Source: a virus (Duplodnaviria > Caudoviricetes). Taken from it: a stretch of DNA of 37,594 nucleotides. The stretch lies in the IMG/VR virus record IMGVR_UViG_3300031655_000017, positions 1 to 37,594 of that record; one strand, written 5' to 3'. Under the pieces are notes generated by a model, which made no database searches, was not told the origin of the DNA, and saw only the letters and a list, made by a program, of their open reading frames with translations. The position numbers were made by a program, and so were the translations under genes. Positions 1 through 37,594 of this stretch are shown in pieces; the first letter of the stretch is position 1; each line of letters begins with the position of its first letter.

Positions 1-153
1 TGCTTGCGATGTAATAAAAAATTCAAAAGCTCGTGGATTGGCAATCGCATGTGCTGGCGTTGCGTCGACGCAAACGGCAGTGAATATATGGGCCCAGTCA
101 GCGAGCGCATAAACGCAAAATCTCGTAACGTCAACAGAAAGCGAAACGAATAA
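1..153 (+). CDS. Partial (5'-truncated) small zinc-finger protein
   Basis: Frame 1 reads CLRCNKKFKSSWIGNRMCWRC...NE*; its TAA overlaps the next ATG (TAATG); absent from the ORF track. Confidence 0.75.
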   Translation, partial: CLRCNKKFKSSWIGNRMCWRCVDANGSEYMGPVSERINAKSRNVNRKRNE

Positions 154-341
154 TGATAAAAGAATACACGGTGGTCGTGACGCGCGACATAACCGAGTCA
201 ACCACAATTTACATCAACGCCAACTCGATTGATGAGGCGGAGAAAGCGGCGTTGTTGACTGCCAAAATGAAAGAGCACAATTGGGTCAAGGGGTCCGACT
301 ATGAATCCCCTTATGTGACCGATATCTCAGGTGGCATATGA
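153..341 (+). CDS. Hypothetical phage protein (62 aa)
   Basis: TAATG and ATGA overlaps with neighbours; no recognisable motif. Confidence 0.7.
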   Translation: MIKEYTVVVTRDITESTTIYINANSIDEAEKAALLTAKMKEHNWVKGSDYESPYVTDISGGI

Positions 342-574
342 ACGCTAAACAGTTCAGGGACGCGCGCCACGAGCTGGCGCACACCCAGCACAGCTTGGGG
401 CAGTTCATCGGCGTCACAGCGCGCCATATATCCCGCTATGAGTCAGGCAAGCAGAAGGTGCCACAATCAAAAGCGATTTTAATGGGGATGATGCTTATTA
501 AAAAATCACAACAAGACCGACGCCACGGGCGTCATATGCGCAAAAAGAAGCTAGAACACGCCGCCAAACATTAG
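338..574 (+). CDS. XRE-family helix-turn-helix protein
   Basis: FRDARHELAHTQHSLGQFIGVTARHISRYESG, classic XRE HTH pattern; SD-like AGGTGG. Confidence 0.85.
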   Translation: MNAKQFRDARHELAHTQHSLGQFIGVTARHISRYESGKQKVPQSKAILMGMMLIKKSQQDRRHGRHMRKKKLEHAAKH

Positions 575-814
575 AGGAAACTCTCCTCTAAAATCTAAGG
601 GCAGAAATCGGCTGATTTCTGCCCTTTTTTACGCCAAATCCGCCGCCAAAAGGGAAGTTAGAGCAAATACGCGGTTTTCCTTAGAGTCTCTGTATTTATA
701 TATATAATATTATTATTATTATTCTATATTACTATACTCTACTACTCTATCTCCCCTTCTTAAAACAAAAAACATAGGCGGGCGGCGGCGTTCAGCGTTA
801 GAGGAAACCTAGAG
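571..814. other. Candidate replication origin: AT-rich core flanked by TAGAG-containing repeats
   Basis: Near-pure A/T tract ~692-735; TAGAG/CTCTA at 572, 586, 659, 682, 737, 745, 799, 810; TTAGAGGAAAC at 571 and 798; lies just downstream of the primase-helicase gene. Confidence 0.5.
597..630 (+). terminator. Rho-independent terminator
   Basis: AAGGGCAGAAATC-ggct-GATTTCTGCCCTT followed by TTTT, just after the 338..574 stop. Confidence 0.8.
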
Positions 815-825
815 GAGTTTTTATT

Positions 826-3123
826 TTATCCCAAGTCTGCGCTAATTTCGACCACATTTGACGCCAATTCTGTTTTGCTCATCTCCTCTATGAACATATT
901 TGCTTGGCGCAAGTCATCTTGTGCCACCCATTTCTGTCTCTGGCGGATGGCGCGCAGCTCAGTTTGTTTTCCATTTATCAAATATCGCGCACCATTTTTG
1001 GTGTCGTCGGCGCGTAATGTTTTAATTTTACGCCAAATCAACCGGCCAGTTGCGCCAGGTTCACGCATGATTTTCTCCAAATCCAGGTCTCGCGCAGCCC
1101 AGCCAATAGCAGTTTTTAAGGTCTTCGCAGATACCAAATCCGGGGCGTGATGCTCCAGAATATGATCAAAGATAATATCAGACGGGGCCCGGCTGCTCTC
1201 TGTCATCATCGCTTTGGTGGCTGTCATCGGCGGGTAGATGTGGTCATACTCACTAACATCGCGCCTCATGAGCCACCAATACGCGCGCTGTGCTTCGTCG
1301 CCCGACAGAGCGGCGTTCAGTTTATCATAATACGCGTACCCTCGTCGCGTGGTCGGGTTTTCGATGCAGAATGTGCGCCGGCATTCCTCCTCCAATGCAA
1401 TAGCATCAATATGATTCGAGAATATCAGTGCATTAAAATAGATGTTAGTGGTGCGGGTGCGCCCGTACTTTGGGTTAATGCGCTGATTCTCACCCACGCT
1501 GGTGTCGACACGCTGTTTAAACGTGTCGTAGGCGTGATAAAAATCATCGCGAGTAAGCGACGAGTCTTTCGACTCCTCAACCACGAGATATTGGCAGTCG
1601 GCCATCCAGTCATTATAGGTCTGCTCGGCGGATGTGCCTTTTCCAATAAGCTGGCCCATTGAGGCTGTATTGATGTTGCCTTGCAACACACGTTCGAGGA
1701 ACTTTTTTATCCACGAGCGCCCGGTGCCGAATGCGTTCTCGGCCACCATGATCACAGCGTAGGAGCGTGAGTCGGGGTATTGCAGTTTATAGGCTAGCCA
1801 GTTGAGGAACACCTCCCGCTCGGTTTTCTTCGGTATAAGGAACTCGATGTGTTCTAAAAACACACCCGGCACAAGCGTCGTCTCCGCGTGATTGGGCGGC
1901 ACGTATGTGTTGAGATAGGCTTGGCCGTGCGCCTGCACCACGCCCACGTCTTGCCAGCGCTTGACCGGCTTATAGATGGTGTCGACGGCGCGGCGTGTGC
2001 GTGAGCTGGTGAGAAAAGCAGTCGAGACCGGCACGGGGGTGTCGGCGCCGGGCATACTGACCTTGCCCATGTGCTTCAGTTTCCAGTCGGCCAGCGGCCA
2101 CATCCACTTCCCGCCATGCGGGCGCTGGAGTACATCGGCGACACGCTGTTCCGACTCAACATAAACATACTGCGCTTGCAGCCACGGCAGCGGGTCATAC
2201 CCTGCAACATGCGGCGCGCCCCGCCCCTTGCCCCACTTGACGAGGTCAGCCAAGCGCTTGTCCGTACAATGATCATGTTGGCATTTAAAGGCTCGCGTCG
2301 GGACATAATCGCCATCACCTCGCCCTAGTGGGCTGTAACCGGCGACGTTCTCACCAGTGGTGTGCTGGTCGGCCCACGGACAGATAATATCCACCCAGGC
2401 GTGGCCGCCATCTTTAATAATCATGCCTTGCGTCGCCAACCAATCCAACATAGGGTCGATGTTGGCTCTTGCCTCAAAACTTCCCGTTTTGATGTTGATG
2501 ACCTCGGCGCTTTGAGTCTCCTCCCGCAGAGCGTCGAGGTCTGCTCCCATATCCCCGACTAACTCTTCGGCAGACCACATGGGCATGTCCCAGTGTCCAA
2601 CCAAACTATGAAACATGTCACGGCCCGGTTTGAGATTGGCTGATCCAGGGACGCGCACCACCCGGTATGCGCCACCGGCACCGCCGTCTCCCCATCCTTT
2701 ATCGGCACACCATGTGAAGAGCGCTTCGAGTAAGCTGAACTCAGTGGACGGTTCAAGGAAGTATCCATATTGGAAATTGTCTTTCGACGTTTCGATCTTC
2801 CAGGATGGCTCGACAGGAGGCGGTGTTGCTTTAGTGCCGATGTCATCGAGAACAAAACAGTGCTGGCGTACCAAGTTAGCCCGCCCGCGCCCCACCATCG
2901 AACCTTTCGCATTCATCTCTCCATCTACTGTGGACACGCAGAAGTACCATGCGTGATCCTGTTTATCCGAGTCCCACTTGCGCCATGCCCTATCGGCCGT
3001 CAGGTGGTTGCTGAAGAACGAACCGTTGCCGTCCTCCTTCATTATCTGCCGGCAGACCATGACATTCTCACCATCCTCCAGCTCGGCGAAGATAGTGTCT
3101 AAGAACTCATTCGCTTTGATCAT
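826..3123 (-). CDS. Primase-helicase (RepB'-type AEP primase, Zn-binding module, SF3/DUF5906-like helicase)
   Basis: VLDD..P.W.IETS..N.Q.GY and R.PGS.N.K primase motifs; CPW..HT / FKCQHDHC; Walker A-like GTGRS, Walker B LVVEE, FSNH, RR. Confidence 0.88.
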   Translation of the reverse strand: MIKANEFLDTIFAELEDGENVMVCRQIMKEDGNGSFFSNHLTADRAWRKWDSDKQDHAWYFCVSTVDGEMNAKGSMVGRGRANLVRQHCFVLDDIGTKATPPPVEPSWKIETSKDNFQYGYFLEPSTEFSLLEALFTWCADKGWGDGGAGGAYRVVRVPGSANLKPGRDMFHSLVGHWDMPMWSAEELVGDMGADLDALREETQSAEVINIKTGSFEARANIDPMLDWLATQGMIIKDGGHAWVDIICPWADQHTTGENVAGYSPLGRGDGDYVPTRAFKCQHDHCTDKRLADLVKWGKGRGAPHVAGYDPLPWLQAQYVYVESEQRVADVLQRPHGGKWMWPLADWKLKHMGKVSMPGADTPVPVSTAFLTSSRTRRAVDTIYKPVKRWQDVGVVQAHGQAYLNTYVPPNHAETTLVPGVFLEHIEFLIPKKTEREVFLNWLAYKLQYPDSRSYAVIMVAENAFGTGRSWIKKFLERVLQGNINTASMGQLIGKGTSAEQTYNDWMADCQYLVVEESKDSSLTRDDFYHAYDTFKQRVDTSVGENQRINPKYGRTRTTNIYFNALIFSNHIDAIALEEECRRTFCIENPTTRRGYAYYDKLNAALSGDEAQRAYWWLMRRDVSEYDHIYPPMTATKAMMTESSRAPSDIIFDHILEHHAPDLVSAKTLKTAIGWAARDLDLEKIMREPGATGRLIWRKIKTLRADDTKNGARYLINGKQTELRAIRQRQKWVAQDDLRQANMFIEEMSKTELASNVVEISADLG

Positions 3124-3374
3124 AGTACCGGTCCTTCCATCACGCCGTTGTCCTTGTCGAAAAACTTGGGCATGGCGGGGTTCTTGGGAAAACCGCCCGC
3201 CCAGGCTTCATACAACATGAGCCGGTCGTCGGGGCTGTAGGTGAGGCGTCCCTTATAACCCTTACCCTCTGCGCGTAGCCGCTTTTCAAGTCGGGACAAC
3301 CACTCTTTACTGCTTACGGTGTCGTCGTTGGTCGTCTGGATGGCGTAGTCTGGTTTTGTCACTATGCGGGGCAT
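3120..3374 (-). CDS. Hypothetical protein (84 aa; start revised to ATG 3374)
   Basis: TAATG coupling to the upstream gene and ATGA coupling to the primase. Confidence 0.65.
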   Translation of the reverse strand: MPRIVTKPDYAIQTTNDDTVSSKEWLSRLEKRLRAEGKGYKGRLTYSPDDRLMLYEAWAGGFPKNPAMPKFFDKDNGVMEGPVL

Positions 3375-3574
3375 TATGCTAATCCTTCTGCTATGCTGAG
3401 ACATGAACTGCACCGGCGGTTGCCGATCCAGGTGCTTTCAAAAATTCTCTGACAGCTTATACATTTACGTTCTGCTGTCTTTAATTTAGGTGAGGGAGAT
3501 GGCATCCGCGAGTATTGATCACGTCGCCGCTTCCAATACTCTTTGCCGGCGTATGTCATGCCACTACCTTTCAT
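3374..3574 (-). CDS. Small zinc-finger protein (start 3574 or 3559)
   Basis: RKCISCQRIFESTWIGNRRCSSC; ATGA overlap with the helicase stop. Confidence 0.7.
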   Translation of the reverse strand: MKGSGMTYAGKEYWKRRRDQYSRMPSPSPKLKTAERKCISCQRIFESTWIGNRRCSSCLSIAEGLA

Positions 3575-4899
3575 TTCATATGGGATTTCAAAAGCTCCAT
3601 CCACTCTGCGTTCCCTTTGACGCGCTGAGTGACGATGTGATCGACGGAGGCGTCGCACATTAGGGTCGTGACGTTCACCTGCTTCGTTTGCCCGGTGCGC
3701 CACAACCTGCCGTAGCCCTGGATGAAAGCATCTCGGCTCCAGACAGGCTGGAAGAATAATAGGTCGGCGTATTGGTGTTGCAGCCCCTCAACCCCGTGGC
3801 TCATGGAGTTGATCTGAGCGATCTCGACCGTTTCCGGCGCCCACGCCTTGAGTAGCTTCTCTTGCTCAACGAACTCGTAGAACACGAGGCCGGGTCGGCC
3901 CTCAAGCTCTGTCCACCACCCACAGGCGGCGAGTAGGCGCTCTTGATCGAGCCGCACGATGCGTGTGCGCTCCCGGTCTTGGTACATGAAGCCCGAAGCG
4001 ATCTGGCGCAGCTTGCCGACGTTGACGGCTGCGTTGGCGGCGTCGATGATTGTGTCCTGATCCTCGAAGTTGGGCGGCTCGGGGTTGTCAATGGCGTCGA
4101 TCAAGTCGGCCTCGACCTCGACCACCATATCGCTTTTCATGGTCTCGTACAGCGCGAGCGTGTCCTTTGGCATCGAGAACTTGATCTCATGGAACACCAG
4201 CGGCGGCAGCTTCTCTTCTTTATTAAAAGGCATCATGTGGACTAGCGGTGCCACAGCATCAAGTATCTGCTCGGCCGCGCCCTCGCGCAGTGTCAGCTCA
4301 TGGCCGTTATAGTCTTCAGTGAAGTACTTAGCCTCGAACTTACTCTGGTTGGTGCCGAGTGACGCGCCGCCGTCGATTATGCGCGCCATCTTGAACAACT
4401 TCTCCAGGTTCTGGCTCACCGGTGACGCCGTCAGGCCGCAGCGCCACGTAAAGCGCGCACCGTACTTCTTTGAACGCAGTGAGCGCGTCTGCTTGCCGGC
4501 TGCTTTTGACAGCTCGTCGATCACGATGCCGGTGGCGGCGTGGGCTTGGGTTGTCAACAACCAATCGAGGTTGTTGAGGGATACCACTATAACCTGGGGG
4601 TTATCGCAGTTTAATTCATGCGCGCGCGCAGCGGGCGCACCTTTTAGTTGGCGTATAACTAAACCGTCAAGGTGCCGCCATTTGTCCGCCTCACGTAACC
4701 ACACATCCTTAGCCAACACCTTCGCCGGCACCGCCACGATGAAGCGCTTGTGCGCGCCGCTGTCGAGCAGCTCCTTCATGGCGGTCAGGCACATCACGGT
4801 CTTGCCTTCGCCGGTGTCAGCGACGATGATGGACTCATCACCGTTGTACATGAACGAGATGGTGTCTTGCTGGTCTTTGGTTAGTGTGAGGTCAGTCAT
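3571..4899 (-). CDS. SNF2-like (SF2) helicase; start revised to 4899
   Basis: DTGEGKT, IVIDELS, GLTASP, KLRQIASGF, QGYGRLWRTGQ; ATGA overlap with the VRR-NUC stop. Confidence 0.9.
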   Translation of the reverse strand: MTDLTLTKDQQDTISFMYNGDESIIVADTGEGKTVMCLTAMKELLDSGAHKRFIVAVPAKVLAKDVWLREADKWRHLDGLVIRQLKGAPAARAHELNCDNPQVIVVSLNNLDWLLTTQAHAATGIVIDELSKAAGKQTRSLRSKKYGARFTWRCGLTASPVSQNLEKLFKMARIIDGGASLGTNQSKFEAKYFTEDYNGHELTLREGAAEQILDAVAPLVHMMPFNKEEKLPPLVFHEIKFSMPKDTLALYETMKSDMVVEVEADLIDAIDNPEPPNFEDQDTIIDAANAAVNVGKLRQIASGFMYQDRERTRIVRLDQERLLAACGWWTELEGRPGLVFYEFVEQEKLLKAWAPETVEIAQINSMSHGVEGLQHQYADLLFFQPVWSRDAFIQGYGRLWRTGQTKQVNVTTLMCDASVDHIVTQRVKGNAEWMELLKSHMK

Positions 4900-5177
4900 G
4901 TTAAGTGTTCCACCCATTCATCTACAGCGGCCACGCTGTCTATCACCACCACCGTAGCGCCAGCAGCTTTAAGCCTATTGATCTCTAGTGTTTGTTTCGC
5001 GCTGAGTTTTCCCTGTCCATCAGGTCGCTTCAACTCCATCAAAACGACTTGACCATCTGCCGCCAGGAACCTGTCAGGGAATCCTGTCTGACCCACCGCC
5101 ACCAGCTTGCGGCAGTAGATGTCATGCTTGCGGCACTGTTTGACAAGGTACTGGTCGAGTTGCTTTTCAGTTTTCAT
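4896..5177 (-). CDS. VRR-NUC nuclease (resolvase-like); start revised to 5177
   Basis: E..L...L / TGFPDR / MELKRPDG.G.LS..Q, PD-(D/E)XK pattern; GGGAAAG SD. Confidence 0.88.
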   Translation of the reverse strand: MKTEKQLDQYLVKQCRKHDIYCRKLVAVGQTGFPDRFLAADGQVVLMELKRPDGQGKLSAKQTLEINRLKAAGATVVVIDSVAAVDEWVEHLT

Positions 5178-5189
5178 AAACTTTCCCGA

Positions 5190-5236
5190 TTGACGTAGGG
5201 TGTGAAGTATCATACATTCACTTTTGAAAATTGCAA
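5190..5236. promoter_or_regulatory. Overlapping divergent sigma70-like promoters with a palindromic operator candidate
   Basis: + strand TTGACG(5190)-17-TACATT(5213); - strand TTGCAA(5236)-16-TATGAT(5214); imperfect palindrome GTGAA-GTAT-c-ATAC-a-TTCAC at 5202-5221. Confidence 0.6.
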
Positions 5237-5250
5237 ACGGAGAATTTCAG

Positions 5251-5460
5251 ATGGGTTCCAAAGAGAAAGCGTTGGCCGAACTTGAAGAGGTCATAAAGAA
5301 ATATGATCTGGCGGACTCAACGGTGGGCCGCGCAATAGCGGGCGACCCGCACTTCATGGAGCGTATGCGTGACGAGCGGCGCGCGGTTACAACAAAGACG
5401 CTTGACAATGTGGGTAGGTACATACTAAAACAGCGTGGTCAGTTGGATTTTGAATTTTAA
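5251..5460 (+). CDS. Cro-like HTH regulator (69 aa; start ATG 5251)
   Basis: STVGRAIAGDPHFMERMR pattern typical of alphaproteobacterial phage HTH proteins; GGAGA SD. Confidence 0.7.
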   Translation: MGSKEKALAELEEVIKKYDLADSTVGRAIAGDPHFMERMRDERRAVTTKTLDNVGRYILKQRGQLDFEF

Positions 5461-5483
5461 ATTTTGGAGAAGGAACGGCAAAC

Positions 5484-6635
5484 ATGACAATTCACCTACC
5501 ATTTGGCGGCTCGACCGCTGCCCGCACACTCGGATGCCCTGCGTGGCATCGTAAGTCAGAGAACCTCCCCCGTAAGCCTGCCGGTGCCGCTGCCATTGAG
5601 GGCAGTATGCACCATGAGGTGCAAGAGAAGTGCCAGCGCCAGGTTATCACGCCAGAGGCGTGCCTCGGGCTGGTCTACACTGAAGATGATGTGTCGCGCG
5701 GCTTCGGTGAAGACGACCTCGAACTCTCTAACATCGCGTACAACGCCACCAACGCGCTGCTTGATAATCTTGACATCGATCAGATCGAGGTCGAGCCGTT
5801 TGTCCAACTGGTTGAAGGTACGGCAGGCGGCTCTATCGATCTGCTGGGGTTGTCGGCTGACGGTAAAACAGCGTTGGTGTTGGACTACAAGTTCGGCAGC
5901 GTGCCGGTCAGCGTGGAGAACAACGCACAACTCCTTTCATACGCGGCGAGCGCCTGTGCTGACCCAAGCACATCTGATATGTTTGATGGTGTTGATAATG
6001 TTGTGATCGCGATCATTCAACCACGCAAGAAAGGCGTCACTTTCACACAGACACTATCTGTCGAAGAGGTGGCTTCGTTCAGGACGAAATATTACAAGGC
6101 GGTAGTCCTCGCGGATGAACCCAACGCGCCGGTAATCCCCGGCCCACATTGTAGGTTTTGCCCTGCTGCACCCTACTGCTCGGAGCGGCGTTTAAACGTG
6201 GTGGCGACCAACCTGTTGGGTAAGGAAGAGTTGAGTCAGTTGCAGGCCGCTGCCGACGTGGTGACCGAGACCGAGGCGTGGCTGAAGGAGATCAAGGAAG
6301 AGATGTACCTTCAGATTTCTCGCGGCGTGCCGCTCAACGGCTGGAAGCTGGTCAACAAGCGCGCTACACGTAAGTGGATTCACGCGCCCACTGCGTGCAA
6401 AGCGATTAGCGCTACTAAAAAATTCAAGAAGGCCGACCTCCACACGAGAGCGTTAATGTCGCCAGCTCAGATGGAGAAATTTATCAAGAAAGCCAAGGTC
6501 GATATCGACCTCACCTCATTCATTGAGTCGGTGAGTTCTGGCACCACAATCGCACCCTCATCCGATGACGCAGAAGCCGTCATCGTATCAGATGTGCAGG
6601 GCCACCTCGCTGACATAATGGGTAAAGCGGAATAA
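5484..6635 (+). CDS. DUF2800 / Cas4-like PD-(D/E)XK exonuclease
   Basis: A.EGS.HH, GGSIDL, LDYKFG, N.QLLSYA, PGPHCRFCPAAPYC. Confidence 0.88.
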   Translation: MTIHLPFGGSTAARTLGCPAWHRKSENLPRKPAGAAAIEGSMHHEVQEKCQRQVITPEACLGLVYTEDDVSRGFGEDDLELSNIAYNATNALLDNLDIDQIEVEPFVQLVEGTAGGSIDLLGLSADGKTALVLDYKFGSVPVSVENNAQLLSYAASACADPSTSDMFDGVDNVVIAIIQPRKKGVTFTQTLSVEEVASFRTKYYKAVVLADEPNAPVIPGPHCRFCPAAPYCSERRLNVVATNLLGKEELSQLQAAADVVTETEAWLKEIKEEMYLQISRGVPLNGWKLVNKRATRKWIHAPTACKAISATKKFKKADLHTRALMSPAQMEKFIKKAKVDIDLTSFIESVSSGTTIAPSSDDAEAVIVSDVQGHLADIMGKAE

Positions 6636-6670
6636 TCTGCATTAAACTTTAAACATTGGAGAATAAAATT

Positions 6671-7384
6671 ATGGCTACCAGTTTCCCCGTAGTACAGAAC
6701 GTCGACGACCTTTCGCTCGCTCTTTCGCAGTCGAAGGTTCAAGAGCAGGGAGGTGCCAGCGGCGTCTCTTTCCTCAAGATGGACTACCGCACCGGGGAAT
6801 TTACCCTCGGCGTACACAGCGATATCGTCACCGGCGATGAAGTATTAATCCATACACCGTCAATTCAGCATGGTTGGATTATGTGGTCGGGTAACCGCCC
6901 GCAGAAGAAGATGGTCAGCTTTACCGCTGATCTGCCGATGCCGATGGACGCCAATGGCAAGGACACGCCGTCAGAGGGGCGTACCTTCCTCGGCGCTATG
7001 TATGATGGCGGCGATATGTTGTCTTATGAGGGTAACTCCTATGGCATTAGAAAAGGGGTTGATACCCTGCTTGGTCAAATCCGCGCGCACTCAGCGGCGG
7101 GGTCGAAGCACCTATACCCGTTGGTCACGCTCGGCAGCGAGCGATACCACAGCGCCAAGGTGATGAAAGACCCGAAAGGTGAGCAGTGGGTCCACAACCC
7201 CGTGTTCACTATCATCGCCTGGTGTGATGCGGAGGGTAATAAGGAAGGTGAACCGGCGAAAGCGATTGAAGCTGAAGCCGCACCTGTGGATCAGGAAGCT
7301 GCGCCAGAGGTCACCCCAGCAGAAACGCAGCCGGAGCCGCCAAAACGTCGGCAGCGTCGGCAGCGTACACAACCAGCAGCCTGA
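6671..7384 (+). CDS. Putative ssDNA-binding/annealing protein; start ATG 6671
   Basis: Position between DUF2800 and PolA; FLKMD..G..TLG, SIQHGWI.W, aromatic-rich core, disordered tail; GGAG SD. Confidence 0.6.
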   Translation: MATSFPVVQNVDDLSLALSQSKVQEQGGASGVSFLKMDYRTGEFTLGVHSDIVTGDEVLIHTPSIQHGWIMWSGNRPQKKMVSFTADLPMPMDANGKDTPSEGRTFLGAMYDGGDMLSYEGNSYGIRKGVDTLLGQIRAHSAAGSKHLYPLVTLGSERYHSAKVMKDPKGEQWVHNPVFTIIAWCDAEGNKEGEPAKAIEAEAAPVDQEAAPEVTPAETQPEPPKRRQRRQRTQPAA

Positions 7385-7424
7385 CTTGCCGCAGGCTGCG
7401 AGCGCGGGCATTAGCTCGTGAGCG

Positions 7425-7472
7425 CGGCGCGCCAAGGTTAATCCCTTTTCCTTGGCGCGCCGTTTGGTTTTT
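7425..7472 (+). terminator. Terminator-like hairpin
   Basis: 13-bp stem CGGCGCGCCAAGG / CCTTGGCGCGCCG with a 12-nt loop, then TTTGGTTTTT. Confidence 0.7.
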
Positions 7473-7555
7473 CAATTATGTTCAGGGACTTGATACATCG
7501 CTGAACGGGGGTGCTACTGCCGTGGCACCCCCACCTTAAATCGGGAGAATTTGAG

Positions 7556-7750
7556 ATGAGTATTAATTCATACGTAGGTAAATTAGTGTTCGATAATAAT
7601 ATTAGTTCTGATCTGGAGGATCAGGTAAAAACTCTTAATGAAGTCACCGACCTTCACCACGCGCGCATGGATATGATGATTGCGACTATCACCCGGCTGA
7701 CGGATCGGGTTCAGTTTTTGGAGCGTCTAGTTACCGACGATGGTAAGTGA
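7556..7750 (+). CDS. Small coiled-coil protein (64 aa; start ATG 7556)
   Basis: GGGAG SD; heptad pattern; GTGA overlap with the polymerase start. Confidence 0.65.
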   Translation: MSINSYVGKLVFDNNISSDLEDQVKTLNEVTDLHHARMDMMIATITRLTDRVQFLERLVTDDGK

Positions 7751-9756
7751 CGCAGATGTCTAAAATGTGCTGGATTGACCTTGAGACGAGGAGCAACGTC
7801 GACCTCATATTCCACGGCCTAATGCGCTACGCGCAAGACCCGTCGACGCAGGTTATATGTATGGCGTGGGCGTTCGACGATGAGCCGGTGGAGTTCTGTT
7901 GGTTGAACGGGGGCTTTCCGGCGGCGGTTGAGAAGCACATTAGTCAGGGCGGTGCGATCACAGCCCATAACGCCGAGTTTGAGCGCGCTATTTTCGAGTT
8001 CGTGATTAACCAGGACTACGACCTGACGCCCGCTTTACTCTCACAGTGGCGCTGTTCAATGGCGATGGGGCTGGCGAACGGCTACGGTGCCGCGCTAGAT
8101 ACCCTCGCCACGGGTCTCGCGCTGCCGTTCCAGAAGAACCCGGAAGGCACACGGCTGATACGTGAGTATTGTGCCGCCGGCCATAAGGATATCTTCGCGC
8201 CTGAGTACGAGAAAGACCGTGAGATAATGAAGGCGTATAACATCTCCGACGTGGAGGTGATGCGCGCCGCAACTAAATGCCTGCGCCCGCTCACCGACGA
8301 TGAGTGGGAAGAGTATCAAGTCAACAGCATCATCAACCAGCGCGGCATCCCTATTGATGTGGAGTTCTGCACAGCGGCGCTGGGCTACACCTACGAGGTG
8401 TCCGACGACGCCAACCGCATGATCTGTGAGTTGACAGGTGGGGTGATGACCAAGGCCACTGAACGCAAGAGCCGTGACGCGTGGCTATTCCCGAAGCTCA
8501 CACCATATCAGATGAAGTTGTTGGAGGTTTATAAAAAAGGTGAGAAGAAATTCAGTCTCGATCAGGACCACCGGAGGTATTTACTCGAATGTGACGATCT
8601 CAGCCACGAGGCAAGACGACTGCTTGAGTATATCGATAACGCCGGATCATCCGCGCTTAAAAAGTACGCCGTTGCGGCGCAGACTCATGTCGAAGGCCGA
8701 GTTCATCAGACATTTCTCTGGAATGGTGCAGGAAGGACTGGTCGCTTTTCTGGAAAAGGATTACAACCCCACAACATCAGACGAGATGTCTATTCGGATA
8801 ACGATGCTGCGGCGTTCATCGCCGATATCCGAGAAGGATTTAAATTAAAGAAGCCGGCCGAGACGATGGCCCGCCTATTACGTGCCATGATATACCACCC
8901 TGACGGCCTCTACTGGGTTGACTGGAGCAGCATTGAGGGCCGTGTAGCGCCGTGGCTGGCTAATGACTCGGATGGTGAGCGCAAGCTCGACATCTTCAAG
9001 CGGAACCTTGATGTGTATAAGGTGACAGCCGGGAGGATGTTTCACCCTCAGGGCTACTACGGGTCGACCGGTGACACCGACGCTGTCGACAAAGACCAAC
9101 GGCAAGCCGGTAAGATCGCGGAGTTGAGCCTCCAGTTTGGTGGATCACACAACGCGCTGATCAGCATGGGTAAGAATTTTGGAGTGCAGTTCACGGAGGA
9201 AGAGGGCCGTGAACACGTCATCAACTGGCGCCGCACAAACCCTTGGGCCGAAAGAATCTGGTTCGCCTACGACGACGCCATCAATCGCGCTGTGCGTACA
9301 GCAGGTGTGTCGATTGAAGTGGGGCGTGTCACGTTCCAGAGTGACGGACAGAACTTCCTCTGGTGCCGCCTCCCGTCTGGCCGGCTGCTGTCCTATCCAA
9401 AGCCCTACTTAGACCACTACGACACGCCGTGGGGTGAGGAGCGTTATGGCCCCACTTTCCAGACCCACTTCAAGCCGGCAGCGCATGAGCCGCCGATACG
9501 CCGGCATCTGCGCGGCGCGCTGGTGTTTCAGAATACGGTGCAAGCTGTCGCGGCTGACTTGTTACGTGAGGCGCTGGTCTATGCGCACGACGCCGAACTT
9601 AACATCATCGGCCACGTCCATGATGAGATCATCGGCATCGGCACGCCAGACGATGGCGCGGTGTTGAATGGGATCATGTTGGAGGAGCCTGAGTGGGCGC
9701 CCGGTCTGCCAATTGCGACAGGCGGCGTGTCACATGGAACGAGGTATGGAAAATGA
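7747..9756 (+). CDS. Family A DNA polymerase with 3'-5' exonuclease domain
   Basis: Exo motifs DLET, AHNAEFER, YNISDV; TGRFS; motif A DWSSIEGR; motif B RQAGKIAELSLQFGG; motif C HVHDE. Confidence 0.96.
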   Translation: MTQMSKMCWIDLETRSNVDLIFHGLMRYAQDPSTQVICMAWAFDDEPVEFCWLNGGFPAAVEKHISQGGAITAHNAEFERAIFEFVINQDYDLTPALLSQWRCSMAMGLANGYGAALDTLATGLALPFQKNPEGTRLIREYCAAGHKDIFAPEYEKDREIMKAYNISDVEVMRAATKCLRPLTDDEWEEYQVNSIINQRGIPIDVEFCTAALGYTYEVSDDANRMICELTGGVMTKATERKSRDAWLFPKLTPYQMKLLEVYKKGEKKFSLDQDHRRYLLECDDLSHEARRLLEYIDNAGSSALKKYAVAAQTHVEGRVHQTFLWNGAGRTGRFSGKGLQPHNIRRDVYSDNDAAAFIADIREGFKLKKPAETMARLLRAMIYHPDGLYWVDWSSIEGRVAPWLANDSDGERKLDIFKRNLDVYKVTAGRMFHPQGYYGSTGDTDAVDKDQRQAGKIAELSLQFGGSHNALISMGKNFGVQFTEEEGREHVINWRRTNPWAERIWFAYDDAINRAVRTAGVSIEVGRVTFQSDGQNFLWCRLPSGRLLSYPKPYLDHYDTPWGEERYGPTFQTHFKPAAHEPPIRRHLRGALVFQNTVQAVAADLLREALVYAHDAELNIIGHVHDEIIGIGTPDDGAVLNGIMLEEPEWAPGLPIATGGVSHGTRYGK

Positions 9757-9839
9757 TTGAGTTTATAGGGGGTGTAGCCGTGGGTATGTTCGCAGCTTAC
9801 GTTTTGGTCTTAATGTTTCAGGCGTGGAGCGGGAAATGA
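9753..9839 (+). CDS. 28-aa single-transmembrane peptide
   Basis: MIEFIGGVAVGMFAAYVLVLMFQAWSGK; GAGGT SD; ATGA overlaps at both ends. Confidence 0.7.
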   Translation: MIEFIGGVAVGMFAAYVLVLMFQAWSGK

Positions 9840-10153
9840 AACCAGCTTTCATAAAAAATGACGGTGACAAGCTGCCGCTCGATCTGATCACACCTGAGAT
9901 GATCAACGCGCTCGGTGGCGCGCTCAAGTTTGGTGCGGATAAGTACGCGCCGCGCAACTGGGAGCAGGGGGCTGAGTGGGGTCGCTACTACGCAGCCCTA
10001 CAGCGTCACCTGTGGGCGTTCTGGAGCGGCAAGGAGGTCGACGAGGAGTCGGGCCTGCCGACGCTCCACCACGCCGCCTGCTGCCTTATGTTCTTAATTA
10101 CCTACGTCGAGCGCGGTATCGGTGAGGACAACCGGAAGCCTGGGAAGGGTTAA
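9836..10153 (+). CDS. dATP/dGTP diphosphohydrolase domain protein (DUF5664-like); start ATG 9836
   Basis: K.D..K..LDLI, FGADKYAPRNW..G, RYY.AL.RHL, DEESGL..L.HA.CC..FL. Confidence 0.85.
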   Translation: MKPAFIKNDGDKLPLDLITPEMINALGGALKFGADKYAPRNWEQGAEWGRYYAALQRHLWAFWSGKEVDEESGLPTLHHAACCLMFLITYVERGIGEDNRKPGKG

Positions 10154-10350
10154 CTACACAACTCATCCCATTGCTCGTTGTGGGTCAACAGCGCTAACGC
10201 CGTATCGTCGGTGAGCGTGTCACCCTCACTGATGTGGATGGGTTCTACCCACGCGCACTCACTTACGGCTCCACTTGTCGCGCAACTTGATAAGAGCGCC
10301 ACCAGACCGCCGCACACGACGGCGAACGCCGCGAGCCGCATCGGCTTCAT
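10150..10350 (-). CDS. o-spanin (Rz1-like lipoprotein); start 10350 or 10341
   Basis: Signal peptide with lipobox LSSC; C.WV.PI..S..D.LT..T...LL.HN..W...C; overlaps the i-spanin in another frame. Confidence 0.8.
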   Translation of the reverse strand: MKPMRLAAFAVVCGGLVALLSSCATSGAVSECAWVEPIHISEGDTLTDDTALALLTHNEQWDELCS

Positions 10351-10471
10351 CAAGCGCGCGCTCTGCCGCAGCCAGTTTGGCCGAACGGGAGCCAAATACG
10401 TATGCTCCGACGAGTGGCACCAGACCAAGGACAGCTTTAAGTAGAGACGCGACAGCGGTGAAAGCATTCAC
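10259..10471 (-). CDS. i-spanin (Rz-like)
   Basis: N-terminal TM then helical region ending LRDKWSRK; follows the holin; GGAG SD. Confidence 0.7.
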   Translation of the reverse strand: MNAFTAVASLLKAVLGLVPLVGAYVFGSRSAKLAAAERALDEADAARGVRRRVRRSGGALIKLRDKWSRK

Positions 10472-10654
10472 CTACTCCGCCGCTTTCTCTTTCACACCAA
10501 CCGCGACAGCACCCAGGGCTGCGGCAATGCCGATGAGGATTTCACCGAGGGCGCCCTCGTCAATGTTGAAGCCAACTAAACCCAAACCAGCAGCAACTAC
10601 GCCAATAGTTGATGGCTCTTTTAGGCGAGCCAATACCCATTTTATCATATTCAT
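10472..10654 (-). CDS. Putative holin (2 TM, 60 aa; start 10654 or 10648)
   Basis: ARLKEPST, two hydrophobic helices, charged C-terminus; TGATG coupling; precedes the spanins. Confidence 0.65.
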   Translation of the reverse strand: MNMIKWVLARLKEPSTIGVVAAGLGLVGFNIDEGALGEILIGIAAALGAVAVGVKEKAAE

Positions 10655-11718
10655 CACTTCTTCTTTCTTAAAAATGTGAGAAAATCCGCCGCCAACTCCA
10701 TGTCTTGAAAGCACTGCACCATTTGTGAGTCCGGTTTTGCCGGGTCGATGATCGCGGTGATCGAATGGCCTGATTTCTGGGTGTCATGTCCCAATTGAAC
10801 CCCATAGCTGTCTATATCCTTGTAACCTTTAGCACGTACCAGCCAATAAGTAAAATCACGCTCCGCGTTCTCCTCATTGAACATGGCCGCGTTATGTTTA
10901 TGCCCACAGGCGTAGATGTGCGCCTGGTCTTTCATCTTCGCGGCTTTCATCGCGCCGTGTAGGCTGTTCCATTGAGAGTGGCCGGGGAAGTCGTGGCTCA
11001 TCCACACCCTACAGCGGCGCTTATTGGGGAACACCAACCCGAACCGCGCCTGCCACGCCGCCATCTCCATGCCGGGGAATTTCTCTTTACGCTCGGTGAC
11101 GACCTCACCGTTCATGGCGCGGAGGATGGCCTCGCCGTCATTCCAGAGATCATGGTTGCCGAGTATCCACGCTAACCAAGTGACACCGCTGTTGGAGAGC
11201 AGCCAGTTGGCGAGGAGGCGCGCCGTCTCTTGAGAACTGTCCTGATCTGCAAACAACCGCCCAAGCCGGCCGACCCAATTGTTAGTTGTGTCGCCGCAAT
11301 TGACTCCGAACAACGCCTCCGTCCGTGCATGGATTTCGCAATGGTGCATCAACATCGGGGTATTGCAGCCGTTGTCATCAATGTGGGGGTCGCCAAAAAA
11401 CGACACCCCTATTGGCCCGTCGACGTTGATTTTAATATCGTACCACTTACGGGCGGAGTAGCCGTGCTCCAGCTTCTCATATCTTTTACACTGCCACGCC
11501 AATATCTCTTCGGCGGACGGGTTGGTGTTGGGGAATTGAGGGAACTCTACATCCGATGTAGGAGGCGAATCCTCCGTTAAAGAACGCGCGTGTTTTAAGT
11601 TGTAGTTAAATGTCTGGCGCGGCACACCCATAGCACGCGCCGCTTGCGCGGCATTGCCGTCTGAGGCGGATAAGGCGTCAAGGTAGTTTGTGAGGTCTGC
11701 ATCAGTCTTTCGAGCCAC
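10654..11718 (-). CDS. Fis-like HTH fused to a calcineurin-like metallophosphoesterase
   Basis: GNAAQAARAMGVPRQTF; GDPH, GDTTN, GNHD, SH, GHKH metal-binding motifs. Confidence 0.85.
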   Translation of the reverse strand: MARKTDADLTNYLDALSASDGNAAQAARAMGVPRQTFNYNLKHARSLTEDSPPTSDVEFPQFPNTNPSAEEILAWQCKRYEKLEHGYSARKWYDIKINVDGPIGVSFFGDPHIDDNGCNTPMLMHHCEIHARTEALFGVNCGDTTNNWVGRLGRLFADQDSSQETARLLANWLLSNSGVTWLAWILGNHDLWNDGEAILRAMNGEVVTERKEKFPGMEMAAWQARFGLVFPNKRRCRVWMSHDFPGHSQWNSLHGAMKAAKMKDQAHIYACGHKHNAAMFNEENAERDFTYWLVRAKGYKDIDSYGVQLGHDTQKSGHSITAIIDPAKPDSQMVQCFQDMELAADFLTFLRKKK

Positions 11719-12149
11719 TACAAACCCATCTCAGAAGGTGAAGGAAAATAGGGCGAAGCGCCATTTTTATGAAGTTCAAAAAACCCATCGTAGCGAAGGA
11801 TTCCAAATTGATAGAAGATTGGGGCGAGGAACTTGTAAGGCACGACAGCGCCAACCACAACGCAGCGGTCGGCGTCGAGAAAATACACCCCGTAGCTTTG
11901 GCGGTCAGGAGCTGTCGCTATCTGGACGTAGCGCGCTGCGAGAATATAAAGCGGAGGCGCGCCCGACTGCGCGGCCAACCATTGGGCTTCTCTTTGTAGA
12001 GTGATCTCCAACTCCGAGTCCAACACTAATTGATTGGCCGCTGGGCGGTAGAGGTTGTGATGCTCAGACAACGCGCGCTCGCCACTAATACACTGCTGGC
12101 CGGGGGAGGCGGCTGAGATGAGTGTGGCGAAGGTGAGTTCAAGTAACAC
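11718..12149 (-). CDS. Putative secreted protein (143 aa)
   Basis: Hydrophobic N-terminus, two Cys; GAGGT SD. Confidence 0.65.
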   Translation of the reverse strand: MLLELTFATLISAASPGQQCISGERALSEHHNLYRPAANQLVLDSELEITLQREAQWLAAQSGAPPLYILAARYVQIATAPDRQSYGVYFLDADRCVVVGAVVPYKFLAPIFYQFGILRYDGFFELHKNGASPYFPSPSEMGL

Positions 12150-12151
12150 GT

Positions 12152-12439
12152 CTACCTCACTGCCCTTTTACTTTCCGTGCCGAAAGAATATTTGCACTCA
12201 GGCTCTTGGTATTTCTGAGCAGTTGTCCACCACTTCCCTGTTGTGCTGTTTTCGTACACCCGCAACGTCACACCCTGGATAAGCCCTTGCCACAGAAACT
12301 CAAGCTGATGGTGATCACGCATATGCATAATCATCTCAGCGTTGGAGCCACACATAGGATGGCTAGTTGACACTCGGTCTTCACCAGCGAGAGCCGCTGC
12401 TGGTAATAAATAGACTAAAAGTGCTACGGTAAGTTTCAC
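12152..12439 (-). CDS. Secreted/periplasmic protein (95 aa)
   Basis: Sec signal MKLTVALLVYLLPAAALA; two Cys; GAGGG SD. Confidence 0.75.
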   Translation of the reverse strand: MKLTVALLVYLLPAAALAGEDRVSTSHPMCGSNAEMIMHMRDHHQLEFLWQGLIQGVTLRVYENSTTGKWWTTAQKYQEPECKYSFGTESKRAVR

Positions 12440-12449
12440 AACCTAACCC

Positions 12450-12785
12450 TCACTTTTTCGTGTGGCCGTTTAAACGGTCTCGAAGGGCGATAAAACGCTC
12501 GTCCAACCTATCTCTAGCCGTATCGTGCTTAGAAAGTAAACTCTCGTTTGCTTCCCACAGCTTGGTAATATTTTTCTCGGCTTGGTCTAACTGCGCCACG
12601 AGTTTGACCGTGGTTCTACTCCAACCAGCGGCCTCTTTTTCGAGGCGATCCAAGTCTTTACGCGCGCCCACCATGTCCTGATAGGTCTGGTCTGATCGAC
12701 CCTTCACCTTGACAATGGCGATCAACCCAGTCACCCCCAGCGCCACCACAGGGAGTGCGGTCGATATCAGTAGGTCTAAGTCCAT
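12450..12785 (-). CDS. Single-TM coiled-coil membrane protein (possibly lysis-related); start uncertain
   Basis: N-terminal TM followed by long heptad repeats. Confidence 0.65.
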   Translation of the reverse strand: MDLDLLISTALPVVALGVTGLIAIVKVKGRSDQTYQDMVGARKDLDRLEKEAAGWSRTTVKLVAQLDQAEKNITKLWEANESLLSKHDTARDRLDERFIALRDRLNGHTKK

Positions 12786-12859
12786 CTTAGCGCCATGAAA
12801 GCCCAAAGTTCAGGCGATACGTGTGACGCGCCAATCGCTATGTAAAAATGGAGAAGCAT

Positions 12860-13681
12860 CTATCGTTGCCCCGCAGCTAAAATGTTTAGCATGGGAGACA
12901 GGTGCCCCGAAAATCTCCGCCACGCTTCGGACGATCCCCTATACATAGGTCGCTTTACTTGACTAGCCGAGGCGCTGGCCACTGTTAATCCGTTCTTGTG
13001 GAAGTCCAGGCACCGAGAGCGCCAGGGGAGGCCGACATATTCAAGCATACGTCGGGTTTCACTCTCTTGGTTCTCTGTTAGAAATTCATAATCGATTTGA
13101 TATATAGGGAACCGCTCTGCCCAGAACCGCATAAGGTCTTTATGAAGGTTGTAAAAATGGGCGATGCTTTCCTGGTCAAAACTATACTCATGCCCGCGCT
13201 CAAAATTCGCCGTGTAGTTAGAAAAACAAGTCGCCCTTGCGTCCCTGTTCAGATAAATAATCTTTGCCTCTGGCATCGCGCTGAGAATAAACCCTATCCA
13301 CCTGAAGTTCAGCGGCATCTTGTCGAGAACGTACCTCTTTCCGTTGGACGGGAGTGCCTTGAGATAAGCGCACCTCAATTCTTTTAATTCACTTAGGCCA
13401 AAACCCTTTCCCATGTCGGAGATACAATCCCACAACAAAGTCAATTCCCCTGCGGTATGAACTTCGGGATGACTTGCTAGGATCTGCTCGACCAAAGTTG
13501 TACCTGATCGTGGCATACCTAAAACAAAAATAGGGGCAACATCCATCTCTTCGTCAACAACTGGGAAACCATCTTTGAAAGCGTGTTTTATCCGCCCAAA
13601 TGCAGCTTCGTCGTCGCCTATATCAAAGGGGAGGTGCGCCCTTCGATCCCTGTTCGCTGTTTCTATTTCAAGAATATTCAT
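12860..13681 (-). CDS. PAPS-dependent sulfotransferase (Sulfotransfer_3/TPST-like, no TPR domain)
   Basis: 5'-PSB PIFVLGMPRSGTTLVEQILASHP; DKMPLNF; 3'-PB RDARATCFSNY; ASASQVKRP.Y. Confidence 0.93.
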   Translation of the reverse strand: MNILEIETANRDRRAHLPFDIGDDEAAFGRIKHAFKDGFPVVDEEMDVAPIFVLGMPRSGTTLVEQILASHPEVHTAGELTLLWDCISDMGKGFGLSELKELRCAYLKALPSNGKRYVLDKMPLNFRWIGFILSAMPEAKIIYLNRDARATCFSNYTANFERGHEYSFDQESIAHFYNLHKDLMRFWAERFPIYQIDYEFLTENQESETRRMLEYVGLPWRSRCLDFHKNGLTVASASASQVKRPMYRGSSEAWRRFSGHLSPMLNILAAGQR

Positions 13682-14874
13682 AGCGACAACACCGAATTAA
13701 ATTCTTCGACGCCGAATACTTTTTCGCAAGCGTGACAGTCCCAACAACGGTTTTTACACTTAGACAAAACCTTGCTGAGACCCTGCCCCTTCTTTGTGTT
13801 CCAGATCGATGATATATCTTCGGCGCTGTGTTGCTGGGCCTGTGCTAAATTTGTCCAGCCTTGCGGTGCCCATCGATCCACTAAATATGGTGAAAGACTT
13901 TTCTCATATATCTCTTGAAATGAATCTGCATACTCAAAAGCGTCAAGTAATTTGCCACTTTCCAAGTCGATTTTTCTGTTTCCCTTTTCGATGCCGGACC
14001 AGCACATTCGGCCATCGGGATCGATCCCTTGTGATTGCCCCAACCGTCCGCTGAATTTAAAAACATCTACATTTTCAGAAAATTCATCGACAATTTCTTT
14101 GGTAGCCATCGAGATATTAACGCCCAGCCTGGGCAGTTGCTCGGTATATGGGGTTCGCCAGCGCACGCAGGTCGTCGGAAAAGTCTGCCAATAATTTGAT
14201 TCTGATTGCTGCAATGGTGCTTGCCACATATCATGCTCTTGCTTGAAAGGGCAGCTCGGCATACAGGACTCAGACGCTAATAGCGATGTTTCAACCTGTA
14301 GCTTTTTCGTCTCTTGGCGGATTTCTTTCAATAAATCGATATCTCTATTCAAAGAGCGATCCAATAATATTGTCGTGTACCCCAGAGCTGCGTAGTCGTA
14401 CACCTCTTGAGTAGATTTAACCAAATGATTGACGGTGTTTTTCCAATTCATATCTGGGAATGCTTCTTGCAAAGCCCCAGTCCTCATCAGATGAGTCGAG
14501 CTAATTGTGCAAACCCTCAGACCCCGCTCATAATATCCCCGTATAAATTCTAGCATCTCATTTATGACGTTCGCGTCAGACGCCAATTCCTTGCCCATAT
14601 CCAGGGTATTTAGGGTGAGAGAAATTTCTGTCCCGAACTCATCTTGGATTTTGAAGAGGTTATCTAATTGGGCTGGAGAAGGCATCACGCCCATTACGTC
14701 TCCATACTTTTTCTTCTCCCCCTCATACTCATAATGAAATTCCCCGCCGAAAAATATGTCGCGAATCTCGTCCTTGTATTCTTTGGCTGAGTTTTTAAAC
14801 AAGCGATAGAAAATGTCGTCGTCGGAATAGTTGTCCCAATGTGGTATCGAAAATTTTCGGGTAAAATCCGGCAC
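13678..14874 (-). CDS. U32-family Fe-S protein (putative hydroxylase)
   Basis: SLTLN, LDRSLNRD, LLASESCMPSCPFKQEH, DVFKFSGR; C-terminal CKNRCWDCHAC. Confidence 0.78.
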   Translation of the reverse strand: MPDFTRKFSIPHWDNYSDDDIFYRLFKNSAKEYKDEIRDIFFGGEFHYEYEGEKKKYGDVMGVMPSPAQLDNLFKIQDEFGTEISLTLNTLDMGKELASDANVINEMLEFIRGYYERGLRVCTISSTHLMRTGALQEAFPDMNWKNTVNHLVKSTQEVYDYAALGYTTILLDRSLNRDIDLLKEIRQETKKLQVETSLLASESCMPSCPFKQEHDMWQAPLQQSESNYWQTFPTTCVRWRTPYTEQLPRLGVNISMATKEIVDEFSENVDVFKFSGRLGQSQGIDPDGRMCWSGIEKGNRKIDLESGKLLDAFEYADSFQEIYEKSLSPYLVDRWAPQGWTNLAQAQQHSAEDISSIWNTKKGQGLSKVLSKCKNRCWDCHACEKVFGVEEFNSVLSL

Positions 14875-14876
14875 GA

Positions 14877-15257
14877 CTATTCTGAGGTAAGTATTCTGTC
14901 GCGATCACCAGGGTCAACAATATCCACGCGAGGAGTCTCAGCCTTCACCGCCGTTATGTGATCAACATACACTGTCGTCCCATCTCGCATGTCTCGATAA
15001 ATGGCATCGAGCTGATCGCCGATTGGACCGTAACCCAAGACTCTACTGTTAGCCATTGTGGCACGCTGCCCGCCGGGCGATGCCAACCAAGCGATTGCAG
15101 GATTGGTCACCGTGTTGTCATCTGGATTGTATTGCCACCCCTGCTTCACAGCATCGTTTTCGACAGAATGCCATGCCAGTGCCGAGTGTACTTCAAAGGT
15201 AGAGGCGGCTACCTGCTCCACTGTATTCGTTGCAACCGTTACTAAAATCTGAGGCAT
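14877..15257 (-). CDS. Tail fibre-associated/assembly protein
   Basis: V..GW.Y and Y..IGDQLDAIY.D...HITAVKAETP motifs typical of fibre-adjacent proteins. Confidence 0.6.
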   Translation of the reverse strand: MPQILVTVATNTVEQVAASTFEVHSALAWHSVENDAVKQGWQYNPDDNTVTNPAIAWLASPGGQRATMANSRVLGYGPIGDQLDAIYRDMRDGTTVYVDHITAVKAETPRVDIVDPGDRDRILTSE

Positions 15258-15266
15258 TATAAACTC

Positions 15267-16100
15267 CTATTCGTATTCCCAAACGATGACGACCCCGGTC
15301 GTCACGTTAGTACCTTGAGTGTAGCCGTTGTAAACGCCCATACCGCCAGCGCCATAAGCTACATGGCTGTGCAAGAAGGCGGTTGTAGTAGTCGCCGATC
15401 CCGGCGAACCTCCACCAAAATAGCTGCTACCCCCCGAAGCACTCATACTGGTTGTCGCCCTGGCTCCGCCGCCGCCGATGATATTTAAATCACCACCAGA
15501 ACCCACGCCCCCATAGCCACCATGATCAGCGCTGGACCCACTTTTGTTGCTGCCGCTGTGATAGCCACCAGTTGCTGAAAGGTGGGTGCCAAAGGAAGAT
15601 GTTGACCCGCTAGTTCCAGCCGGACCGACGGTTACAGTCACACTACTAATGGCAGATACATCAATAAACTTCTCAGAGTACCCACCAGCACCACCACCAA
15701 ATTGTGTGTTGTTTCCATGCGCCCCACTACCAACCAACTGGACTCGGACGCTACCGATATCGGTAGGTTTCGTCCAAGTCCCACTACTAGTAAAGACTTG
15801 GACTGATGCCAGCCCACCCCCGCCAGCAGCGGCTTGAAATGTAGGCGCAACACCAGCGCCGTTCGACGTTAGTACGTGAGTAGCTGTTCCAACAGCCACT
15901 GTCGTTGCAGATGCATCAGCGGCCCAGGTAATCAGCTCGCCATCGGTCCCTGCACGCAGAGCAGAGACAGGGACGCCGGCGGTTCCGCCGACTTTGAATC
16001 CTGTTTCGAGCGAAGGGACGCCGGTTCCAGCCCCCTGAATTGTCAGATCGCCGTCCGTCGTTTTCGATTCTATTACGTCAGTTTTTAATGTTGAAGTCAT
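15267..16100 (-). CDS. Glycine-rich tail fibre / receptor-binding protein; start revised to 16100
   Basis: VLTSNGAG..PTFQ, QVFTSSGTWTKP, GGGAGGY, G.VIVWEY; ATGA overlap with the upstream stop. Confidence 0.8.
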   Translation of the reverse strand: MTSTLKTDVIESKTTDGDLTIQGAGTGVPSLETGFKVGGTAGVPVSALRAGTDGELITWAADASATTVAVGTATHVLTSNGAGVAPTFQAAAGGGGLASVQVFTSSGTWTKPTDIGSVRVQLVGSGAHGNNTQFGGGAGGYSEKFIDVSAISSVTVTVGPAGTSGSTSSFGTHLSATGGYHSGSNKSGSSADHGGYGGVGSGGDLNIIGGGGARATTSMSASGGSSYFGGGSPGSATTTTAFLHSHVAYGAGGMGVYNGYTQGTNVTTGVVIVWEYE

Positions 16101-16558
16101 TGTACCGGCTCCTCTGGCCACGTTGGATTTGCGGGATCAGCAGTTTTCGCTGGTAGGTCGCGGAGTGCTTGGCGGTGACTAGTCCAAGCGGTTTTTGTGT
16201 CCGCTGCCATAGCATCCCAGCGGTCAGGGAGAACCATTATGTCACTCGCCTGCAACCGATTATTTCTCTCGATGCGCAGCAATTCCATATCGTCATTATG
16301 CTTATCTCTGTCAAAGGCGACTTGATCGAAACTGATTGTCTTATTAGCTACATCCACGGGCCAGTGGTGCGTAATTTGAAAACACATCTCCCCGTTAACC
16401 GCCGTCGCAGCATTATCGACTACAAAAGCGTCTTCATATCCAGGCATCTGATGTAACTCTACAATCCTCGCGTCTGCCGCGTCACGGGTCTCAAACACAT
16501 CACATTTACAAATGAAACCATTTTCATCGACTTTATTAACTGTTGTAAAACCTGTCAT
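16097..16558 (-). CDS. Tail fibre assembly chaperone
   Basis: LRIERNNRLQASD...W..HRQALRDLP...DP.N.TWP. Confidence 0.85.
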   Translation of the reverse strand: MTGFTTVNKVDENGFICKCDVFETRDAADARIVELHQMPGYEDAFVVDNAATAVNGEMCFQITHHWPVDVANKTISFDQVAFDRDKHNDDMELLRIERNNRLQASDIMVLPDRWDAMAADTKTAWTSHRQALRDLPAKTADPANPTWPEEPVQ

Positions 16559-16570
16559 TAGTATAGTCCC

Positions 16571-17350
16571 TTATGTATGTTTGAGTCCCCATACTGTAAA
16601 ACGTCCTGTGACGATGTTGCCTGTTTCCATTAATATTTGAACTCTGTCTACGGTGATAACTCCGTTTCGTGCGCCGTGCCAATGACCACCAGTGAAATCA
16701 GCGCTGGTGGCATCCAACACAGACGACCCGTGCGCGTAAAACATACCGACGCCATCCATCCCCCCGGCGAAATACCCATTCACTACAGCATGATCGCCGG
16801 TGGTTGTATTAATCGAAAGGGCCATGTGAATGTGCGCCCGAGCCGCGTGAGTCTGGGCACCATAGGATGTACTTGCGTCAGTTACTTTACTACAGTGGTA
16901 GCCGTAATCCGAAGCGCCGGAATCGAAACCTGAACTATCACCACATCTTAGCACCACGGGCGCACCGGCAGACGACACCGTTAAGTTTGTACAGGAAAAC
17001 GCATATACGTCATAGGTCGTGTCGATCCCTGTTATGTCCAGAGATGCGCTGGTTGAGGCGGTTTGTGATCCAATTAGTGTCCAAGCACCGCCGCTAGGAA
17101 TTGCCGCCGCCGCACTTGTCCATGCCGATCCATTCGAGGTCAGGACGTTACCAGATGTGCCGGGAGTTGCTGCAAAGGTCAGGTTGGCGCTGCCGTCTGT
17201 GGTAGCAATCTGTCCCGCCGCTCCATCTACGTCAGGCACCAGAAGCGCGGCATCGCCCAGCGCAACCTTGCCGGTGCCCTTGCCCTGGAGCTGGAGTGCC
17301 GTATTTGTACCCGTGGTGGCAATGATGGCATCAGCTTCAACTCTACTCAT
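16571..17350 (-). CDS. Tail fibre / receptor-binding protein
   Basis: GQIATTDGSANLTF, GNVLTSNGSAWTS, WTLI..TAS.SAS, G.FTVWG. Confidence 0.75.
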   Translation of the reverse strand: MSRVEADAIIATTGTNTALQLQGKGTGKVALGDAALLVPDVDGAAGQIATTDGSANLTFAATPGTSGNVLTSNGSAWTSAAAAIPSGGAWTLIGSQTASTSASLDITGIDTTYDVYAFSCTNLTVSSAGAPVVLRCGDSSGFDSGASDYGYHCSKVTDASTSYGAQTHAARAHIHMALSINTTTGDHAVVNGYFAGGMDGVGMFYAHGSSVLDATSADFTGGHWHGARNGVITVDRVQILMETGNIVTGRFTVWGLKHT

Positions 17351-17363
17351 AATTTTCTATTCC

Positions 17364-19175
17364 TCATATGATCGTCACGTTACCGGCCACGGTAAGCGTG
17401 ACCCCGCTGGCTATGGTTAACGGGCCAGTAGCACTCGCATTTTCTGCGGCTAAAATTTCTGTCGAAGTGTTTAATTCAGCTTCATTGATGCGGAAAATGT
17501 CACCAGCACTTGATCCAACTGTTCCGTTGTCGCCCTTAAAATATCCAGCACCGCCTCCTATTGATCCCCAGGCGGGGCTTGCACCGGAGTAGCCCTCAAA
17601 CTCATTGGTGGTGCTGTTGTACCTAAACATCCCCACGGCGGCGGAGCCGTCGCGTTGTGCAGTTGTGCCTGTTGGTACATTCGCACTACCGGTCGCGCTT
17701 GTGCGCGGCGTGAGGCCAGTGCCGGAAAGAGCAATCGTACCGCTGGTTGTGATCGGTGAGCCAGATAGAATGCTCACGCCATCAGCACCAGTGACAGCCA
17801 CAGATGTCACCTGTGAGGTGGCAACCGTATCCGCCCAACTCGATCCGTTATAAAATCGCAGCACGTTGGATGTCGTGTTGTAGTGTAAATCGCCCTCATC
17901 GAGGCTACTTACGGGATCACTCGATGCTACTCGATAGCGCTCGGCAAACGAGTTAACGCCAGCGATGTTGGTTGCTACGGTCGCCATCGCGGTCACATTT
18001 GCGCCGGTGCCGAGCACGTTCATATCGGTCACGACATCGGCGGTGCCGAGCACGTTCATATCAGTTACGACATCTGCCGTGGCCAGGGTGTTCATGTCCG
18101 TTACGATATCGGCGGTGCCGAGGGTGTTCATATCAGTGATGACGCCGGATACGCCGAGCAAACCCATCGCGGTTACATTTGCACTTGTGCCCAGAAGGTC
18201 CATGTCTGTGACAATAGCGGCAGTACCAAGAGTGTTCATGTCCGCTACAACATCGGAGGTAGCTAGGACGTTCATATCAGTTACGACATCAGCCGTACCT
18301 AAAATATTCATGTCGTTCACGACATCGGCGGTGCCCAGGATGCTCATGTCCGTAAGGACGGCGGCCGCAGAAAGCGCGCTCATGGCAGTTACATTTGCAC
18401 TGGTTCCTAACAGCCCCATGGCCGTTACGTTTGCGCTTGTGCCCAGCAAATCCATGTCGGTCACGATTGCAGACGTGCCAAGCGTGTTCATGTCAGCGAC
18501 GGCGTCCGACGTGCCTAGCCTACCAATTTCGGTCGCCTTGGCAGCAACCGCGCCAATGTCAGTTGCGTCGGCAGCGACCGCCGTCACATCTGAAGATATA
18601 CCAGCGACGGTGGTGACGTTAGCAGAAATACCGGCAACGGTGGATATATCACCTGGAATTGTACCGAGAGTAGCAAGGCCAGATGTAGCAATGGTTGTTT
18701 CAGGGTTGCCGGCAGAGTCGAACGCCAACACCTTAGAGGCCCGTGTTATTTTCGCGGGAATCACGGCAATGTCAACGGTATCGCCGTCTGGCTGGCGCAG
18801 ACTGCGATCAACCTGTGAATTGGTTTGTTGCGCCAACATGGTCAGGATATCGAACTGTTTCTCGACCAACTCGGATGGCATATTATCGTTCTCGACAAGG
18901 TCAAGTCCTTGCGTGAACTGCTCTACGCGAGAGATCAGCAGTGTCTGACCGGACGCAGGCGCTGAACTCATCGTGACAGTGCCACCAGCAGCCACACCCG
19001 CGCCCACTATAGTATAATGGGTCGTGATGGTCTGCACCGTCTCCACGCCGGTGCTGTCCACTGTCAGCGTAACCACGAGATCAGCGTTATCAAAGAACAA
19101 ATAAGGAAAGCTGAACGCCGTGGCAGAGCCGTCACCGGCAGTGCTGACTCGTGTGGTAGTCGTACTAAAAGTCAT
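17364..19175 (-). CDS. Tail fibre with T7 gp17-like N-terminal adaptor and repeat shaft
   Basis: GDGS.TAF.FP..F...ADL.V, E..FD.LTML.QQ, 12-aa repeats, PTGTTAQR...G.FRYN. Confidence 0.9.
   Translation of the reverse strand: MTFSTTTTRVSTAGDGSATAFSFPYLFFDNADLVVTLTVDSTGVETVQTITTHYTIVGAGVAAGGTVTMSSAPASGQTLLISRVEQFTQGLDLVENDNMPSELVEKQFDILTMLAQQTNSQVDRSLRQPDGDTVDIAVIPAKITRASKVLAFDSAGNPETTIATSGLATLGTIPGDISTVAGISANVTTVAGISSDVTAVAADATDIGAVAAKATEIGRLGTSDAVADMNTLGTSAIVTDMDLLGTSANVTAMGLLGTSANVTAMSALSAAAVLTDMSILGTADVVNDMNILGTADVVTDMNVLATSDVVADMNTLGTAAIVTDMDLLGTSANVTAMGLLGVSGVITDMNTLGTADIVTDMNTLATADVVTDMNVLGTADVVTDMNVLGTGANVTAMATVATNIAGVNSFAERYRVASSDPVSSLDEGDLHYNTTSNVLRFYNGSSWADTVATSQVTSVAVTGADGVSILSGSPITTSGTIALSGTGLTPRTSATGSANVPTGTTAQRDGSAAVGMFRYNSTTNEFEGYSGASPAWGSIGGGAGYFKGDNGTVGSSAGDIFRINEAELNTSTEILAAENASATGPLTIASGVTLTVAGNVTII
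17973..18512 (-). repeat. 15 x 36-nt coding tandem repeat (12-aa unit, e.g. TADVVTDMNVLG)
   Basis: Units counted from the translation and mapped to the DNA. Confidence 0.9.
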
Positions 19176-19215
19176 AATATTACATCCTCTGTGCTATTAT
19201 TAACACAAATACCGG

Positions 19216-22200
19216 CTAATTATCCAGTGCGTTGTCGATTGCGAAGCCAGAGTAACCACCCGACATCATCAACGCCTCTCGTAAATCCTCGAAGTCGTTG
19301 GCCTCGGTGAGCTTGGCGAGTCCACGTATCTCGTTGACGATAGTCTTCACCGGAACACCTGACGCGGCACTGAGACCTGACAGAGCCAGGTCCATCGCGC
19401 GGCCACCTTCGAGGATGTCCTCGAACATGATGCCATCCTCTTCGATCTCGGCGATGGCGCGCAGCAGGTCTTCTGTGAACTCGAGTGGGTGCCGACCTTC
19501 CATATTAACGAGGTCGTCTTCGCCGCCCGACAGCAGCCGCACCATACCATCAATCACATCACCGAACACGAAAATACCGTTGGCGGTGCCTAAGAGTGAG
19601 GCGCGCAGTTGGTCTTCCTCATCAAATGTGAAACCGTTGGCGATGATCTGAATCAGGTTGGGTATAACTAGATGGAGAATAATTATACGCTTCGCGAATT
19701 GTTTGCGCGTTATTCGCCCAGCTTTACGGTCAAGTATCGCGTTATACTCAGCGCGGGTCAGCGCGTTGGCTGACGACATGAACTGACCCAGCACGCGGAT
19801 CAGACCACTTGAGCGTTGCAGCGCTGAGAACTGATCGATGTCGGTTGACTGCTGTGTGGCAGCAGTCATCTCGCCGAACTCTTGCAGTGCCTGCGCCTCG
19901 GAAATACCTGCCTTCATCCGTGCATGAACGAAGGCATAGCCACCCACCGCGATGGCGCCCTTATCACCCAACCGAATCGGCAGCATGAGGATGCGCGCCA
20001 GCGTCGGGCGCTTACCTACCACGTTCAGCCAACTCTTATCGGCGAACACCGCCTGATAGTCTTGATCGATGTTATCACCACGGTTGCGGAATAGTTCACT
20101 TCTGTTAAGCACCGTAAGGGCCGCTCGGGGATGCGTTGCGAAATACGCTATCCCGGCGATAAAATCCTTGGTCGGTACGTTCTGCGCGAACGCTGCAAAC
20201 GAGGCGAGCTGCTTCAACCCGATCTGGGGTTTGGCGCCGAGCTGTGCGAACGAGAAGTTCCGCATCAAGGTAACGAACATCTTCTCAATGGCGAGTGAAG
20301 TGTCAGTGCTACGCTTGGCAAAATAGTCGAGGTCTTTCTGTAACTCGCTCACCATACTCGCTGATGAGGTTTCACGTATCAGCTTCTGCATTGACGGGTC
20401 ACTAAACACCGCGTCGAGCATCTGTATCTTCTCGGCGAAGGCGATGAAGTATTCCATCTCCGCGATGTGCGTGTGCAGCACCTGGAAATCACTCTGAACC
20501 TTGATCTCACGGATACTTGGCGTGCGGCTCTTTAGGCTACCGGGCGCTATGCTACCGCGATACTGGATGCTCTGCAAAAACTCGTCCATCGCACCGTCAG
20601 CGATCTCACGCCGAATCGGGCTGTAGTTCTCGATCTTAGGCAGCGGAATGCCATAGACGCGCTCATACACTGCTGCAATGCGGTCATAATACTCGTTGTA
20701 GAACTCCACCTGCGCGTCGATCAGCCGGTGATCTTCTTCCAAGAGCGTCTGCTCGATGGCGTGGATGATCTCGTCGGTGTACATGTTACCACCGTCCTCG
20801 TTCATCATACTCTTCTTGAGCGCGGGGTCGCGCAGCTCCATGATGCGCTTGCGCGCCTGGGCGCGGGTCTTTACGTCCACGAGTTTCCACTCACGGTTGG
20901 CGTGTTTCATCCTGGGGAGGTTGAGCATATCCCCCTCACTGCGTTGTAGGTAGCGGATCAGCGTGCGCTCTGACGCTGTGTTGATTGCGGCCATCGCTAA
21001 CTCGGTGAAGCGCTTCATCGACTGGCGGCGCCCACGGTCATGCACTCGGCTCTCATTAAACAGACCCAGCTTACTGATCATACCGTCTACGGCCTTGAGA
21101 TCAGACGACGCCATGATGAAACGGAGTTTCGTACCCCACGCGCCACTCAATCCGATGAATCCTTTTATCTGTAAATACTGCTTGAACTCGCGCCAACGCC
21201 GTTGACGATCTGTCTTATCTTTGACCGGTCCGATCAACTTTCGCAGCGCTTCTCGAGTGCGGTCGGCCTCTTCAGCTTTCCGCATCAGCCCGCGCTTCTT
21301 GATGGCCTTACCCAGCTCGACGCCGCCGGCGAGAGACGCCACCAGAGACTCCAGTTGATCGATGTCCATCACCTTCTCGTCGGCCTTGCGGCCCTCGTCC
21401 AGCTTTGCCAACAGGACGTTACTTTCCAGCGCTTCAAGCGCTGTTGGCATGTCACGAGAACCTCGGCCGGCGAGCTGTTCGAGCCGCACCAGCGCCTGCT
21501 CTTCGGTCATACGAATAGCTTTGCGCGCCACGTTCATAATCTTCTGGACGCCGACGCCAACCTTACCGACTGTGCCTTTAACCTGGGTCTTCTTACCCAA
21601 GATGTCGTGCAACTTCTTCGTAGCCGTATCACGCCGCTGCTTGGTCTCCAGCTTATTGATCCGGTTCATAATCTTGGGGATGGCGCGTGTGAGCTGTTCG
21701 GCCGTCTGGATGTTCTTGATGGTCTTGATGAACTTCGCCTTGTTCTCGGTCGACAAGTTCGATGCATCGAGCGCTGCAATCACAACCTCCTGTGCTGCCT
21801 TCACGTTGCGCTTGGCTATCGTCACACCTTTACGGAACCCTTGCTCCAGGGCGCGTGTCTGCGCCTTACGCTGGCGCGCCTGTTCCTTGAGCAGCTCCGT
21901 GCCTTTCAGCGTGATGTTCTCTTCCGCCGCAAGGCGCGCCTCGTTACGCGTCTGCGCCTCACCTTCAGGTGTAAGTAGACCACCGCGTTCCTCATCGAGC
22001 TTCTCACGCTTCTTGAGTAAGGTGGCGAGACGGTTACTGAGACGCTTGAACGGTTTACCCGCTTTCTCGTTGGTGTTGATGGAGTCGAGCAACTGATCCG
22101 CGAGGGCGTCCATGTCACCGATCTCTTTGTCGATGGCCTTGATGCGCCCGCGCCTGATCTTCTTGAGCGTGGCGTCTTCCTCTTTGCGCGCTTTCTTCTG

Positions 22201-23517
22201 TGCTTTCGCCTGCTGCTCTTGAAAGAACTCCGACCGGCGGAAGCTCTCAGCCACCAGCAGTTCTGCTGTGGCGGCGCTCATGCGCCCCTCTGGTGACACG
22301 TCGACACCGATGTCCTCCAGCACGGAGAACTCTTCAGGTGACAAGTCGTATACGTCGTATGTCTTCAGGTCTTGGGATATCTGTGCCGCCTTGACCTTAC
22401 CCGCGATGGAGTCGATCTGCTCGCGCGGTTGTTCGGTGGCGCGTTGTTGTTTCGTGTCGGCGACCTTCTTCTTCTCTGAGTGTTGCTCGACCACATCACC
22501 CACGAAGCTGGGGGTGGACATCAACGGCGATAACGGCGCCATAGCGAGCATAGATTGGCGCATCGCTTCAGCAGTGTCATTCAGGCGCTGCTCAACAGGT
22601 GTAGTGACAAAGTCATCTTTATCAATTAGCGCGGCGATGTCTTCACCCGAGCTAATGACCAACTCTTGTGCGCCTTCGGTTAACGTTTCAGCGGCAAACA
22701 GCGTCGAGAGATTGACCACGAATTTCTGGAAGGCGGTCTTTCCTTTAGGTATCTTGAAGCGTGACAGCACACTGTCAACCTGGTTACCTAAGACCTTCTT
22801 GAGTCCAGGAACCAACTTCATTATCAAGCTGATAGGCACCAGCTCTAGTCCCGCCGCGCCAGCACCTGCAATAATGGCACCGACCTGGGCGGCTCTCGGG
22901 TCGATCAGTTTGCCATTCGTGTCTTTTAGCTTTTCGAGCTGACCATATGATTGACCAGCCGTAAGGATAAAGGTGTTCTCGACAGGGCCAGTCAGCGCGC
23001 CCCCGGCAGCGCCAGCAAACATACCGGGAATAGCACCGATACCAGACATAGCGGAGCCTGCAATACCAACAGCCACAGCACCCTGCGTGGCGCGCAACCA
23101 CGCGGTGTGAGCCATACCCATAAGAGTGGGTATCTGCCGCGAGGTGGCAAGCGCCATCTCTTCCCAAATACCATCAGGCTTGAACTCTGGGCCGAACCCC
23201 GCCTGTAACTCGGCAAGTTTGGCGCGTTTATCAGGTGTGTCGTTGCCCATCAATATGTCGAAGTATAAGTACGACATATGGTTCTGGTCGGTGGCTTGGT
23301 TGAAGCCACCTTCACTCAACGCCACGAGGCGCGCCACAGAACCCGAAGGCATTTCACGCACCTCACCCGTCTCGGCATCGGTGATCATCTCATTTGGCAG
23401 ATCGAGAGGCACACCACCATTGAATTGGAACTCACTTGGATCAGGCGCGCCGCCGCCCGCAAACGGTTGTGGGTTAACGAGGGTGCCGCCTGTGAAGTCG
23501 AAGGTAGGGTCAGCCAT
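19216..23517 (-). CDS. Large internal virion (ejectosome, gp16-like) protein
   Basis: 1433 aa, helical, with hydrophobic Gly/Ala segments; syntenic position before the tail fibre. Confidence 0.75.
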   Translation of the reverse strand: MADPTFDFTGGTLVNPQPFAGGGAPDPSEFQFNGGVPLDLPNEMITDAETGEVREMPSGSVARLVALSEGGFNQATDQNHMSYLYFDILMGNDTPDKRAKLAELQAGFGPEFKPDGIWEEMALATSRQIPTLMGMAHTAWLRATQGAVAVGIAGSAMSGIGAIPGMFAGAAGGALTGPVENTFILTAGQSYGQLEKLKDTNGKLIDPRAAQVGAIIAGAGAAGLELVPISLIMKLVPGLKKVLGNQVDSVLSRFKIPKGKTAFQKFVVNLSTLFAAETLTEGAQELVISSGEDIAALIDKDDFVTTPVEQRLNDTAEAMRQSMLAMAPLSPLMSTPSFVGDVVEQHSEKKKVADTKQQRATEQPREQIDSIAGKVKAAQISQDLKTYDVYDLSPEEFSVLEDIGVDVSPEGRMSAATAELLVAESFRRSEFFQEQQAKAQKKARKEEDATLKKIRRGRIKAIDKEIGDMDALADQLLDSINTNEKAGKPFKRLSNRLATLLKKREKLDEERGGLLTPEGEAQTRNEARLAAEENITLKGTELLKEQARQRKAQTRALEQGFRKGVTIAKRNVKAAQEVVIAALDASNLSTENKAKFIKTIKNIQTAEQLTRAIPKIMNRINKLETKQRRDTATKKLHDILGKKTQVKGTVGKVGVGVQKIMNVARKAIRMTEEQALVRLEQLAGRGSRDMPTALEALESNVLLAKLDEGRKADEKVMDIDQLESLVASLAGGVELGKAIKKRGLMRKAEEADRTREALRKLIGPVKDKTDRQRRWREFKQYLQIKGFIGLSGAWGTKLRFIMASSDLKAVDGMISKLGLFNESRVHDRGRRQSMKRFTELAMAAINTASERTLIRYLQRSEGDMLNLPRMKHANREWKLVDVKTRAQARKRIMELRDPALKKSMMNEDGGNMYTDEIIHAIEQTLLEEDHRLIDAQVEFYNEYYDRIAAVYERVYGIPLPKIENYSPIRREIADGAMDEFLQSIQYRGSIAPGSLKSRTPSIREIKVQSDFQVLHTHIAEMEYFIAFAEKIQMLDAVFSDPSMQKLIRETSSASMVSELQKDLDYFAKRSTDTSLAIEKMFVTLMRNFSFAQLGAKPQIGLKQLASFAAFAQNVPTKDFIAGIAYFATHPRAALTVLNRSELFRNRGDNIDQDYQAVFADKSWLNVVGKRPTLARILMLPIRLGDKGAIAVGGYAFVHARMKAGISEAQALQEFGEMTAATQQSTDIDQFSALQRSSGLIRVLGQFMSSANALTRAEYNAILDRKAGRITRKQFAKRIIILHLVIPNLIQIIANGFTFDEEDQLRASLLGTANGIFVFGDVIDGMVRLLSGGEDDLVNMEGRHPLEFTEDLLRAIAEIEEDGIMFEDILEGGRAMDLALSGLSAASGVPVKTIVNEIRGLAKLTEANDFEDLREALMMSGGYSGFAIDNALDN

Positions 23518-23523
23518 CAGACG

Positions 23524-26487
23524 CTACGCTTTGACTACGCCGGCAGTACTCTGCTGCCATTTAGGTAGTTTGAAGGAGAGCACCACACTACCGTCAGCGC
23601 GGGAGTATATAATCTTACCGTTAGGTAGCTGCTCAACTTGGGCAATCTTAGGCACCCCCGCGTCAGCGGCTGCGCGATTATACGCGCGCATACGCCGAGC
23701 CGCGTGGCCTTTAGATGCGTACCTCGTCTTACCCACCGTCACAACGGCGGTATCCAAAGTCTGCTTGAGGGCTTCTGCGAGTTTACCTTCTCGCACGGCG
23801 GTACGAATACCATCCATAGCCAATACCCCTGCCACCCCTGTGTTGTAGGTTAACTGAAGGATAGATGCTTGAACCGATTCCGGCAGCCCCGCGTACCCTG
23901 TCATATGTGTACTAAGTTTTTTATGGTCGTTGTTGACGACTAGCTCACGCGCCTTTTTATCGCTCATGGTATTGGGATCAACACCGGCCTGCTTCGCAAC
24001 CTCAACTTTGCGGGCCTTCGTCAGACCCCCCTCCAGAGTAGGAATACCATCGGTGGAGCCTGTGCCCTCATCCGCGAGAAGGTTGCTCAACACCATCGTC
24101 ACCGCGCCGCTAGGCTTCGCCGCATCATCCGTGCCATATACATTGGGGTCTAGCGGCAGTGGCCCGTTCAGATTCATCCCCTTCTCTACCTCACGAGCAC
24201 GGTCTTGATGCATACCCATTCTCTGTGGGTTACCTGGTTCCCGGATGTAGTAACTACCTGTGGCGTCTTGGAACAATTGCGTGCCAGGGGGTGAACCTGG
24301 GAAAAGCAAATCGTCAGGTATGACGTTCTTCGGATTTATGCCGTATTCCCCTTGGATAGGTTCAGGGTTGTCAGCTAGATTTGTAACCGTTACGGACCCC
24401 GCCACTGGCTCTGTGGATTGAAGACTGGACGCATTGCTCTCTGGTGTCAGCGACCTTCCGTGTGGTGAAAGTGTTGGCGGCTTGTCCAGTTCCATAGACT
24501 GAAGTATCGCAGCAGCGGCCTCTTGAGGTAGGCCAGACGCGCCACCAGCAGGTGTGCGATAGTAGTAGTTACCGTGAGAGTCCTGATACATCTTCGTACC
24601 AGAGGGCATACCCGGCAGCAGCGCGTCTTCAGGAATGACGTTGCCACCCTTACCACCGGATACCGACAAGGGGTCAGGGTCGTCTCCCAAGGGGGATACC
24701 GTGGCGGACCCTGCCTCTGGCTCTGTGGATTGAAGACTGGACGCATTGCTCTCTGGTGTTGATTGTGTAGATTCATCTGGGGTTTTACCGGTAGGCTGCA
24801 CCAGATAGTAACCGTCTTTATCGACAAACGCATCTACTTCATCGTTGACGCCGATTGCTTTAAACACTTCAACATGCTGACCCGGTATTGGGCGATTAAA
24901 CTCGTCCAGTATGTTGTACCAGAAGACATCCTTACCAGTGGCGTCCTTCTTGTGTAGCACTCGCTCGAAGGGTAAGGTTTTGACGGTTGGCTTCAATCTC
25001 TGAGCGCCACTACCGGTCGCCATCAGTATCTGACCGCTGGCGGTCATAATCCCATCGGGCATGTCATCAAAGTGACTGAAGGCAGGGTTCTGCGTGCGCA
25101 GCGCGTTATCTATCGCCGCGACTACCAGTTTATTCCCGGCCGCTTCTTTGACCGACCGGTCGGCGTCGGGTATCTTGTCAAACTCTTCGTGCAGTTCTAT
25201 ATACTCACGGAATACGCGTGACCGTTTACCTGCGTCCCAACCCTCATCGTCCGCCTTCTCGTTAATCGCTTGGGCGCCACGGTCGAACACGCTGATATTC
25301 CACATCCGCCCATATTTATTTTTAACATCGCTCGTTGCGCCGGCCTTATCCATTAGCATCTGCGCTGCCTCTTCAGTCCGACGCATGTAGTATTTAGCGG
25401 AGGTGGACGAGATGTAACCTTCAGCCACAAGACCACCCAAATTATTCTGGAAGCGTAGTATCTCCTCCAAGCTGGCAGAGGTTGTCATTTTGCCTTTCTT
25501 GCGTTTCATAGACATCGCGTTGTAATCGGAGAGAATGTTTGACTCGCTATCCGCTATCTCTGCTTCGGTTCGGTCTGGAATAACCCGGTCCCGCACTATC
25601 TGAAATAAGTGTTTGTACAGTTCATCTGATATCTTGGAGCGCAACCCTTCTAAGCCTTCGAGCGTAGTGATCTCACCACTCACCACAGCATCTAACGCTT
25701 GTGGATGATACGCAGCAAACTCGAATAGCTGTTTATTGAGCGCTTCCGTTTCCATACCATTGAGTCTTTTGAAGAGATCGTCCTCGAACTTCGTCATCTC
25801 GTCGTCTGTCAAAACACCCTCAAGCTCACCGGCAGCGAGAGCGCGCGAACCCTCCAGCGGGTTTTCTAACAAGCCATTCGCCAGGTTGGCGCGCCAAATA
25901 GGCAACTGCTCCAACATGAGCGCTTCCTTACCCGGATCACTGAGATTAGACACGTCGAGTATTCGACGGAAGTCAGCCTCGGCCGACACCATGTCACGTT
26001 GCCCCGCGTGCAACTCACTACCTATACCGAGAGCGATAGCGCGCATGTTGCCGAGATCAGCCTTGACGATCTCTGCCGCCTGGAAGTCACTGACGGTTTT
26101 TAGAGTGCTGTACCGGAACGTGTCAGCGGTGGCCGCGATAGCTTGCCTCTGAATATCGGTCATATTTTCAGTGAACGTGCCAAAGGCTTCGTCGAAAGCC
26201 ACGACCTGCTCATCAAAGACGTAAGGAGCGCCGGTACCTGCGTTGCGCATAGCCTCACCAGCGTCGCGATTTCGTTCTAACTTGAAATCCGACAGTTGCG
26301 CGTGCGCAGAGACCACGTCACGCTTGTCTTGTCGTACCTTGTGCTTCGCCACAGCGTCACTGAGCAGCGCGCCGCTGGTCTGTATAGCCGCGCCTATCTG
26401 ACCGCCGAAGTCAGCCGCTGACGCTTGAGGGATGTTGACGGGACCACCGACCTGGACGGGTGCATCATATGAGGTGAATTTACTCAT
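23524..26487 (-). CDS. Internal virion protein (gp15-like) with C-terminal lysozyme-like domain
   Basis: Synteny; LLADEG..DGIPT and LP..VQASILQLTYNTG motifs. Confidence 0.75.
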   Translation of the reverse strand: MSKFTSYDAPVQVGGPVNIPQASAADFGGQIGAAIQTSGALLSDAVAKHKVRQDKRDVVSAHAQLSDFKLERNRDAGEAMRNAGTGAPYVFDEQVVAFDEAFGTFTENMTDIQRQAIAATADTFRYSTLKTVSDFQAAEIVKADLGNMRAIALGIGSELHAGQRDMVSAEADFRRILDVSNLSDPGKEALMLEQLPIWRANLANGLLENPLEGSRALAAGELEGVLTDDEMTKFEDDLFKRLNGMETEALNKQLFEFAAYHPQALDAVVSGEITTLEGLEGLRSKISDELYKHLFQIVRDRVIPDRTEAEIADSESNILSDYNAMSMKRKKGKMTTSASLEEILRFQNNLGGLVAEGYISSTSAKYYMRRTEEAAQMLMDKAGATSDVKNKYGRMWNISVFDRGAQAINEKADDEGWDAGKRSRVFREYIELHEEFDKIPDADRSVKEAAGNKLVVAAIDNALRTQNPAFSHFDDMPDGIMTASGQILMATGSGAQRLKPTVKTLPFERVLHKKDATGKDVFWYNILDEFNRPIPGQHVEVFKAIGVNDEVDAFVDKDGYYLVQPTGKTPDESTQSTPESNASSLQSTEPEAGSATVSPLGDDPDPLSVSGGKGGNVIPEDALLPGMPSGTKMYQDSHGNYYYRTPAGGASGLPQEAAAAILQSMELDKPPTLSPHGRSLTPESNASSLQSTEPVAGSVTVTNLADNPEPIQGEYGINPKNVIPDDLLFPGSPPGTQLFQDATGSYYIREPGNPQRMGMHQDRAREVEKGMNLNGPLPLDPNVYGTDDAAKPSGAVTMVLSNLLADEGTGSTDGIPTLEGGLTKARKVEVAKQAGVDPNTMSDKKARELVVNNDHKKLSTHMTGYAGLPESVQASILQLTYNTGVAGVLAMDGIRTAVREGKLAEALKQTLDTAVVTVGKTRYASKGHAARRMRAYNRAAADAGVPKIAQVEQLPNGKIIYSRADGSVVLSFKLPKWQQSTAGVVKA
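24405..24759. repeat. 43-bp exact direct repeat (24405-24447 and 24717-24759), 312-bp period
   Basis: CTGGCTCTGTGGATTGAAGACTGGACGCATTGCTCTCTGGTGT occurs twice. Confidence 0.93.
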
Positions 26488-26927
26488 CCTACAGCTTTCG
26501 GAGCAGGTGTTTTTGCATCAAAGACTCCTGAATTAGAAGTTCCAGCAAGGAGAGTTGAGGCCGCACCAATATAGCCGGCAGTTTTCGCGTTCTTAGCCTT
26601 CGCGCGAGAGAGGGAAGCTGAAGTAGAGAAGCCCAACGCCGTCAACTCGCCCTGGTGCAGAACGTCTTGTATCGATAACTCCACTTCCGTGGCTTCATCT
26701 GCAATCACATCACCGGACAGGTCGTTAAGCCGTACCGTCGCCATGTGCTTTCGACCCAAACGACCTTGCCTCTTAGCGGACTCAGCCGCTGACGCGCGGG
26801 ACGCGATAGCGTTGTTGTTGGCGACCTGCGCGTTGAAGTTGGCCGCGTCAGACGCGGCTTTTCCCTGCTGTACAGCACCTACTGCGCTTATTACCGCACC
26901 TAATACTGCTACTTCTATACCTGACAT
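26484..26927 (-). CDS. Small internal virion protein (gp14-like)
   Basis: Hydrophobic Ala/Gly N-terminus, Q.KA...AA..NA; synteny. Confidence 0.75.
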   Translation of the reverse strand: MSGIEVAVLGAVISAVGAVQQGKAASDAANFNAQVANNNAIASRASAAESAKRQGRLGRKHMATVRLNDLSGDVIADEATEVELSIQDVLHQGELTALGFSTSASLSRAKAKNAKTAGYIGAASTLLAGTSNSGVFDAKTPAPKAVG

Positions 26928-27349
26928 GAAATCCTCGCATATAGCGCGCAGGCATGGCCGTCAGGCGCGTAGGCTTCCATCCGCTCCGCTTCCATCTTGA
27001 AACCAAGCATTCGCGCCCAGCGGTGTGCTGCCGGCACATGGCAGTCAACTGTCAACTCTACGCGCCGCTCGGGCAGGCTTGAGAGGAATTTTTGCACGGC
27101 GCGGTGTATTTTTAAGAAGTTGCGGGGGCCAGTGTCCGAGAGGAACGACCACACCATAGCGCGGTTCTCCCACATCGGGATAGCACCGCCAGCACCCAGC
27201 ACGGTGTCATCGTCCATAGCAGTATAGCTGGGGTGCTGCGCCAACGAAGCGGCCTGCTCGACCGTCACCCAATCGTTGAGGTACGCCTGCGAGCTTTGCA
27301 GTTTTATCTGAGCCAGGTGCGCCGCTTGAAAGGGTAGAATATGAAACAT
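26915..27349 (-). CDS. GNAT-like protein (gp13 position)
   Basis: RRVELTVDC...A.RWARMLGF..E, Y.PDG....LYAR. Confidence 0.7.
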   Translation of the reverse strand: MFHILPFQAAHLAQIKLQSSQAYLNDWVTVEQAASLAQHPSYTAMDDDTVLGAGGAIPMWENRAMVWSFLSDTGPRNFLKIHRAVQKFLSSLPERRVELTVDCHVPAAHRWARMLGFKMEAERMEAYAPDGHACALYARISCQV

Positions 27350-29871
27350 TACCCGTCCTGTGTGTGCAAGTGAGGCATTACTGCCGAAATGGTAACCGGC
27401 AGAGGTTGGGTCTGCCGGTAGAAAACATGGTTGTCGCTACTGTACTCACCGTCCCAGTCGAACTCTACGTCCCCGCTAAAAAACGCTACTGCGGCATCCA
27501 TAGAATCACCGCCTGCCCGAAACACTATATCGTCTAGATTATCCGCATCAGGGCCAACGGAACCGCCCAGTGTCTCGTGAAAGCGCATGATGACTTGCTG
27601 GAACCTGTTAACCTTACCCTGCGCCGTACCTGTGGCCGAGCCAGCTTCAGTGCGTAGTGTTTGGAAATCAGAGGTAAAACCCAAACCAACATGCGCCTTG
27701 GAGGTAGGGTAGTTTAAAGTAACGGCGCCCGACGCCACCGTCTTATTAGGATGGACGGCGCCTTCAGTCAGGATGGAAACACTCTGTCCTTCAAGATGCG
27801 ACAACCCCGACAGCGTGGACACCCGCGCGCGCACCTTACCGTCGGAGACGTAGGCGGTAAAGTTGTCCGTGTCAGATGTGTCAATAGCATGATGGATGTC
27901 ACCAGCAGAGGTATATGTCGAATAGCCTGTGCCATTTATACCAGATAACTCAAAAGTATTGGCGGTCTTGTTGGCTACAGTAAAGCCTTTACCGTTGAGT
28001 TGGGTCATGCCGACGACGTTTCGGATCATAATCTCATCCGTATTAGACAAGCCATGCGCGACGGCGGTAATCACAACCGGGTTTGCACTTGTTGCACCGG
28101 ATATCTGCACGGCCTGTTTTGTATTACTGAACAGCTCAAAAGTGTTGGTGGCACTCTGCCCTATCCTATATGGCACCTTGTTGGCCTCTGTCATACCGAC
28201 GATGTCGGTCATGCGTATCTCAGCGCCATCGGCAATAGAATGTGAAGCAGCGGTCACGACAGCAGGGTCGGCCGCAGTGATGCCGGTGATAGTGACAGGG
28301 TTGTTGAGTGAAAGCCCGCTGTCTATGTAGAAAGCGTCTTCGGGATCGTAGGTTTCATCCCAAAACGGTTTGATGTGCTCTATGTAGCGCACTGTGCCGC
28401 CGTTAATGTAGCGGTTCACAACGAGGTAAACCTCATCAGCGTCACCGGCGGGATTGGGGATGACAGCAACACTCTCGACTTTAGCTTGGGTGGTGCCGGC
28501 ATCGCTGACGCCCCCGACAACATGCCGGCTCCACCCCACGACCTTTTGGTCGCGCTCATAGGTCAGAGCAATCAACGTACCGTCACCCAGAACGCACCAT
28601 AGCACGCTCTGCGGTTCTCGTTGATAGGCCATCTGCACGATGCCGGTGCGGGAGATGTGCTCCGCAACCAGCGTCAGATCAGGCGCTCTGAATCCATCAT
28701 CCTCGAATATAAAGGCTAATTCTCGAATTTTCCGTAACGCCTTTTGAACAAACAATATTACCTTGCCGGCTCGCTTCGGTTCAACAGCGCCGCTACCGTA
28801 GCCGGTAGAGCGCGCGCTCTTGACGTTAGAGGGTGTCAACAACGTGCTGGTGTCAGAGGGTCGTGAGACCCACTCAGCTTCGAAAGTGCCCAGCAATAAC
28901 CCTTTCTCGTCACTCATCATCCATCGGATGGGATCGACCGTGTCACCCGACAAGGAATCGGTCACAGCGCTATCGTCCAAAACAGTCCCGTCAGTGTCGG
29001 TCGGCGCCATGTTCTCGAAGTCACCGCTGACAGACAAGTCGTAGCGTAGTGGAAAGTCAGTTGTGCCAGCAAAACCTAGCCGGTTCTGATGAAACCCCAC
29101 CACCGAAGGGTAACCAGTGGTCGCTGAGTACAACCCCAACCGCCAGTGTATTGTCGCCGTCGTAGCTGATGCGTCGGGGCCGTCGATTGCGGCGGTCACG
29201 CTGGTCGTGTTGGCGCGTGCCGTAATAGTGAGATATGTCCAGTTACCGGCTGCGTCCTTCCAACGGATCAGCCGCCCGATGTCTGAAGCCTGAAAACCAG
29301 TGCCGCCATTAATACCGGTTACCGCCGACGCTGTAACCGTCACAGAACCGGTAGTACCAGACAAACCCAACGTAGTCGTTGTGCTGTTAGTGACCAGATA
29401 TGGCCCATCTATGAACGTCACATTCGTAATCGACCACGCCGTGTCGGAGGTGCGGCTCATCTTGCGCGGCGGGTAGGATTTATGTGTGATGTATAACAGG
29501 TCGGCGCTTTGCGCGAAGCGGAGATTAAACAGATCAGCAGTCAGATATGTAGTCGTCAATTCAATCGGTGAGCCGGTGTCAATCTGCGCCCGGTCTTTGA
29601 TGAAGCGGGCATACAGGTTACCAAACTCAATAATATAAGCCTGCGAGGACGAGAACACGAACTCCTTGATCAGGGTGGACAGGCTATTTGTCTTGACACC
29701 AATAATATGTTTCGTGCCAGGTCGACGCTCAATTGGCCCCTGTACTAGCGGGACCATGTTTAAACAGGTTTGCAGGCCCGTCTTGTAGCGGTCTACATCA
29801 GGACGGCCGTACAACAGAGGCGATATTTCACCTCCGTTAAAATTATTTTGAATAGGGTCAGCGCGGGGCAT
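27349..29871 (-). CDS. Tail tubular protein B (nozzle) with FCCH-like insertions
   Basis: Q.NF.GGEISP.L.GR.D, YPS.V.F.QNRL.F, V.GW.RH. Confidence 0.9.
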   Translation of the reverse strand: MPRADPIQNNFNGGEISPLLYGRPDVDRYKTGLQTCLNMVPLVQGPIERRPGTKHIIGVKTNSLSTLIKEFVFSSSQAYIIEFGNLYARFIKDRAQIDTGSPIELTTTYLTADLFNLRFAQSADLLYITHKSYPPRKMSRTSDTAWSITNVTFIDGPYLVTNSTTTTLGLSGTTGSVTVTASAVTGINGGTGFQASDIGRLIRWKDAAGNWTYLTITARANTTSVTAAIDGPDASATTATIHWRLGLYSATTGYPSVVGFHQNRLGFAGTTDFPLRYDLSVSGDFENMAPTDTDGTVLDDSAVTDSLSGDTVDPIRWMMSDEKGLLLGTFEAEWVSRPSDTSTLLTPSNVKSARSTGYGSGAVEPKRAGKVILFVQKALRKIRELAFIFEDDGFRAPDLTLVAEHISRTGIVQMAYQREPQSVLWCVLGDGTLIALTYERDQKVVGWSRHVVGGVSDAGTTQAKVESVAVIPNPAGDADEVYLVVNRYINGGTVRYIEHIKPFWDETYDPEDAFYIDSGLSLNNPVTITGITAADPAVVTAASHSIADGAEIRMTDIVGMTEANKVPYRIGQSATNTFELFSNTKQAVQISGATSANPVVITAVAHGLSNTDEIMIRNVVGMTQLNGKGFTVANKTANTFELSGINGTGYSTYTSAGDIHHAIDTSDTDNFTAYVSDGKVRARVSTLSGLSHLEGQSVSILTEGAVHPNKTVASGAVTLNYPTSKAHVGLGFTSDFQTLRTEAGSATGTAQGKVNRFQQVIMRFHETLGGSVGPDADNLDDIVFRAGGDSMDAAVAFFSGDVEFDWDGEYSSDNHVFYRQTQPLPVTISAVMPHLHTQDG

Positions 29872-29872
29872 C

Positions 29873-30448
29873 TCAGTTCCTCGCCGTTACCCACTCATCC
29901 TCGGGCGGCTCTGTCGGAGGTTTCTCAAAACTGTTGGTCTTACGTGCCATATTCCGCGCAGCTATATACTCGGCGCGCGCTAATTCACGTTTCTTATTAG
30001 ATTGTGTGACTTTCTCGCAGACATCGTTGGCAATACGTTTTACCAGCAAGTCTTTAAAGCATTGATCCATCTGCTCAACATCGGTAACGCGCTGCACGTA
30101 GATCAGGTTAATTGGGGAGGCGTGATCTGTGTGGATGTATCGGCCAAAGGTTTGGAAGTCATCTTGCATAGATGATCCATCCTGGCCCTCGGTCGGTAAA
30201 ATACGCAAGCAGTCTGAAGGTTTCAGATAACGCTTGGCCGCACCGAAAGTTGGGTTTGTAGAATCAGCCGCAATCTGGACTTGCGCGCGCGCAAAGCCCC
30301 ATTGGTGTGAACGCAGCTCAGTATCCCGTGCATGTTCATAGACGCGATTACAAGCCTTCGCCGCAGTGGAGTTCTGGGTGAGGCTTGTAATTGAGTTGGA
30401 GCCTAAACCTTGTAGCGCAAGATTACATAAACTAACGGCGTCGGCCAT
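29873..30448 (-). CDS. Tail tubular protein A (adaptor)
   Basis: CNLAL..LG...I.SL, H.W.FA, Y..PSDCLR. Confidence 0.9.
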   Translation of the reverse strand: MADAVSLCNLALQGLGSNSITSLTQNSTAAKACNRVYEHARDTELRSHQWGFARAQVQIAADSTNPTFGAAKRYLKPSDCLRILPTEGQDGSSMQDDFQTFGRYIHTDHASPINLIYVQRVTDVEQMDQCFKDLLVKRIANDVCEKVTQSNKKRELARAEYIAARNMARKTNSFEKPPTEPPEDEWVTARN

Positions 30449-30484
30449 AGGTTAACTCCCAGGTTGGTACCGCAGGATAGAAGT

Positions 30485-30510
30485 GGGGGAGGGCGCTATA
30501 GCCCTCCCCC
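30485..30510 (-). terminator. GC hairpin after the capsid/decoration genes (weak U-tract)
   Basis: GGGGGAGGGC / GCCCTCCCCC 10-bp stem, 6 nt after the stop. Confidence 0.55.
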
Positions 30511-30516
30511 GTAGTG

Positions 30517-30978
30517 TTAGTCAACGACGTACATCATCGTCAATTCTATCGTGCCTGTAGCAGCAGCACCAGCAGTAACTACGGTGATCGGGATGCCAAC
30601 ATCGTTTGCATCCACGACCGAGTTACGACCAAGCGCCGAAGTAGCCGCAATACCCACGGTGGCGATTGCGGTAGAGGCAGCAGCAGCTTTATATTCATCA
30701 ACGTCTAAAGCTACGACCGTACCTGCGGAGTTCACATAAGCCGCGTGGCCCACTGAAACCGTAGTTGAACTGCCGAGAGCATCATGTACGACCTCACCCG
30801 ACAATATCCGTGCGCCATTCGGAAGATTGAACATTTCAATCGGACCGACTGCCAGAGACGCCGCTTCTGCTGAAGCGTAGGCAATACGGATTCGACCAGC
30901 CTGCTCGCTAGGCTTGATCATGGTCGTGGGACTGTTTTGGTCCCACTTCGTCTTTTGAGCGCTATAAGTAGTAGCCAT
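30517..30978 (-). CDS. Putative capsid decoration/cement protein
   Basis: Follows the MCP with strong GGAGGG SD; LP.GARIL, G.I.L...YVVD beta-rich pattern. Confidence 0.65.
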   Translation of the reverse strand: MATTYSAQKTKWDQNSPTTMIKPSEQAGRIRIAYASAEAASLAVGPIEMFNLPNGARILSGEVVHDALGSSTTVSVGHAAYVNSAGTVVALDVDEYKAAAASTAIATVGIAATSALGRNSVVDANDVGIPITVVTAGAAATGTIELTMMYVVD

Positions 30979-30991
30979 TATCTATACCCTC

Positions 30992-31858
30992 CTATGCTTC
31001 TGAGCAGGTTATGGCGACGACTTTTTCCTCTTCAAGGCGGGTGGCACCAAACGTGCCTTTTACGTAAACCTGCGTTGAATTGGATTTGTCAGGGCGCTTA
31101 TCGATCTGCACGTCGATATCATCCCAGATACCAAGATGTAGACCAGATTTCGCCCAACACACGACCGTGCGATCTGTACCAGAAAGCGCCAGACGTTGGC
31201 TGTCGACAAAGTTGAAGCCCATAAAGGATTTGATGCGGCCATCGACCAGCACCGGTTTAGTGGTGAAATCCAAGCTGATCGCCTGGGTTTGACCGAGCAG
31301 ATCATCATGCTGTTGTGCACCAATGGCGCAGAACATAGGCTCGACATCCACATTCACCTCGGCTGCGATGAACAACTGCATCGCCTCACGAAGTTTAGCT
31401 ACCGTCAGACCACCGGCAGTAGTGCCGGCCGTTTGGCCTGCCGGAAAGGCCGTAGTAGTAGTGCCATCTTCACCGGTAAGTGAGGATGCCGTAGCTGCGG
31501 TGATGATAAGATCATCCATCGCACGGCCGAGCGACATTGCGCCATTAACAGCATATGGCGAGGTCGGGTCGGCAATGGTACGGAGTTTATCAGCGTCATC
31601 GATGAGATCGGCCCATTCATAATCGGATGGGAAAACCCAACGGCGATCATGGGGAGTCTCAATAAGTGGCGTATCGGCATGGCGAGTGGTACGCTTCTGC
31701 GCAGTCACGGCACCAATTTGATTTACGGCAGCACCGGATTTGCCATGATAGGAATCTTCCACGACCATTCCGCGAAACCGCGAGCCTTGCTGCTGAAGAA
31801 GCAACTCGACTGTAGATTTGTAGTCAATTACTGACCAATCTAAGATTTCATTTGACAT
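30992..31858 (-). CDS. Major capsid protein
   Basis: LLQQ.GSR.R, WADLID..DKLR..DPTS.Y, GRAMDDLII, FMGFNF, GATRLEE. Confidence 0.92.
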   Translation of the reverse strand: MSNEILDWSVIDYKSTVELLLQQQGSRFRGMVVEDSYHGKSGAAVNQIGAVTAQKRTTRHADTPLIETPHDRRWVFPSDYEWADLIDDADKLRTIADPTSPYAVNGAMSLGRAMDDLIITAATASSLTGEDGTTTTAFPAGQTAGTTAGGLTVAKLREAMQLFIAAEVNVDVEPMFCAIGAQQHDDLLGQTQAISLDFTTKPVLVDGRIKSFMGFNFVDSQRLALSGTDRTVVCWAKSGLHLGIWDDIDVQIDKRPDKSNSTQVYVKGTFGATRLEEEKVVAITCSEA

Positions 31859-31892
31859 GAGGATAGCCCCCTCTTCTGTCGGTTAAAACAAA

Positions 31893-31994
31893 AGCTACAG
31901 GCTTGCCCGGAAGCCGGGGCCAACTACTAAGGCTGCGTCATAGCCGGCCCTTGCGGGTTACCGGCGGAACCGTTTCGACACCGCCAACATGACG
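31893..31994 (-). ncRNA. Candidate structured 5' leader of the capsid mRNA
   Basis: Outer stem CGTCAT/ATGACG enclosing GGCGG/CCGCC and CCGG-taa-CCC-gcaa-GGG-CCGG; then GGC-CCCGG-ctt-CCGGG-caa-GCC. Confidence 0.5.
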
Positions 31995-32014
31995 ATGCGC
32001 TCATTCAATATGTG

Positions 32015-32046
32015 ACAATATTACATCAGTTGCTTAAATACAACAA
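32015..32046 (-). promoter_or_regulatory. Putative promoter for the capsid operon
   Basis: TTGTTG-17-TAATAT or TTGTAT-17-TATTGT, directly upstream of the leader. Confidence 0.45.
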
Positions 32047-32056
32047 CCAAATTCGC

Positions 32057-32110
32057 TCATTTCATTGGCGGACGTGGTTTCCTGGGCTTCTTCTTCGTTC
32101 CGTATGACAT
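32057..32110 (-). CDS. 17-aa basic peptide
   Basis: MSYGTKKKPRKPRPPMK with AGGAG SD 8 nt upstream. Confidence 0.6.
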   Translation of the reverse strand: MSYGTKKKPRKPRPPMK

Positions 32111-32130
32111 GGATTTAACTCCTATTAGTA

Positions 32131-32997
32131 TTACCCGGCGATGCCCGACGCGAGACGACTGAGGGCGGCTTTCTTTTCAACTGCTGCTTTATGGCCGGGG
32201 TGCATTCTATCCACCCACGCGTCCATAAATTCTTTATTACCGGTCAGTTCACTCAGCGCAAGGGCTGCTGACGACGGGGTCAGTGGCCCACCAGAACTGC
32301 CGCCGTCACCTTCAATATGACCATCCTCGCCCATCTTGGCGCCAAGACTATCAATAAACTTCATAGCGCCGGCTGGCCCCATACTGGCCTTCAGACCGGC
32401 TAGTTGTTCCGTGGTCATACCCAGCGCCACGGCGGTGTTGTCCACACCCTTCGTCTTATCATCGAACGCGGCGCCCCACTCTTTCTGCAACGCGGCAGTC
32501 TCGTTCGTGGCGTTCAGCGCGTTTGAATCAGCAGTAGTCTGAGCGGTAGAGCCGACAAACTCCCCCCATTTCTCGGCAAGGTAGTTGGTCTGTTTGTTGG
32601 TTAATCCAGCCTCAAAGAAGGTATCACCAGCCCATTGCGCGAATGCGCCGTTTTCTCCTTCTGGTGCAGCGAGGTTATATCCAGCGGCGTCTTCCGGCCG
32701 ACCGAGTTTTGTATAGAAGTCTCCGGCCTGTTCAGGTGTGGCATCGTCCCCCAATAGTGTAACCGTGCGGCCAGCCTTATCGGCGCCAACGACTTTCTCC
32801 AGGTTGTGATAACTCTTGACGACATCTTCAAAGCTCCCACTGCGCATTGACTTGGCCTCGGCCCAGTCACGGGTCTCACCCACTTCCAATGAGTCCATCC
32901 AATGATTCTCCACAGGCGCGGCAGCAGGTTCAAGGGGGGCAGCAGCCGGTTCAGGGGCCGCAGCAGGTGCGGGTGCAGGGGCGGGGGCATCAGCCAT
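32131..32997 (-). CDS. Capsid scaffolding protein
   Basis: AP-rich N-terminus, KSY.NLEK..G, LGRPE...Y, L.KEWG..FD; synteny. Confidence 0.85.
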   Translation of the reverse strand: MADAPAPAPAPAAAPEPAAAPLEPAAAPVENHWMDSLEVGETRDWAEAKSMRSGSFEDVVKSYHNLEKVVGADKAGRTVTLLGDDATPEQAGDFYTKLGRPEDAAGYNLAAPEGENGAFAQWAGDTFFEAGLTNKQTNYLAEKWGEFVGSTAQTTADSNALNATNETAALQKEWGAAFDDKTKGVDNTAVALGMTTEQLAGLKASMGPAGAMKFIDSLGAKMGEDGHIEGDGGSSGGPLTPSSAALALSELTGNKEFMDAWVDRMHPGHKAAVEKKAALSRLASGIAG

Positions 32998-33253
32998 CTA
33001 AGTCTCCGTTATTGGGGTTAAAGTGTTTCCATGCTTCTTTGTCGGTCATGTTCAGGTGCGCCGCAATACGCAGCCACACCTCACGCCGACCTTGCAGCAC
33101 CATCTCCATACGTGGATCAGAAAGGATTGTGCTGTTATTTGCACGACAGAACTTCGCTAGATCATCCAGCACACGCTCACCATAGACGCCTTTGAACGTC
33201 TTGGCATACGACTGCTTGCGGGAGATAAGGTAGTCTTTAATTTTAGCCCGCAC
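32990..33253 (-). CDS. Conserved post-portal protein (Bbp19-like)
   Basis: Y..TF.G..G..VL.DL..FC, GRREVWLRI. Confidence 0.75.
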   Translation of the reverse strand: MRAKIKDYLISRKQSYAKTFKGVYGERVLDDLAKFCRANNSTILSDPRMEMVLQGRREVWLRIAAHLNMTDKEAWKHFNPNNGDLDG

Positions 33254-34868
33254 TACCCAGCGCTTTCATCACGCCAGCAGCGGCAGGCGCGGCCTCAACC
33301 ATCTGTTGCGTATCAGCGGCTTCCTGTCGCTGTGCGCGCTTCTGCTCGACCGTCTCAGGTGAGGCCATCCAGGATGGCGGCATGGCGTTGATCTCAGCTA
33401 ACGCCGGGTAGATCACGTCGGTGTTAAAGTGATCCAGCACCGACAGGTCTTGTGTCGTGTTGGCATAGGCCACCGCTGCTTCCAGCGTGCGCATCCAACC
33501 AGCAGCCTCTTCGGCGCGCTGGGCGCGATTCAGAGGGCTGTCATAGATAATCTCAAACTCACCCTCGGCCTCGATCAGCGCCTCGGGCATGGGCGGCAAC
33601 AGGTTCTGTTGCTGCAACAGATCGATCTCACGCTCAATCATTGGGCCTTGGCCTTCAGATTGCTGCCGGCCCATTGTGGGGCTTAACAAGGCTCCCTTTT
33701 CTCGGGCGCGCTCTAACACCTCTGTAGCCGTCATGGCCGGCGTATCCACCAGGATTTGGAACAGCGTCACAAGGAAAATATCGTTTATTGTGGACCGCTC
33801 CATGTCCATCAGCTCTTGGCCCGCAGCTAAATTGCCGACCGGCAGTGCGTGCACCAGCGGGCGCCCTTCGGGCGATACCCCACCAGGATTGATATGACCC
33901 GGCTTCATACTGAACCCGTCGACTACACCATCGTCATTCGCTAGCAACACCGGCGCCACGGCGCGGTGACCCTGCGTCAACATGGTCTTCTTCTGCTCGT
34001 TGAGAACCTTGATCGCCGGCAACGCCATCATGGCGGGAGAGCGGCCATAGACCTCAGACGGCCCAGTAACGTAGCGTGATGCCTGGTAAGGGAAGGTGTT
34101 GAAACCACCCTCACCTAATATTGTCTGACCTTCCACTGCGACATAGTATGACGCGTACTTCATACCCCTATAGTCAAGACGCTTCTTATCAACCTCGACA
34201 CGGGGTTTAACGCAATGGATAACCTCAAACTCTTTTGAAGGTTCTGTCTTTAGCGCAGACTTAACCGCATCGGGAATTGTACTCCACCGTCCAGCGTCTA
34301 CCTTCTGCTGCATCAGGCGCGCAGAGATGTTGAACTTACGGGAGCTGGAGTCCAGGATACCTTGGTGATTTAAACCAATGAGTATCTCACGTAGATCAGT
34401 GGCGCGGTAGCGGAACCCACCCTCGTCATGCGCGTCGGTGTGTAGGATGCTCGTGCCGTAGGCACCGAGACCCATGTAGACCTCATGCTGCTGACTGGCG
34501 AAGTTCGCAGACGGCTTATACCGCTGCTTGAATAACATGTTCGTGACGTTCTCAAACCATACCTTGACATCATGGTCGGCAGCGAGCGCCTCATCGGAAG
34601 CTGTCACGCGGTGCCAGCGCTGGTTGCGCGGCGTCAGCATGGCTTCCATCGCAGCGGAAAACCGCTCCAGCGCGATGCTGGCCGTGCTGTCAATCATTTT
34701 ATCGGTGCGCTTCTGCCCCTTGGTCAAACCAGAGGAGGAACTCTGCATGGTCATGGCATAGCGCGGCAGCACCCGCTCGTCTATCTCAGACCAGTGGGAC
34801 TCCCATGTTCCGCGATCACCCTTCCACTTGTCGTGGGTTTTGATGATATCTTTTGCTATTTCACTCAT
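33243..34868 (-). CDS. Portal (head-tail connector)
   Basis: R..WE.HW.EI...VLP, DST, E.YGRSP.M.AL, MTATEV.ER..EK. Confidence 0.95.
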   Translation of the reverse strand: MSEIAKDIIKTHDKWKGDRGTWESHWSEIDERVLPRYAMTMQSSSSGLTKGQKRTDKMIDSTASIALERFSAAMEAMLTPRNQRWHRVTASDEALAADHDVKVWFENVTNMLFKQRYKPSANFASQQHEVYMGLGAYGTSILHTDAHDEGGFRYRATDLREILIGLNHQGILDSSSRKFNISARLMQQKVDAGRWSTIPDAVKSALKTEPSKEFEVIHCVKPRVEVDKKRLDYRGMKYASYYVAVEGQTILGEGGFNTFPYQASRYVTGPSEVYGRSPAMMALPAIKVLNEQKKTMLTQGHRAVAPVLLANDDGVVDGFSMKPGHINPGGVSPEGRPLVHALPVGNLAAGQELMDMERSTINDIFLVTLFQILVDTPAMTATEVLERAREKGALLSPTMGRQQSEGQGPMIEREIDLLQQQNLLPPMPEALIEAEGEFEIIYDSPLNRAQRAEEAAGWMRTLEAAVAYANTTQDLSVLDHFNTDVIYPALAEINAMPPSWMASPETVEQKRAQRQEAADTQQMVEAAPAAAGVMKALGSAG

Positions 34869-34906
34869 CAGCCGGCCGGGTCTAAAGTCTTTTCAAAACC
34901 ACCCAT
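34868..34906 (-). CDS. 12-aa coupling minigene
   Basis: MGGFEKTLDPAG; TGATG overlaps on both sides. Confidence 0.5.
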   Translation of the reverse strand: MGGFEKTLDPAG

Positions 34907-35457
34907 CAAGGGGAACCTAACAGCTTCAAGGTTGCGCTTTGTGTGTCGCCAAGACTACCCGTGAATTGTTTTGCGGCTGCCGCCGGCCCCGAAATTTGTT
35001 TTGCGGCTGGAGCCGGACCCGGACCAGGGTCTGTGGTCGTCACAGGGTTGCGGTCAGCGGCCGCGTCTCTACGGAGTCCCGCCTGAACGTCTTCACTCGT
35101 TGTGGGGTCTGAGATTGTAGCCGCGCTCGCTAACGGCGGTGCGGCTACGATAACTTTTTTAAGTAGAAAAGGGTTGATACTCGCGCCTTGACCGGCTGCG
35201 CCCGAGCCGGGACCAGAGCCAGCGCCCGGCCCGCCGCCAGCACCGTCAGCGCCGCCGCTGGTTCCCGCCGCACTTCCTTGACCGCTAGTTGCGCCAGGAC
35301 TACCAGGCCTATACGCATTAATACCCTTATGTTTGAGTTGACCGCCGCCCTTGGTAACGCCGCCTCCTCGCGAGCGCAGAAGCGCCTTTTCGTCTTTGTT
35401 AATATAGGCCAGTTCGTGTTTCTGGCCTTTAATTATAGTGCGTTTGGGTAGTGGCAT
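34906..35457 (-). CDS. Gly/Ala/Pro-rich putative virion protein
   Basis: HELAYI...E..LL...GG motif; ends KLLGSP; TAATG coupling. Confidence 0.7.
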   Translation of the reverse strand: MPLPKRTIIKGQKHELAYINKDEKALLRSRGGGVTKGGGQLKHKGINAYRPGSPGATSGQGSAAGTSGGADGAGGGPGAGSGPGSGAAGQGASINPFLLKKVIVAAPPLASAATISDPTTSEDVQAGLRRDAAADRNPVTTTDPGPGPAPAAKQISGPAAAAKQFTGSLGDTQSATLKLLGSP

Positions 35458-35666
35458 TACGACCCCAATAGTTGTTTTGTCGGTGTATCCGTTTCGTCCA
35501 ACACACCCTGCCCACTCGTCTTGATGGTGTCGTTGCGTCCAAGCGCAGCCGCACGGCGCTTACGCGCCTCTAGGGCTGCGGCCTGCACATCAGCGTCAGA
35601 CTTCGTCGGGGGCGGTGGCGGGGGCGGTGGCGGCGGAGGAGCTGATCCCCCAAATATTCCACCCAT
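35457..35666 (-). CDS. Proline-rich small virion protein (T7 gp7.3-like position)
   Basis: MGG.FGG, poly-Pro, R.RR...GR..TI.T..G, ends KQLLGS; AGGAG SD. Confidence 0.75.
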   Translation of the reverse strand: MGGIFGGSAPPPPPPPPPPPTKSDADVQAAALEARKRRAAALGRNDTIKTSGQGVLDETDTPTKQLLGS

Positions 35667-35689
35667 AATTCAATCTCCTTGCAAGGATA

Positions 35690-37225
35690 TTACGTGAATA
35701 TAACACAATCTACATCATCTGCAACCCTGCCGCGTTTAAACTTCTTGGAGGTCTTGGAATCCAATCTGCTGACCGGCCGACTGAAAGTCATCGCCAGCGC
35801 GTCCGCATAGTCAGGTGAGCCGAAACCTTCCTTCAACATCTCCTTCTTTGTCCATAGCGCCTTCTGCCCTTTCAGGTTCATGCGATAGCGCATGGTGCAC
35901 AGGTCATCCGTCAAGTTGTCCTCGTCTGGCAGGCACGCCGAGTCGATCCACTCAGCCATGCGCCCCCACACTTCTGTCCTGTGCAGATACCACTTCTTCG
36001 AGTCTTGCGCCGACTCGGACACGAACACCGGTGTCACCCGATAGCCGCCCTCCTGCAACAACTCGATCACCGGCCCACCGACGCCATCACTCTCAATGAA
36101 CACATGATCTGGCTTATACTTCTCAATGGCGGTCGCCACATGCTCGGCCATCTCCCTGGTCTTACACTTGGGAAACACCAGCGGTGGGATGCTGCGCGCG
36201 TCCACCCCATGCCTGAAGCGTATGACCGCCTTATCATTACCCATACGCGCCGGGTCGACGCCCATGATGAACGGCGCCCCTAAGTCCTCGGCCGGCAGCT
36301 CGCGCGCGATGGCCGCATCAACATCATCTCGTGCGATGAAGTTCTCGTCACCCTGTCTCGGGAATTGCCCATACACCTCCACGCGCGCTTCATCGCTGTC
36401 GACGCCATACTCCCGTATAATCGCGTCGTACACGCCGGGGTCATTCTCAACAACCGTGCGCCCGTCGATCTTGGCGTTATTCCATTCCTCGCGGTTGCGG
36501 TGGAAGCATTCAAAGAACGCGCCACTCGGATTACGCGGATTACTAATCGCCACCCATACCCGGTATATGGTCTTGTCTGTAAAATAACCGTGCGCGACAG
36601 GCCAAATGTTAGGAGGGATGCCGCTGGCCTCGTCAAACAGCACCGCCATGCCCATTTGGCTATGCGGGCCGGCATACGCGTCTGGATTCTCATCACTCCA
36701 CAGCTTGGCCTTGATGTACCAATACGCGTCATCATACTGCGTCGTTTTCTTGAGCGCCTCGACCAACCAGTCGGCTGGGTGCAGCGCTTCAACCTGATGC
36801 TCGAACCAACGCGACATGTGGCTCATGGTCGCCCACTTTCTGATCTCAGGAAACGTGGTCGACCGTAGCTGCTGCTCCGTGTTGGCGCTGACGATGACTG
36901 TGGAACTCGGCAGGGTGCAGAACAACCACAACGCCACCCATGCAAGAAACGCCGACTTGCCAATACCGCGCCCGCTGGCCCGCGCAAGACGCATCAACTC
37001 TGGTGTATCGCCCTGATCAAACTTCCGATGGTTGTTATGAATGTGCGCCTGGAGCTGCAACAGTGCGTCACGCTGCCACTGCCGTGGCCCCTGATGATGT
37101 TCCAGGGGTGTATTAATCTTTCCCCACGGGAAACAGAACAGCACAAACCCCAGGGGATCATCTCGGAACGCCATGACCTGTGCGATCAGTTGATCTTCAT
37201 TAGGATGTGGTTGCTGTTTAGCCAT
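35690..37225 (-). CDS. terL: Terminase large subunit
   Basis: GPRQWQ, Walker A ASGRGIGKS, Walker B LFDEASG, SNP, GVDPAR.G.D, SPDYADALA. Confidence 0.95.
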   Translation of the reverse strand: MAKQQPHPNEDQLIAQVMAFRDDPLGFVLFCFPWGKINTPLEHHQGPRQWQRDALLQLQAHIHNNHRKFDQGDTPELMRLARASGRGIGKSAFLAWVALWLFCTLPSSTVIVSANTEQQLRSTTFPEIRKWATMSHMSRWFEHQVEALHPADWLVEALKKTTQYDDAYWYIKAKLWSDENPDAYAGPHSQMGMAVLFDEASGIPPNIWPVAHGYFTDKTIYRVWVAISNPRNPSGAFFECFHRNREEWNNAKIDGRTVVENDPGVYDAIIREYGVDSDEARVEVYGQFPRQGDENFIARDDVDAAIARELPAEDLGAPFIMGVDPARMGNDKAVIRFRHGVDARSIPPLVFPKCKTREMAEHVATAIEKYKPDHVFIESDGVGGPVIELLQEGGYRVTPVFVSESAQDSKKWYLHRTEVWGRMAEWIDSACLPDEDNLTDDLCTMRYRMNLKGQKALWTKKEMLKEGFGSPDYADALAMTFSRPVSRLDSKTSKKFKRGRVADDVDCVIFT

Positions 37226-37405
37226 ACGATTTTACTTCAAAAGTGAGACGGGGGGCGGGTTACAGGATACTAAAAAAATTTTTTCAAAAAAAATGACGCG
37301 TAGGGCTGGGATGAGGACCTATGGGTGCATGGGCGTTGGCTATCCAGGGGGTACCCCCGCCCTACCCCCCCGCCTGGCTTAATAGGCTTCAATTTTGTAG
37401 GGCTT

Positions 37406-37594
37406 CTATGCATTCTCAATTGGGGGCGTTTCACGTGAAACATTGAGCGAGGCGGGGTGTTGCTCCAACTCAGGCGGGTGAGGCGTCGGGCTGGTTAAAG
37501 GTACTTGCGGCGTCACATCGCGCAGCGTGCGAAGTGTGGCGTGCGCGTCGAGCATGAGCTGGCCTAGATCAACGGCATGATGGGTCACATCAAC
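37406..37594 (-). CDS. C-terminal part of the probable terminase small subunit (5'-truncated)
   Basis: Frame stays open to the window edge (VDVTHHAVDLG..LDA..TL..RDVTP); lies upstream of terL. Confidence 0.6.
   Translation of the reverse strand, partial: VDVTHHAVDLGQLMLDAHATLRTLRDVTPQVPLTSPTPHPPELEQHPASLNVSRETPPIENA
37427..37442. promoter_or_regulatory. parS: parS-like site (ParB/Spo0J binding)
   Basis: CGTTTCACGTGAAACA: 15/16 match to consensus TGTTTCACGTGAAACA, with a perfect 14-bp palindrome. Confidence 0.75.

Follow-up and report, generated by a model that had tools for sequence, protein, structure and literature searches.

A glycine-rich tail-fiber tip, its likely assembly chaperone and a U32-fold protein make up a movable phage gene module, met here in a 37,594-nucleotide stretch of viral DNA (the window). 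The gene order, the fold, the conserved ligands and the gain and loss of an adjoining sulfotransferase gene are direct observations. Our best reading, held a little short of even confidence, is that the U32 protein hydroxylates the fiber tip, with sulfation as an optional extra. The first-pass annotation had proposed a hydroxylate-then-sulfate system coupled to tail-fiber genes in low-oxygen water; the U32 fold, the ligands and the fiber coupling survive analysis, while the obligate pairing and the low-oxygen niche are not supported. The genes concerned are as follows.

12860..13681, minus strand: stand-alone sulfotransferase domain, 273 aa (PF13469, 129.9 bits), a likely optional member of the cassette
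13678..14874, minus strand: U32-fold protein, 398 aa, GTG start, predicted Fe-S enzyme (fold model and profiles; phrog_1458, phrog_36869)
14877..15257, minus strand: 126-aa protein, likely assembly chaperone of the glycine-rich tip (phrog_1787, E 2e-14; position and analogy with Pam3 gp25)
15267..16121, minus strand: tail-fiber tip protein, 284 aa, with a glycine-rich C-terminal adhesin domain (phrog_863, E 4e-31)
16097..16558, minus strand: context, tail-fiber assembly chaperone of the upstream fiber (PF16778, 57.2 bits)
16571..17350, minus strand: context, 259-aa fiber-type protein (phrog_14820; in BLAST cluster f2 with the 284-aa tip protein, whose N-terminal part it shares)
17364..19175, minus strand: context, 603-aa tail fiber with a T7-type N-terminal domain and repeats (tail PHROGs; PF03906 E 2e-5 and PF20854 E 8e-9, both below their cut-offs)

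Gene order and composition

The 398-aa and 273-aa reading frames lie on the minus strand where they had been placed, and the ATGA overlap between them is real. Only 2 nt separate the 126-aa gene's stop codon from the U32 start, and no Shine-Dalgarno-like run is seen in the 25 nt that precede this start, in agreement with the claim that the U32 gene has no ribosome-binding sequence of its own. The reported motifs are likewise present: ESCMPSCPFKQEH at residue 202, DVFKFSGR at residue 270 and C373-x3-C377-x2-C380-x2-C383. Contigs from four sequencing runs had one weak joint over most of the sulfotransferase gene (24 letters, depth 2.7), which was set aside.

The cassette had been described as AT-richer than the phage core. 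Its GC content is indeed lower (U32 0.446 and sulfotransferase 0.482, against 0.541 for the window; 0.383 for the 60-nt line at 14281), but GC does not single out the two genes, as their third-position values (0.49 and 0.52) match those of the four fiber and chaperone genes directly upstream (0.46-0.51). Elsewhere in the window, third-position GC is 0.52 in the capsid gene and 0.67-0.70 in the portal and terminase genes. Given the match to the upstream genes and the capsid gene, low GC was rejected as a mark of separate import of the two genes.

A divergent U32-fold protein with invariant candidate metal ligands

The predicted structure of the 398-aa protein (pLDDT 92.6) has as its top match Mk0906 of Methanopyrus kandleri (PDB 5d88; Foldseek E 4e-8). 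Structure alignment also placed 5d88 first (Z 15.7 versus 11.4 for the next; rmsd 3.5 over 226 residues), well above other barrels, and the modeled fold is of the U32 TIM-barrel type. This nearest structure is nonetheless only 12% identical, with 247 residues modeled versus 398 aa in the phage protein, which adds a C-terminal four-cysteine element.

At the sequence level the relationship emerges through intermediates. Searches of Pfam, NCBIfam and PDB sequences with the single protein returned nothing, and the family profile drew only zinc-finger noise from PDB sequences. Peptidase U32 (PF01136) gave no hit above its gathering score for the window protein and one weak match among 102 homologues (best E 0.038). 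Distant relatives reached with the family profile do pass PF01136 (P0346 at 48.1, P0375 at 38.1 and P0369 at 37.7 bits), with 6 of the 66 scanned above 22.4. A broadened profile, run against four Escherichia coli proteins, scored RlhA at 37.5, TrhP at 31.4 and UbiU at 11.0 bits and gave no score for UbiV; the narrow profile alone was weak (hhalign probability 33.6, 12.8 and 0.3). By way of the broadened profile, then, the protein is homologous in sequence to characterized U32 members. The "U32 hallmarks" of the first-pass annotation are borne out by fold and by intermediate sequences, and not by Pfam.

Nine columns are invariant across the 102 sequences (E202, C204, C208, H214, C236, C373, C377, C380 and C383), among them seven cysteines and one histidine, and the motifs E-x-C-x3-C-x5-H and C-x3-C-x2-C-x2-C occur in all 102. 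The phage arrangement, E-x-C-x3-C-x5-H...C followed by the C-terminal cysteines, departs from the C-x6-C-x15-C-x3/4-C type of RlhA, TrhP and UbiU/V, and the canonical C-x6-C-x15/16-C-x3/4-C was found in 0/102 homologues; its spacing also deviates in UbiU, UbiV and RlhA themselves. What the phage proteins share with these enzymes is the U32 core, with conserved cysteines after the same strand: the alignment with RlhA and TrhP takes in the FK.SGR strand as well as C204 and C236. The conserved candidates predict binding of a [4Fe-4S] cluster, probably through C204, C208, C236 and perhaps H214, and the C-terminal four cysteines may hold a second metal site.

These departures invite the view that the protein is not a hydroxylase at all, its noncanonical Cys/His sites serving another function at the fiber tip, for instance cross-linking, the loading of a metal or redox chemistry linked to halogens. 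We regard this as very unlikely. The missing canonical motif and the two candidate metal sites would fit it, as would the halogenase neighbors in phages (32/104 dereplicated homologue rows) and the reductive dehalogenases beside bacterial copies in Dehalococcoidia (5 rows), but it is at odds with the alignment to the RlhA/TrhP core, and the repeated pairing with sulfotransferases, together with a methyltransferase fusion, points to a new hydroxyl. The fusion occurs in a distant relative (P0278; PF13578, 36.4 bits) and fits the making, then capping, of a hydroxyl. No fusion to a sulfotransferase was seen among the 66 scanned of 150 listed representatives, and a search of 5439 candidates for long fusions (945-2695 aa) came back empty, though as evidence this is weak.

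The U32 gene is under purifying selection, judging from codon changes over its 398 codons (70 synonymous and 15 nonsynonymous relative to L002; 96 and 20 relative to L122). Distant homologues occur in cyanophages. The family tree was built with FastTree and carries long-branch warnings, so its deep branching is unsure.

A conserved unit of fiber tip, chaperone and modifying enzyme

The adhesin domain of the tip protein spans about residues 99-284 (whole-protein model, pLDDT 89.5). Its top fold match is the fiber of cyanophage Pam3 (7ypx; Z 18.1, rmsd 3.2, 177 residues aligned; Foldseek E 5e-6), and as modeled it has the Pam3-type adhesin fold, TNF-like with a glycine-rich loop. The distal loops of the Pam3 fiber are proposed receptor-binding sites in the available text of PMC9608196. 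A tblastn search of cultured phages with the domain found no match, probably through low-complexity filtering. The 126-aa protein matched no solved structure and no part of the Pam3 gp25 sequence; by its position and by analogy with gp25 it is likely the chaperone that assembles the glycine-rich tip.

Coupling of the U32 gene to tail-fiber genes, as first proposed, is strong and repeated. A chaperone-family gene lies within three genes of U32 in 48/104 dereplicated rows, which are scattered over three or more distinct regions of the U32 tree, and the conserved unit in these rows is a glycine-rich fiber tip, a chaperone and then a modifying enzyme. The fiber-chaperone-U32 order recurs in podovirus-like and T4-like contexts. 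In the reciprocal direction, we searched with the chaperone alignment and kept the best 80 of 239 hits, 57 of them with the full-length protein; the profile came from U32-adjacent proteins, and both this source and the restriction to the best 80 favor linkage. Within that sample, full-length relatives had a glycine-rich fiber gene within three genes in 56/56 assessable loci and a modifying enzyme close by in 55/56 (halogenase in 45, U32 in 23, sulfotransferase in 2), while such neighbors were seen in 0/17 assessable loci where the generic C-terminal part of the chaperone was all that was present. The U32 slot is taken in related modules by flavin halogenases and 2-oxoglutarate (2OG) oxygenases.

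The remaining 56/104 U32 rows have no chaperone gene nearby; incomplete loci account for 24 of all 104 rows. Several of the chaperone-less rows adjoin DNA polymerase, RegA/clamp loader, PTPS or MT-A70 genes. These neighbors, along with homologues in cellular anaerobes, feed the alternative that U32 modifies bases in nucleic acid or some small aromatic metabolite and that the fiber slot is a tolerant, late-expressed cargo site. The known substrates of RlhA, TrhP and UbiU/V speak for it too, as does the unrelated cargo that the slot after U32 accepts (in the L002 group, for instance, a trypsin-like protease). We nevertheless consider it unlikely, given that the fiber-chaperone-U32 order turns up repeatedly, in different U32 clades and different types of phage, that tip motifs co-vary with enzyme content (see below), and that a scan of 32 window proteins brought no match to a DNA-modification or prephenate-supply family.

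Another possibility, in our judgment decidedly unlikely, is that the enzymes alter the host receptor (lipopolysaccharide, capsule or outer-membrane protein) against superinfection or re-adsorption, traveling with the fiber because both address the same receptor. The fiber linkage would fit this equally well; the sulfotransferase stems from a large bacterial TPR-sulfotransferase family, and glycosyltransferase-9 and carbamoyltransferase genes neighbor some U32 homologues (L106, L108, L111). Against it, U32 chemistry as described in the available sources concerns aromatic rings, not sugars, and the U32 protein is 96% identical where the tip domain is 65% identical, a pattern that would be easier to explain by a short conserved motif than by a receptor that changes.

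Tip-loop motifs vary with enzyme content

For modification of the fiber tip itself, the candidate site is N265-G266-Y267 of the tip protein, at a predicted tip loop. By alignment-based counts, NGY is present in 10/10 halogenase-free U32 modules, 2/30 modules with both U32 and halogenase and 0/22 halogenase-only modules. The frequencies of the three residues in 54 other domains are 0.06, 0.15 and 0.02, and the motif is missing from the second glycine-rich paralogue of L008, L016 and L018. Halogenases go with a different residue, a loop-2 tyrosine (50/52 modules with a halogenase, 0/10 U32 modules without), so that tip motifs co-vary with enzyme content. The 10 halogenase-free modules with NGY all fall within a single U32 clade, and NGY may have been inherited with the cassette or may be a receptor- or chaperone-binding motif. 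As U32 modules with halogenases mostly do not have NGY, a single target motif does not account for the whole family. A second motif, GHxN, occurs in 28/30 U32-plus-halogenase modules and was not adopted as a U32 target, being near-absent (1/10) in the window's group.

A broader and more speculative proposal, which we hold doubtful, is an interchangeable phage tip toolkit. Its U32 branch would be a protein-directed, O2-independent hydroxylase converting the NGY tyrosine to a DOPA-like residue with prephenate, the product open to capping by a sulfotransferase (in cyanophages, alternatively, by a fused methyltransferase), with halogenases acting on a separate tyrosine loop.

The sulfotransferase is likely an optional addition

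The 273-aa protein is identified as a 3'-phosphoadenosine-5'-phosphosulfate (PAPS) sulfotransferase by its Pfam match and 5'-PSB loop (PF13469, cut-off 27 bits; MPRSGTT at residue 56). It is akin to the C-terminal domain found in bacterial TPR-sulfotransferases (52% identical to P0232), and its nearest solved relatives are tyrosylprotein sulfotransferases (TPSTs; E 6e-8 to 6e-7). R58, E79 and K121 align with R74, E95 and K154 of the tick enzyme (8w5z), which by their spacing correspond to Arg78, Glu99 and Lys158 of TPST2, residues whose catalytic roles are described in PMC10951654. Retention of this triad suggests that the enzyme may act on plain tyrosine.

The two-gene pairing was expected to recur elsewhere. 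It does so within the 18-row U32 clade, where a sulfotransferase lies beside U32 in 7/15 assessable rows, represented by several copies that have diverged (33-60% identical) and in one case placed upstream of U32, against 7/104 rows in the family overall. It is absent from 8/15 clade rows, including the closest U32 relatives (96%, 95%, 89%, 87% and 76% identical), from which it appears to be a likely add-on rather than a required second step. In L122, with the 95%-identical U32, it is cleanly and precisely missing; two complete genomes (G001, G002) hold no PF13469 match; and in L025/L150 its 5' end looks broken. A 95%-identical copy sits beside a U32 of only 56% identity, indicating that the sulfotransferase moves independently. 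Two further, unrelated sulfotransferase types lie near U32 in L142 and L040.

The strict version of the first proposal, in which an obligate two-step hydroxylate-then-sulfate pathway is retained owing to life in low-oxygen water, is highly improbable on these data, despite the translational coupling of the two genes, the recurrence of divergent copies in the clade and the fact that sulfotransferase and halogenase never occur together beside U32 (0/104). Losses among close relatives, independent movement and the TPST-type residues all tell against an obligate pair. Low-oxygen adaptation fares no better, with U32 beside O2-using flavin halogenases in 32/104 rows and 2OG-Fe(II) oxygenase-like genes in 25/104, and with distant homologues in phages of oxygen-producing cyanobacteria. 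Sequencing runs holding the sequence are labeled marine or seawater metagenome, with no RNA run among the matches listed.

Proposed mechanism and comparison with known systems

In the reading we prefer, the U32 protein would be an iron-sulfur hydroxylase acting on the fiber tip during assembly. The oxygen donor would be host prephenate, on the UbiU/V pattern, and the likeliest target either Tyr267, hydroxylated on its ring to a DOPA-like residue, or Asn265. Where the sulfotransferase is present, sulfate from host PAPS could be placed on the new hydroxyl or on an unmodified tyrosine. The product would be a receptor-binding tip of altered chemistry.

RlhA, TrhP and UbiU/UbiV of E. coli provide the precedent, being tied to O2-independent, prephenate-dependent ring hydroxylation (PMC5727448, PMC10990095, bioRxiv 10.1101/587956, in the portions available). 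The available text of PMC10990095 links U32 proteins to hydroxylation by genetics and labeling only, states that direct hydroxylation "has not been demonstrated," and names as substrates RNA bases (ribosomal RNA, tRNA) and lipid-bound quinone precursors. The phage protein differs from these enzymes in its tail-gene context and in the missing PF01136 hit. With a soluble protein for its candidate substrate and the residue specified, the three-gene cassette would lend itself to a simple U32 assay. If the reading is correct, phages chemically edit their receptor-binding tips, a result relevant to host range and to what viral halogenases naturally act on. If the nucleic acid or metabolite alternative holds, an unannotated U32 branch (phrog_1458, phrog_36869) is still present in cultured cyanophages.

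The first-pass annotation put the proposal forward as one not known to have been described. Its central idea was in fact predicted in 2010 for O2-dependent enzymes; our literature searches turned up no paper on a U32-based hydroxylate-then-sulfate system, of U32 in cyanophages or of fiber sulfation or hydroxylation. Iyer et al. (PMC2938197, in its available main text) predicted operons in which a dioxygenase and a sulfotransferase modify collagen-like or tail-collar proteins, thus a co-encoded glycine-rich or tail-type protein hydroxylated and then sulfated, and clusters of phage modifying enzymes. Those systems use 2OG/JmjC enzymes with predicted activities, and "U32" occurs 0 times in that text. 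Compared with TPSTs (tick 8w5z, human TPST1/TPST2), the window sulfotransferase shares the catalytic Arg/Glu/Lys with weak overall similarity, the bacterial TPR-sulfotransferases being nearer. Pam3 gp24/gp25 (7ypx; PMC9608196) resembles the window in tip-domain fold and in the fiber-then-chaperone gene pair, with no modifying enzyme or modification mentioned in the available text. Iyer et al. assigned the Syn9 array of tandem 2OG/JmjC dioxygenases and tryptophan halogenases to secondary metabolites. No such array was found in the window (no 2OG oxygenase family among the 32 proteins scanned, no PF04820 halogenase in its 96%-complete record), whereas related modules carry genes of this type.

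A divergent U32-fold protein at the end of the fibre block

The window's phage is near-complete (96%). T7-like genes on the minus strand encode its terminase, portal, capsid, tail tube and fibres, and its DNA polymerase belongs to family A. Its fibre block ends in a U32-fold gene and a sulfotransferase gene. Both open reading frames were confirmed where the first-pass annotation had placed them, as were their motifs, the ATGA overlap and the 2-nt gap before the U32 gene.

9824-10153, plus strand, dATP/dGTP diphosphohydrolase domain gene, after the polymerase
12860-13681, minus strand, sulfotransferase (273 aa)
13678-14874, minus strand, U32-fold protein (398 aa)
14877-15257, minus strand, likely chaperone (126 aa)
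15267-16121, minus strand, glycine-rich fibre tip (284 aa)
23524-26487, minus strand, 987-aa protein with a C-terminal endolysin-like match
27349-29871, minus strand, tail protein with E1_FCCH repeats

The AT-rich cassette described earlier stands as to its 38% GC line, but low GC marks the two genes less specifically than suggested, because their third-position GC (0.49 and 0.52) is that of four upstream fibre/chaperone genes (0.46-0.51). Codon changes in the U32 gene relative to the homologous locus L002 (70 synonymous versus 15 nonsynonymous) show purifying selection.

Although Pfam does not detect the window's protein, its proposed U32 membership is borne out by fold and profile. A structure model built from 102 homologues (pLDDT 92.6) has the U32 protein Mk0906 as its top match (Foldseek E 4e-8), at a Z of 15.7 where the next barrel reaches 11.4. 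Among the proteins that the family profile picks up, 6 of 66 scanned pass PF01136, and a broadened profile matches RlhA (37.5 bits) and TrhP (31.4 bits). None of the 102 homologues has the canonical four-cysteine spacing (bioRxiv 10.1101/587956), and all 102 carry E-x-C-x3-C-x5-H plus C-x3-C-x2-C-x2-C instead. The structural match, the profile matches and the noncanonical cysteines therefore define a divergent U32-fold branch. By analogy with RlhA, TrhP and UbiU/V (PMC5727448, PMC10990095), it would bind an Fe-S cluster and act as a hydroxylase.

A conserved fibre-tip module

Homologous loci yielded 179 U32 genes of at least 370 aa, dereplicated at 98% to 104 rows, 24 of which end at a contig edge. 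The stable neighbours upstream are a glycine-rich fibre gene and a protein of 125-175 aa, found as a pair in 56 of the first 116 loci. The glycine-rich domain is predicted to share its fold with the fibre tip of cyanophage Pam3, where the gene after the fibre encodes a chaperone and receptor binding has been proposed for the distal loops (PMC9608196).

The coupling to tail-fibre genes proposed at first pass is upheld by the small protein (48 of 104 rows) and by a reverse search from it, without dereplication and with a query from U32-adjacent proteins. Among the best 80 of 239 loci, 57 hold the full-length small protein, with a glycine-rich fibre in 56 of 56 assessable and a modifying enzyme nearby in 55 of 56 (halogenase 45, U32 23, sulfotransferase 2); among those of the 80 with the generic C-terminal part only, 0 of 17 assessable have any. 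The picture is of a slot behind the chaperone that takes U32, halogenases, 2OG oxygenases or a sulfotransferase. The window's U32-fold protein is real, conserved, previously unannotated and part of a fibre-tip module.

The arrangement recurs in another U32 clade (L134:1716-2980 and L137), where the U32 gene comes after a 121-aa small protein (phrog_7759) and a glycine-rich protein of a different kind (PF21722), outside the profile-based counts.

The sulfotransferase as a probably optional part

The obligate two-gene system first envisaged does not hold. By a profile and motif scan, which more distant sulfotransferases may escape, a window-type sulfotransferase lies within 3 genes of U32 in 7 of 104 rows, all inside the 18-row clade that includes the window (present in 7, absent in 8, too short to judge in 3). 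In locus L122, U32 and the DNA downstream are each 95% identical to the window's, with ~47 nt where the sulfotransferase would be, and no PF13469 match was found in 5 records searched, including 2 complete genomes whose U32 proteins are 96% and 76% identical. Conversely, the window sulfotransferase is 95% identical to a copy beside a 56% identical U32 (L025/L150). The two genes co-travel only loosely. A real link is favoured by the diversity of the copies (33-60% identity between most lineages), by one copy that precedes U32, and by L142 and L040, where sulfotransferases of two unrelated types lie near U32. The sulfotransferase is likely an optional part of the module.

The L025:9346-10005 and L150:6346-7005 copies have a different 5' end that looks broken, with an in-frame stop codon just ahead of the PAPS loop; this form recurs in one contig of sequencing run X12. 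In the 96%-identical group, a trypsin-like protease (PF13365; L002:6922-7770) replaces the sulfotransferase in the post-U32 slot.

The window sulfotransferase is a PF13469 protein that shares 52% identity with the C-terminal domain of a bacterial TPR-sulfotransferase. Because its closest solved relatives are tyrosylprotein sulfotransferases, with whose catalytic residues (PMC10951654) its R58, E79 and K121 align, it may sulfate plain tyrosine, no hydroxylase required.

Candidate targets in the fibre tip

Across 64 dereplicated tip domains, a loop-2 tyrosine occurs in 50 of the 52 halogenase-containing modules, in 2 of 2 cyanophage loci without one nearby, and in 0 of 10 halogenase-free U32 modules. 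In all 10 of the latter, loop 2 is shortened and tyrosine-free. From this distribution, the tyrosine (L181-L248 and other halogenase loci) is a candidate site for viral halogenases, enzymes that two reviews give, in cyanophages, unknown or metabolic function (PMC2984593, PMC10452541).

An Asn-Gly-Tyr (NGY) motif near the C terminus (N265-G266-Y267 in the window) is present in 10 of 10 halogenase-free U32 modules, in 2 of 30 with U32 and halogenase, and in 0 of 22 halogenase-only modules, two of these truncated there. Apart from one glycine, its three residues are the least frequent of the invariant positions in the remaining 54 domains. The motif is kept with or without the sulfotransferase, and three of these genomes also encode second glycine-rich paralogues, which lack it. 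By analogy with Pam3 and from the lower model confidence there, it would sit at a loop tip. NGY is a candidate target of U32. A serious caveat is that all 10 modules belong to one U32 clade, so the motif may instead reflect shared ancestry or binding. Hydroxylation of the fibre tip by U32, with sulfation optional, is the best mechanism, though we place it slightly below an even chance; gene neighbourhood fits both fibre and host receptor as site of action and cannot separate them.

Hydroxylation then sulfation of co-encoded collagen-like/tail-collar proteins was predicted by Iyer et al. in 2010 for 2OG enzymes and sulfotransferases, with a Syn9 array also described (PMC2938197). The hydroxylase there is a 2OG enzyme, whereas here it would be a U32-fold protein; 'U32' is absent from that paper's main text. 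A literature search for a U32 version of fibre hydroxylation/sulfation found nothing relevant.

Homologues in other settings

Nothing favours the low-oxygen niche suggested initially. Flavin halogenases adjoin 32 of 104 rows and 2OG oxygenase-like genes 25 of 104; both kinds of enzyme consume O2. Of 126 cultured phage records that carry distant homologues (23-29% identity), 123 belong to phages infecting cyanobacteria; homologues are also found in anaerobes.

Against action on the fibre, the small protein is not nearby in 56 of 104 rows. Some homologues are surrounded by replication or base-modification genes, and in five Dehalococcoidia rows the neighbours are reductive dehalogenases. The family has probably taken on several roles. 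These five (L094, L096, L099, L100, L105; ~40% identical, within 3 genes of the dehalogenase) are 5 of 9 rows of a clade also found near a B12 radical SAM-PqqD protein, DAHP synthase and an O-methyltransferase.

In cyanophages P-SSM4 and Syn33 the homologue has a methyltransferase-like C-terminal extension, and similar fusions pass PF13578 (P0278).

L170:6971-8536, PSSM4_035 of P-SSM4, cyanophage U32-fold domain with a C-terminal methyltransferase-like extension (phrog_1458)

Such members (L170, L171, L172, P0278, P0296) offer a testable case in cultured phages. A phrog_1409 gene precedes the cyanophage member, and in Ralstonia phage RP12 too it is the gene directly upstream. The adjacent gene L170:8533-9042 (phrog_274) carries the annotation DNA endonuclease V; it reaches 38 bits on a 2OG-oxygenase-like profile, and its name may be wrong. 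In Arcobacteraceae, two tandem N-terminally extended homologues lie beside sapC (L112:95-3387) and another beside a circularly permuted ATP-grasp peptide-ligase cluster (L110). In a T4-like phage, two tandem U32 paralogues (L069:4385-7034) adjoin RegA and clamp-loader genes.
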